Assembly (NCBI GenBank): GCA_951406725.2
Contig: OX597814.1
Location: 88,784,001-88,848,000, forward strand
From: Octopus vulgaris
Lineage: Eukaryota
Direction of reading: 5' to 3'
DNA: 64,000 bases
The translations under genes were made by a program, and so were the position numbers. Within the stretch, counting starts at the first letter, position 1; every line of letters begins with the position of its first letter. Below, piece after piece: positions 1-64,000 of this stretch. The notes below the pieces were generated by a model. That model was given only the letters and a program-made list of their open reading frames with translations. It had not been told where the DNA came from and made no database searches.

Positions 1-1915
1 CCCTTCAGTGAACGTCCTTCCTTATATCCGCCCACTATTTCGGGGAAAAATTATTCGGGCTCACCAAACTCAATGGAGACCTGCGCCCCATTGCGGTCGG
101 CTGCACCCTTCGCCGTCTCACTTTATTATTATTAGAGGAGGGATGAATTTCCCCCACTCAGCTAGGTGTAGGCACCAAATTTGGATGTGAAGTTGCTGCC
201 CACGCTACCAGAGCCTATTCCAACTTGCCCTCCTTGTCACCGAAGGTCATCTTCAAACTTGACCTAAAGAATGCCTTCAACTCCATCAGCGCGATGCTGT
301 CCTTAGCTCAGTAAGAGAGGAGGTCCCACAACTCTATCGTCTCTTTCGGTGACCAAATCATCACCTCCGTCTCAGGAGTCCAACAGAGCGACCCACTCAG
401 GCCCGCTCTGTTCGCACTGGGCATTGATGACATCACCAAAATGGGCGTCGAGCTACACCTCAACGTCAGGTATCTCGACGATGCTTGTTTGGAGGGTTCT
501 CCGGACAGGGTTTTCGGCATTACAAACATGATGGCTGGAGAGCTTGGTTGCAATTGCTGAAAAAATATTGAAGCTATCGAACCTCATCAAGGTTTCTTCA
601 TACTTAGGAATTACCTCTCGATCCCTAAGTTTCTATATTTACTCAGAGTCAGCTCATCTTACCGATTCCCATCGTGCCTCCAACGCTTCGACAACCTAAT
701 CTTTGAGAGACTCGAATGCTTAGTCAGTGTCAGACTCTCTCCAACGTCCCACGACCAGGTTGCATTGCCCAAGCGATTTTGAGGTCTTGGTCTTCGTAAG
801 TGTTCGTCCCTCTCTCTCTCTCCTGTTACCTTTCTTCCACCCACACCTGCTCCACCCTAGTGAGCAACATCCTCTCCTCTCCAACATAGACCAGTCCCAA
901 CAGGGAGATGGATGAAACTCTCCAACACTGGAGGAAATTGGGCTTGTCTGCTCCTGAGAAGGTGGAGGACTGTTGGTGTCAGATAGCTTGGGACAACATA
1001 ATTTCGAAGGCCACCTTTGACTTCCTCTTAATCCAGTCAGACAAGTTTTCAAGTGCCAAATACTCAGGTGACTAGAATGATGCTATCGCTGTGGCTAATG
1101 TTGGTGGCCTACTCAGCTTGGACGAACTTCGTGCCTCCATTGCCCTCAGAGTGGGAGCTGACGTATGTACAGGTTTGATCTGTCGTTATGGCAGGCTCCT
1201 CGACTTCACAGGCCTCTATGGCCTTACTTACCGCCTGAATGCTGGTCGCTTCACGCATCATACGGAGTTGAACCTGATACTCATGAGGAACCTGGCCCGA
1301 GCAAACATCCCCTCCATCTTGGAACCGTCTGGATTGTCCAGATGTGATGGGAAGAGACCTGGCGACCTCACACTGTGCCCCTGGTCGCAAGGCAGATGCT
1401 TTGTGTGGGATGTCATAGTTAGCAACTCTTTAGCTTCTTCTCACATCCTGGATGCTGTGGTCAGGGCGAGATCCACAGCTTCTGCGGCCGAATGGAGCAA
1501 AATCCTGAAATACCACGATCTGTCGGCCAGCTACATTTTCCATCCTTTGGCGTTCGAGACGTTTGGTGGGGTCGGACTATTAACTGCGAGATTCCTGTCT
1601 TCACTGGCAACTCGCCTTGCAGAGGTAACTGATGAGGCTCGTGAGGGCGCTTGTCTGTTCCAGAGCATCAGCCTCGCCATCACCCGCAGCAACGCTGTCA
1701 GCGTGCTGGCGTGTCTCAATAGCCATTAGAGAAGTTTCTCAGCGCCCCAACTTTTCAACCCAAGGTGACGAATTGTTTTAGTTTTTTTCTTTTTTCTCTT
1801 CTTTCTTTTTCTCTTTTTTAAAAGTTTTTTTTTTCAATTGTGTTCTCTGTTTTGTCCAGTTTTCTTGCTTGATTTTTTAAAAACGGTAAACACTGTGAAG
1901 GCAATAAAAGGAATA
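1..1915 (+). mobile_element. Decayed CRE-clade non-LTR retrotransposon (RT + restriction-like endonuclease), 5' part outside the window
   Basis: RT motifs are readable across frameshifts: NGDLRPIAVGCTLRRL (~72-119), QLGVG, KLDLKNAFNSI, GVQQSDPL and YLDD (471-482). The C-terminal ORF 1091-1729 has a decayed zinc knuckle and the REL-type motif DGKRPGDLTLCPWSQGRCFVWDV...PLAFETFGG. A T-rich 3' UTR ends in GGCAATAAAAGG. Confidence 0.88.
1091..1729 (+). pseudogene. Remnant ORF: zinc knuckle and REL endonuclease domain of the CRE-like element
   Basis: The 212 aa ORF from the track contains KRPGDLTLCPW..G...WDV and PLAFET.G. The upstream RT part is broken by stops and frameshifts. Confidence 0.8.
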
Positions 1916-1942
1916 TACATGCATGAAATTATCTCTTTAAAG

Positions 1943-2479
1943 CAGCGCATCTTAAACTTTTTTCATTCATGACTCCATTTTCATCACGAAATATTCACAA
2001 TCCCAGGTATTAGATATGAAATAAAACCTCAGGTATTAGATTTGAAATAAAACACAAATAAATACATAAATCATTTTAATTTTTTGCTGAACAATATACA
2101 TATAAAAAGCAGTTATATTATTTGTCAAAATAAAAGTAGCTTTAAGATTTGTTTCAAGTACAAACCAAAGTAAAAATCAATGTGACGGATATACTTGCTT
2201 TTTGCTGCATAACAAATTAAATCATGGTGTAAATTTTAACGCTGCTGAACGTAAAGCATCTTTTACGTTTTTCAGCGTCGAACGATATTTTGAGTTAAAG
2301 CTGAAAATGTCGTTTCACATAAGTATGTGGTGCTAATTGACAAAAGAACTTATATTGCCATTTCAAAAATAACATATAAACTAAAATTTGTGAAATAACA
2401 TATAAACTAGAATTCAAGTGTTTGAATTTAATTTTCGCGACCCCACTTGGGACCACAACACATAGTTTAAGAAGCACTG
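1943..2479. mobile_element. hAT (Charlie-like) MITE
   Basis: TIRs CAGCGCATCTTAAACT / AGTTTAAGAAGCACTG. 8-bp TSD CTTTAAAG (1935-1942) / CTTTAGAG (2480-2487). Confidence 0.8.
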
Positions 2480-2604
2480 CTTTAGAGCATCAGGCAACGT
2501 TTGTAAGTTTCTCTTTGCAAGGTTAGTTCTGGCGTTAGCGCTTAAACAGTGTAGAGAAAGAGACCCGCAACATTCAAGCAGTTTTAATAATGAGGAAAAC
2601 TAAA

Positions 2605-2812
2605 GGCGGTGAGCTTGGTAGAATCGTTAGCACGCCGGGGCAAAATGCCTAGCGACGTTTCGTCCGTCTTTACGTTTTGAGTTCAAATTCTGTCGAGGTC
2701 GACTTTGTCTTTCAGGGTCGATAAAATAAGTGCCAATTGAATACTGGGGTCGGGGTAATCGACTTACCTCTCCCCCGAATTTGCTGGCCTTGTGTCAAAA
2801 CTTGAAACCAAT
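2605..2812 (+). mobile_element. tRNA-derived SINE, family S1 (core GCCTTTCATCCTTTCGGGGTCGAT)
   Basis: Head GGCGGTGAGCTTGGTAGAATCGTTAG, B-box-like GAGTTCAAATTC. Many homologous copies occur across the window. Confidence 0.8.
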
Positions 2813-4062
2813 AATTGGGAAATCTTTTGTTTTGATATGAGTATATGGTATAAGTTTTTCTTTCTATTAGGAAAATAATTTGAATACATGTTGAGCAATA
2901 TTGATTTATTTTAATTTTCTTTTTAATTAGTTCAAGTTAAACAGAGTGGTGTATTGACGGTATTCATTTTGTATCGACAAAGAATAATCAAAAACTTTGA
3001 ACTTTCGTTTCTTTTTTGTAGTTTTAGTGGTCAAAAAACATACAAACGTTACGCAATTATTTTCTTTCTTACCAATAAATTTTAAATCTTGTGATTTCCT
3101 AAAAAAACAAATTTGGCTTTTTGACAAACGTGTTACATAAGCTCTGAATACCTATATAGTAAGAGAGGGTTGGAATGTATTGAGATGTTCATACTTCATC
3201 GATGAATTAGCGGCGTGAGAAACTGAAAACTGAAACAATATCAAAGATCTCGGGAACTTACTATCTAAACGATTATTTAGTAAATAAAGGTCTGTTTTTC
3301 TCAGACAGCAGGTGCAGTCTATTGGATGAACTTTCATATATTTATACTACTTAATCCCGTCCAGAAGGATGATACTTAGAGATTAAGCAAGATTCGAAAT
3401 CCGCTCATATGGCGAATGACGTGCAGTAGGCAGGTTTAGTCCGTAACTTGCACTTATTTCATTTGGTTTAGAAATTGCACAAACATCAAGGAATCTCATT
3501 TTGCTTCTAAAGTATTGTACAAATATAATATATTAAGTATTTCGAAATCATCTTTCTCTTCAGATACCAAGAATTGAATCACAAAAATAATTTCAATATT
3601 ACAGATATTGCTGCAGAATTAACGACTTTATTAAATTCATTTTACTAATGTTTAGAATAATCACAAAGCTACAAGCTGTGTTGCTAACGAAATATTGCAA
3701 TGATCCTCTACTGTTCTATTGTTTTTTACCAATCGATCACTCTAATATTGTGCAATTTTGATTTTATACATTGCCACAGAGCCATAAATTTATAGAGAAG
3801 ACGTATTTCATTAAATCGTTCTCAAAATAGTATTGTTAATTATTTTATCAACACTTAAGAAATAAAAGGCAAAACTGAGTCTGGTGGGATGTGAATCCCA
3901 CACACATAAATTCCACACGTACTTCGTCGTCTCTGCCACCTCTTAATTATTATATTATGCAATATTATTGCCACAAAAATAAATATCTTATTGAATTGAA
4001 ATACTATTGCATCTAATTTATCTTTTACTCTTTCCAAAGCTGGCAAATAAATACGAGTTATA

Positions 4063-4282
4063 TACGGGGGTGGTGGAAAAGTCCTTGCCTTTGGATTAAA
4101 GAAAATACAGTAGGATCAGTTAATTATGATTTTATTCAACATATTCCCCTCTCAGATTCACACGCTTATTGCAGCCGTCCTCCAGTTTTTCTAAACCGTA
4201 TAAAAAAAACTCGGCAAGTTGGACCTCTAGCTAAGCTTTTTGCGATACCCTTAAAGCAGAAACCTTTCAGAACCCGCTCATA
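4063..4282. mobile_element. Tc1/mariner-type MITE
   Basis: Imperfect TIRs (TACGGGGGTGGTGGAAAAGT / ACCTTTCAGAACCCGCTCATA) flanked by TA. A second copy lies at 57569-57827. Confidence 0.7.
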
Positions 4283-4589
4283 CTGGAATAAATTCATAAA
4301 TTTATAAACATATAAGAATTTATAAATATATAAACACATAAATATAAATACATAGATGTACTTGCGAGGTCCGAATGTCCATATTAAAATCAATGAGGAG
4401 AGTAGGTAAGAAAGTTAGTATGAGTCATGAGGAATCCTTAATAAGTACAAAATCTTACGGCCATTTCGAGAAGATATGGGTTGATATGGACGAGCTAACT
4501 CGCTGGGGTTAGCTCAAGTTATACATTAAATAACTATAGTCATGTAAGTGACTGGTGAAAGAAAATATAGGTTAATATCAAAAGTGGTC

Positions 4590-5000
4590 AAGCGACTGGC
4601 TAGTGGAATCGTTACGCACCGGGCAAAATGCTTAGCAGCATTTCGTCCCTCTTTACGTTCTGAGTTCAAATTCCGCTGGTGTCAGCTTTGCTTTTCATTC
4701 TTTCGAGGTGTATGAAATAAGCATCAGTTGAACACTGGGGTGGATGAATTCGACTTATTCCCTCCCCCGTAATTGCTGGCCTTTGGCCAAAATTTAGAAT
4801 CAATATTAAAAGCGGGAAAGATGCTTCGCGGCATTTCGTCCGTCCTTACGTCGGAGTTCAAATACCGCCGAAGTCGATTCTGCCCCTTCGCCATCCTTTC
4901 AGGGTCGATAAACTAAGTACCAGCTGAATACTGAGGTTGATGTAATCGACTTATCCCTCGCCCGAAATTGCTGGCTTAGTACCAAAATTTGAAATCAATA
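4590..5000 (+). mobile_element. Two tandem S1 SINE copies
   Basis: Each copy has GAGTTCAAAT and the TCATCCTTTC.GGGTCGAT-like core. Confidence 0.75.
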
Positions 5001-5002
5001 CT

Positions 5003-5214
5003 GTTTTCTACTCTAAGCAAAAGACTCGAAATTTTGGGGGAGGGGGCCAGTCGATTAGACCGACCCCAGTACGCAACTGGTACTTAATTTATTGACCCCG
5101 AAAAGAAGAAAAGCAAAGTCGACCGCGACGGAATTTAAACTCAAAACGTAAAGATAGACGAAATACCGCTAAACGTTTCACCCGGCGTGCTAACGTTTTT
5201 GCCAGCTCGCCGCC
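5003..5214 (-). mobile_element. S1 SINE in inverted orientation, abutting the preceding copies
   Basis: Reverse complement of the S1 consensus, ending in GCCAGCTCGCCGCC. Confidence 0.8.
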
Positions 5215-5275
5215 TTAGAATTAGAAATAATATTAAAAGAAGTAAATACGAGAGCGGATATGTAAGTGCTACAGG

Positions 5276-5441
5276 TAGGGTCAGCGCAAGGTACCGGTAA
5301 CTCGGGCAGTCGTCCGGGTCGCCATGTGCAAGGGGGCACTAAGCAGGGTGTGGCAAAGAAAAGAAATTTTCTACGACCCTCAGCTTGTACACGCCGAAGT
5401 TCAGCTTGTCCGGGGCGCCAGCAGCCCTGGGGCTGGCCCTA
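5276..5441. mobile_element. Short GC-rich hAT-like MITE
   Basis: Imperfect TIRs TAGGGTCAGC / GCTGGCCCTA. The TSD is not convincing. Confidence 0.45.
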
Positions 5442-5819
5442 GTAACATTATAATGTTAGTGATATAAGAAAGGTACAGAGTTAATTTTCTCCTTAACTCA
5501 GCAGTGTCTGGGTTCGTGACGTTAAAAGAATTGCCTACATTATGTTTTGTATTATGGTTCAAGTTAAACAAGTGCAGAGGAAAATTTGGGTTGGTTGAAA
5601 GAAATAGAAAATAGATATTTATATCAATTGTAAATGAAAAAATATATGACTAATCAAAGAATATGACAATAAAGAATATATCTTGTAGGTGTTGGGTTTA
5701 AGAGGGCATTCTGACATGGTTCTTCTTTTGTGTACAGACTGTGTGAATTAAGGTAGAGAGTGTCAGGTTAGGTTGTTTTTTAATAGCTAAAGTAAAACAT
5801 ATTGACATTCACACAATGA

Positions 5820-5960
5820 TATATGTATGTGCGTCTGAGTATACGTACGTATGTATGTATGTATGTATCTATGTATACATATACGTAAATGTGTGTATAT
5901 ATATACTGCATGTGTACATGCACGTATATATATATATATATGTATGTATGTACATGTATA

Positions 5961-6008
<48 letters not shown>

Positions 6009-6252
6009 CATATATATATATATGTATGCATATATATGTATATATGCATGTATATATATATATATATGTATGCATATATGTATATATGTAGGTATAAATA
6101 TATATATATATATATACGTATACATATATATGTATATATATGTATGTATGTATATATATATGTATATATATGTATATATGTATGTATATATATATGTATA
6201 TATGCATGTATGTATACATATATAGGTATATATTTGTATGTATATATATATG

Positions 6253-6286
<34 letters not shown>

Positions 6287-6299
6287 CATGTATGTATGC

Positions 6300-6349
<50 letters not shown>

Positions 6350-6360
6350 TGTACATATAT
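5820..6360. repeat. Compound (TA)n/(TATG)n microsatellite
   Basis: Direct reading. It is the source of the spurious Y/I/M/C/V ORFs. Confidence 0.95.
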
Positions 6361-6895
6361 ACACATAAGAGGCATCCCAATTCCACTGGTAATATTTCTG
6401 ATTACCCTTTGATATTATTAATTATTGATAATTTTTTTCTGGATAATTTTCGAATTGAAAAGACGGCATTTCTATTTACTGCCGACAAGGAGCTGCGCTT
6501 GTGTGGTAGATTTGAAAAATTAGAATGCATAAGCACGGGCATATAGTGGATTGCCTCGTGTATATATATTTAATCTAAGGTGTACCTGCTGAAGAAGACT
6601 TCGCCTAGCAAATTATTTCATTTGCTAAAATAAGTCTGAAACCATTGGTCCAGGAATTACATGGTTAAATGTTTTTATTTTTCATTCCCTTCGAAATTTT
6701 ATCTCTAATAGTGGTTTGGAATTTAACTGTTCTCTCTAGCGTGCAAGGAGTCCTTATGATGGATGCCTCTTATGTATTTAAATGTACACTGTATTTATAT
6801 GAGTAATATATAGTCTATTGACTAAACTTTTACACGCTAGGCCACTGGTAATGGAAATTTCTAGTATTTCTGATTACCCTTTGATATAATTTATT
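6360..6895 (+). mobile_element. Penelope-like/retrozyme-like non-coding element with partial tandem structure and a hammerhead ribozyme
   Basis: The 3' end CCACTGGTAAT...TTTCTGATTACCCTTTGATAT occurs at ~6383-6416 and again at ~6842-6886. A short 5' inverted segment ACATAAGAGGCATCC pairs with GGATGCCTCTTATGT (~6761). It contains a hammerhead motif, is flanked by microsatellites, and has a relative at 62626-62890. Confidence 0.65.
6585..6654 (+). ncRNA. Minimal type I hammerhead ribozyme
   Basis: Stem I CCTG/CAGG; core CTGAAGA (6589-6595); stem II AGACTT/AAGTCT, extended by TAGCAAAT/ATTTGCTA; GAAA (6638-6641); stem III ACC-ATT-GGT. Predicted cleavage after GUC (6650). Confidence 0.8.
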
Positions 6896-7065
6896 ATGTA
6901 TGTATGTATGTATGTATGTATGTATATATATATATGTATCTCTCTAATAATTTATGTATAATTTGTATTATCTCCCTAGTTTTTTGTGCTAAGCCACTTG
7001 GTGTTAAATTAATGGTATTATTAAATTAATATCAATTTTTCACCCTCATTTATAAATATATATGC

Positions 7066-7120
<55 letters not shown>

Positions 7121-7125
<5 letters not shown>

Positions 7126-7390
7126 TATAGAAGAACCAGCATGTAGCAATTCGACAACGATATACTTAAATCATACCATATAGAAAAAAAATAAAGATAC
7201 GATAAAACATTTACCTAGAACTAAATAAAGTACGAAATAATAAATAAATAGTATATAATTAGTAACTAGAATTACTACATGGTGGTTCTTCTCTAATTTA
7301 TATACATATATTACATATTGTGAAATTTGATTTAGTATTATTAAATTGAATTTTTCCCTGTAAGTTTGGAATCATATTCCCTAATATTAT
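7121..7390 (+). mobile_element. Fold-back + tail element (family T1, Penelope-like remnant)
   Basis: Inverted arms 7121-7151 / 7269-7300, then the tail TTTTCCCTGTAAGTTTGGA...CCCTAATATT shared with the copies at 32745, 33299, 36029 and 39198. Inserted in (TA)n. Confidence 0.6.
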
Positions 7391-7863
7391 TATTATGTAT
7401 GTATATGTATGTATATATGTAAATGTATGTGTATATGTATATATATGTGTCTATATATATGTATATATAAGTATATATCTTTCTATATATAATAATGATA
7501 ATGTGTGTGTGTCCGTTTGAATCCCTAAAACTTGAGAACTACACAACCAATTTAATTCAAATTTTACACCTGCCTTACTTAGGGTCCGTGTAGTGTCATA
7601 GGTCAAAAGATTTTAAAACTTGTTCCCTAGTGCGATCCCAGAACAATATCATATCTCCTCCACTATTCCAGTATTACGTGTCAAAAATGAAACAATAACA
7701 TCTCTCTATTGTAATGTAGGATATTTTCACTTTAATACTGAAACTATTAAAGTGAAACTATTATCTCACATATATACAGGCTTACATACATATATACAGG
7801 CATCCATATATACAATATATATATATATATATATACACATCTGCACAAATGTTTATATATAGA

Positions 7864-7900
<37 letters not shown>

Positions 7901-7926
7901 CTGCACAAATGTTTATATATAGATGC

Positions 7927-7967
<41 letters not shown>

Positions 7968-7969
7968 TA

Positions 7970-8005
<36 letters not shown>

Positions 8006-8165
8006 TGTATATATATACATGTATATGTATACATGCATATGTATAGCTGTATATGTATAGATGTATATATATAGATATACATGTAACATGTACACATATA
8101 TATATACACATATATACATGCATACATATATGCAACCATACACATACACACGCATACACACACAT

Positions 8166-8228
<63 letters not shown>

Positions 8229-8232
<4 letters not shown>

Positions 8233-8478
8233 TGAAGAAATGGAGTTGAGCGAAGATTGAACAGAAATCGTTTTAAACGATTTCTGTTCAATCTTCGCTC
8301 AACTCCATTTCTTCAATTCACTAATAATATTAAAATTCAATTATCCGCACCAACGCACGGTTGCAACACCATATGGTTGTACCTCCAACCGTGCTGTCTT
8401 CTGCTGTGATTTTTGCTACCAAGGTATCGGTTAAACTTTTGATTAATCTGCCACAAGATTATTCATCTTTCTATTTCA

Positions 8479-8482
<4 letters not shown>
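8229..8482 (+). repeat. Perfect 45-bp-arm palindrome plus unique tail, within (TA)n
   Basis: 8229-8273 is the exact reverse complement of 8275-8319. A ~160-bp tail follows, then (TA)n. Confidence 0.85.
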
Positions 8483-8547
<65 letters not shown>

Positions 8548-8548
8548 G

Positions 8549-8870
8549 GTGCAGGTGTGGCTGTGTGGTAAGAAACTTGGTTCCAAAACACATGGTCCTG
8601 GGTCCAATCTGACTGTGTGGTAACTTGGCATGCGTCTTCTGCTATAGCCTCAGACCAACCAAAGCCTTGTCAGTGGATTTCGTAGACAGAAACTGAAAGA
8701 AATCAATCGTATATATATGTATGAATATATATGTAAGAGTATGTGTGTCTTTGTCACAGTGTTTCTCCCTCATCACTGCTTCACGACTGCTGTTCGTTTA
8801 TTTACATCCCCATAACTTACTGATTTAACAAGATAAAACTGATAGAATAAGTACCAGGCTTATCAAAAAA
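8549..8870 (+). mobile_element. tRNA-derived CORE-like SINE, family S2
   Basis: Head GGTGCAGGTGTGGCTGTGTGGTAAG. Homologous to 34074-34500, 35331-35720, 36900-37188 and 44612-45023. Confidence 0.75.
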
Positions 8871-8946
8871 AAAGCACTAGGCAGTGTCTCATATTTTTCT
8901 TTGCCCACCACTCAGTTGTATCTATCAATCTATCTTTTAGTGTGTG

Positions 8947-8998
<52 letters not shown>

Positions 8999-9049
8999 TA
9001 TTACACACACACACATATATATACATGTATGTATATGTGCAAATTCATA

Positions 9050-9969
9050 TCTATTATATAAAAGTCAATGTCTTTATGTGTGTTCGTATGTTCCTTATAC
9101 ATTCGAAAACTACTGCACTGATCCTAATGATATTTGGAACACAAAATCCGAGCCTAGGAAGAAGGGTAATGCTGTGTATTTCATACAATTTCATGGACCT
9201 AAATTACTGAATGGATCCTTATGATATTTGGAGCTTACATTCAATGCATAAGAACGGGTATAATGCAATATGCTTGGTTTGAACTTGAGATGGCTTAAAG
9301 CGAGGGCAGAACCCCCATGAAAATTCATAAATTTTCGATGTTGATAAAATTTCAACCATCAAGAAGTATTCTCAAAGTTTCCACTTCTCGTGAGGATTCT
9401 AAGATCTCCTAATGGGGGCCATAACTCCCAAATTTTAGCAATTTTTTATGATCCAAAACTTGGTCAAAAGTACTGAATTGATTTTTATGAAATTTGGAAA
9501 TTATATTCTATGCATAAGGGCCATAACCCCCATGAAAATTCATATATTTTTGCTGTTGATGAAATTTTAACCATAGATATTAGACACAAATGAAGTAATA
9601 TTTCTAAAATTTCATCTTCTTAGAAGTTCGAAAGATCCCTTCATGGGGACTTTCCCTATGATAGAACGATAGAGAATGATAGAAAGGTAGACAGACAGAC
9701 AGATAGACAGGCACATAGCTAGACAGACAGACACATTTTTTTTGGGGGGGGGGGGCGGTATCCCTGATGAGAGGGTGACATACCCAAACACCTAAGCTAG
9801 CATTTCTTTTCTGTGGTAAGAAACTTCGTCATAGGGCCCTATTGCCTGCAATATTAAAGAAGCAATGTAAACTTTACTTAAGTAATTGAATGAAATGCAG
9901 GTACCTGTACATTAGTGTAAATTATACTTGCTTATTAATACTGTACTGTACAAGGTACGAGTAAGCTAG
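9050..9969 (+). mobile_element. Non-autonomous Helitron
   Basis: 5' A|TCTATTATATAAAA, 3' short hairpin then CTAG|T. Internal subrepeats (ACCCCCATGAAAATTCAT x2). Confidence 0.6.
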
Positions 9970-11619
9970 TCTTGCGACCGCAGGATTTTCGTGTTCCTGA
10001 TTATAAGAGGTTACGGGCCATCAGTATCCGGAAAGCTGGTATTAGACCCACAATCACTTCGTGAATTTTGGCGGTTGAAAAAATGCTTCGTAGATTTTGG
10101 GATGCTGTTGGATATGAAAAGGATAGCTAAGCCAATTTATATTCACTCCTGCTCATTGAATTATTTTCCTGTACATGTTTAGTAAGAGATTCTAACTGAA
10201 ATTATATTGCAAATAAATATTGCTGTATTTTTTAAATATATTTCAACACACGAATACAAATGCGAACATACATCCACATAACTGAATAAACACACACACG
10301 CTCACACACACACACGCACACACACACACACACACGCTCACACACACACACGCACACACACACACACAACACACACGCACGCACACACACACACACACAT
10401 CTACTAACAGGTAATAACTAGTACACAACAAAGACAAGTGACGACATTCAACAGAACTGGATGTGGGTGCAGAGAAACTCTTCAAACGTTTGTCACGTTT
10501 AAAAATAGCTTACAAACATGCAATTGTAACTGTAATGCCACCCATCAACACAACAAGCCAAGCGGAACGAGGTTCATAGGTATGCGAACTTTTAAAGCAT
10601 CAATATCGTATGAAAAACTTTCCACATAAATGCATAGATGGAATTCATAGAGTAATGACAAAATAAAGACGGCGAATTAGCAAACTTATTAGAGCTTGAA
10701 CCAAAATTAGCCGCAGTATTTTTTCTGGCTCTTTACGTTCTGAGTTCAAATCACGCCGTGTCTAACTTTGTCTTTCATCCTCCTGGTCCGATACAATTAA
10801 GTACAAGTCAAGTATTGGGGTCGATGTAGTCGGCTGTTCCTCTCCTGCAAAATTTCAGGCTTTGAACTTTAATACAAATAAAAATTGTATTACTTTCTGT
10901 ATCACTTCTGTAGTAATGACAAAAGGAAGATTTGCAATATTTTTTCCTTTCTCTCTTTTTTTATGCTTTTGAGGAAAATAAAATCTTTTATTTCTTTGAA
11001 AACCTAAATAAATTAGTTTTTAGTTGAACCCCTGCTCGAGGACTTCCAGCTTATCATAGTAACAGTCGTTATTTAGTCCCAGTTTAGCCCTGGTTGAGAC
11101 GACCTATGATGAAAGGCATCCCAGATATGACCTCCCAGCCTTTTTAGGATTACATTATCTGGTGTGTATTTCATGTTGTAAGATGATTGGTGTAATTTGT
11201 GCAAGATTTGGTTACTATTTCTAGAGGATCGAATGACCACATATACACACAATCCTTGATTAAATAATGTTATACCATGCTATAGGGCCCCCAATACCTT
11301 AATGTGGCGGTGCTCATCCCACCCAAGATCTGACTATAGTCGATTTTTTCCAAAAGTTGAGACAATGAAAGACAAGCAAAGAAAGAAAGAGTTAGAGAAG
11401 AATTGGGACCAATACTGGTCTGATACTCTATTTATTGGCCCCGAATGAATGAAAGGTAAATTTAACCACGCTGGGATTTGAACACAGAGCGCAAAGATCC
11501 AGAATGATTGACTAAAAGTAATCTTTCCAACGCTCTTATAACTCTACCAGTTGGATGTGTTCACGTGTAAAGCAATGCTACTTGAAATTAAAAGGATATC
11601 AAACCGTGCGAAGTGTATT

Positions 11620-11925
11620 TTACGTAACGGAAAAGTTTCGTAGTCGGGAAGGATGTTCACATTCACAAAGACAGTTCAGCATTGGAACGATGGTATTCAC
11701 ATTGTAAATGATGCACTTCACAATTAGTAAAAAGGATGTTCATTGTTAGGAAAGACAATATTCTCCGCAAAGATCAGATTCACAATCAGAAAAGGGGAAG
11801 TTTGTAGTCAATAAAATGGAAGTTTACGGTAGGAAAAGAGGAAATCTACAGTCGGAAAAGAGGAAGGTCACAAATGAAATAGAGGAAGTTCACAGTCGGA
11901 AAAGATAAGGTTCACAATACAAAAA
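11620..11925 (+). repeat. Decayed ~22-bp minisatellite (GTTCACAGTCGGAAAAGAGGAA-like)
   Basis: Units such as ATCTACAGTCGGAAAAGAGGAA, GGTCACAAATGAAATAGAGGAA and GTTCACAGTCGGAAAAGATAAG. Confidence 0.7.
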
Positions 11926-12467
11926 GTTATTGCACTGGAACAAAATACATTTAAAAGCTGTATACAGTTGAGAACAAAATGCAGTAAAATATTCAGTAGT
12001 CCCACAATTAAAAACCCACCCTCTGAATGTCGTGAGCGACGTTGAGAAGTATCGTAAAATTGTCGTATATAAAATACTAAGTTATAGTAGGTTTTATTTA
12101 GAAGAAACTGGTGGAGTAAATACGAAATCTATCTACCGGGCTATAGTGTTTTAATTCATGTCTGAGTCTCAGCTCAAGAATATTAAAAGTTCCCTTCTAG
12201 AAAAAAGTTATCTCTAATCGGCTGACAAGTTAATGCCACTCGATATTTTCTACAAAACAGATACTACAATAATGTCCTAGCAACAGATAAGACAACTTGG
12301 ATTTTGGAAATACTTTTTGACTATTATTTATCAAGTTCAACTTTGCCCTTTATCCTTCCGATGCAGATAAAGTAAAGTACTGGCGAAATGCCGGGTGGAT
12401 GTAAACGATTAACCCCACTCACGTGAAATTTCAGACATTGTGCTTAAACTAGAAAAAAATATTATTA

Positions 12468-12769
12468 CTAACTGGCCCCGTGCCGTCAACAATGACGGTT
12501 AATTGTAGTATTTTATATATAAATAAGGAAAAAAGATAAAATATGAATTGTAAATCAAATTAATACACTTGTCAATGTTATCTAGTGGTGTATTTTGAGA
12601 AGTGACATTGATCATCGTTTGTTACTGAAAGAACGCTTGTTCACACATACGAACATTCACATACTTCCCTTGTACACGCACACACATACATATACTCACA
12701 CAGAGCTGAAACGCTGTTTGATTTTTCTTTTCGGTGTTGAATGTTCACCATCCCACTTCCATTGCACAC

Positions 12770-12804
<35 letters not shown>

Positions 12805-12958
12805 CCCTTTTACATACACACATGTAGTCACACAGAGTTGAAACGTTCCCATGCCAATTTGCCATCACCCCTTCCTTCTTTATTTATCTATCTATTTATC
12901 TTTCCTTTCTCATTCATATATTGTGACAGAGAAAAACACAAGAGTATTATTATAGTAG
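12468..12958 (-). mobile_element. Non-autonomous Helitron-like element
   Basis: The minus-strand 3' end has the hairpin CCGTCA-TTGT-TGACGG followed by ...GTTAG|T. Internal (CA)n repeats. Confidence 0.45.
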
Positions 12959-12962
12959 GCTA

Positions 12963-13020
<58 letters not shown>

Positions 13021-14160
13021 GTTATTATTATTATTATAATTATTAAGGTGGCAAACTAGCAGAATCGTTAGCACGCCAGACAAAATGCTTAGCGGCATTT
13101 CGTGTGTCTTTACGTTGTGAGTTCATATTCAGTGCTCTAACGGTACTTTTTTCATCGATCCTGAAAAGATGAAAGACAAAATCGACCTCGGCGGGATTTG
13201 AACTCAGAATATGAAAATGAGCAAAATGTATGTATGTCGGTGGGGTTGGGGAGTTATGGGTGTGCACGAATACGCGTATGCTACATTAGTAGTTTCAAAT
13301 ACAAAACATATACCCTACCAATCTGTCTCTAAAACATACAAGATAATGAAGTTAGAATAATACAGGATAATCACGGGTGGAACGCTAGGCAAACTGATCT
13401 ATATGCACATCAATTGTGGGTTATGGGAGGAGTATTTTGTGAGCCAAAATAATTCAGCACTACGGTGTAGATTATATAATATACGTTACATAAATATGTA
13501 TTATATAAACGGAATCGCAAATACAAGCAAGACACGACTAGACTAGCAACATAAATATACATACCGCTTTCACACACCATGCTTCACTAAGCGCTCCACA
13601 AGGCGACGTGCTTCAGCTACAACATCTCAACACAATCCAAAGTGACATTATTAGGGAAATATTTCAATGCACACCACACAACACATTTTCGTATAAAAAT
13701 TAATCAGTTCATACAGGCAAGATGAGACATATACACATATACACATACCTTTACAGCATATACAGATATCTTTACAAATCCATCTACAATTACAAATAAA
13801 ACTTTCTCTTCTGCATACTTATCGACTACCTACCTACCAATATCACAATACATTCACGTATTAAACACATAAGTATGAGTTGATGAAGGCTCCCCTAAGT
13901 GATTGCTATATCTGCTAAGAATAGTAGTCAAATCTCTTCCAAATGAGCGTCTTAAAAATGCATGACACATTAGTACGGCAGGCAAAAATTTCCAAAGAAA
14001 AAGGTCTGTGGGTGGATTAGAAATCCTAACTCTTATATCTGTGTAAATCTTGTATATATCTATGTATAATTCGAGATACATTAATAAAGATAAGTTAAAG
14101 ACATTAAATTAACACGTAACATCTTCATTAACACCACCACTGAATTTAAAACGTTAATAT

Positions 14161-14393
14161 TTATTTCTTTATTGCCCACAGGGGGCTAAACACAGAGGGG
14201 ACAAATAAGGACAGGCAAAGAGATTAAGTTGATTACATCGACCTTTGTGTGTAACTGGTACTTATTTAATAAACCCCGAAAGAAAAAAAAGGCGAAGTCG
14301 ACCTCGGCGGAATTTGAACTCAGAACGTAACGGCAGATGAAATACGGCTACGCATTTTGCCCGGCGTGCTAACGTTTCTGCCAGCTCGCCGCC
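14161..14393 (-). mobile_element. S1 SINE with the GCCCC..GTGGGCAATAAAGAAATAA tail
   Basis: Full-length reverse-complement copy, very similar to 38661-38892. Confidence 0.85.
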
Positions 14394-14819
14394 CTTTAGG
14401 ACATTTATATTACTGATGAGGTAGTCAATATTTTTCAGCTAGAGTGTAGTTGGGTCTCAAGGGGGTGGTACAAACCTAGCATCATGTGTTTTATAGTGAA
14501 AACAAAATCTCCATTCAAATGGCAATTACTGGACGATTTTCTGATGGAGTCTGTTTTAAGTCGTAGTGGAAACGCGACTTATGTCGTAAATAGGGCATAC
14601 GAATATTGTATAAATTTTATAATTGAAAAATTACTATATATTGTACATATAAGTATACCAGACTGCAAGCGCAATTGCACCCGCGGGCGAGAGTTTCCCC
14701 ACCCCTGCATTACATAATGTAGTCATATTTTCATTGTGAATGAAAAATGACGGGATAGTTGTGACAGAACTACCTTTGATCATGGTCTGCTCGATCGGGG
14801 ATCTTCTAAGGGATAAACA

Positions 14820-16060
14820 GAAACAAATAAACGAATGAAAACATTCTCAAAGTTCAAAATATCCCAGTGGAATTACATCTACTGAGAGAAAATTGTGACT
14901 AGCAAATTCTACCAGCATAACATTCACTAGACCACTAATTGTAGGACATTCATATATTCAACAAAGTAATAGCTGATGCTTTAAAAACCATGTCCATAGT
15001 CAACTCAATAAAACCAGAGATCACTTCAGATGCGATCCTGAAATGCCATGCAACAAGAAATAAAATTCAGCTTAGGGCAACCAAACAAGGAAGTTACGAA
15101 GCAACAAAGAAAGTAAAAATAAAGAATGCTAAATATTTAGTATCTAACACCAACCGACAAAATAGACAGTAAAAGCTATATGAAGTCATTAGCAGCATAA
15201 ACAAGTGTAACAGGCACGCCACATTCCATGTCAAAATAACTTCAAGTTTTAAAGTTACACACCACATGCAGGCAAAGTCGCTTATCAAACACTTTTCCTT
15301 CCATCAAATACCGGAAAAGCAATAGAGATTTTAAAAATTATATATATACAAAATAAAAACTTTTAGTGACAAAATCTCAAACACCTAAAACACTTAAGGA
15401 GCTGAAGAAATGAGTGCATATGTCTTCAATATCACAATGTAGAAACAATGGGAGCCTCTACACAGTCATTTGTTCTGTTGTAAATATCAAACAAATACCC
15501 ATCAAATTGCACGCTATTGTTTTTTTTAAAAAGAGAACACATTTGAGAATGTAGTAGAGATACAAAAAGATGAGACTGTCACGGATGGAATAACTTTGAT
15601 CATAAATGTATTCGTTCAGAGCTAAACAGCAACAACAATACCACACTGCAAAAAGTTGGAATTTTGGGAATATAAAAATTCCGAATCAATCAGCATCACC
15701 CAAACCCATTTCATTTCTTGACACTCCTTCAAAAATGCTTAAAAGACACATTGTTGCACTCCTCTTTCCAGCTCGCAACATACGTTTACATTATAACTCA
15801 TATTGCCCCACATAGGCAACATAAGACTTTGTCCCACGAATCATTTGATTCTATTCCTCACCACCTACTTAAACACAATATAATCATCCTTTTTTTTAAG
15901 AAACGACACAAAAACTGCTAGACATCTTACCTCTCAGGTCGGAAAGTCAGTCTCATGCACAAGAATGATATATCCAGTACTGAAACTTCTCAACATCTAT
16001 TCTTTTTACTTATGCTCACATTTCCACAGTCATATCCTCTCAAGCATCTTTGAACAACAG
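14820..16060 (+). mobile_element. Highly decayed LINE ORF2 fragment
   Basis: A-rich coding-like sense strand with many stops and weak RT-proximal motif remnants near 15940-16050. The clade cannot be assigned. Confidence 0.35.
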
Positions 16061-17769
16061 CTCCTACACGTATCAAATATCTAGAGCCAAAAAGTATGCT
16101 TTTACCCAGATGTTCGACTTGCTAGAAATAGCAGCCAAATCACCCTCAAATCGCACCTTAACGTCTTGAAAAAAAGGATATACCAAATAGTGTGTTCCTG
16201 AGTCCACTGCACACGGAAAAAAGACGGGACGGTCACTGTTGGAATGCTTTTAAGTCTGCTTATTTAGTGCTGACGTAGACCTAAACAACAACCATGGGCC
16301 TATATGAGATCGTTCGAACTACTAGAATTAACGACTAAATCTTTCTCAAATCCTATCCTACAAACTTCAACTAAAAAACAAAACAAGAAAACTAGTATAC
16401 AAACAGTATTTTAGATTGATGACATGTTACATATTAAATTGATGACTTGTCCGAGTAGACGGAATGGTCCTCAACCAGACTGAAGCATGACGTATATAGA
16501 ACAATATATTATGTAAGTGAAATAGGTCTGATCGCTCTGAGTTATAAGAACAACAAGGAAAACTTTTGATAAACTTTTCAAATCCCCCCTTGAACTGTAG
16601 AAAATGTTTGAGTCTATCTTATTGATTTCATCTTTTCCCAGTATTTCAAATTAGTGTGGATTTTTTTTTTTTTCACATCTTTTGCATCATAATTTCTGTA
16701 ATGTATACCCGAAGGGGTTTCTAATCTGAGTAATATGTTTTACGTATATTTGCCGCCTCTCTAATTGACGGCTGTGAATTCCTACTCATTGTTCTTTTTT
16801 AGAGAATTCCATCACTTAGAAATAATTACATAAGCAATTTCTTACATAACCTTTTTCACCATTGTCTATTGGTGAAATTCAGGAAATAAACCTTTAAGCA
16901 TCAGGTGGTTCTATTAATTTTATTCGGAACACAGGTGTCCAAACTGTATTTGCGTTACCCGAAGAATAGTTAGAGTTTTAAAAAAAAAATTGAGATACTG
17001 TGTCAATTCGCCATAGTAATTTAGGCAAAACACTCACATTTGCAAGACAGCTGACTTCTACTACAAAGCAGTATTTTTGTTCGCTTTGTATGTACGTGTG
17101 TATGTGCGTATGAATATAGGGAACGTTGTCCCCCACCGTTAAATGACATCAGACAACTCAGCGAAAATAGAATCAACATTAGGCCAACATAAAACCTTGA
17201 ATCCCTAACTCATTCATTAGACTACACAGACATTTTTTTTAGACAAACTGATGCACCTGTAAAAAGACATTTTCCCACATTCACGACGGATTAAATATAT
17301 TTTGAAAAAACTTTAATTAGCAAACCTGTTTAAAAAATTTGCACGTGCCTTAGCTGTTCTCTAGTTTATTTCACACGACAATTGTAAATGTTGTTTATTT
17401 CTTCTTTAGTTCAAACAGGTCGCAGTACTTTTAATATATCCCCGTTCTTTTCCTCGTCGATAAATCACAAACATCAGATTTAATTAACGCATTATATAAA
17501 TGTAGCATACAAAACAAGCAAATTTTCTAACAACTTTTTGCACAATTTTGTAACTAAATTTATATTTGTTTCTCAAACCTGGGCCATGCGCTGCCTGGTC
17601 ACATGAATGAATCACAAGCTTCAGAAAACAATAATAAAACAAATTATTAACATTGTGACTTTTGGCTATTAGAGACGCAAGAGAAACACTTCTTGCTAGT
17701 AACCAAAACTGAGTTTGGGTTTCGATCAGACATGAATTTATTTGTACTCAGTGGTTCTTATACTCATTT

Positions 17770-17977
17770 TTACTATAGGCGCAAATGCTGAAATTTTGGG
17801 TGTGGTGACTAGTTGATTACATTGACCCCACTGCTCAGCTGATACTTACTTTATTGACCGCGAAAATATGAAAGACAAAGTCGATCACGGGGACATTCGA
17901 ATTCAGAGCGTAAAGCGGAAGAAATGCCGCTCAGCATTTAGTCCAGCGTGCTAACGTTTCTGCCAGTTCGTTGCTTT
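17770..17977 (-). mobile_element. S1 SINE, diverged
   Basis: Reverse-complement similarity to S1 (GCTAACGTTTCTGCCAG; GACAAAGTCGA). Confidence 0.7.
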
Positions 17978-19799
17978 TATGTTTGAGAAATAAGATATCA
18001 TTTGCTATCATCTCGTTTCATTTCATCACATCTTCATAGAATAATAATGAAATCCGTGTATATCCCCAAAAGTAAGGAGCAGAGCTTTCACTATCCATAT
18101 TATATGCAAGTCGTTTGAAATAGTTGAATTTGTATTGCATTTATCATTAGGATTGTACAATTTAGGGAAGGAGCATAGCCGCTTGCGTTAATCCCCAAAT
18201 ATAAATAGTACTTTTTTATTGACCCTAGAAGGGTGTAAAAGAAACTCGACTCTATTGGGTTTTGGACCCATAGAGAAGAATAGTGCAGGATATTTAATCC
18301 TGCACCACTTCAGTGCCTACCCTAATTATAATCACGCTAATCCTCATCATAATAAACATGATCATTAGTTAGGAGTTGTGCTCCAGAACTAGCGCGTGAC
18401 TCACAATCATCAAGTAGAAAATAAAATTAACAAATCTGTTTTTCTTTTCGTCAATTTTCAGTCAAACTTAAAATGTCTTATTTTCTTCTATTAAAAGCAA
18501 ATTATGGATAATTCTATAAGATTCAAAGAGCGCCATGCTAGAGGGGAATGGTCAGATTAGAAGTCATCGAAAGCCCAGACAAGATTAACAGATATTTGAA
18601 ATAATGAGAAAATACTGAAACAGCGAATGGAAAAGTAAAGTACAGAATTATGTTACGGCTATCATTGGCTGTTTATGCTATAACTTTAACTGAATCTTAT
18701 TGCTAGAGTAGACCCAATTCCTCAAATGTAAGCATTTCTTTGCTTATACACAGAAGGGTTTCACTTGCACTTAAGTTACCGAAATTTTGCTTTTGTATTT
18801 GTTTTGCAAGATTCTTGATGAGAAATGCGAAGTCGACCTCCGTATTTTACTCAACCAGATTATTAGACTACCAGAAAGAATACATCCTATTAAAGAGGAG
18901 AATCCTTCTCTTTCGTGAAGGGGAATTTTGGTCTAGGTGAACCATGTTTGGCGAGTTCGGTGTAATTATGGGGTTCTCGGACATCACGTAGATCACAACG
19001 TTGGAGTGTTGAAGTGTTTATGCATTACAAAGTCAAGGGGAACTTCTTTCACTTCGGAAGTGGACGACATTGGAGTGACACTCTATTTACAGACTCTGAA
19101 TTTCACCATCTGAACTCGAGAGACGGAGGAAAGGCTGTCGGGTCAAACTTTCTCCCTAGTTGCCCGAGGGGTTTTCTATGTCCACCAGTTCTCATCTTTT
19201 TTTGTCCATCACTGTAGAAGCCGTGCTGTAACCCTACTTTTAAATTTTCATTTTCTTTTGTTTTAGTCAGAGTTATATATGCGTGTGTGAGGGTGAGAGA
19301 AGGGAGATAGATAGATGGATACATAGATAGATAGTTACGTGTGTGTGTGTGTGTATCTATGTGTGCCTTTGTGTCTTTGTGTCTGTGCTTACCACTCATT
19401 ACCGCTGGACAACCTACGTTGGTTTGTTTACGTCCCCGTAACTTTAGCGGTTCGGTAAAAAAAAAACAGACCGACGGAATACGTAATAAACTTTTAAAAA
19501 ATAGGTACTGGGGGTTATTTGTTCGACTAAACCCTTCAAAGCAGAGCCCCAGCATGGCCGCAGTCCAATGAATGAAACGGGTGGGTGATAAAAGATGATT
19601 GGAAAGGATCACTCTCCATTGATAAAATTGTATGTGTGTGTGTGCGTACGCGTATTTGTGTATGTATGTGAATTTGCATAATTTTAAATTTACTCATTTA
19701 TACGTGTGCCCGAGTGCGTGTTTCTGTCTGGGTACTGTGCGAGTGCGTGTGTTTAAATCAATACAGAGAACGTAGTTTACGCTCACACACAAACAAACA

Positions 19800-20140
19800 A
19801 ACAGCTGCACGGGAGCGTATTTGCCGAGATAACTTGAGGTCAAGCGAATATTCAGCAATAGTTGATCTTCATAAAATAGACTGTATGAATTGCACTTGAA
19901 AAACAACTGATTGGAAAATTATCAAGTCAACAGGTTATGTCTAATTATGTTTTACACGTGGATCTCATACACACAGATCCACGTACAAACATACTCCAAC
20001 ATAACCTGTTAACTTGATAATTGTCCAATCAGTTGTTTTTCAAGTGCAATTCATACAGTCTAGTTTATGATCAACTATTGTTGAATATTTGCTTGACCTC
20101 AAGTTATCTCGGCAAATACTCATGCACATGTGCAACTGTT
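19800..20140. mobile_element. Long-TIR MITE / fold-back element
   Basis: ~140-bp imperfect inverted arms (TTGCCGAGATAACTTGAGGTCAAGC...CAGGTTATGT / ACATAACCTG...GCTTGACCTCAAGTTATCTCGGCAA) around a ~60-bp spacer. Confidence 0.8.
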
Positions 20141-20185
20141 TGTGTGTGGCGGGCATATGGCGTAGTGATCATAATAATAATGATG

Positions 20186-20240
<55 letters not shown>

Positions 20241-20297
20241 CAACAACATCGAAAAATACCTTAGGAATGAGAACCCAGATTCGAAAATTCCCCCAGG

Positions 20298-20333
20298 ACA
20301 CCTGATGAAGGCTGAAGGGTCTATCAGCCGAAA
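20298..20333 (+). ncRNA. Truncated hammerhead ribozyme motif
   Basis: CTGATGA-A-GGCTGA(8 nt)TCAGCC-GAAA is present, but stem III and the stem I 3' strand are missing. It lies in a short element following (AAT)n. Confidence 0.5.
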
Positions 20334-20659
20334 AGATGAGGACAAAACCAGTCAAAATGTAAATAATGTAAATAACCACCGCTACCTATTTTTTAAGGTT
20401 TACTGCGTATTCCATCGGTCTGTTTTTTTTTGCCGAACTGCTAAGTGATGAGGACGTAAACACACCAGCATCGGTTATCAAGAAGTATTTTTTTACTTCT
20501 ATTTTTTAGCGATATAGGTACTCATGTAGTACCTTTGTATATATATATGTACATATCTAATATTGTATGTATATATTTTATTAATTTGCCTGTACGGCTG
20601 ATAATTCGCTTACCACTCGTGATGGAATTTTAATGATACCATCCCTACATATATATATA

Positions 20660-21207
20660 AAGAGAAGCTACACAAAGAAAATCGTCTCAATGCAAAATAT
20701 CAGCTACTGGGAAAGACTGAAGGTATTAAACCTCTTCTCCCTAGAGCGGCGGCGGGAGAGATATGCGGTGATATACATCTGGAAAATCCTGGAGGGTCTT
20801 GTCCCAAACTTTGGCATTCAAAGTTACTCCAACCGCAGAACGGGGCGCCACTGCATGGTGCCAAGGATTCCAACATCACCATCAAAATACAGGTCCAGAT
20901 ACTGCAACAGCTTGGGTTTCAGAGGACCACAGCTCTTTAACATCCTCCCTAAATGCCTGAGAGACTTACATGGTGTGGATGTGGGTTTCTTTAAAACTAA
21001 ACTGGATCTCTTCTTGTCGGGGGTCCCAGATGAGCCTACCTCACGACAGGAGACGCGGATGCGGGCAGCAGCATCGAACTCCCTTGTTGATCAAGTGCCA
21101 CGTATCAGAGGTGGATTCACAAATTAGTGTAGCTCATTCAGAGGTGGTGCCCCAGCATGGCCGCGGCCTTCGGGCTAAAACATTTTTAAGGATTTAAGGA
21201 TTTAAGG
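20660..21207 (+). mobile_element. 5'-truncated CR1-group LINE 3' end
   Basis: ORF SYWERLKVLNLFSLERRRERYAVIYIWKILEGLVPN...FKTKLDLFL is the typical CR1-group ORF2 C-terminus. 3' stem-loop and (TTTAAGGA)n tail. Inserted in (TA)n. Confidence 0.85.
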
Positions 21208-22055
21208 ATATATATATATATATATATCCTGATGAAACTTATTAAAAGTAATGTTATATAAGATGAATTGTTCTAATAAGTCATGACTAAATATATATAA
21301 AAAATATAGGAAAAGTGAACCACAAAACTATAAAGCTGTAAGTCAGTACAAGACGAATTATAAATCTGTCAGTGACGTCAATGAAAAGTCCATGTGCTTA
21401 GTGAAGCAGAGTAAAATTGTCAATGGAATAGAATGTTTCACTAAAAAAAAGCTTAAGCCCACCAGTAGACTATTTAACTCTGCCAGAACAGAAAAATGAT
21501 ATACTAAACAACGTAAGCAACACATATTTCTTCTTAGTCTACACCAGATCACTCGTGGATGTCGACGTTGAGGAAATTTCTCTTGGCTGAGTGAAATGAC
21601 ATTGTGCGTACCAACTCTTGATACAGAGCACAGTTTTGTGTCCCGCATCAGTTCACGGATGGACGTCATGAGGGCCCAATGAAAGTAAATAAGCTCACAG
21701 TCACAAACGCACGCATACATCATCATGCATAGGGACTAACACAAATGTTTTCTTTATCCCTACACTTTTTAATTAGTTTAAGTGAATGGTTTTAGTCTAT
21801 ACTGGGACACCACATTCAATGCATTTTAATTGATTGATTATATTGGTTCCAGTATTTATTTCAATGTGATAACATTTTATCGTTTTCTGTTTGTCGGACT
21901 ATCTTTTTTTTTTACTGGTTTTAGTCAATTGACTACGGCCATGCTGGAGCACAGCCTTGAATGGCATTTAGTCGAACAAATCGACCCAGGGACTTTTTTT
22001 AAGGCTGCTACTTATTCTACAGGTCTCGTTTGTCGAACTACTAAGTTACGGGGGC

Positions 22056-22056
<1 letters not shown>

Positions 22057-22089
<33 letters not shown>

Positions 22090-22337
22090 TTGTATATGTG
22101 TGTGTGTATATGTATGTGTGCGCGTGTGTGTGTATGTATGTGTATGTATACTTGTATATGTATATGCATGAATGTATATATATGTGTGTGTATATGTGTA
22201 TTATGTATGTATTTATATAGATATGTAGTTTATATGTTTATATATATATATGTATGTATATGCATCTGTCTGTGTGTGTGTATGTGTATATATGTGTATC
22301 ATTTTTGCGTATGTATACATGTATATGTGTATATGTA

Positions 22338-22368
<31 letters not shown>

Positions 22369-22573
22369 GTGTATATATATGTATATATATATGTATGCAT
22401 ACGTATGTGTATGTACATGTATATATGTATGTGTGTATATGTATATATGTTTATATATGTGAGTATGTAGTGATATAAGCATATGCATGTGTATGTATGG
22501 GTATGTGTATCAGTGTATATGTATATATGTATGTGTGTGTGTATGTATATGTATGTATATGTGTATATATGTA

Positions 22574-22616
<43 letters not shown>

Positions 22617-22675
22617 ATATGTGTGTATGTATGTGTATGTGTATGTATGTGTATATATATCTATGTATGTATGTA

Positions 22676-22719
<44 letters not shown>

Positions 22720-22999
22720 TGCGTGTGTGTATGTATGCATATATGTATGTATGCATGTATATGTGTATGTATATATATGTGTGTAAGTGTGTGCATATAT
22801 GTATTTGTAAGCATGTGTGCGCGTATGAGTATGTATGTATGCTTGCACACGTGTATATATATGTGTGTGTGTATATATATGGATGCGCGTGCGTGTGTGC
22901 ACGTGTATGGGTACGCATGTATATGTGTATGTGCGTGTATGCGTATACGTGTATGTATGTATGTGTGTGCGTAGATTTGTATATGTATGTGTGAGTGTG

Positions 23000-23031
<32 letters not shown>

Positions 23032-23211
23032 TATAGATGGGTGTGTGTATGCGTATAAATGCATGTAAGTATGGATGTATGGATGTATGTATGTATGTAT
23101 ACGTATGTATGTGTGTATGTGTGTATGTATATATATGTGTGTGTATATATGTTTGTGTATGTATATATATGTGTATGTATGTGTGTGTATATGTATGTGT
23201 GTATGTGTATG

Positions 23212-23269
<58 letters not shown>

Positions 23270-24139
23270 TATGTATCTGTATGTAGGAGTATATATGTGT
23301 GTGTGTGTATGTATATGCGGGTATATATATATATATGTATATTTATTGGTGTATATGTATAGACTAGCCTCCTAAAGTGTAGACACGAATCTGTAGGTAC
23401 GAGTACGTATGTGTATATACGTGAACGTATGTAGATGTTTGTATGTATGAATATAACGCGTGCGTACGTGTATGTGTATGAGTGTACGAATGGGTGAATG
23501 TACGTGCTAATGAGTGTGCGTGCGGGATTGAGTACTTGCCTTCTAGTAGACAGACAAATGGACATGCAGCCATTGCCAGGATTCTTAGCCCTAGCGATCA
23601 AAGATAACAAAAGTAATAAATGAAGATAATAAAATTAAAATTAGGGAATGGGCCTGTATTGGATTGTATATATATATATGTATATGTATATTTGTATGTA
23701 TGTATGTGTGTATGTGTAGGTATGTATAGGTACACATGTGTATGTGTATGTGTATGTATATATGTGTGTATGTATGTATGTGCACACATGTATATATATG
23801 TATGCGTGTATATGTTTATATATATATATGTGTACATAGGTGTATGTGGGTGTATGTATATATAGGTGTAAATATGTGTATATAGGGAACTAGGTGTGTT
23901 GTGTGTGCATGAGTGTATGTGCGTATGAATATATATTTTTATGTGTATATACGTATGTGTGGTCGTGGGTATATATATATATATATATATACATGTGTGT
24001 ATGCGTGCATGCATGGGAGTGAGTGTATGCATATATACGTGTGTGTATGTGTAGACAGGTATAGGCATGTGCATGTGTATAAATTTGTATATGTGGGCGG
24101 GTGTATGTATGTGTGTATGTAGATATGTATGTATGTGTG

Positions 24140-24196
<57 letters not shown>

Positions 24197-24240
24197 ATAT
24201 ATATGTGTATGTATGTATGTGTGTGTAGATACGTATACAT
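22057..24240. repeat. ~2.2-kb compound (TA)/(TG)/(TATG) microsatellite field
   Basis: Direct reading. A short unique island lies at ~23360-23665. Confidence 0.95.
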
Positions 24241-24596
24241 GTGAGTATAGGTATAAGTGAGAATCTCCTTATTTACCTATAACTCTATCCCCCCTTTTTT
24301 TTTTTTTTATATATATATTTTTTTATATATATATATTTTATATATATATTTTTTATATATATTTTTTATATTTTTTATTTTTTTATTTTTTTATTTTATT
24401 TTTTTATTTTTTTATTGTTTATTTTTTTATTTTTTTATTTTTTTATTTATCTATTCTTTCATCTAACTTACCACTGACTCCTTGACCACTCCCCCAAGTA
24501 TGATATTTTGCGCTATGCCTACCCCCAAAAAGTCCCCCACCACCACTCCTTTAAACCTGCCTAAATGTATAAATGCTAATACAATTCTTGTTAAAT

Positions 24597-24647
24597 AGCT
24601 TCCTGAAGATTTCTCTTGAATGAAACAGTACTAGTCCTGTAGAAGCT
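24597..24647 (+). ncRNA. Minimal type I hammerhead ribozyme
   Basis: Stem I AGCTTC/GAAGCT; CTGAAGA (24603-24609); short stem II TTC/GAA with a U-U closing mismatch; GAAA (24622-24625); stem III ACAG...CTGT within the near-palindrome ACAGTACTAGTCCTGT. Predicted cleavage after GUA (24641). AATAAA follows at 24658-24663. Confidence 0.72.
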
Positions 24648-24730
24648 CCTTCTATATAATAAATTAATTTTACTCTGCTATGTATTGAGTACCTTACTTA
24701 CTGTGGTTAACCCCGAATCAACCCGGGACC

Positions 24731-24789
<59 letters not shown>

Positions 24790-24790
24790 G

Positions 24791-24840
<50 letters not shown>

Positions 24841-24842
<2 letters not shown>

Positions 24843-25152
24843 GAGGCGCAATGGCCCAGTCGTTAGAGCAGCGGACTCGCGGTCGTAGGATCGCGGTTTC
24901 GATTCCCAGACCGGGCGTTGTGAGTGTTTATTGAGTGAAAACACCTAAAGCTCCACGAGGCTCCGGCAGCGGGGGTGGCGATCCCTGCTGTACTCTTTCG
25001 CCACAACTTTCTCTCAATCTTTCTTCTGTTTGGCCAGCTCGCTTAGCCAGCGGGGTGGCGTCATTTGAAGGCTAAAAAACAATGCGAATCGCATTGTGAC
25101 CAGCGATGTGTAGCAACATCTGATAGCCTGGTCGGTCACGGTGATCACGGTG
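24841..25152 (+). mobile_element. tRNA-derived SINE, family S3
   Basis: tRNA-like head GGCGCAATGGCCCAGTCGTTAG...GGTTTCGATTCCC. Relatives at 29820-30131(-), 32095-32363(-) and 63415-63640(+). Confidence 0.8.
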
Positions 25153-25153
25153 A

Positions 25154-25185
<32 letters not shown>

Positions 25186-25413
25186 AAGCAGATCCACTCA
25201 CAAGGCTTTGGCAGGCCCGTGGCGACAAAGAAGACATTTGCAGGACATAAATAACAACATCAGCAATATATGTGCGTGTGTGATGAAGCCAATAAACAAT
25301 ACTGTGTTCAAGTTTTATCTCTTTCATCAAGGTTTTTTTCTACATATTTTTGTATGAGTTCTTTGTAATACGCTTGTAAGAATACAATTACGTAAAATAT
25401 CCTGTATACATAG

Positions 25414-26776
25414 CACAATGTAACACATGTTTTGTTTATTTGTATTTTTTAATGTTCATATATGCATTTTTTGCCACTAAATTCAAAAATCACATTCGTT
25501 TTGACGTAACATTCATAGTTATTTATTTATTCCTAATTTCATATTTGCTCATTATATTTGTAACTTTCCTCTACAGCACTTTGTTGGTTCAATCTATTCT
25601 AGTATAGTAAGGATAATTACACAACATTTAATACCTTTTCATATATTGAAAGGTATTTAGGAAGTATAATATTTGTTAGAACAAAAATGAAACAATAAAA
25701 CTTTGCACTGTAAATGCCTTGATAGCTCTTTTCTTAAGATGAGAAGTGCTTTGACGATCGAGATTTTCTGGTGTGTATACCTTCATCTCTTCTGACTAGA
25801 GACCATATATAATCTCCCATCATAGCAGTATCCCATCGTCCTTGGAATCTTCTTTCCATAGTTGCGATGTCCTGATGAAATCTCTCACCATGATCCTCAC
25901 TTCATGGCGCTTCCAGTACGCAGATGTCTTGCAGTCTTCCCCCAGTAGATTCCATTCCTTCAACCTTGATGAAAGAAGTTCAGCTCCTGACTTAGTAAGA
26001 CCCAGATCCCTGATTAAATCATCTAGCTCACTCTGATTTGGTAAGTGAGGCTCCGAAGTCGTTCTTGGTACGAAAGTTTCCTCCATTTCTTGGCTGCTGC
26101 TACTTGTTGACTCTTTGGATGAAATATTTTCTGGTGGTAGTGATACTCATAAACTGTCATCATGTGGGACAGCTGCTCTAGATGATTGTATGTCCGGATA
26201 CTGAAGAGCTTGTCTTCCTTTCACTTTTCTGTACTTTGTCACATCGATCATAGAAAAGTAACAGTCATCGTGATGGTTCTTTGGCTCTCTCTATACCCTT
26301 GGAATGGCAAAAGGCATTGACCTTCCTGTACCTCTTAACCACCCTTCTAGAGTAGATCGACAGCTTCCACATATCACATGTGGGGCCCATGGTTTGTCCT
26401 GGTCACCCATGGGCATTCCGAAATAGAGTCTGTACACTATCCATAATTTGGCACCTTTCATGATCTTATGTAATACCTGCTTTTTCCAATATAATAACCA
26501 CACACATAGAAAAATGTATCTGGAGAATTTTTACATATTCTAATAGCCATCCTGAAAGGAGCAGAACTTAGTAATTAGTCTGAAAGAGAAAATTAAACAT
26601 ACATTTAGTAAGGAACAATACCGAATATATAATAACATTGAAAGTCGACATATTTTTTTAACTGTTAATGATACAGAAAAAATAATTTCATTTTTGGCAT
26701 CAGCAGAAAAAATGGATTGATAAACAATAAAAAAAAATACAGCAAACATTTTTTTTCTGAAAATTGTTACGTTGTG
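25414..26776 (-). mobile_element. Internally deleted Chapaev3 (CMC superfamily) DNA transposon
   Basis: TIRs CACAATGTAACA / TGTTACGTTGTG, flanked by TAG/TAA. Transposase N-terminus from ATG 26550 (CKNSPD..YVCG; GDQDKPWAPHVICGSC; MPFAIPRV.REP..H.DDCYF; ELDDLIRDLGLTK..AELLSSRLKEWNLL) is joined directly to the C-terminal motif EDHGERFHQDIATMERRFQGRW. Family assignment is from recalled motifs. Confidence 0.75.
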
Positions 26777-27528
26777 TAATTGGTATACTGTCAAACAGTT
26801 ATGTCCTAATACTTCTATGATATCCATCATGGCCACGTAAAGCGCTACAAACGTAATCCCCGCAAAAAGACCACATTGTTAGACCATCACTTTATTTACC
26901 TAATAATAGCTTCCCACGAAAACATTTCTCCGTTTTCCTAGAAACTAATTATGTCCTTTGTATGGTAGCTGCTATTAACGTGTAGTTTAATACTTGGGTG
27001 TTTCTATGTATTACGATTTCAATTGTCCATGCCTGTAGAACATCGGTAATGTCACTATATTGTTGTTTTTCACTAAGATTACTAAAGAGTGCACTATACT
27101 TTTCTGAAGTACATTTTTTGCATTATTCAGTGACTGTGTCTAGGTGTTTTTATTTGAGATATAGGTCGGAGGGGAATGCTTTGTTTACGTACTTTTACAT
27201 TTCTATAGATATGTACAGGAGCAAATTCTAATTCAATGGATGATATTAAGTTCCAAATTGCTTTTGTATTTACAAGTATGACACCTTCATGCCACTTCAC
27301 TAAGAGATTTTTCGAGTTGAGCAACTACACATACACACGCGCGCACACACACAGAGGCACATACAATTATTACATACACACACACACATATGTATGTATA
27401 TCCTTATTCAGTTTTATTTTAAGATTTTGCGCCAATAGAGAAAGGGTCGGTTTCTAACTTAGATCCACGGTTCATTCATAGGAATTTCGACATCAACAAC
27501 AGGGTATGTATGTATTTATATATGTATG

Positions 27529-27562
<34 letters not shown>

Positions 27563-28351
27563 TGTATGTATGTAGATTTGTATGTTTTGTTTTATGTATG
27601 TATTTTCATGCATAAAGTTGCATATCTAAACATGCTCATATATATTTGAATTATAAACTTCTGGAAAGTTTTACAGATTTTTATAGTTCCAGTGATGAAT
27701 TGGATCAGTAGTTTTCGAATTAGCGTTCTCCTTGCTGGTTTTGAAAACCTACTTTCTCAAGATTGGTATTTAGGCTGTGTTTTTTTACATATCCCGTATG
27801 TATGTATGTATGTATGTATGTATGTATGTATGTATGTATGTATGTATGTATGTGTGCAAGTGTGCATGAATTTATAATAATTATAAATCCTATGTCACTG
27901 AGTAGAGAAAAAACATTTCTCCTATTCTTTTAGTCTGGAAGAATAAAATTATTTCGAAAACTGCTTTATGCTTCTGTATGAAAATAGAACAACTATCATT
28001 CTACAACACCCAACATTCATGAATTGTGTACAATAAAAGTTTTCAAAAGCTGAACAAATAGCTATAACTGATTTCGTCATTTAAGAATATTTACACCGAA
28101 TATATAGTTTCATACATATCTACTTGGCTATTTACAACTATACTGAATGTATTTTCTTCACAATCTACCAATATTATCTATCACTCCCATGATATGCAGA
28201 TTTGCAATTCTCTGTTTTTAACACATACACATATATGCGTACACACACATGTGTGTGAATGTATGTACATATATGGATATATGCATGTATGTATGTATAC
28301 GCGCGCGCACACATACACATACATACATACATACATACATACATACATACA

Positions 28352-28385
<34 letters not shown>

Positions 28386-28776
28386 CTTACATACATACAT
28401 ATATATACAGGGTACAGCAGAAATAACGCCCTTTTTGCATTTAATAACTTTTATAGTGTATAATGTTTATAAAGTAATTTTTTATTGACCACAAATTTAT
28501 TGCATTACTTAAAGAAACGAATAATAAACTAATGAAAAATCGCAGAAGTTTTAGGGAATAAAAAAGAAACTCAAATACAAATACAATAATTATAAATCTG
28601 TAGGATTTATAATTATTATAAATACATACATACATTCATACATACATACATACATACATACATACATACATACATACATACACACATACACACACACACA
28701 CACATACATACACACATACATACATACATACATACATGCATACATACATACATACATACATACATACATACATACA

Positions 28777-28804
<28 letters not shown>

Positions 28805-28808
<4 letters not shown>

Positions 28809-29093
28809 AATGAGTAACAAAGATGTACATGTGTCTATTAATTATGGCGGTTTGGAACGACTCTTTTAATATTTTAGTATCTAGATTGATTCAAATATTT
28901 ACATTGATCGAGTTCCGTTGGAGATACGAATATGTTAAAGCAGTTGGTTTGTCCTTTGTGTTTGAAATTTATGCAGCTATCAGACGAAAATGGTTTCTTT
29001 GCAATGATGTAGTGTTTCATTAACCAGTTAAAGGAGTCGCTTGAAACGGCCGTAAGTAATTGACACATGTACATATTTGCTACTCATTTATAT
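28805..29093. mobile_element. MITE with ~65-bp imperfect TIRs
   Basis: AAATGAGTAACAAAGATGTACATGTGTC... / ...GACACATGTACATATTTGCTACTCATTT. Confidence 0.7.
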
Positions 29094-29819
29094 TTTATTC
29101 ACCTACACTGGAATCTGCTCTTCAGAAGTATTATAGAAAGTATTTTTGCATTTTTTCTCTGAACAACCAAGAGCTGATCTCTTCACTAAATTTGGTCGTG
29201 TTTTCTGCATACACTTCTAGAATATCAAGCGCAAACACTTCTGCACAGCGTTTGATATTCACCTGCTATTATTTGGGGCCCAGCCTTTCGAGTCCTTTTA
29301 CATGGCTTAGTAAAACTGAAGGACCGCCACTGCAACAAGTATGTAAATCTGAGAAAGGAATATGTTGAATAAATTCATAATTAAGTAATCCACCTGTATT
29401 TTCTTTTACCCAGAGCAAAGGACTTTTCAGTCCCCACCCCCGTATATACGCTCATGCACACGCCTACACACACATCAGCTCACACATACACATAAACACA
29501 AGTGCGCGCGTATCAAGATATATCTTTACTGTGCTCCAGCATGACCGCAGTCGAATGACCGCAGTCGAATGACTGAAACAAGTAAAAGAATAAAAGGAGA
29601 CCATTATAGTAGTGGTAGAAAAAAGTAGAGAATTACATTAAGGGTACTCTTATCTGTAGAGATACTCAGCCACTCTCGCGCAAATAATTCAGTCAATAGA
29701 ATAATTAAATGTTAATTGTCAAACGACGGAGATCTACGTTTAAGAGGAAGGCTATTCTTTGGAATGTAGTTATGGTTATTTAGATGCAGAGAGAGAGGGG
29801 GGAAGGAGGCGGGAGGGAG

Positions 29820-30131
29820 ACATTTGTAATTGTTTGTTCCTTCTCGAGCCATGCTTGGCTTATAAGGGCCGGTTTCCCGTTTCCCTTGGCGTATAGGTTC
29901 CCCACCTGGACGGGACCCCGGTCCGTCGCAGGTGAGCTGCAAGATGCAGGAGGAAAGAGTGAGAGAAAGTTGTGGCGAAAGAGTCAGCAGAAGTTCGCCA
30001 TTACCTTCTGCCAAAGCCGCGTGGAGCTTAGGTGTTTCGCTCATAAACACACACATCGCCCGGTCTGAGATTCGAACCCGCCATCCCTCGACCGCGAGTC
30101 CGCTTCTCTAACCACTACGCCATATGCCTCC
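29820..30131 (-). mobile_element. S3 SINE with an alternative (RTE-like) tail
   Basis: The head is homologous to 24841. The 3' part differs and ends near ...GCATGGCTCGAGAAGGAACAAAC. Confidence 0.65.
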
Positions 30132-30845
30132 ACAGATATTTGTAATTGTGAGGACATGACTTTGTTCTGGCTTTGAGAGTTTCAGTTGCATGCAATCCAT
30201 GGCAAATGATGCAACGGAGGAGGATACGTGTGTTTCTTACAAACGTGCAGTAATTGTTACATAGTGGCGATGAAAGCAGAATGATTTTGAAGGTTCTGAT
30301 CCAAAGGTTATTGGCTGACATAAGTGTCAGTGATGTGAAATTATAAAAGAGGCTTGAAAATTTCTCACTGACAGAAACACAAATAATGTCTATATATATT
30401 TTAAATGTAGATTCTTTTTCTTAAAAAACACATGAAGCTTCACGTAAGCATCCTCAAAGGAAAACAACTTCAGTGCAAATATTTTGAGCCATAATTTACA
30501 AACTGAATCTTTTCATTATAATCTTTACAAAACACATTTCTTCTGTAAACCAGTTTGCATGTAACCTAGTTTTTGTTATTCATGAATTATGAAGCCTACT
30601 ATGCGCGCGCACCCACCCGCCCACCCACACACACACACACACACAAATGCGCGCGCGTACTAACACACGTAAACGTTTGTATCTGTATGTGTATATAAGT
30701 CTGTGTGTTATGTATATATACATACATGCATATATATTTGTACACACACTCACACACACACATAAATATATGAATCTATATATAGATAGTAAGGCAGACA
30801 GACAGACAGACACACACACACAGATATTTAGATAGATAGATAGAC

Positions 30846-30929
<84 letters not shown>

Positions 30930-31424
30930 GCAACTACAGATATGCGACTGTTTATATGTATATATAACATACTTATGCATAAATACATATCGTTGCTATT
31001 ATGTTAAACTATCGTATCTCCAGCTGCTTCAGACGCCAAGATATCTCGAATTGTCAAAGTGTCGTACAACGGTTTTGCTATGGTATGGGGGAACTATTTT
31101 TTCGTTTTCTGAAATAGCAACGTTTTGGACTTAAGACACATTTGCATAATAGCAACGATGTACATATATAAATATTATACATGGATAATACATATGTATA
31201 ATACATATATAGAAGCGGGCATTGCTGTGTGGTAAGATGCTTGGGCAAGAGTCCTCTGCTATAGTAGCACATCATGTAGGATCATCAACGAATTATGTAG
31301 GATCCTGGCTAGCATAGTATTCTAATAATTGAAAGGAGATCTGTGAAACGGAGGTACTTCGCAACTCCAAGGAAAGATCAAGTAGGCATAATATTAGCCC
31401 CCGCAGAAGTGAATGATAATACTA

Positions 31425-31633
31425 ATTTCAAATTTTGGCACAATGCCAGCAATCTCGGAGGAGAGCTAAGTCGGTTACACCAACCTCAGTATTCAACTGG
31501 TACTTATTTTATCAACCCGAAAGGATGAAAGGCAAAGTCAGCCTCGGCAGAATTTGAACTCAGAACGTAAAGACGGTGGAAAGGTCGCTAAGCATTTCGC
31601 CAGGCGTGCTAACAGTTCCGCCAGCTCGCCGCC
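31425..31633 (-). mobile_element. S1 SINE
   Basis: CCCGAAAGGATGAAAGGCAAAGTC...GCCAGCTCGCCGCC. Confidence 0.8.
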
Positions 31634-31827
31634 CTAGAGTGATTAATAATAATAATAATATTAATAATAATTAAATGAGGAAAGCAACATCACGGTCGTA
31701 AAAAAAATCGTTCTTTTACGGGAAGATATTGTAATGTTCATTTTACTTATCATGTCTTCACTCAAATTTTATTTGCTCCCTACACTCAACACGCAATAAT
31801 ATGAAAATGTAAGGGTATATCTTTTTC

Positions 31828-31912
31828 CACCTCCGATAAGATTTAACTTTAAAATGTTTTTAATTATACTAATTAATTTCTAGAGTCTTGAATCGAAACA
31901 GCTGTCGGAGAT
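31828..31912 (+). ncRNA. Degenerate hammerhead ribozyme motif
   Basis: CTCC / damaged core (GATAA) / GATT...AATC stem II / GAAA (31895-31898) / palindromic ACAGCTGT / GUC / GGAG. Confidence 0.45.
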
Positions 31913-32615
31913 GATGTCCAATTTTGTAATTAATAAATAATTATTAATTTGATTATCTCTATTTTATTATTTTTAAAAACAAACATATAAACCCCGATTT
32001 ATCCAATTACCTTACAGTTGAATATTAAATGTAATATTCAATACTTTTTGTAATAGGTAATAAGCCAGTATATTCATTGGATTTTATTATCCCTTGTACG
32101 TAGTTCTCGAGGAGGTTCAGCTTCACACGCAATGTGACAAGGCTGACCCTTTAAAATACAAATACAAGAGAAACAGGAAGAAAGAGTGGGAAAAAGTTCT
32201 GGCGAAAGAGTACAGCAGGGTTCGCCAGTACACTCTGTTGGAGCCTCGTAGAGCTTTAGGTGTTTTCGCTGAATAAATACTCACAACGCCCAATCAGGGA
32301 ATCGAAACCGCGATCCTACGACCGCGAGTCTGCTGCTCTTACCACTAGGCCATCGCACCTCCACTCACGCGCGCGCGCACATACACACACACATATACAT
32401 ATATATATAAAATGGAACAAAAACGCGATAAGAAAGCTAGCGAATGTGTACGGCAACAAAGAAAAAAAAAAGGAGAACATGGTACACAATTACAAATACA
32501 AACAACAAGAATATAACAACAGGTGTCTTTCGACTGAGAATGAATGAAATTGAGCTGGCGTATATGAAGTGAAAGCCTAAACGCAGGAACATAGGAGATG
32601 GACATAAGAGGTGTT

Positions 32616-32682
<67 letters not shown>

Positions 32683-32686
32683 TATG

Positions 32687-32744
<58 letters not shown>

Positions 32745-32746
<2 letters not shown>

Positions 32747-33168
32747 GGGAATATTATTCCGAACTTACAGGCATAAATTCAATTTAGTAATACTAAATCA
32801 AATTTCACAATATATAATATATGCATATAAATTAGAGAAGAACCACATGTAGCAATTCAACATTGAAATAACAATGATATAATTAAATCATACCATATAT
32901 AAAAAAACTAAATATACGATAAAACATATAACATATACCAATAATTTAGTAAAGTACAAAATAATAAATAAATAGTAAATAAATAGTATACAATATCCTA
33001 TTATATACTGTTTATATACTATTATAGACTATTTATTAATTATTTTGTAATTTACTTAATTATTGGTATATGTTTTATCGTATATTTAATTTTTTTCTAT
33101 ATGGTATGATTTAATTATATCATTGTTATTTCATTGTTGAATTGCTACATGGTGGTTCTTCTATAATT

Positions 33169-33172
<4 letters not shown>
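32745..33172 (-). mobile_element. Fold-back + tail element (family T1)
   Basis: The T1 tail is in reverse orientation at 32745-32810. ~160-bp inverted arms at ~32827-32990 / ~33010-33172. Lies between (AAT)n and (CA)n. Confidence 0.7.
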
Positions 33173-33234
<62 letters not shown>

Positions 33235-33260
33235 AATACATACATACATACACACACATA

Positions 33261-33299
<39 letters not shown>

Positions 33300-33454
33300 T
33301 TAGGGAGTATATCCAAACTTACAGGGAAAAATTAGATTTAGGATTAAATCAAATTTCACTGTATAAATATAAATTAAATTAGAGATAAAACCACTATTAG
33401 GCAACTCAAACAGTGATAGACATAAAGCAATATATATATATATATATATATATA

Positions 33455-33524
<70 letters not shown>

Positions 33525-33680
33525 ATGTAGGTATGTGGTTGTCATTGCGTCAATATGTGAAAGCTATTCTTTAGAGAATCATCTATCATAAAAGAAACAC
33601 GACTAAATTCAGTCATGACTCAGACATATTCGGCTCTTTAATATAATATATTAATTTGTGTGGGAGTGAGCATGAGAAAC

Positions 33681-33712
<32 letters not shown>

Positions 33713-34073
33713 TGTATGTATGTATGTATGCATGTATGCATGCATGTATGTATGCATGCATGTATGCATGCATGTGTGTATATGCATGTGTGTATGCATA
33801 CGTATATATATATATATATATATATGCATACGTGTGTGTATGTGCGTGTGTATATGTGTGTACGTATGTATGTATTGTCTTTCAAGATAATTTATCAGCG
33901 AATTCATCTACAAGCCTACAGTCACCATGGTGTATGAATATCATATATTTATAATACAATATATATATTGTATATATATGTATTAAATGATATATGCATA
34001 CGTAGATAAACATATATAGTTTATACAGACATCTTTGCATATACATTGGTTGTATATATATTATATATTTATA

Positions 34074-34242
34074 GGCGAAGGAGTGGCTGTGTGGTAGGTA
34101 GCTTGCTTACCAACCACATGGTTCCGGGTTCAGTCCCACTGCGTGGCACCTTGGGCAAGTGTCTTCTACTATAGCCTCGGGCTGACCAAAGCCTTGTGAG
34201 TGGATTTGGCAGACGGCAACCGAAAGAAGCCTGTCGTTTATA

Positions 34243-34314
<72 letters not shown>

Positions 34315-34500
34315 TGTGTCTGTGTCTGTCCCCCAACATCGGTTGACAACGTCTCCGTAACTTAGTGGTTCGGCAAAAGAAACCGATAGAATAAGTACTA
34401 GGCTTCCAAAGAATAAGTCCTGGGTTCGATTTGCTCGACTAAAGGCGGTGCTCCAGCATGGCCGCAGTCAAATGACTGAAACAAGTAAAAGAGTAAAGAG
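34074..34500 (+). mobile_element. S2 SINE with internal (TG)n
   Basis: CCTTGGGCAAGT core and tail GCTCCAGCATGGCCGCAGTCAAATGACTGAAAC. Confidence 0.85.
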
Positions 34501-34856
34501 AAAGTAGAGTATACATACATACATACATACATACATACATACATACATACATACACACATACATACATACATACATACACACATACATACATACATACAT
34601 ACATACGTACATACATACAAACATACATACATACATACATACATACATACATACATACATACATACGTACACACACACACACACATTTGTATATTCGCTA
34701 ATTTAAGCGTGAAAGAGACAGGTTTCTTCTGGAGGCTCGTGAAAGAAGTCGCATAGCGCCGAATCAAACAGCTTTAGATAATACACGTAACTCCTACTAA
34801 ATATCTTGAGTACTTTTTTTGTTTCGTTTGTCTACTCATTCGTATATATATATATA

Positions 34857-35311
34857 CTAGCAGTATCGCCCGGCGTTGCTCGGGTTTGTAAGAGCCCCTA
34901 GTAGGCAACGACTAATACCAATCTAGTTCTTTCCCTCTAGGGAACGAAGGCGCATGTGTAGGTTGCAATGTCTTCTCTTCACTCGAATACTTCTGTGTAT
35001 ACGATGTTCCTAGCTGTCCCTTTGGGCGAAAACATGAAAACATCATTGCACCTCCCAACGCGTGAACAGCCCATGTACAGCCCAAAAAATGTGTTGCATA
35101 TAAAAAGCTTAGATTCTCGACCCCATGTCGAATTTATCGATTTTTTCAGAACTGGGGGAACTTTTCAAAATTTTCGCTGCTTTAGTTTTGAATTATGACA
35201 TTGGGCTATGTGTGTGTCAAGTTTCATCAGAATCGGTTGAAAGCCGTGGTCAGGGTGAGGGTACAACCTGACAGACACACAGACAGACAAACTGCCGTTT
35301 ATATAGAGAGA
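34857..35311 (-). mobile_element. Non-autonomous Helitron
   Basis: On the minus strand: 5' A|TC, 3' hairpin CCCGAGCAACGCCGGG then CTAG|T. Inserted in (TA)n with no TSD. Confidence 0.75.
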
Positions 35312-35330
35312 TATATATATATATATATAT

Positions 35331-35720
35331 GAGTGGCTGTGTGGTAAGTAGCTTGCTAACCAAATACATGGTTCCGGGTTCAGTCCCACTGCGTGGCATC
35401 TTGGGCAAGTGTCTTCTGCTATAGCCCCGGGCCGACCAATGCCTTGTGAGTGGATTTGGTAGACGGAAACTGAAAGAAGCCTGTCGTATATATGTATATA
35501 TATATGTATGTATGTGTGTCTGTGTTTGTCCCCCTAGCATTGCTTGACAACCGATGCTGGTGTGTTTACGTCCCCGTCACTTAGCGGTTCGGCAAACGAG
35601 ACCGATAGAATAAGTACTGGGCTTACAAAGAATAAGTCCCGGGGTCGATTTGCTCGACTAAAGGCGGTGCTCCAGCATGGCCGCAGTCAAATGACTGAAA
35701 CAAGTAAAAAAAAAAGAAAA
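35331..35720 (+). mobile_element. S2 SINE
   Basis: Near full-length copy, closely similar to 44612-45023. Confidence 0.85.
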
Positions 35721-35737
35721 AAATATATATATAGACA

Positions 35738-35961
35738 CAATAATCCCTTGACTATGACGGGTGTTACGTTCCAAAACCCTCCGCGATAGGTGAAAATCCG
35801 CGATGTAGAAACAGTACTGGACTCTATATTTTTTCTGTCATTTTTATAATTTGTGTATATTTGTTATATTATAAATGCAAAACAACACCACAGAGGAATC
35901 GACATAAGCTTAAATAATAAACCGCGATAGGTGAACCCCGCAATATGGCGAGGTTTTACTG
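35738..35961. mobile_element. Tigger/pogo-like MITE
   Basis: Termini CAATAATCCCTTGACTAT / ATATGGCGAGGTTTTACTG|TA. Internal CCGCGATAGGTGAA occurs twice. Confidence 0.6.
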
Positions 35962-35980
35962 TATGTGTATATATACATAC

Positions 35981-36027
<47 letters not shown>

Positions 36028-36028
36028 A

Positions 36029-36300
36029 TATTATATTAAATTAGAGACAAAACCACTATTAGGCAAATCAAACAATGAAAAACTTAAGCCAATACATATG
36101 ATTAATTTATATTATTTAAATATATAACAAAATTTAATATAAATTAATCATATGTATTGGCTTAAGTTTTTCATTGTTTGATTTGCCTAATAGTGGTTTT
36201 GTCTCTAATTTAATATAATATAATATTTTACTATAAAATTGGATTCAATCCTAAATCTGATTTTTCCCTGTAAGTTTGGATTTATTCCCTAATATTTATT
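36029..36300 (+). mobile_element. Fold-back + tail element (family T1)
   Basis: Essentially perfect ~85-bp arms around a ~20-nt spacer, then the T1 tail. Inserted in (TA)n. Confidence 0.75.
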
Positions 36301-37194
36301 ATTATATATATATATTATATAAGATCCAAGGATAGAGGCGTAGGAAGAAAGTTAGCTTCAAGTAATCTGTAGTAAATATAAAAAGCAAATTTCAGTGACG
36401 ATATTGAGATGGAAGGGTCTAGATATTTTCGTATTGAAGTACGATAAACTGAAAAAAGTTCTTTATATTTCACAGCAGGCGACCAGGTTTGCCGGGTATG
36501 CGAATAAGAATACAAAAGTTAAGGAATGGAGTCGATAACATCCGGGCTACATAAGTTTCATATCGAGAGGAACTTCGGAAGTGGTAAATATCCAAGCGAG
36601 GTGTATACTGCAGATTACTCCTCAGGCCAAGAATATCTTGATTAAATGGAAGTTTACATTCGCAAGGAGGTACATGTTAACATACACACACGCGCGCGCG
36701 CGCGCAATCAATCATTATGAATACGTACGGCGATCCTTCGATATTAGTTTACAGAGTGTTAGTATGAAGAGACGACGTCATTCACCTCGTTTCACCAAAA
36801 CCTCTTTATTTGTCATGAGGGATGGCAGCATGGCTGAATGACGTCATGTACCAATACCGAAAGACTTTATTACATAAAGTGTTATAATAGATTTATATAG
36901 GTGCAGGCATGGCTGTATGGTAAGAAGCTTGCTTCCTATACACGTGGTTCCGGGTTCAGTTCCACTATGTGGTACTTTGAGCAAGTGTCTTCTACTGTGT
37001 TTGACCCACACCACCTCTTGACAACCGGTGTTGGTTATTTACGTTCCTGTAACTGAGCAGTTCGGCATAAGAAACCAATAAGTACCGAGCATTAGAACAA
37101 ATTAAAAATAAGAAGAATTGGGGTCGATTTCTTCGACTAAAACTTTAAGGCGGTGCCTTAGTATGGCTGCATTCTAATGACTGAAACACTCACT

Positions 37195-37230
<36 letters not shown>

Positions 37231-37232
37231 AA

Positions 37233-38178
37233 CTAGCAGTATAGCCCGGCATTGCTCGGGTTTGTTTTTTTAATTTCTATGAATAAAAGTATAGTGTGGC
37301 GATGCTCGAGTTTGCTCTGAATGTGCTGCAAATGTGTAATGCCGACTTCAATTGTTGCTATTGTTGGTTAATATTCCTTCTATTAACATTACGGAAGAAA
37401 AAAATTACCCGTAGATTTAAAGCAAAATGAAGCTCAAGTTTCGAACTGCACTGAAAATCTATTAAGAAGTTGACACTGCAACAGTATTCATTAAGAAAAA
37501 GTACAGGAAAATCCAAAACGTTAGTCAGAACAGTTTGTGGTTACAAAAAAAAACAAAAATGCCTATTAGGCATTGTCGTGTGAAGCACGTTTAGGCAAAG
37601 TGATGTGGCAAAAGTATATCTTAAATGCGAAGAAATTTCAACAAGTAAAACATGAAAAGAGGTGATTTTAATTCTAACTACGTCAACATGCACCACATTT
37701 TTTAAATTTTACATGTCTCCGTTAGTTAACACCAAAAAATTCATTTAATAATTATTGAACAATTATTAAAAAAGAATGTCTCAGTTCGAAATTCATAAAA
37801 GAAGGTAAACAGTTCCTGTATAGTACCAAAGATAGATTTTTAGATTTTTAGTTAAGTTGGGATTTTAAAAAAATTTAGGTAAAAAACTTACAAAGTGTAA
37901 CGCTCACAGCAGCTATAATGTTATACAGCATACAAAGGTAGTGCAGTCCAAATGACTTAGCAAAATGTTCTGTCTTACGCTCTGATGCAATTAGTTTTTC
38001 TCACAAAAAATCGATTGAAATTGCTGAATTGTACTCAACGCTGTAGCAGTTGACGACCTTGAAAATTAGTGCATTCAAGCAGCGAACATTACTCCTCTGC
38101 ATTGGATCAGCTGATTCATCGTTCGCTCAAAACCAATGACATCACAAAAAAAATTCTTTTCGACCCTTTTTATATATA
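37233..38178 (-). mobile_element. Non-autonomous Helitron
   Basis: Same 3' hairpin + CTAG terminus as 34857. The 5' end is approximate. Confidence 0.6.
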
Positions 38179-38182
38179 TGTT

Positions 38183-38403
38183 ACGGAGATGTACTTGCAT
38201 AGCAAGTGACCTGATCTTAGATCGTGTGCTGGAACGAAAACAATTGCAGCGTGAAAAGTGTTTATAAGCTATTTAAGAAACACACGAAAACCGTTAGATT
38301 CACTTCAACATTTAAATTTAATTTGCCAAAATATTTTCGTCACTTTGAGACCGCGAAATGTTCACTGATGCAGTACGGAATTTTGTCTAATGACTGAAAC
38401 ATG

Positions 38404-38462
<59 letters not shown>

Positions 38463-38660
38463 GCAGTATGGCCCGGCGTTGCTCGGGTTTGTTTTTTAAT
38501 TCCTATGAATAAAAGTATAGTGTGGCGATGCTCGAGTTTGCTCTGAATGTGCTGCAAATGCGTAATGCCGACTTCAATAAGTCAAAGCGACGAAAATATT
38601 TTGGCAAATTAAATTTAAATGTTGAAGTGAATCTAACGGTTTTTGTGTTAGATTCACTTC
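38183..38660. mobile_element. Long-TIR MITE with its centre replaced by filler DNA
   Basis: 38282-38348 is an inverted repeat of 38582-38647. The centre 38386-38578 copies 37173-37352. Confidence 0.7.
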
Positions 38661-38892
38661 TTATTTCTTTATTGCCCACAAGGGGCTAAACATAGAGGGG
38701 ACAAACAAGGACAGACAAAGGGATTGAGTCAATTACATCAGCCCCAGTGCGTAACTGGTACTTAATTTATCGACCCCGAAAGGATGAAAGGCAAAGTCGA
38801 CCTCGGCGGAATTTGAACTCAGAACGTAACGGCAGACGAAATACGGCTACGCATTTCGCCCGGTGTGCTAACGTTTCTGCCAGCTTGCCGCC
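38661..38892 (-). mobile_element. S1 SINE, young full-length copy
   Basis: Intact core and tail. Confidence 0.85.
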
Positions 38893-39099
38893 TTAGTGTC
38901 GTATAATAATGTCAGATGAAAGATCAATTTCTAAACGTCTCTAGGGTTATAAGAAACAGCTACATTCTTGGGTCTGAGAATGTTTGCTTTGAACTCCACT
39001 TTGGAACTCTACATTGAATTATCCTCCAGGTCATGTTAGATAGCTTTTTATTATATTTTTGCCATATTTTTTATAACATCTGTATACACACACACACAC

Positions 39100-39130
<31 letters not shown>

Positions 39131-39131
39131 C

Positions 39132-39197
<66 letters not shown>

Positions 39198-39207
<10 letters not shown>

Positions 39208-39489
39208 TTCGAGACAAAACCACTATTTTGCAAACTTCATAAATTAAAACAGATTAGGAGATCGAAAATCCACCTGACGAATGTCATTGAAGACATGAAA
39301 CGATTGTAGTGGCGGTTTATTTCTTTATATTAAACATTTTATTTATTGATTAAGTCTTTCCTTGTTTGTTTTGCAAAATAGTGGTTTTGTCTCGAATTAA
39401 TATTATATAATATTTTACTATAAAATTGGATTTAATCCTAAATCTGATTTTTCCCTGTAAATTTGGATTTGATCCCTAATATTTATTAT
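39198..39489 (+). mobile_element. Fold-back + tail element (family T1) carrying a hammerhead ribozyme
   Basis: Arms 39198-39234 / 39370-39409, T1 tail, hammerhead in the spacer. Inserted in (TA)n. Confidence 0.75.
39270..39312 (+). ncRNA. Minimal type I hammerhead ribozyme
   Basis: Stem I CCAC/GTGG; CTGACGA (39274-39280); stem II ATGTC/GACAT; GAAA (39297-39300); minimal stem III AC-GATT-GT. Predicted cleavage after GUA (39308). Confidence 0.82.
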
Positions 39490-39501
39490 TATTATATATA
39501 T

Positions 39502-39562
<61 letters not shown>

Positions 39563-39849
39563 TGTATACAAAGAGAGAGAAAGAGAGAGATAGCAATAAT
39601 AAGAATAATTCTTTGATAGAATTTATAAATATTCTAATGCATCGCTGCGCGCGTTTCCCTGAAAAGATGAAGCCATGAAGATGATCTGTCCGATGCGCTC
39701 GGATATTACGGACTGCACTGTAGTCGTCCCAGAAACACGGACTGTGATCTTAAGAGACATGTGACTTTTGGAAACGTGCGTAACGATACATTAAAATATA
39801 TATAGATTCCATCCAAGGATTATTGTTATTAATGCTATATTTATCCTAA

Positions 39850-40620
39850 GGCGGCGAGGTGGCAGAAACGTTAGCACGCCGGGCGAAATGCGTAGCCGTA
39901 TTTCGTCTGCCGTTACGTTCAGAGTTCAAATTCCGACGAGGTCGACTTTGCCTTTCATCCTTTCGGGTTCGATTAAATAAGTACCAGTTACGTACTGGGG
40001 TCGATGTAATCGACTTAATCTCTTTGTCTGTCCTTGTTTGTCCTCTCTGTGTTTAGCCCCTAGTGAGTAGTAAAGAAATAGGTATTTCGTCTGCCGTTAC
40101 GTTCTGAGTTCAAATTCCGCCGTGGTCGACTTTGCCTTTCATCCTTTCGGGATCGATTAAATAAGTACCAGTTACACACTGGGATCGATATAATCGACTT
40201 AATACGTTTGTCTGTCCTTGTTTGTCCCCACTGTGTGTAGCCCCTTGTGGGTAGTAAAGAAATAGGTATTTCGTCTGTTGTTACGTTCTGAGTTCAAATT
40301 CCGCCGTGGTCGACTTTGCCTTTCATCCTTTCGGGATCGATTAAATAAGTACCAGTTACGCACTGGGGTCGATATAATCGACTTAATACGTTTGTCTGTC
40401 CTTGTTTGTCCCCACTGTGTGTATCCCTTTGTGGGTAGTAAAGAAATAGGTATTTCGTCTGTCGTTACGTTCTGAGTTCAAATTCCGCCAAGGTTGACTT
40501 TGCCTTTCATCCTTTCGGAGTCGATAAATTAAGTACCAGCGAAACACTGGGGTCGATGTAATCGACTATCCCCCTCCCCCCAAATCTCAGGACTTGTGCC
40601 TATAATAGAAAGGATTATTA
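39850..40620 (+). mobile_element. Tandem tetramer of S1 SINE units
   Basis: Units 39850-40080, 40081-40264, 40265-40448 and 40449-40620, flanked by the 13-bp direct repeat TATATTTATCCTA (39836-39848 / 40622-40634). Confidence 0.85.
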
Positions 40621-40792
40621 TTATATTTATCCTACATTATATCGGTACAGCTTGATGCAACCCCTCAAAACTAGTTCACCAGTCAGCATCATTAGACTGT
40701 GGCCGGCATAATGGAATGGAAGCTTTATTTGCATATTCAAAACGTTTCCCGTACCCGTAAACAAATTATATATATATACATACATACATACA

Positions 40793-40877
<85 letters not shown>

Positions 40878-41494
40878 TATAATTCGAAGTTACGAAAGGT
40901 AGCGAAAAGATCGCCACCGGATAAAAAAACGTCAATAGAAAATTCCAAAATGCAAATCATTCATTTTTTTATCACACAATTAATTATGCATTCGGTTCAG
41001 TTCTCTTCGTATTGCTTTTTCATTTGGAGGGCGTCATGGTCTAGGTGTGGTCTCACAGTAGAAAATTTCGTATTTTTACATTGTATTTATTTGTCAGTGC
41101 TCTACTTTCCTTCTACTTGCTCCGCTCCTTAGATCGACTCTTAAAACGAAAGAAAAGATATTAATACGAGTCTTACGTCAAATCATTGCTGAAACAGGAT
41201 TGGACAATTGAAGTTGTTATTCATTCTTACTTCAACTCCAGTCGCATATTAATTCAGTTATACAGATTATTTACACCTATCGGATTGTATAGACTACCTT
41301 GTCTTTGATTTACTTGTTGCTTAACCTTAGAAAAGAAAACCTGTTTGGGTGAGTACAAAGTATAAATATATACATACACTACACACATATACACCTCATA
41401 CATGCACACACATACACATGCATCGACACTCACACACTCGCATGCATACACACGCACATACATATTTATATTACGCAAATATATTTATATATTA

Positions 41495-41552
<58 letters not shown>

Positions 41553-44500
41553 CGTGTGTGTGTTCTTAATTGCTCGGCCCTGGTTAAATAATCTCTCTCT
41601 CTCTCTCTCTCTCTCCTGTCAACTGGATCACCACACCTCCTTTCGTCGGATGCTCTGACTTCCGATTTTTCGAGTGGAAATCCTGTGTCTTCAAGTATTT
41701 GAGAGGCCCACTTCTTAAACGACCTTTCATGTGGTCTGGGGTTTAGTCTTAGCGGAAAGCCTTACTTTTTCTCGTTACTAAGTAGCCTTCCAGTCAAACT
41801 ATTTTAGTCTCTTCTTTCTTATGACTTCGATATTAGTGTATATCAAATGAAAAGTTTTTTCTTATGACAGTAATCCTACATCTATTGCATAATAATAACC
41901 CTAATGTGAACCGAAAACACCAATTTTCAAAAACTTCTAGTCTGGGAGTAACTTCATATGTTAAGGTCCGTGTTTCTGGGACGTAGATAGAGATGTGGAG
42001 AATAAGAGCATTTTACAGCTTGACATTTTAGTTGCGGGTTGATATCATACCTGTAAGTCTTCTAAACTCAGTACATGCTAGAGAGACCCGTCCTCTCCCT
42101 TCTGTACCATTTCATGCTATGCTACCGATAAACACATACGCTGTAATGTATTCCACTTCGGAACTATTCAACATGGTATATTTCCTTACTAGATGACAGG
42201 ATAGTAGATAATAGAGTTATACTGTTGGCATATCTACTGTGTATGGAGAAAGTGTTAGTGAGTACCAGACCTGTGTCCAAGATTTTCGCTTCATTCATGA
42301 CGAATTCCAGGAAGATGTTGGAAAAGGACAGAACAGCGCTGGCAGCTTTGTCTCAAGGTCTCAGTATATTTCAAACCCACCCTTCAGGATCACGACACAC
42401 TCCTCGTGTCATGAGCCCTAGGGTAATACTCTTCCTGAACGGTACACCATCCGCCCCGAGGTAACTTCCCAGCTATTGCTGGAACTCGTTTACAGTTGAG
42501 TGAACTGGAGCAACGTGAAATAAAATATTTCACTCAAGAACACAATTCACTGTTCGGGTGGGGTTTCGATTAACCGCTGGACCACGCTCCTTCACCTGTT
42601 GTTTCATAGCACCTCAATAATTTGCGCTATTGCTGACATCATTTCCACTGGGCCTTCCTCCAGATCACGTTGAACTTTGTTTTATTATTGATGAATTTGA
42701 AATACAGGGTCACTTGAGTTCCTTTTGCTTTTTCAGTTATCATTCTGAACATAAAAGTGTAATTAAGCCAGGTGTAAAATCAAACTGACTTCTACTGCAA
42801 CCCCTTCGGTTTTACTTTTCATTCTAACAAAGAAGATTCTACCAAACACTTTTCCTGGTATTAATAAGAGAGAAATAACTATTGTTTTCCGAATTTTTGC
42901 TTATCATTCTACTTGTAGAGTGGTGTTACCGGCATACGGGTTTAATCTTTTAGTATTTCGTTACCTTTTTAATTTCTTCTTTCGTTATTTCTGCATGAAT
43001 ATCCAGACCACGTGGGCCATACAGAAATTTTGATGTTGCTTCTGAATTATATGGAAATTCAATGTTTTCTGAAATAAATTTTCCCAATATTGAAGTATCC
43101 CAGTTATATTTGTTTGTATGTTACAATAATTATTTTAGAATGCACTGTATGTTTTCTATTCCTCATTCTATTGACTGATTGGAAATTATTGTTCTTAATG
43201 TCAGCCTCAGGTAATTCAGTTTTGTCTTGTAGGTTTCTGTATTTTAACTTGTTTTCACTCAATTTGTTTAGTTTGTGACGATAAAAAATTGTTGTTATAA
43301 TTGCCATGTTGTAGGATGTGAAAGATGAACAATGCATGAAGTTTTAAGGAAATATTTATTTACCGTTACATTACAATACCTTGCCTCGACAGGCAGGTTA
43401 TGATAAAACCAAAAGCATGCGAATGATGTTGTAAGAGAACAGAATTAGAGCTAGTGAGAGTTGTAGGGTTGTGGAACGTTGTTTCACAGTTGCTGACTGT
43501 AACCTTCATTTCTCCCTCTGAACAAGGTTTTAGCTGGTCAGCCAGACTTCGTTCTCACTGAGTTGTCACCGAGTGACTGAACTATCTTTTTGCTTGGGGT
43601 TTATGCTTTTATAACTATCCAGAAGGAGAGACATATTGTTGAGAACAATGGACTTCGTTGGTGGTATTATGATATCTCTATTCTAGCTTTTGGTGAAGTA
43701 GAAGAGGTTAGAAAGGGTCAAGTGGTGAAGACATTATTTAGGCCTAAATAAAGACATCTGGAAAATGTAAAACTGCTGTCAGAGAAAAATCATTGTTCCA
43801 CTGTGAGAAAAGTTCTGTTGCAGTGTTAATTTAAATTTGGCTATGGTGGATCAAATCCACTTCATGCTTGCAAGATCCACTACAAGTTCAATGTATTTTC
43901 GATTTTGGCGATTTTCTTTACTTACATACGCGCGCGCGTGTGTGTGTATAACTGGGCTTTAACCAACTTTTAAGCAATATCTCTCAATTTGAAATAATAA
44001 CCCTCAAAATCTACATGTCTTTACCAATAAATAAATCTATTTATTCCGATCGGATAGAATTCTGAAGTTCTTGAAATTTGCTGAATTCTTCAAAGACGCT
44101 CCAAACTGTTACTTGATTGTTTGAATGCCTGCTTTTGAAGGAGGTTTAATGTTTAAAACAAAAGTCTTAGAGAGAAATCTGGGGAGTAAATTAAGTGAAT
44201 TCAATTTCCGACGAGTCATTTGCATGACACATGTTCAGGTATTATCATAGAAAAGAACTGATCCATTAAGACTGACCAACGCTAGACTCATAAAACTTCA
44301 CTCACCAATAACGCATCGACCAGCATTCTATTTGTTTTACTTATTTTCTGGGGTTTTTTTTTACCGTTTCTTTAACAGACACTGCTTTTGCGATCGATCA
44401 AACTGCATATCAATAGACTATGCTCAACTAATTTTTTCTATATTACACTATCTCCAGTTCCTTTTTTTACACCCTGTTTTTTTTTTCTTAGTCGCACCGA

Positions 44501-44611
44501 TCTACAGAAGGTCGAGCTTGACATCAACTTATCGATTTCACCAGATTAAGAAGGCATACAAAAACCACGTGTTTTACACTATCTTCACAGAAATATATAT
44601 ATGTATATATA

Positions 44612-45023
44612 GGCGCAGGAGTGGTTGTGTGGTATGTAGCTTGCTTACCAACCACATGGTTCCGGCTTCAGTCCCACGGCGTAGCACCTTGGGCAAGTGT
44701 CTTGTACTTTAGCCTCGGGCCGACCAAAGCCTTGTGAGTGGATTTGGTAGACGGAAACTGAAAGAAGCCCGTCGTATATATGTATATGTATATATATGTG
44801 TGTGTGTGTTTGGGTGTCTGTATTTGTCGCCCCACCTCAATATCGCTTGACAACCGATGCTGGTATGTTTAAGTCCCCGTAACTAGCGGTTCGACAAAAA
44901 GAGACCGACAGAATATGTACTAGGCTTACAAAGAATAAGTCCTGGGGTCGATTTCCTCGACTAAAGGCAGTGCTCCAGCATGGCCACAGTCAAATGACTG
45001 AAACAAGTAAAAGAGTAAAAGAA
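44612..45023 (+). mobile_element. S2 SINE, full length
   Basis: tRNA-like head, CCTTGGGCAAGT core, CR1-like tail. Confidence 0.85.
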
Positions 45024-45024
45024 A

Positions 45025-45066
<42 letters not shown>

Positions 45067-45803
45067 ATAAACTGAAAACAGACAGACAGAATTCAGTGGT
45101 TACAGTCAAGCAAGCGAAATCTCCAAGTTGTTCCGAAACAGGGACCCAAAAGTTCACCGAAAAGAGTTGTTTTTTTTTAATATCATCTAGGACCATATCC
45201 CACTCATATCTGAAAATGTCATTTATTTGAAACCTGAGTTGAAAATAAGATAAAATGAGACTTTTGTTGGGTTTATTATATTTATTTGATTAGAGACATT
45301 ATCTTTCGTGCTGATGTTTAATGAATTCCGTGATTAGATAAAAAACAAAAAAACATTAGTTCTATGGTTATTGTTAAAGCAGCGTCACCTTAGTATAAAC
45401 ATATATATTCTCATCAACAGCTCCTTATAATGAAAAAGTGTAATACCTATAACAAAGTCAGTTCATGTGATTTATGCACAAGAATTCTTTCTAATTCTTT
45501 CTAATTTTGACATAAAACCAGCAGCTTCAAGTAGAAAGGAAAATCGCTTACAACGACTCCAGTACTTGACTGGTACATAATTTTATCGACCTCAAAAGGA
45601 TGTAAGGCAAAGTGGACCTCGGTGGGAATTGAGCTCTGAACGTAAGGAACCGGAAGAAATGCTGCTTAGCATTTTGTCCACCACGCTAGCAATTCTACCA
45701 GCCATCCGTCTTGGCTATGTGCAAGAATAACAATGCAGTGTGAACGTGTTTAAATTATACAAACATACATAAATCCACTCTGATCATAAGATATCTCTTA
45801 AAG

Positions 45804-46124
45804 CTGGGTTTCTCAACATTTTTTTTTATCTATTCTCTTTTGATTACTATTCTCTTTTGGTGGAACTCCATAGCTATTCGATGTTTAAAAACTAGTTTTC
45901 TAGATACTTCTTTCAAAATTTCTATTTTGTTATTCACACATTAATATGCGTAGGCTGAATTGTGTAAAGCATTAAAGAAAGAAGCCTGTCTGTCTCTTGC
46001 AATAGAGACATTTAAATCAAAACTTTATATGGACTTTTATAATACTTTTATAGATCCCAATTTTTTATTTTGCTTGCGTGGACCCCCACCCAACTCTTGT
46101 ATAGACCCTGGTTGAGAACAACTG
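45804..46124. mobile_element. hAT (Charlie-like) MITE
   Basis: TIRs CTGGGTTTCTCAAC / GTTGAGAACAACTG. Imperfect 8-bp TSD TCTTAAAG/TTTTAAAC. Confidence 0.6.
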
Positions 46125-47089
46125 TTTTAAACACAGAAAAAAAACGCTAATATAATATCAAAGTGAAGGGATTGTACATGAAAAGGTTAAGTCACATTGA
46201 AAAAATGTATGTCTAAGAAAGTTACTGCTCTGTTTTTGAATAAGGATTCAGTTGATAACTTTAAAGTACTCAAATAATCACTATTCAGTTGGCATTGCTT
46301 CATTTTTTACAACTTAACAGCCAAGAACGAGGAATGAAATGATTGGAGTATTCCTTCCGTGCTTCATCTCCTTCTTTCCTTCCTTCCTTCCCTCCTTCCT
46401 TCCCTTCTTTCTTCTTTCCTTATTTTCTTCCTTCCTTCCTATCCTTTGACTATGTGGTCGTTGGAGCATTCGTTGATGACATCACAGCCAGATTTTGCCA
46501 CTTCTCTCGGTCTTCTGCTACCCTCTGTGATTCGGCGGAACTGAGATCTGTCTACTTTTTCAAGATTAACCCGACCGGGCGACAACCGATCTGATGTGTG
46601 TTCTTTTGCTAGTTGTCATCATCATGAATGTATCATGGGAAAGTTAGCTTGGCAGCGCTCACTCCTCTCCAAGCTGTTAGCCACAACCGTATAACTCTAC
46701 CTGAGACACGCCTTGGTCCCAAACATTAAGCAGCTGACCTGAGCAGATTCCTTCCTCTGGAAGCCTAACCCGGAATCTTTCGCCTACTAGCGCAGTGTTA
46801 ATACACCATCCCCTCACTTGTTTTAGCCCACCAGCTGAAGTAAGATACCGAAGTGTGGCACTGGGAACTATCTAATGAGAAGTTAAGAATTGAACGAGGA
46901 CCAGTGATGCCCGTCTACCTGACCATCCCTGACAAATGCAGCCGCCACACCCCAAAGGCACTACCTCTATTCAGAATTCCTTACACCCCATTAGAGTATT
47001 AGCTGGTACCATTAGAGTATTATCATTCCTAAAACTATGTTAATATCGGCTGTTTGGAGTTGGTTATTAACTCCGGTAGGTATTTGCAA

Positions 47090-47720
47090 TTAGATCACTC
47101 AAGCCAGAGATGCCTCGCTGGATGTGGATGTAGCTAGCAAGTGACATTTTCCATAAAGCTTTGATGAAGTTATGAAACAAATGGAAAAGTATTTGGAATG
47201 AAAATTGTCAGATCTAGAAATGGAAGATTAACAAGAAACTCTTCCTTGGGCATCATGACACAATACTTGATACCATCTTACGGGAAACTACTAGCATGTG
47301 TGATTTGTTTGAAGAATACTACTTCAGGAAATCTGTATTTCGATTCATAGTGGCACTGTTGGCAGAAAATTTTGGCAGAAAATGAGCTATTACAAAAAAC
47401 AACAAAAAATCGTCATTAATATCTTACTCATCTTAGAGATTTTTCAACGAAAATTCTACATTTACTTGAATCGAATTTTAGAAGAAAAAACGAACTTTGA
47501 GAATTGCTGAATTTACAAAATAACAAAATTTTCTGAGATATTTTCAAATGTTTATGTTAATTTGAGAATACTGTCCACAGTTCCAGTTTCAGTAGCATCA
47601 GCAGATATTTTAGCTCAAACATATCAAAAAGATTTTTAAGTTCGACTTATAGATTTAGCGAGATTAAACATCGAATCAAGAATTGCTAGACTTTGATATG
47701 AGTTAGAAATCTTTAATTAG
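47090..47720 (+). pseudogene. hAT transposase relic (C-terminal dimerisation domain)
   Basis: SEIFSNVYVNLRILSTVPVSVASA (~47532-47603) matches the hAT dimerisation motif. The flanking sequence is frameshifted. Confidence 0.7.
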
Positions 47721-49238
47721 GTAGAAATATTTGATTAAGAATTTCTTAAAGAAAAATAACCAGAATATCTTATTTCATTACCTGATTATGATTATCAGTT
47801 GTATTGTTATCTGATGATTCTGACTCACAGTAATGAGGCAATTACGAAGGTTTACTAATGGTCATATACAGACAGCTTGAGTTTAGTCATGTTCAATTAT
47901 ACTTTCAAAGTCACACATCAACAGCTGTTGACTTTGTCCATATTTGAGCATAACCGTATTTTTCTACTAAGAAGAAAAAACTATGACTTAATGTCTTGTG
48001 TTATATCATTATTTTTGTAGATAGCACTTTACTGAGAGTTTAAGATATGTTTTCACATTAAATCTTTAGAGATGACCACCACCTCTCATTTCGGTGTCTC
48101 GAAAGTAGTTTCGCTCCGAGTCGCAAAATTTTTCTGAGTCCTTCCTAAGGAATTGGCGTCAATTGCTATTCAGTGATTGTGATACAACTTCAAAAGGTGA
48201 AGTTAATTTAAATAATGTTTACTTTATACGTATTAGATAAGCCATAATTGAAATTTTATCATGTTTTGTATATGTCTAGGTCCCTAGGCTGCAGGAGATA
48301 AGGTTAAACATTTCAACTGAGCTGTACATTTTGTCCTCATTGTCTTCGTTAGTGTGTGAGAGTCTGTGTGTGTATGTGCACATATGTATGTGTATAGTCT
48401 AATGAAAATGAACTTTATCTAGTCCACAACATACACACACATACATACACACTCGCACGTACACTCCTGAAAACTTACATTTCAGACGGCACATGTTTCC
48501 CTCGTATAAGCAATATTCATTATACGTATATATATACACACATAAATTCCCCCCCAAAATCTGCTTTGGCCACACCTGAAAACCTATAATTCGAACACCA
48601 CATGCTCTCCATTGAATAATAAAATTCTACATATCGTAATATATACACTCCCAAATATTTTAACCATACCAATCAGTTTGATATTCACACATCAATGAAC
48701 ATATGATTACGAACACAAACATACATACGCAGGCAAACACTCCCTAAATAATTGTACCCATTAAAATAGCCATACCAAAATCATTCGGTCTTAACACACC
48801 TTTTACAGCAGAGTCATCTTTAATAATTAATAAGGATCCAAAACAGTAATGCATATATTCTTCTTAATTCGTGCTGGTAGATTGAAACATATTTATGGTG
48901 ACCATATACATCCTTAGTTAGTTTAACAATCAAACTTAGTCACATGCATATATCAATTACAAACGCAATACAATGAAAATAACACATAAAAAAAATGCTC
49001 TTCTTGTGTAATAAATCTAGAATGAGTAAGCAAATAAACACCATAAAAAAAAAATAGTCCAACAATAACCAATCAATGAATGAGGTAGAAAAATAACGAC
49101 CTATCAGCGAACAGAAAATTTGTTTTACATGTATTGCGCATTTCTCTTTCGTTCGAAACAATTCAACGTTTGCGCGCACGCGCGTATGGGTATGTTTGTA
49201 TGTGTGTGTGCGTGCGTGTGTGTGTGTGGATGGGTGTG

Positions 49239-49328
<90 letters not shown>

Positions 49329-49663
49329 TGTTTCTTTATTAGTTACGTATATGTATACACACATAAATTCCCCAAAAAATCTGCTTTGGCCACACAGAGG
49401 AGACAGATTACAAAGTAGAGCTTTTCTTTTTGGGGAGAAAAAAAAGGTAGGGGTAGGTTTTCGATTAAAAGGTATCGTAAAAAAAACGATCAATAGGGAT
49501 CGTGTATCACAGAAATGTCAAGGTGTAAAGTGTAAAGGGGGAAACAGATAAGGTTTATCTGTGGAAAGAAAAGCCTACGGAAAAGACCACGGTAACATCG
49601 GTCAATAATGTCACATGTTAACACATTTATTTGCAAGTAAATAACTCTGTTTTAAATTTTTCC

Positions 49664-50092
49664 AGTAAAATCGTAAGAGCATTATACGAAATACCTTGCG
49701 GTTTTTTTCTGGCTTGTTATGTTTTGAGTTCGAAGCACAAAGGTCAACTTATTCTTTCATTAACTAGCTCACGACCTTCAGAAGTTCTGACCTTGTGCCT
49801 AAATTATAATTCATCCCACTAAGACTTTGTCTTCCATCCCTCTGATGGTCGAAAAAAAAGATACAAGTTAGATATTGGACTCAATGTAATAGACTAACCC
49901 CATCCCTCAAAATTACTAGCCATGTGCCTAAATCAGAACCAGTTATCTCAGTTCAACTACTGAGGTCGACGTGCCCTTCATCCCTTTGGGGTAAATAAAG
50001 TCCAAGTCAAATACTGTGGACGATGGTATTGATTATTAGCCTCCCCTAAAATTGTTTGGTAGTGATGGTAAACGAAGGTGTGAAGCAGAAGC
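49664..50092 (+). repeat. ~430-bp local duplication, copy 1 (copy 2 at 52514-52936)
   Basis: Near-identical block made of old S1 SINE fragments. It shares the same private junctions as copy 2. Confidence 0.9.
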
Positions 50093-50423
50093 AGATAGAA
50101 AGATAGACCCAAAGTTTGTACAACTGTGTATAGATAAATATATTAGTCAATCAAATTCCAATAGAGTCTTATTTTCACATTTTATTTTTGTATGTCTTAT
50201 GATTTTGCAATTTTAGATCTAACAATAGCACAAGTAAAACAAGTACTTTTATGCTTTGAGCAATCTTCAGATTTATGTAGTAGCAGCACTAAAAGGCAGT
50301 TGTGCTTCACAAATGACAGAGGCGCGTGTGTTTGTGTGAGTGTGTGTGTGCCTGTCTGTGTCTGTGTGAATATATATGTGTGTGTATGCATGCATGTATG
50401 TATATACATATGCATATGCATAC

Positions 50424-50458
<35 letters not shown>

Positions 50459-50475
50459 AGTATGTATGTATGTAC

Positions 50476-50545
<70 letters not shown>

Positions 50546-51612
50546 AAATAGTTAAAGTCTGCCCTGTTGATAATTTTTAACCGGTCTCTGTTGATGAAAA
50601 TACCGTAGAAACCAGACTTTGATGCAATTAAACCACATATTCTTTGATATTTTACAATAAATATATTTTATTTATAATCCTTAACCAGTGTCATTGTTTT
50701 GTTTTGTTTTCTCTTTGTGTCTATTTATGTTTTATAATAGACCAGTCTGAAAAAAAGAGAAAATTTAAATTATTTAGTTCTAATTAACTTTTAAAAACGT
50801 TTTTTTTTTTTATTATGGGTTCATGGTTACAAATTTGAGGAAGGATATTTCCTAGTGCCACCATTGATCCCGGTGACAGATAATTATTTTATTGACACCA
50901 AAAGTATGATAGAAAACTACATTCTGTACTGAATAAGAGCCCAAAAATTTTGCAAGTTATCTTATCCGATGCTGTACCGACTCTGCTTCCTATCAAGCTT
51001 AGTAACCCATGAAATAATAAAAACAAATCTTAAAATCCTTCCAATAACAACAAAAAAATTAACGATGAATTAAAAGTAATTCTTGAATTTACAAGTAACT
51101 CTTAAAATATTAATCTATAATCTGAATTCTTTGAATGATTAATTTAAAATGGAGAAATTCCACATTTTATAAAGTTTCTTATTCCTACTTTCGTGCCTAA
51201 ATAGATTTTCATTAAGTTGTTTCTGCGAGTTATCGATTTCGATTATGTCTTCGATTCCGTGCTTCGGTTATGGGTGTAACACACGAACACACGCATGCCA
51301 AGACCACCAGAATAATATCACATTATAGACGTGATTCTGCTTATCACCAAATGAGTTCAAGTGTTGAATAACCTTAGCTATGAAATGACAACGAATGCAT
51401 AATTAGAAATCGTTTACGTTACGAAATAATGTTAATGAAGATTTATTTATAAATTCATGAATGAAAAGAGAAATAGCATTTGTAAAACATGTAATTTCCA
51501 GGAGTCTTGTGAGTATGAGTGAACCAATGAAGTTTGATTTCAGGTATAATGCAGAATTTTTAATGATCCATCTGTACTGAAGCCCAGACTATATCATTAT
51601 CCCACATGCCTT

Positions 51613-51688
51613 GTCCCTGTAACGCAGTGGATAGCGCGCTGGACCTCTTCTAATCCAGAGGTCATGAGTTCGAATCCCACCGGGAATG
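51613..51688 (+). pseudogene. tRNA-Arg(TCT)-like pseudogene, retroposed with an S1 SINE tail
   Basis: GTCCCTGTAACGCAGTGGATAGCGCGCTGGAC[CTC]TTCTAATCCAGAGGTCATGAGTTCGAATCCCACCGGGAATG resembles tRNA-Arg(UCU). It has a 3-nt insertion in the anticodon loop and stem mismatches, and is flanked by a TSD. Confidence 0.75.
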
Positions 51689-52246
51689 ATTAGATCTTAA
51701 CATTTTTTAGCCCCTTGTGGGCAATAAAGAAATATATATCATTATCTCACTTTACAAAAAAAAATTAAAAGAACCTTGTACCTAGCGGAAAGAAATCCTT
51801 GCCTGCATTGTTTTGGTGTCAAAACCGTCATTATTAGCCTCATTTAAGAAGTAACAGGTATGCTAGAGTCCAGAGTTCTTTCGTTTAGATCATCATTCAA
51901 TCCATATCATGTAATGATGTCTGATTTTTGTTGAAGTTGTCTGGATGCACGAGTGCATTCGGCAAATTATATAGCATACTTTCTTCATTGCTGACATCCG
52001 TACTACAGATGTTGTGTATATAGTGTGTGATTCTTGGGTTCATCCTCATTGTGTTTTATTGCTATCAGTCTTGCTATCATTGTTACCATCATCACCACAA
52101 TCATCACCATTATCATCAACAACATGATCAGCAACAACAATAACTTTCTCTGCGTAATTGTTGTCGTTACGGATAGTGACCTGTATTTTTATTCTTTTAT
52201 ATTCCAGATTTGTGGAGAGTAGAAACAGTTTCTCTATGTGCACGGT

Positions 52247-52312
52247 ATGAAACCATTGTACCAATTCTTTACGCTATTGAAAAAGCACATTTTGCTCAGA
52301 AGACGTCAACCA
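52247..52312 (+). CDS. ABCA: ABCA-subfamily ABC transporter, first coding exon (MKPLYQFFTLLKKHILLRRRQP)
   Basis: Polypyrimidine acceptor TTCCAG (exon starts 52208), ATG at 52247, 66 coding nt, donor GTAAGT. It matches the ABCA N-terminus M...Q..LL.K...RRRQ, and human ABCA1 has the same 66-nt phase-0 first coding segment. Confidence 0.85.
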
Positions 52313-52513
52313 GTAAGTCACACACTTTATTCAGTTCCCATTATTAAAGTACTGCTTATGTTCTGAGTTCAGATTCCACTGCGACCTATTTTGCTTTGCC
52401 TCTTTCCGGGTTTGATTAACTATATACCATTCTAGTACTGAAGATGATTTAAGTTACTCAATTCTACTACTAAAATTTTGGTCTTATGCCCAAGTTAGTA
52501 ATTCTTATGGCTT

Positions 52514-52936
52514 AGTAAAACCGTAAGAGCATTATATGAAATACCTTGCGGTTTTCTTTTTCTGGCTTGTTATGTTTTGAGTTCGAAGCACAAAGGTCAA
52601 CTTATTCTTTCATCACGACCTTCAGAAGTTCTGACCTTGTGCCTAAATTATAATTCATCCCACTAAGACTTTGTCTTCCATCCCTCTGATAGTCGAAAAA
52701 AAAGATACAAGTTAGATATTGGACTCAATGTAATAGACTAACCCCATCCCTCAAAATTACTAGCCATGTGCCTAAATCAGAACCAGTTATCTCAGTTCAA
52801 CTACTGAGGTCGACGTGCCCCTCATCCCTTTGGGGTAAATAAAGTCCAAGTCAAATACTGCGGACGATGGTATTGATTATTACCCTCCCCTAAAATTCTT
52901 TGGTGGTGATGGTAAAAGAAGGTGAGAAGCAGAAGC
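52514..52936 (+). repeat. ~430-bp local duplication, copy 2
   Basis: Near-identical to 49664-50092. Confidence 0.9.
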
Positions 52937-54239
52937 TACAGAAAAGGCTGAATAAAGAGTTTCATATTGGCCAAACCCCCATTGATTTTTCAAGTTTCAC
53001 TTGGAAAGGAGAAGAAAATAATGGTAGAGTAGGAGGTGATGGTTGGAGAGGGAAAACGGATGCAGAGAAGGACATGCTGTGTCCAGTAAATTCATTTGAT
53101 TATTGGGTGGGAGTGAGGAACATGGTTTGAGCGAGTATGCCTACTCTGGGCAATATGCTTGTAGGTAACGAAATAGCAACTGTATTAATAATTTTAGAGA
53201 CAAAATTATCATCATCATCATCATCATCGTCATCATCATGTTTTCAGCTGTTCCTAAGAGTTTCTGTTGTTGTAGCCATGGGCTTTTGTGGTGGAGAACT
53301 GTAGAAGTAAACTGTACCTAACAGTCTAAAACAGAAATTTTTCAGAATCGGTCTAATTCCTTGTGCTTTTCCTGTAATCACCAAAAATATGGCTTATGAA
53401 CATGTGCAAGAAATTTCAATATGAATATAATTATCCAGGCTTAAACATGCTACTTTCCCTATTTTAAAGAATCAAAATTTTTTTCGAATTCCACCAAAAG
53501 CTTTCCTACCGTTACCATCCAAACTTTTTCTTTTAAAGGAATCTTTAATCATGTTGAATATTCTCTTTTAACACATGCCTTGTTGGGAGAATCCATCACA
53601 GTTCCAGAAAAAGCGATTTTGTCACATGTTGACATCGAACATGAAAAAAGGGACTTCAATCTTGCTAAAAGCAGACGACATTATGCCTATTATAAAATGA
53701 CAACAACTGTATATACTATCAAACAGTTGCTACTCTCAATAAACATGCTCAGCCTGTAGATGGGTCTCAATAGATATAAGAGAAACACAACTAGATGACT
53801 CAATTATAATATTGTGATTATGAAATCTCGTTTAAGTATGCAATCCCCAACTCGACATAGTTTTGGTCCATGGATATGATGTTACACTTAGTGATGGTGG
53901 CATTTTTTAAATTCTTATCTTTTACTCCTTTCAGTTATTGGTATGTGGGCATGCTGAGGCACCGTCTTGAGTGGGGGGGGGGTATTCGAATAAATCAACC
54001 TCAGAATGCTTTTTTAAAGCCTGGTATTTATTATATCAGTTTCTTTTGCTAAACCACAAGCTTACGTGGATGTAAACAAACCAACAATAGTTATCAAGTT
54101 GTGGGACAACACAAAGATCAACACACATATCTGTATATCTATCTATTAATCTATCTATTTATTTATCTATCTATCAATCTATTTATCTATCTACATATAT
54201 ATATATAATAAGTAGTAAATTATATATAGTATATATATG

Positions 54240-54296
<57 letters not shown>

Positions 54297-54302
<6 letters not shown>

Positions 54303-54672
54303 GCACATATGGGTATAGGACGTTACAAACCGGTCAAACAACATGAAGTATGTAAACAACGAGAAATATGGAAAACAGGACGAGTAAACACAAACAAATG
54401 ACCCTTCATCAGTTGTTGGCTGTCTATCAACTCCTCATTTCGAGCATTCAACGACAATATGAGTCATCAAAGACAGTTGCTAGAATTTATGGGAGCAACT
54501 GCCTTTGAAGACTCAAACTGCCATTGAATGCTCGAAATGAGGAGTTGATAGACAGCCAACAACTGATGAAGGGTCATTTGTTTGTGTTTACTTATCCTGT
54601 TTTCCATATTTCTCGTTGTTTACATACTTCATGTTGTTTGACCGGTTGGTAACGTCCTATACCCATATGTGC

Positions 54673-54678
<6 letters not shown>
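54297..54678. repeat. Long fold-back element (~185-bp arms, 12-nt spacer) in (TA)n
   Basis: 54297-54481 is the reverse complement of 54494-54678 with few mismatches. Confidence 0.9.
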
Positions 54679-54723
<45 letters not shown>

Positions 54724-54749
54724 TATATATTATATATAGACAGACAGAC

Positions 54750-54819
<70 letters not shown>

Positions 54820-57568
54820 ACACACAGGCAGGCAGGTAGGCAGGTAGGCAGGCAGGCAGACAGACAGACTGATTGATCGATTGATTTAAAAGGAATTTTT
54901 ATAAAAACTTTATGGTAAGATTTACTCACTTGTTACTTACCTATGCCCCTCATCCCACCAAAATATTCAATCTTGAAGAACACTGGTTTTGAACATGTGG
55001 TAGGTGAGTCATATTGTTGTTTAACCCTGAATCAGCAGACCTAGGATCAGTGGCTTTTCAGCCAAGTCCTCTTTTTGCCTTGGTAATGTCTATCTAAGAC
55101 TACATTATCCAGCATGTGTTCCAGCATGTTTTCAAGATGATAAAGTATAATTTGAGGGATATTTGGCTGCTAAGTCTTGCAGGACAAGTGGCCATGGAGT
55201 CTCTTGATAGCAAGTGGGTTATAGGTTATGTTATATTATAAAATGACAATTGTGTGGAACATAATCTGTGTGAGCTGCTGATGGTGTATGGGGTTTGTTA
55301 TTGTATTGGATGTCTAGCGTATAAGAGTATTTTGTTATTATATTGCTTAGTGATTGCGTGGGGTTATGTAATGACTCTCAGCCTTTTGTGGTTCAGAGTC
55401 CCTTTCCACATCTTGAGGCATAAACACACTGGGCAGTTGCCTGGCGGGGAGTGGGGGTCCCACTGATCAGGAAACCAAATTCTAGTTTATGTATGTTGTG
55501 GCTTGCTGTCAATAAATAAATATTACAGGGCTCAGTTCATTGATTTGCCTGGGGACTTCATAAGTCAAGGGACCTAATTCTGATGTAAGTATACTGTGGC
55601 TTGTTGTTGATAAATAAATACTATAGGTCCCAATGCACTGATTTGCCAGGGGGCTGATAATGTTAAGATGGCCTTGCACATTCGATGAATTTCTTCCTGG
55701 CTAATTATTTTCCATCTGTTATGAAATACCTTTCTTGAGAAAATATTTTATTAATAAATCATAGGTTATATCATACTGACAATTTCTGAAAGGAATGATA
55801 TAGTGCTACACATAATTACAACCAACTAGAAATTTAATAACTTTGTAATAAGTAACCCAAAACATGAAAAAAAATATTAAATGTGTGAATTCTATGCATC
55901 TTTTTTCCTGTAATTCCTTAATTTCAAATCCAAAGTTCTAATCCCACCAAATATTTTAAAGAAATGACTATCTCTCTTGTAACATCTACTTGTGAAAAAT
56001 ACACATATTACAATTTAAATTTTAAATAAGATATTATAAATTTTATTACTAGTGCTAATGGATCAAATGCATATATTAGTATTTAGTTAAATTTATGATT
56101 TTAAATATAAAACAAATGTGAAATCATTTAGACTCAATAAATCATTTTACCAAAAACATTTAATAATTGAAAAGTAGCTAATGGCTGCCTTGTGCTTGAT
56201 GAGATTTTACTAATCAAATACATCAAAGACTGTTTTTTAATAGGCTCAAAATATAAATATTGTACCTAGTTTCAATATTTTACTCAAGAGAAACATCTTG
56301 ACACTCCCCCTCAAAGCATACTACTCTTATGAGATCACAATACTCATAAGGGAACACTACCCCATCTCAGCTTAAGAAATATTGGGTTTCATTGTTGATT
56401 GGCAAGTTGAGGCAGAGAGCTGGCAGAATCGTTGGCGTGCTGCATAAAATGCTTAGTGGCATTTTCTCCAGCTTTATGTTCTGAGGTCTATTTTTGTCTT
56501 CAGTAGAATATAAACTGTGCCTGGCAGGGTGATTTTTTGACATTGTGTGTAACACTATAAACCTGGTATATTTCTTTTATATTTTTTGTTCATGTTCAAG
56601 TTTATCGTACATAATGCTCCAATTATCATTAGTAGTGTGTTATCATTTTCCTTTCAGTGTCAGTTTTCCCTCATCTTGCTTCCCTCTACTTCAAGTTCTT
56701 TATATTTTGATGGTGACTCCACCTCTTTCAGAGCAATATTTTAATCAGAAGGGACTACAATGTCTAACAGAGTACAGATTCTCAATCCTTATATATGGAG
56801 GGTTCACTTTGTCAGTCTAGACAGACATGTCACAGATTATTTGTAGCCAGATTATTGTTTATGTACCCAGTTTATTACATGTTTTTATTTCTTTCTTTTT
56901 TTAATTTCACACCAAAGTTTTGGCATATTGTTCACTGAGAATGGATTGATGATCACAAAAATCAGATTTTTTCTAATCCACTTTGTCCTTAGCAGTCAGA
57001 AAAATTGGGTGTAAACCAATAATAAATATGATGTTAATGATGAGAACAGATAAGGGTTAATAAATAAGTGCACAAGAAAACTTTTAAGCATGGTACAATA
57101 TGGATGTTTCTCTTTACAAAACCAACTTTTACTAGCAGGAAATAGGAAGTCAATTGAATTAAGCCAACTATAATTTTGGTACTTTTTAAGGAAAGACAAA
57201 GTTTACCCTGGATAAATTTGAAGTTAAAAGCTTAGAGAGACAAGTTTACATACTATAAAACATTTAATCCAATGCTCTCTTTGCTGCTAACTCAATGCTC
57301 CTGTTACATAATATTCACAATATTTCCTTCTATGTCATTATCCCTTGGAAAACCACACCTTGCTCATAATTTTCTACAGTTATTGACTTACAGTTGTTTA
57401 AGAACATCAATCGTATCATTCTTGGGAATATAGGAGTCTTAAGCAAGGATATATTTTAGTTAGTGAATAGACAGAAGATGCCTTATACTATTTATTCCAA
57501 CACTTTGTAATCTGAGTTCAAATCCCACTACTATTAACTATCTCTTTCATCTTTTGAGTTTGGTAATG

Positions 57569-57827
57569 TACGAAGGGGTACTGAAAAGTTCCTGGTTTTG
57601 GTTTAAAAAAATACAGAGGGATCAGTTAATTATGATTTTATCCAATATATTCCCTATTCAGATTCTATCCGACATATTCTATCCAACATATTCCCCTCTC
57701 AGATTCAACTCTTATTGCAGTGGTCCTTCAGTTTTTCTAAGCCATGTGAAAGAACTCAAAAGGTTGGGCCTCCAACCAGACCTTCTGCAATACCCTTTAA
57801 GCCAGGAATTTTCAGCACCTCCTCATA
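57569..57827. mobile_element. Tc1/mariner-type MITE (second copy)
   Basis: TACGAAGGGGTACTGAAAAGTTCCTGG / CCAGGAATTTTCAGCACCTCCTCATA. Homologous to 4063-4282. Confidence 0.75.
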
Positions 57828-58309
57828 CCAGATGAGGGCTGTATACTGGCAGAAACCTTAAAGAGGTGTAATTATTTACTGTTTTTTTCCTTCTGAGTTC
57901 AAATCTCACCTTTACCAACTTAGATGTTAGACTTAATATAACTAGCACTTTGTTGACTTTGGCAATGAGTGTTCCAGTTGATCCAAACAATGGAACAGCT
58001 TGCTCATGAAATTAAAATGCAAGTGGCTGATCACTCCACAGATGTAGTTCTTAGATATATTCAGTGTGACACAGGATATGACAAGGCCAGTACTTTGAAT
58101 TATTGGTACAACTTATTTTTGCTGATTGAGTGGGCTGGAGCAATGTGAAATAAAGTGCCCAAGAATGCAACACATCACTGGGAATCAAATTCATGACTTT
58201 ACAATTGTGAGTCAAATACCCTAACCACTAAGCTATGTGCTTTCACTTGGGAGACAAACACACATACACACACACACACACACACATACATACACACACA
58301 CACATACAT

Positions 58310-58342
<33 letters not shown>

Positions 58343-58788
58343 AATATATATATATCAAAAAGGATGTTATAATACTATTCTACAGCCATACCAACAATCT
58401 AACATACGTCCATCATCAGCTGCCCCACGGATATCATTATGGTTTCAACACCTGAGCAGTATCATTCAATCCGGCAGTGTCAACAGCACTAAAATGAATG
58501 TTGTTAGGGAACAAACAAACCAAAGAAACCACAACTTTCAAACATATTTACCCAATGTACAACCGTATCGATATATAAATTCCATATGTAAATTACATAT
58601 ATATATATACATTGAGCTTCTTTCAGCTTCTGCCTATCAAATCCGCTCACAAGAATTTGGATGGCTCAGAGCAATAGTGGAAAACACTTGTTCAAAATTC
58701 CATGCAATAAGACTGAACCCAAGACACATTGTTGCAAAGGAAGTTTTTTACCAACTATACAGCCTTGCCTGTCTCTATGATATATATT

Positions 58789-58841
<53 letters not shown>

Positions 58842-60984
58842 TATATGTGTGTGTGTGTATGTATGCATGTATGTATGTATGTATGCATGTATGTATGTAT
58901 GTATGTATGTATGTATCTTGCTTTCTTAAGACAAAGAAATTAAGAAATAAGTGTAGCTATAACATCTTTAACAACTTTTGATTATGCTGCAGCAGTTTCC
59001 TCCTGACTGCTCCAGATAAGTATGCAACCATAGAATTTTGGGAGGAGTGGAAGTACAAGTTATGATTTTCCTGCCTTTCCCTAAGAAAACTATATTTGTA
59101 AAGGGAAATAACTATATCTAGGAAATAAAATTGAGTCAAAGACTTATTTCAGTGGGGATCTCAACTTCTTTTACAGAGATTTACAATAACTTTACTGCTG
59201 ACATATATCTTGTAAATAAATCATTTTAATAGTGTATTTCAAAGTGTATACAGCTATAAATAATTGTTTTGAAAATCTCTTAGATGAAAGAAATAAGAAA
59301 TAAATAAATGGGGCCAAATGCAGAACTAGAACCATGTATCTTCTGAACCCATTACAGGAATGCAAACCAATTACACTAAAGTAATCTCAAGACGTGTGTC
59401 CATCAAATAGACACTGATCTTACCAACAAGAAAGTAAGAAATATATAAACAAATAACTTTAATGGTATATTTAGAAGTGATGATATATTGGGTTAAAAAC
59501 CCTTTTGGATGGTAAAATGATACAGCTTGTCTCTGTTTCTTTTGCTGTATAAATTCAATTCCTAGACTGAGTGGTGCACTATAGTCTTGAGCAAAACACT
59601 TCACCTTGCATTACTCTGTGATCACTTCAACACCTGATGCCTGGTACACTGTGCACCTGTACAGGCAATGTCGATCTGATGGAGGGAATGAGCTAATGAG
59701 CAGCACATACATTTGATCATTATAAACAAATACTTTGTGCAGGTTGTTTGGCAAAAACTGAACACTCATACATCATCTTTGGTGGGAGAGTTTGTCATAT
59801 GTACATATATACTTACTTGTTGTGGCATTAGAGAACAAGCATAATTTATTATTTTATAGTGCTTGACAATCAAGAAAAGAATCAATGATATATTTGATGT
59901 GACAGATGCTACATTAGAACCATAACCAAGACACTTGTCTTTCAATTACCAAATCTACATGGCTCTAAATAGCTACTTTAGATGCTATAATGCACAGTAA
60001 GCAGTAATTGCATTTTAGGATTGAGAAATATTTTGTTGGATTGCCACACAAAATTCAGTTGATCCAGTGGAAAAAGTTAGATCCAGTTTACCAGAAGAGT
60101 TGGTGTATATTCAGTGAGGAATATGCATCATCTCTGCCATGAAGGAAAAGAATGATGAACTAGCTTTACCTGTATTTGCAATGAACTCTAGAGAAATCAT
60201 AATTCCAACACCAACACTACTACCATTACAAAAACTTCCTCACTGCAAACATAAATACCACCACCACCAACAACAACAACAATGGTAGTCATTGAGTCAA
60301 GTAAAAATAACAGCCAAATTACTCTCTGCTCTTTAAAACAGATGGGAAAAAACAATTTGGATACGATAATTCTAAACACAGTCTGAAACAAAACTGAAAT
60401 ACTATTGGTCTTATCTGCTGAATCATAAATGCCCAGGGGTTAAACAACAACAACAACCACTTAGTACCATAATAATAATCATGATGATGATTTCAAATTT
60501 TGGCACAAGGCCAGCAATTTCAGGGTAGTGGGTAAGTTAATTACATCAGTCCCAGTGCTTAGCTGGTACTTATTTTATTGACCCCATAAATATGGAAGGT
60601 CAAGTCAACCCAGAACGCAAAATTGGAGAAAATGCTGCCAAGTACTTTTGTCTGGAAAATAATGATTCTGCCAGCTCACTGCCATCAGTAATAATGATGG
60701 ATGGTGGTGGTAAGGAGGAGGCAGAGAAGGAGGAGAAGGCCAAAGAGGAAAGTGTCTGATTTTAGCCCTTTCAAATGGATCCACCATACCACCTCTTTTG
60801 CTACAGCCACTAGACAAAGGAAAATTGACTTACCCTCCCGGTTAAAGAAGGTTGGTGGGGAAATCTTCACTATGGATACAGCTGATAGCCAGAGCCGTCC
60901 TATACATGACAGTAGCTGTTCGACATAAACCCACAGGTCAGCAATACTCGGGCACTGGACGAGTGCGGGCAGATAATAATAATA

Positions 60985-61198
60985 ATCCTTTCTACTATAG
61001 GCACAAGGCCTGAAATTTGATGGGAGAGGTATAGTTGATTACATCGACCTTAATATTTCCCTGGTATCTAATTTATCAACCCCAAAAGGATGAAAGGCAA
61101 AGTCAACTTTCGTGGAATTTGAACTCAGAACATAAAGACAGGCAAAATACTGTTAAGCATTTCATCCTGTGTGCTAAATATTCGGCCAGTTCACACCA
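60985..61198 (-). mobile_element. S1 SINE, CpG-decayed
   Basis: AAAGGATGAAAGGCAAAGTCAAC...GAATTTGAACTCAGAAC. A similar copy lies at ~60490-60685. Confidence 0.75.
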
Positions 61199-61263
61199 TT
61201 TTAATAATAATAATAATGATGATGATAATACTAATAATAATAACAACAACAATAATAAAAATG

Positions 61264-61317
<54 letters not shown>

Positions 61318-61376
61318 TAATAGTACTTTAATATTTTGTAAATATCTTATTTATTATATGTTTCTATCTCTTTCAG

Positions 61377-61470
61377 TCTTTGCTGCTACTTGAAATACTA
61401 TGGCCAATTTTTGTTTTTACCATTGTGGCTATAATCCGATCTGGCATACCACCATTCAAAGTGGGAAAAT
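61377..61470 (+). CDS. ABCA: ABCA-subfamily ABC transporter, second coding exon (SLLLLEILWPIFVFTIVAIIRSGIPPFKVGK, TM1)
   Basis: Acceptor TCTCTTTCAG, 94 nt, donor GTGAGT. It is in frame with exon 1 and matches ABCA1 [25 protein letters not shown]. The human ABCA1 counterpart exon is also 94 nt. Confidence 0.9.
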
Positions 61471-61664
61471 GTGAGTATATGTATTATGTTGTAATTGTTT
61501 TAGACATTGATAACAGTAACATATTATTTTGAAAACAACAATGGCACATCATGCAGGACTTATTTAAAGATAATTTGACTAATTGTTGTCAATTAAGTTC
61601 CTAGCACTACAAACATCTTTAAATTCTGTGACAATATCTTTTTTAGTTTTACAGTTTTAATTGA

Positions 61665-61802
61665 AGGTAAGGGTATCCAGCCATAGAAACCAAACCAGAA
61701 TTGACTATGGAAGCTGGTGCAGCCCCTAGCCTTACCAGTTCCTGTCAAGACATCCAACCCATGCCACCATGGAAAAATGGACGTTGAATGATGATGACGA
61801 TG
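61665..61802 (+). mobile_element. RTE-type LINE/SINE 3' tail
   Basis: TCCAACCCATGCCACCATGGAAAAATGGACGTTGAA(TGA)n. Confidence 0.5.
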
Positions 61803-62465
61803 ATACTTTCTATGAAAATTATAGCAACTTTCATTCATCATTTTTAGATCTCTAACTTGAAATGAGAAATTGCCAGAATTAATATAATCTAAGAAGTGAC
61901 AGTTAACTAAAATGTCTCCCCTAATTACTTATACTGTGCAAGCACCTACTTTACCGTAAAGTTTTTATGCAGCAACTGTCCCTGTGTATCTAACTTCCTA
62001 TTCATTATTTTAACTTACTGAGCTGCTCAATGTTTCTTCACATAAAAGACTGTTATATTTCTTGTCATTTATTCATTCATACATACATACATACATACAT
62101 ACATACATACATACATGCATGCAATCAGGCAGGCAGGGACCATAATTACCTGAAAGCACTGGTTAAGAATTCCCTACACTGATCAGTCAGTTTGGGCTTT
62201 AACCATAGCCTCATCAGTAGGGACAGCTCAACTCTGCTGAGATGCTTTGATTAGAACATTAGAGCAGTTTAGTTCTTACATATAGCAATGTAAGTGTTTA
62301 GACACCCTTAGTCATATTTAATGGCAATTATAGTTTTTCCTTTTGGTAATGCATGAAAATTTATGTCACATGGAGCCAAATTAAACTGTTTTAAATAATA
62401 TATATATACAGGCATACATACATGCATTCCCCATCTTCCCTTCCTTGAACTTTTCCTTTTTCTAT

Positions 62466-62500
62466 GTTTCTGACAAAGAGCTCCACTCAAAACGTTAAAT
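62466..62500 (+). ncRNA. Degenerate (CpG-decayed) hammerhead motif
   Basis: GTTT-CTGACAA-A-GAGC-TCC-ACTC-AAAA-CGTT-AAAT becomes a canonical minimal hammerhead if three CA dinucleotides are restored to CG. Confidence 0.5.
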
Positions 62501-62625
62501 TCTCCTTCTTTATTTCCTTTCCTGAGGATCCAATAACACTATACTTGTTCCACGTCCTTGCGTTGTTGTGTTTTCTCTTTGTTCATGTTTGGATTAACTA
62601 TATGTGTGTGTGTGTGTGTGTGTGT

Positions 62626-62887
62626 AATACAGTGTATATTTAAACACATAAGGAATCCACTCGTGGGATTCCTCATGCTAGAAAGAACAGCTACGTTCTA
62701 TAACCCTCATTTTGTGGTTATAGAACCTAGCTGTTCTTTCTAGTATGATGAATTCCATGAGTGGATTCCTTATGTGTTTAAATGTACACTGTATTTTATG
62801 ACTAATGCATAGTCTTTGGACTGAATTTTTACATGCTAGGCCACTGGAAGTGAAAATTTCTATTAATTTCCATTTCCCTTCGATATG

Positions 62888-62890
<3 letters not shown>
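62626..62890 (+). mobile_element. Fold-back + tail element related to 6360-6895
   Basis: Arms ~62626-62704 / ~62716-62795. The 3' arm and tail (TTAAATGTACACTGTATTT...GCTAGGCCACTGG) are homologous to ~6725-6890. Confidence 0.7.
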
Positions 62891-62943
<53 letters not shown>

Positions 62944-63799
62944 CATATATAGTTGGTGTGATCAAAACATGTCAGACTATTGATATGAATAAACTAATTG
63001 GAAATAAACAAAGTTTGAATGTTCAAATTCTTCATTCTCCTCATTCTCCTTATTATCAATATTGTACTTTACACTTTAAGCAGCCAAGAAATAAGCTTGA
63101 ACATCAGATGGGAGCTAAAGGAAGATTTCCCAAAAATGCACCATCAGAAGGAACCAATTCGATATCTGCCTGGATATTATATCCATCTTCTAACTATATT
63201 ACATCAAGTGATGTAATAAGGAGTATTTCGTTAAATGAACTCTGTTTCACTCAAATTTAATACAGCATGTTAATGACCATAGGCTTAAGCCTTTAAGTAG
63301 GAATGACTAAGGACAGATTCTGTTGCTAAGTTATAGATACAGACAGAGGGCAATTAAGAAAAATAATAAGAAGAAGGAGAATAAAACATATAATAAAGTA
63401 AAGCATAAAGTGTAGTACATGATCTAGTGGTTATGGTGCTGCATTCATGATTGTTGGTCGTGGGTTTGATTCCTGGAATTGGCAGACCATTGTGTTCTTA
63501 AGAAAAACACTTTATTTCAAATTGCTCTGTGATTGTTTTGACACTTGGTGTGTGCATGCAAACACACCTATATAGGCAGTGTCAATTTCATGGGGGTATC
63601 TAGCTTATATGAACACAAACATTTGATCATTATAAACATAGTGCAAGCTATGGACAGATAAGAGATGTAGTAAAATCACAGGATGTTTAAGAAAGTAATC
63701 TTTGTGTGTGGCTTTAAACACTAAGACCATACAATAAACACTAAGACCATACAAGAAATAGACTTCCTATAATGCCTGGGGAGATCCTTAGAGGTAGTA

Positions 63800-64000
63800 G
63801 ATAGCTTCTGTTGTTTAGGTGACTAAGAGGAGGATACACTGAGAGTGTAGTTGCTATAATAAGAATGGGCTGAGCAAAATTCAGAGAGCTACTACTTTTA
63901 TTGGTGTCAAAGGGCCTCTTCCTCACAGTGAAAGGCAAATTGTATGATGCCTGTGTACATACAGCCATGCTACAAGGCAATGGAACACGGGTTGTGGCTG
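63800..64000 (+). mobile_element. RTE-clade LINE ORF fragment
   Basis: KFRELLLLLVSKGLFLTVKGKLYDACVHTAMLQG resembles the RTE RT C-terminal region. Confidence 0.7.

Follow-up and report, generated by a model that had tools for sequence, protein, structure and literature searches.

A non-coding hammerhead repeat of about 471 nt in Octopus vulgaris, probably a retrozyme inserted by a Penelope-like element

The element described here lies in a 64,000-nt stretch of Octopus vulgaris contig OX597814.1 (assembly GCA_951406725.2, positions 88,784,001 to 88,848,000), referred to as a whole as the window. Very probably, it is a dispersed copy of an abundant, non-coding, hammerhead-bearing repeat of ~471 nt, likely a non-LTR retrozyme that travels as a passenger of Penelope-like elements (PLEs), and was likely inserted by the reverse transcriptase-endonuclease of such an element, which would have used an RNA template of more than one unit. 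A template exceeding one unit is supported by the analysis, the direct arm of the insertion representing ~527 nt of template, or ~1.12 units.

An earlier note on this DNA had recognized that the 3' terminus of the element occurs twice in direct orientation, and alignment of 6383-6425 with 6842-6897 bore this out: 41 of the 43 aligned bases were identical, with one 13-nt gap in the 5' copy, and the score of 59 was above the maximum obtained among 1000 dinucleotide shuffles (44). The 13 nt missing from the 5' repeat correspond to one arm plus the loop of the terminal hairpin. The spacing of about 460 bp given in the note was slightly short, since a period of 459 applies only to the first 10 nt and one of 472 to the remainder. 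The short inverted piece at the 5' junction is indeed present (identity of 25/28 between 6350-6377 and 6761-6788; score of 41 vs. a shuffle maximum of 28, none of 1000 shuffles being as high), but it starts 10 nt further left than had been proposed and corresponds to an interior part of the unit instead of its 3' terminus. It may extend leftward to ~6338 (unit position ~6795-6800), blending into the microsatellite. Any target-site duplication at this first copy would be hidden, because the left flank is itself a microsatellite. The region is 76% AT, in a 64-kb window that is also AT-rich and abundant in dinucleotide repeats; an automated repeat search of 5800-7500 returned nearly exclusively microsatellite matches and missed the gapped direct repeat (Table 1).

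The absence of a credible coding sequence, also part of the earlier note, was corroborated. The longest stop-free frame within the element in six-frame translation had 60 codons, lacked a Met and spanned the inversion junction, and a Pfam search of the element's frames gave no match. The unit contains neither the ORF with reverse transcriptase and GIY-YIG domains that lies between pseudo-LTRs nor an LTR, PBS or PPT architecture (PBS and PPT judged by eye only), and the first copy is not an autonomous PLE. With one hammerhead it represents a monomer-class locus, unable to release a monomer because only one ribozyme is present, and the ends of the insertion do not coincide with the predicted cut site. 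It differs from the majority sequence of public run X1 at 17 positions at least (about 3%; 40 of 85 variant rows listed). Given the single ribozyme and these private differences, the first copy is probably an aged, dead-end daughter.

Table 1. Features of the two copies of the repeat, in coordinates of the window
Feature	Position	Strand	Remark or basis
Left flank, (TA)n/(TATG)n microsatellite, ~530 nt	5820..6349	.	Likely target
Inverted arm	6350..6377	-	Reverse complement of 6761-6788
5-nt filler between arms	6378..6382	.	Matches neither arm's continuation
Partial upstream unit, its 3' end	6383..6425	+	Equals 6842-6897, minus 13 nt
Whole non-coding unit	6426..6897	+	472 nt here; family period 471-472
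Right flank, (TATG)n/(TA)n microsatellite	6898..6935	.	Sequence
Type I hammerhead motif	6585..6654	+	Descriptor match; predicted cut 6650/6651
Distal helix I	6574-6578 with 6657-6661	+	4/5 pairs in first copy
Folded 3' domain (predicted) enclosing P1	6710..6846	+	6710-6715/6841-6846, 6736-6743/6833-6840; weak, two independent copies
Tail of ~100 nt, direct arm only	6796..6897	+	Terminal hairpin 6847-6878; P2 ~6897
Second copy, more diverged (79% identity)	62626..62890	+	Window comparison

The hammerhead that had been placed between the two repeats was recovered as well. A loose type I descriptor matched three times in the window, compared with a mean of 0.03 in 60 shuffled windows, and a strict descriptor, its cut chosen to fit this match, matched once vs. 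none in 60 shuffles. The motif comprises a helix I of 4 bp (6585-6588 with 6651-6654), the core CUGAAGA (6589-6595), a helix II of 6 bp (6596-6601/6632-6637) closed by an A-U pair and followed by an 8-bp extension, GAAA at 6638-6641, and GUC at 6648-6650. Helix III has 3 bp and a 3-nt loop, which together are near-palindromic, and the predicted energy of the helix III dimer duplex was -8.9 kcal/mol. The base at 6660 that completes the 5-bp distal helix I is found in ~96% of family depth (X1) and is lacking in the first copy. Rfam gave no hammerhead call at the locus even at E 10, only weak or microsatellite-driven matches. The pattern CTGANGA-N4-34-GAAA missed the motif because the core-to-GAAA spacer is 43 nt, and its six other matches in the window were at chance level (7/100 shuffles).

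The active hammerhead fold lies 1.1 kcal/mol above the minimum-energy fold (-16.1 vs. -17.2 kcal/mol), and folding of the 101-nt hammerhead region was only modestly better than that of shuffled sequences (z -1.65, 13/200). At the family level, T occupies core position C3 (6589) in 7-31% of depth, and the closing pair of helix II (6637) is disrupted in 10-59%. The distribution of variants over the hammerhead (one row at 42 paired and four rows at 28 unpaired positions, among the 40 of 85 rows listed) was excluded as support by the analysis. The complete unit was predicted to fold well as a circle (-109 vs. -93 ± 5.6 kcal/mol in 60 shuffles, z -3.0).

The second copy in the window, 56 kb from the first, is flanked by (CA/TG)n on the left and (TA)n on the right. 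It is 5'-truncated and has neither hammerhead nor terminal redundancy; this does not refute an origin from more than one unit, because a 5'-truncated copy would look so. Of its two arms, the inverted one (62626-62705) reaches unit position 6795 and the direct one (62714-62890) ~6891; the corresponding ends of the first copy fall between 6788 and 6800 for the inverted arm and at ~6897 for the direct arm. Two end points therefore recur, P1 at ~6795 and P2 at ~6897 in unit coordinates (~145 and ~247 nt after the predicted cut site, respectively), and contigs from public runs meet simple repeats at 6800 and 6425 (equivalent to 6897). The one-sided extension amounts to ~95-100 nt in both window copies (2/2), vs. 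30-40 bp for the published tail. Both copies are flanked by dinucleotide repeats, a weak test in a window rich in such repeats.

The direct arm of the first copy fails to reach the P1 of the upstream unit by ~46 nt (one case), a shortfall that fits one template common to two priming events. For the second copy, whose arms fully overlap and start within a few bases of each other, two units, displacement on one RNA, or snap-back would be needed. As for the predicted 3' domain around P1, three double-sided changes were counted between the two copies, with 56 of 500 shuffles as high and the control unbeaten, and structure-pair counts on three rows showed no excess over shuffles.

An arrangement in which one arm ends internally and the other 70-100 nt further was found in 6/6 insertions, two of this family and four of two others (families B and C); in the latter four, the second arm ends 70-90 nt later at a similar CCC-ATAT-type end. 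This count left out the fold-backs at 19793-20147, 38282-38648, 54251-54723, 8229-8319 and 4607-5198, the first three of which are without a one-sided tail and are probably terminal-inverted-repeat (MITE-like) elements. Family B, of PLE type, is represented by 39200-39490 and 36012-36305, both with an inverted arm, a direct arm, a one-sided tail of ~70-85 nt and TA flanks, and by a further piece at 33273-33481. The copy at 39200 carries a type I hammerhead motif (39270-39312) with a CUGACGA core, an A-U pair closing helix II, and GUA as the predicted cut triplet. A 13-nt word is common to the ~471-nt unit (6705-6717) and family B (33388-33400, 36050-36062 and 36187-36199), upstream of the internal end point in both. 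Family C (7102-7392 and 32745-33168) has the same arm-and-tail layout as family B, to which its 3' end is related, and one of its copies starts ~200 nt to the right of the first copy; the hammerhead descriptor gave no match on these two family C copies.

The stretch, or part of it, was present in 20 of the 24 public sequencing runs listed, from 13 studies and under five organism labels, and the family is abundant (1,335-4,189 contigs per run in four DNA runs). Among the joints listed for the DNA runs (15 of 89), 6879 to 6409 (back 471) occurred in 4/4 runs, and 6861 to 6390 (back 472) and 6873 to 6414 (back 460) in 2/4 each. A joint from 6876 to 6406 occurred in 3/4 runs guessed to be RNA, with none listed in X15. 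Overall, the head-to-tail junction was found in 7/8 runs examined. One contig of 463 nt (X18 record 17) runs through 6781-6876 and then 6406-6794, a nearly whole permuted unit, and other contigs are continuous from 6390-6406 past 6600. Contigs that lead from the junction to the hammerhead without room for an ORF (X18 record 17, X5 record 25) were found under organism labels A, C and E in DNA runs and A and E in the runs guessed to be RNA, with differing variant patterns. The ORF-less period of ~471 nt is thus a property of the family. Given the recurrence of the junction and the nearly whole permuted unit, the repeat is a separate small family and not merely the broken end of a coding element.

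These data also bear on the remaining proposals of the earlier note. Of the tandem arrays or circular permutation of ~460 bp for which it proposed to align genomic copies, the public contigs show a head-to-tail junction, with a period of 471-472. As regards the Penelope pseudo-LTR or retrozyme architecture it proposed, copied from more than one unit, the junction in all DNA runs and most of the runs guessed to be RNA agrees with it, but the pseudo-LTR option fits worse than a small non-coding unit, because the contigs from junction to hammerhead leave no gap for an ORF.

Contigs do not show RNA ends, and tandem DNA, read-through RNA and circles look alike in them; several bridge 6650/6651. The RNA status of the four runs is a guess, and they were not used for or against expression or cleavage. 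The fraction of contigs continuing into unlike sequence was only 0.02 for DNA and 34-42% in three of the runs guessed to be RNA, where some contigs continue 200-255 nt into unlike sequence at 6666 and 6698. Strand-changing joints made up 5 of 15 of those listed for DNA and 4 of 10 of those listed for the runs guessed to be RNA, which indicates that inversions are common in the family. Depth in X1, which is not copy number, was ~122,000 near the 3' end vs. 2,700 at 6434-6487. The blocks of highest depth were 6666-6698 and 6776-6811; since other sequences are joined to the family in contigs at 6666 and 6698, the blocks may be cis-signals common to sister families or to a putative autonomous partner. 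A scan of metagenomes with an 18-nt motif gave nine loci, but every one was a chance seed (18-37 nt) beyond which there was no similarity.

On the features tested, the unit fits among the metazoan non-LTR retrozymes as these are characterized in PMC7229834 and bioRxiv 10.64898/2026.07.22.740005. Both have non-coding units that are low in GC, measure a few hundred bases and carry one type I hammerhead; the head-to-tail arrangement, the dispersed near-monomers and the proposed mobilization by PLEs are also shared. The unit length of 471 nt compares with 350-390 nt in mussel retrozymes and a range of 51-972 in Li, Clavereau and Pollet 2026. By the two-unit rule of retrozymes, the first copy, with its single hammerhead, would not be classed as "active", and no inverted arms with tails are described for retrozymes in the parts of those two papers that were covered. 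Non-LTR retrozymes are considered to derive from PLE termini, and in frogs only 1/9 predicted retrozyme dimers cleaved (bioRxiv 10.64898/2026.07.22.740005).

The hammerhead itself is nearer the PLE type than the canonical retrozyme type. It shares with PLE-type metazoan hammerheads (Cervera and de la Pena 2014, PMC4209133) the CUGAAGA core, the short helix I, the long helix II, and a short, near-palindromic helix III suited to dimers. In the PLE-linked Marsupenaeus row of the alignment in that paper, too, helix II is closed by an A-U pair right next to the core. The present hammerhead differs from these PLE-type motifs in a helix II with a 4x4 internal loop and a second stem of 8 bp, giving 43 nt from core to GAAA. 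Two supplement files of PMC4209133 contained no cephalopod terms, and literature searches (two of them covering the top-ranked results), with PMC7229834 and bioRxiv 10.64898/2026.07.22.740005 covered exclusive of their supplements, returned no paper describing cephalopod retrozymes. An annotation paper on Octopus vulgaris lists recently active Penelope families, with no mention of hammerheads in a term search (PMC13282606).

The marks left by PLE insertion comprise partial tandems, an inverted 5'-truncated copy, a tail of 30-40 bp at one end and a bias to (TA)n, and non-autonomous elements of such kind are mentioned in Chlamydomonas (Craig et al. 2021, PMC8557442). The present insertion resembles those of endonuclease-bearing PLEs (PMC8557442) in its partial tandem with 5' truncation, inverted arm and likely AT-rich or microsatellite target, and in a hammerhead located shortly before the end points (PMC8557442; PMC11167929). 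It differs in the absence of an ORF; its one-sided extension, which may correspond to the published tail, is longer at ~100 nt (PMC8557442), and its first end point lies ~145 nt after the cut site, as against ~85-92 nt in the anole element (PMC11167929). A purified PLE protein cuts and extends both strands of AT-rich DNA and begins reverse transcription at two sites within the RNA, which delimit the tail; hammerhead cleavage was not required in that system (Frangieh et al. 2024, PMC11167929).

A mechanism compatible with these features can be proposed. Transcription of a tandem source locus would yield a multimer whose adjacent hammerheads would pair through the near-palindromic helix III and cut at GUC. 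Binding to the folded 3' domain, a PLE protein would nick the TA microsatellite on both strands. From the DNA end on the right, cDNA primed at P2 would extend over about 1.12 units; the end on the left would prime at P1 and copy about 35 nt to give the inverted arm. Untidy joining of the two cDNA ends would leave the 5-nt filler and the 13-nt skip. Such two-site priming would yield a direct arm with a tail, an inverted arm without one, and an untidy junction. With roughly even confidence, we take the template to have been a linear multimer, likelier than a circle because insertion did not depend on hammerhead cutting in the one PLE tested in vitro.

The same family and enzyme could have used instead a religated circular monomer copied slightly over one round, an alternative that we regard as possible but somewhat doubtful. 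The excess of ~0.12 units and insertion ends away from the cut site would be expected of it, the unit folds well as a circle, and the ~46-nt shortfall of the direct arm (one case) could mark a lap halted by a second priming complex; a linear multimer, however, would yield identical DNA. Religation would leave no seam in a circle at the cut site, and tandem read-through RNA is likewise amplified by divergent RT-PCR. Coral, mussel and axolotl retrozymes do accumulate as circles (PMC7229834), but hammerhead mutants still inserted in vitro, no anole RNA-seq reads ended at the cut site (PMC11167929), and the present hammerhead is similar to the PLE type, whose activity is weak (PMC4209133). An elaborated version, tentative and on balance unlikely, would have a circular-RNA retrozyme of a cephalopod on which one PLE complex primes from both DNA strands at two fixed RNA sites ~100 nt apart, one inside the folded 3' domain and the other just past the terminal hairpin, the first cDNA circling once and stopping at the second complex. 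A strict assignment of P1 and P2 to the two strands would not be explained by the start-site choice of the anole enzyme, which is the same on both strands (PMC11167929). If two-site priming on a circle were true, it would provide a direct genomic test of how retrozymes retrotranspose, and a tail of such length, seen also in two further families of the window, would point to a lineage of PLEs whose primers are spaced more widely than in the published accounts cited here.

Two further readings were considered. That the sequence is a pseudo-LTR, truncated end or one-off internal deletion of an autonomous PLE would agree with the PLE type of the hammerhead, with the far higher depth near the 3' end, and with the contigs that run into unlike sequence in three runs guessed to be RNA, for which sister families or a coding partner are possible sources. 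We consider it improbable: the ORF-less path from junction to hammerhead occurs under several organism labels with differing variants, which a deletion at a single locus would not produce, and neither six-frame translation nor Pfam revealed a coding remnant. A purely local accident, in which slippage or fold-back repair in an unstable microsatellite generated the repeat and inversion once a plain insertion had occurred, with the hammerhead matching by chance, has a negligible probability in our view. The AT-rich composition, the short, partly TA-like inverted arm, and the lack of a ribozyme in Rfam might suggest it, but the sequence from 6426 is what follows the 3' end in other copies, the copy 56 kb away shares both end points, the descriptor almost never matches shuffled windows, and the junction in 7/8 independent runs largely refutes it.

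By itself this locus changes little: retrozymes are already known in many animals, and the first copy is a daughter of some age. Only the long tail and the two end points go beyond the published accounts cited here. The locus adds one more case for the proposed movement of animal retrozymes by PLE enzymes, for which the support given in those accounts is co-occurrence and shared termini, and here the unit itself bears the PLE insertion pattern. The recurring end points and the ~100-nt tail provide a concrete in vitro prediction for PLE priming sites.

Other features of the window include SINE-like repeats, presumably of the octopus type, a 217-codon stop-free frame at 1076-1729 (+), with no Pfam match at E 0.1, which we take to resemble the restriction-like endonuclease end of a non-LTR retrotransposon, and a 180-codon frame at 20585-21127 (+), with no Pfam match, presumably similar to the C-terminal part of a CR1/L2-type LINE. 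The one tRNA in the window, at 51613-51688 (+), is a weak Rfam match (35.6 bits) whose anticodon arm carries a 3-nt insertion; it is possibly a pseudogene or a repeat derived from a tRNA.

What the first reader, a model, noticed from the sequence alone, without database searches (positions are those of the whole stretch)
39198..39489. Hammerhead sits in the spacer of a fold-back element, linking the ribozyme to the T1 family
Seen: a clean minimal hammerhead lies between ~37-bp inverted arms, followed by the tail shared with 7121, 32745, 33299 and 36029. Inference: the T1 hairpins are 5'-truncated, 5'-inverted copies of a hammerhead-bearing retroelement rather than MITEs. This copy reached far enough upstream to include the ribozyme.
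Basis: partly seen in the sequence, partly recalled or inferred. Interest (0 to 1): 0.7.

Follow-up and report, generated by a model that had tools for sequence, protein, structure and literature searches.

The report
Truncated Penelope-like retroelement end with hammerhead
A hammerhead-ribozyme motif sits inside a short hairpin-shaped repeat that is most likely the truncated 3' end of a Penelope-like retrotransposon, in the "inverted copy plus one-sided tail" layout already described for this class, so it is real but ordinary.

Summary
Observation confirmed. 40-bp perfect inverted arms (39195-39234 / 39370-39409) enclose a minimal type I hammerhead motif (39270-39312; 0 of 20,000 spacer shuffles match). 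An ~80-nt tail follows on one side only, and both flanks are (TA)n. The spacer is not unique. Diverged contigs from four public runs carry it and chain it to arm and tail, depth rises toward the tail, and two contigs continue upstream of the fold-back junction with other sequence. Arms vary between copies (40, 88, ~170 bp, none). This argues against a MITE and matches the published Penelope-like element (PLE) layout.

Corrections: the left arm is a tail-less inverted duplicate of the 3' end, not an L1-type inversion. Copies 7121 and 32745 are a second subfamily with different upstream sequence and no hammerhead core within ~170 nt; one shared variant hints that their hairpin was copied whole. 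No PLE reading frame could be linked: none was found in the window and no genome is held. Cleavage is untested and predicted only for a dimer. The scan reported the same pattern earlier in two other genomes (shark-type, per those notes). New member of a known kind; low interest.

The parts
39100..39194 (.). (TA)n-type microsatellite, left flank (likely the insertion target; hides any target-site duplication)
   Evidence: sequence
39195..39234 (-). Inverted copy of the element's 3' region, 40 bp, without the tail
   Evidence: perfect complement of 39370-39409. Loose (TA)n ends behind 39409 in 15 X1 contigs and 1 X10 contig indicate the same tail-less end in other copies
39235..39489 (+). Direct copy, inferred 5'-truncated at about 39235
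   Evidence: two X9 contigs continue before 39234 with other sequence, and depth rises toward the 3' end
39270..39312 (+). Minimal type I hammerhead motif; predicted cleavage after 39308; predicted to work as a dimer through palindromic helix III (39300-39307)
   Evidence: same column layout as the Hydra-clade PLE motifs in PMC8557442 File S2
39370..39409 (+). Right arm (the part of the direct copy that is duplicated in inverted form)
39410..39489 (+). One-sided tail, about 80 nt, with a predicted stem-loop at 39422-39451, ending in CCCTAATATT(TTA)n
39490..39570 (.). (TA)n/(TATG)n microsatellite, right flank
   Evidence: sequence
36027..36305 (+). Sister copy, same subfamily: 88-bp perfect arms, 20-nt loop, tail; its match begins about 14 nt downstream of the hammerhead
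33290..33445 (-). Sister copy: solo direct 3' end with tail, no inverted arm, in (TA)n
7121..7396 (+). Second subfamily: inverted copy (~145 nt) longer than the direct copy's arm part (~40 nt), then tail
32740..33175 (-). Second subfamily: ~170-nt arms (86% identical), short loop, tail; no hammerhead core

Best explanation
The locus is a (TA)n-flanked head-to-head pair, a 255-nt direct copy with a hammerhead motif and an ~80-nt tail plus a 40-nt inverted tail-less copy of its 3' part, and it is most likely a single dead-on-arrival insertion of a Penelope-like retrotransposon. Inferred mechanism: the element's RT/GIY-YIG protein nicks both strands of the (TA)n target, and each 3' end primes reverse transcription on element RNA. 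One starts at the RNA 3' end (with tail); the other starts ~80 nt further in (without tail). Both stop early, here after 255 and 40 nt, and the truncated ends are joined, which gives the hairpin. The hammerhead is the usual PLE 3'-repeat motif, kept because the direct copy happened to be long enough. It is predicted to cleave only as a dimer and probably not in a lone transcript of this locus. Shown: the anatomy, the multi-copy spacer, its linkage to arm and tail, the variable arm lengths. Inferred: PLE identity, two-strand priming, cleavage.
For: (a) The motif is beyond chance and has the layout of tabulated PLE motifs, e.g. [quoted passage not shown] It begins about 240 nt from the 3' end when measured as in that table, whose sense-strand Hydra-clade rows run from about 87 to 425 nt, apart from one motif at the 5' end. 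(b) Co-folding two copies gives the double-hammerhead as the minimum-energy structure (-21.8 kcal/mol), while the monomer's active fold (-5.6) is above its MFE (-8.4). (c) The one substitution listed inside the motif in reads, 39302 G>A (52% of X1 depth, 16-42% in the other three runs), makes helix III a perfect palindrome. The one listed insertion lies in loop II. (d) Spacer multi-copy and linked: X1 record 1 (39262-39368, 7 other letters, 4 gaps), X8 record 17, X9 records 26 and 27, then X1 record 4 across arm and tail. (e) X1 summed depth is 14k at 39236-45, 74k at the core and 1.1M in the tail; all 4 runs rise toward the 3' end. (f) Fixed tail-less outer end (loose (TA)n behind 39409) with variable inner ends: arms of 40, 88, ~170 and 0 bp, and an inverted copy longer than the direct one at 7121. 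(g) Each locus's arms match each other (40/40, 88/88), while 39k and 36k differ at 4 of 38 columns in both arms alike. (h) Literature: inverted 5'-truncated copy, one-sided tail and (TA)n bias (PMC8557442, passages); both target strands cleaved and extended, with two RT start sites bounding the tail (PMC11167929, parts 1-2 of 4).
Against: No RT or GIY-YIG sequence is linked: Pfam found none in 94 of the 175 non-simple ORFs, no genome is held, and the contigs are short. No single contig spans the stretch. Depth dips at 39326-45 and loose ends at 39322 and 39348 show that many hammerhead-bearing or tail-bearing contigs use another linker. Summed depth is not copy number. The upstream continuation rests on 2 contigs with 0.65 agreement. 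The tail (~80 nt) is about twice the 30-40 bp in the papers read. 39302 G>A lies in a CpG and could be deamination, and with 12 substitution sites listed over 297 nt their absence from the core is not significant. Rfam did not recognise the motif. Tail stem-loop covariation is not significant (131 of 500 shuffles). In the second subfamily both inverted arms share TCTATAA against TCTCTAA in both direct arms, which independent priming events would not be expected to give.
Confidence: 0.82

Rival explanations
1. A non-autonomous, PLE-mobilised short element (retrozyme- or SINE-like). Its RNA carries the hammerhead and tail but no ORF upstream, and in at least one subfamily the whole hairpin is the unit that is copied.
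For: No ORF link was found. An arm-specific variant is shared by 7121 and 32745. The tail has very high depth. Animal retrozymes are proposed to be non-autonomous PLE derivatives (10.64898/2026.07.22.740005, part 1 of 5).
Against: No tandem array of hammerhead units here. In 3 of 4 runs no listed piece crosses the 39234/39235 junction, and X8 has zero depth at 39236-45; for X1 only 8 of 1461 pieces were shown. Arms of 39k and 36k track their own locus. The 'unit' signal is one nucleotide in two loci.
Confidence: 0.1
2. A DNA element: a fold-back MITE, or a DINE-1/Helentron-type element with a subterminal inverted repeat and a 3' stem-loop, that happens to carry a hammerhead-like insert.
For: The outer end of the left arm is fixed. 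TA flanks are compatible with a TA duplication. The right repeat is subterminal and followed by a stem-loop, as in DINE-1 (PMC2374699, passages).
Against: DINE-1 subTIRs are a fixed 13 bp, whereas these arms are 40-170 bp and variable. One copy has no arm. Depth is strongly 3'-biased and the sequence continues upstream of the junction in other copies. The motif is of the PLE minimal type.
Confidence: 0.05
3. The direct copy is a plain PLE 3' end, and the inverted arm arose later by host DNA repair or replication fold-back at a microsatellite, not during retrotransposition.
For: The inner end of the right arm lies in the palindrome TTTTGCAAAA (39369-39378), and the flanks are self-complementary (TA)n.
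Against: The arm stops at the same tail boundary in 4 of 4 hairpin copies and in 16 contigs. At 7121 the inverted copy holds sequence that the direct copy lacks.
Confidence: 0.03

Closest known systems
[quoted passage not shown] 2021, PMC8557442; Arkhipova et al. 2013, PMC3846280)
   Same: 5'-truncated direct copy with an adjacent inverted 5'-truncated copy head-to-head, tail on one end only, hammerhead near the 3' end, (TA)n target that hides any duplication.
   Different: Tail about 80 nt rather than 30-40 bp; no ORF or tandem pLTR at this locus; clade not assignable.
Minimal hammerheads of metazoan PLEs (Cervera and De la Pena 2014, PMC4209133); Hydra-clade motifs including Hydra-1_Obim (PMC8557442 File S2)
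   Same: Type I, 4-bp stem I, short stem II, palindromic helix III region, predicted dimer dependence, within a few hundred nt of the 3' end, (TA)n preference.
   Different: The sequence differs from Hydra-1_Obim, whose printed 3' end and motif do not match. Exact-motif searches of that supplement found no match, though wrapped FASTA lines could hide one. Position 10.1 is not the usual G-C pair.
Poseidon PAc of Anolis, studied in vitro (Frangieh et al. 2024, PMC11167929)
   Same: Two RT start sites that define the tail, both strands cleaved and extended, AT-rich target, a stem-loop at the start region; this supplies the mechanism inferred here.
   Different: In PAc the hammerhead overlaps the ORF start and the stem-loop is AC-rich; no such ORF start was identified here, and the stem-loop is AU-rich.
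Non-LTR retrozymes (10.64898/2026.07.22.740005)
   Same: Non-coding, type I hammerhead, PLE-related.
   Different: Retrozymes are defined by tandem hammerhead-bearing units; this is a single motif inside a fold-back.
DINE-1 (PMC2374699)
   Same: Non-coding, 3' repeat subterminal and followed by a stem-loop.
   Different: Fixed 13-bp subTIRs, TT insertion and central repeats in DINE-1; variable long arms, 3' bias and a hammerhead here.

Membership tests
Penelope-like element (EN+) | PLE-type RT plus GIY-YIG endonuclease ORF upstream of the 3' repeat | not testable with these tools
   No genome held; no RT or GIY-YIG Pfam hit in 94 of 175 window ORFs; contigs too short; prokaryote and viral collections gave only chance matches
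Penelope-like element (EN+) | Hammerhead motif on the sense strand near the 3' end | tested here: met
   compared with the table. Met for this copy, not for 7121/32745
Penelope-like element (EN+) | Variable 5' truncation with a fixed 3' end | tested here: met
   5 of 5 window copies end at CCCTA+(TTA)n and begin at different points; 3'-rising depth in 4 of 4 runs
Penelope-like element (EN+) | Adjacent inverted 5'-truncated copy, with the tail at one end only | tested here: met
   4 of 5 copies have the inverted tail-less copy; 1 is solo. Tail ~80 nt versus 30-40 bp described
Penelope-like element (EN+) | Partial-tandem arrangement forming direct pLTRs | not testable with these tools
   needs full-length copies
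Hammerhead ribozyme, type I minimal | Core CUGANGA, GAAA and UH with stems I and II | tested here: met
   Rfam models did not hit
Hammerhead ribozyme, type I minimal | Self-cleavage | not testable with these tools
   only folding: dimer MFE is the active form; stems I and II at 0-8% pair probability in the three locus transcripts folded
MITE (TIR DNA transposon derivative) | Inverted repeats at both termini and uniform size | tested here: not met
   ~80-nt conserved tail outside the right arm; arms of 40, 88, ~170 and 0 bp
MITE (TIR DNA transposon derivative) | Superfamily-specific target-site duplication | tested here: inconclusive
   flanks are (TA)n, so a TA duplication can be neither shown nor excluded
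DINE-1 / Helentron-type element | Fixed short (13-bp) subTIRs and central tandem repeats | tested here: not met
   arms long and variable, no central repeat seen against the features
Non-LTR retrozyme | Tandem units each with a hammerhead | tested here: not met
   single motif, no tandem unit at this locus

The most novel reading that the evidence does not exclude
Some of these PLE fold-backs have become self-propagating non-coding hairpin elements. The whole inverted-arm-plus-tail unit is re-copied by the PLE enzyme, with an unusually long (~80-nt) tail whose conserved stem-loop is the recognition and priming signal and no need for the hammerhead. The result would be a very abundant MITE mimic of retroelement origin and a large source of double-stranded RNA in this genome.
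Probability: 0.12. Interest if true: 0.45.

Novelty: new member of a known kind. Interest (0 to 1): 0.17.

Why it matters
Mostly for annotation: these abundant hairpins would be called MITEs or unknown repeats, and the hammerhead-bearing copy assigns them to the Penelope class. The fixed tail-less end with independently varying inner ends is a genomic footprint that fits the two-start-site, two-strand priming seen in vitro for one PLE, so a genome-wide count of junctions would test that model cheaply. Nothing here overturns current knowledge.

Tried and rejected
- Rfam: no hammerhead hit; the two weak hits (SNORD50, CRISPR-DR31, E>1) are chance.
- Pattern scans for relatives with long flanks: viral contigs gave 22 and 14 loci, metagenome 0 and 2, genome contigs 0. 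None extended meaningfully beyond the pattern, so all were dropped as chance.
- Expression: no RNA holder is on record. X9 is only guessed to be RNA, and contigs cannot show strand or cleavage, so nothing is concluded on transcription.
- Hydra-1_Obim as the parent: rejected, different motif and 3' end.
- Exact motifs in the PMC8557442 supplement: the long motifs found nothing, and the shorter 8-letter ones gave scattered hits, none of those shown continuing like this element.
- ORF start at the hammerhead: one frame translated, with stops; the other two frames were not run as calls.
- Covariation of the tail stem-loop: 58 of 60 cells pair and 1 pair changes on both sides, but 131 of 500 shuffles do as well; kept only as a hint.
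- Descriptor hit at 3563(-): weak G-U-rich stems, no repeat match in the window; not counted.
- Earlier-findings look-ups by sequence, place and a second word set were empty.
- L1-type twin-priming inversion (recalled from my own knowledge): rejected, because the inverted part overlaps the direct copy's 3' region.

Full report
OBSERVATION. On the + strand the locus reads: (TA)n; a 40-bp arm (39195-39234); a 135-nt spacer; the perfect complement of the arm (39370-39409); an ~80-nt tail ending in CCCTAATATT(TTA)n; then (TA)n again. The fold-back is far beyond chance (z = -9.6, 0 of 200 shuffles). The spacer holds a minimal type I hammerhead: CCAC, CTGACGA, ATGTC-ATTGAA-GACAT, GAAA, CGATTG, TA, GTGG (39270-39312). 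My descriptor, written after seeing the motif, matched 0 of 20,000 shuffles of the spacer and gave 1 hit in 150 shuffled windows. In the real window it gave this hit and a weak one at 3563(-), and it missed a good motif at 24597, so it is not exhaustive. Rfam did not detect the motif. The tail is shared with all four named copies at 70-88%.

THE RIBOZYME MOTIF. As a monomer the active fold (-5.6 kcal/mol) lies above the minimum-energy fold (-8.4). Two copies co-fold with the double-hammerhead as their minimum (-21.8), through the self-complementary helix III. In three transcripts of the locus folded alone, stems I and II have 0-8% pair probability. This fits the dimer-dependent, weakly active minimal hammerheads of animal PLEs (PMC4209133; I read parts 1-2 of 4). 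The column layout equals that of the Hydra-clade motifs in File S2 of PMC8557442 (supplement part 2 of 59). The distance from the 3' end (~240 nt measured as in that table) lies within the table's range of about 87-425 nt, leaving aside one motif at an element's 5' end. In reads, the one substitution listed inside the motif makes helix III a perfect palindrome and the one insertion lies in loop II. The substitution lies in a CpG, and only 12 substitution sites were listed over 297 nt, so this is suggestive only. Cleavage was not tested.

IS THE SPACER UNIQUE? No. 20 of 24 listed runs, from 9 studies and 4 organism labels, hold the stretch or part of it. I laid 4 of the 24 (X1, X9, X8, X10; 1461, 50, 283 and 69 contigs). 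Contigs that differ from the window cover the hammerhead and linker (X1 record 1, X8 record 17, X9 record 26), linker and arm (X9 record 27), and arm and tail (X1 record 4). No single piece spans everything, and only 32 of 1869 pieces were shown. Summed depth, which is not copy number, rises toward the tail in all four runs (X1: 14k, 74k, 1.1M). It dips at 39326-45, where loose ends show other linkers. Two X9 contigs run on before 39234 with sequence other than the arm (agreement 0.65), and no listed piece crosses the junction. Loose (TA)n ends behind 39409 in 15 X1 contigs and 1 X10 contig mark the same tail-less end in other copies.

THE FIVE WINDOW COPIES. All five end at the same 3' point. 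36029 has 88-bp perfect arms and a 20-nt loop. 33299 has no inverted arm. 32745 has ~170-nt arms. At 7121 the inverted copy is longer than the direct one. The arms of 39k and 36k are identical within each locus but differ between loci at 4 of 38 columns. Copies 7121 and 32745 form a second subfamily: their upstream sequence does not align to the spacer and has no hammerhead core, although it reaches further from the arm end than the motif does in this copy. Both of their inverted arms carry TCTATAA where both direct arms carry TCTCTAA. This single shared difference hints that their hairpin was copied as a unit, which independent priming does not explain. All five tails are predicted to form the same stem-loop on the sense strand, with G-U pairs. 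58 of 60 cells pair, but the covariation is not significant.

MECHANISM (inferred). Published PLE insertions are often 5'-truncated, with an inverted 5'-truncated copy at the 5' end, a 30-40-bp tail at one end and a bias for (TA)n (PMC8557442, passages; PMC3846280, passages; PMC8969392, passages). In vitro, a Poseidon protein cleaves and extends both target strands and starts reverse transcription at two sites that bound the tail; its hammerhead is not needed for insertion (PMC11167929, parts 1-2 of 4). The geometry here fits that. The left flank continues into antisense element sequence from the tail-less start, the right flank's lower strand does so from the tail end, and the two short cDNAs meet head-to-head. 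Because the two overlap in template, this is not the non-overlapping L1 twin-priming inversion (recalled). PMC3846280 proposes self-priming on an antisense template as another route to such inverted junctions; I cannot exclude it for the near-perfect hairpins.

WHAT IS NOT SHOWN. There is no link to a PLE reading frame. No genome is held. Pfam found no RT or GIY-YIG in 94 of 175 non-simple ORFs. The prokaryote and viral collections gave only chance matches. A target-site duplication cannot be read in (TA)n. The host looks like an octopus to me from a recalled SINE motif; no call names it.

KNOWN OR NEW. The anatomy is known. Four paper searches listed no description of this particular family. 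Hydra-1_Obim is a different element. An octopus annotation lists 190 Penelope-like families covering 6.83% of that genome (PMC13282606, passages and supplement search). I could not see its sequences, or Repbase and Dfam, so the family may already be catalogued. Also seen: 10.64898/2026.07.22.740005 (part 1 of 5), PMC2374699 (passages), PMC8967140 and PMC6962438 (passages). Two earlier notes of this scan report the same pattern in other genomes; they are unchecked AI notes and are not counted as evidence. The window also holds hammerhead-like ends of other families, so such motifs are common here.

VERDICT. Real, most likely a truncated PLE end (0.82), new member of a known kind, interest 0.17. 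The points worth a genome-wide look are the long tail and the possible whole-hairpin propagation in the second subfamily.

Noticed in passing
window 24597-24648 (+): A second, unrelated type I hammerhead (AGCTTC/GAAGCT stem I, CTGAAGA, GAAA, helix III ACAG/CTGT) about 85 nt before a (TA)n run; probably the 3' end of another PLE family.
   Followed up: partly
window 20296-20335 (+): Broken hammerhead-like motif (CTGATGA, stem II AGGCTG/CAGCC, GAAA, no stem I partner) just after an (AAT)n run.
   Followed up: no
window 54261-54714: Near-perfect fold-back (221-nt arms including TA, 96%, 12-nt loop) in (TA)n with a CTGATGA half core in each arm; no tail seen; possibly another PLE-derived hairpin.
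   Followed up: partly
window 19793-20147 and 62626-62795 (partial copy at 6711-6848): Further hairpin-shaped repeats of other families.
   Followed up: no
window 7121-7396 and 32740-33175: Both inverted arms share TCTATAA against TCTCTAA in both direct arms: possible propagation of the hairpin as a unit.
   Followed up: partly
window 39332, 39352, 39353: A>G differences in one contig each (all at depth 13.9, probably the same contig) of run X9, which is only guessed to be RNA; could be A-to-I editing or a diverged copy.
   Followed up: no
window 38662-38896 and 39846-40080: Two oppositely oriented copies (91%) of a SINE-like repeat bracket the locus; more copies follow at 40082 onward.
   Followed up: no
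window 33150-33445: The solo copy 33299 and the hairpin 32745 lie about 110 nt apart in one microsatellite tract, suggesting repeated insertion into the same target.
   Followed up: no
window 51613-51688 (+): tRNA-like sequence, Rfam 35.6 bits; perhaps a SINE head.
   Followed up: no
window 1076-1729 (+) and 20585-21127 (+): ORFs of 217 and 180 aa that look to me (recall) like C-terminal fragments of non-LTR retrotransposon proteins; no Pfam hit.
   Followed up: partly
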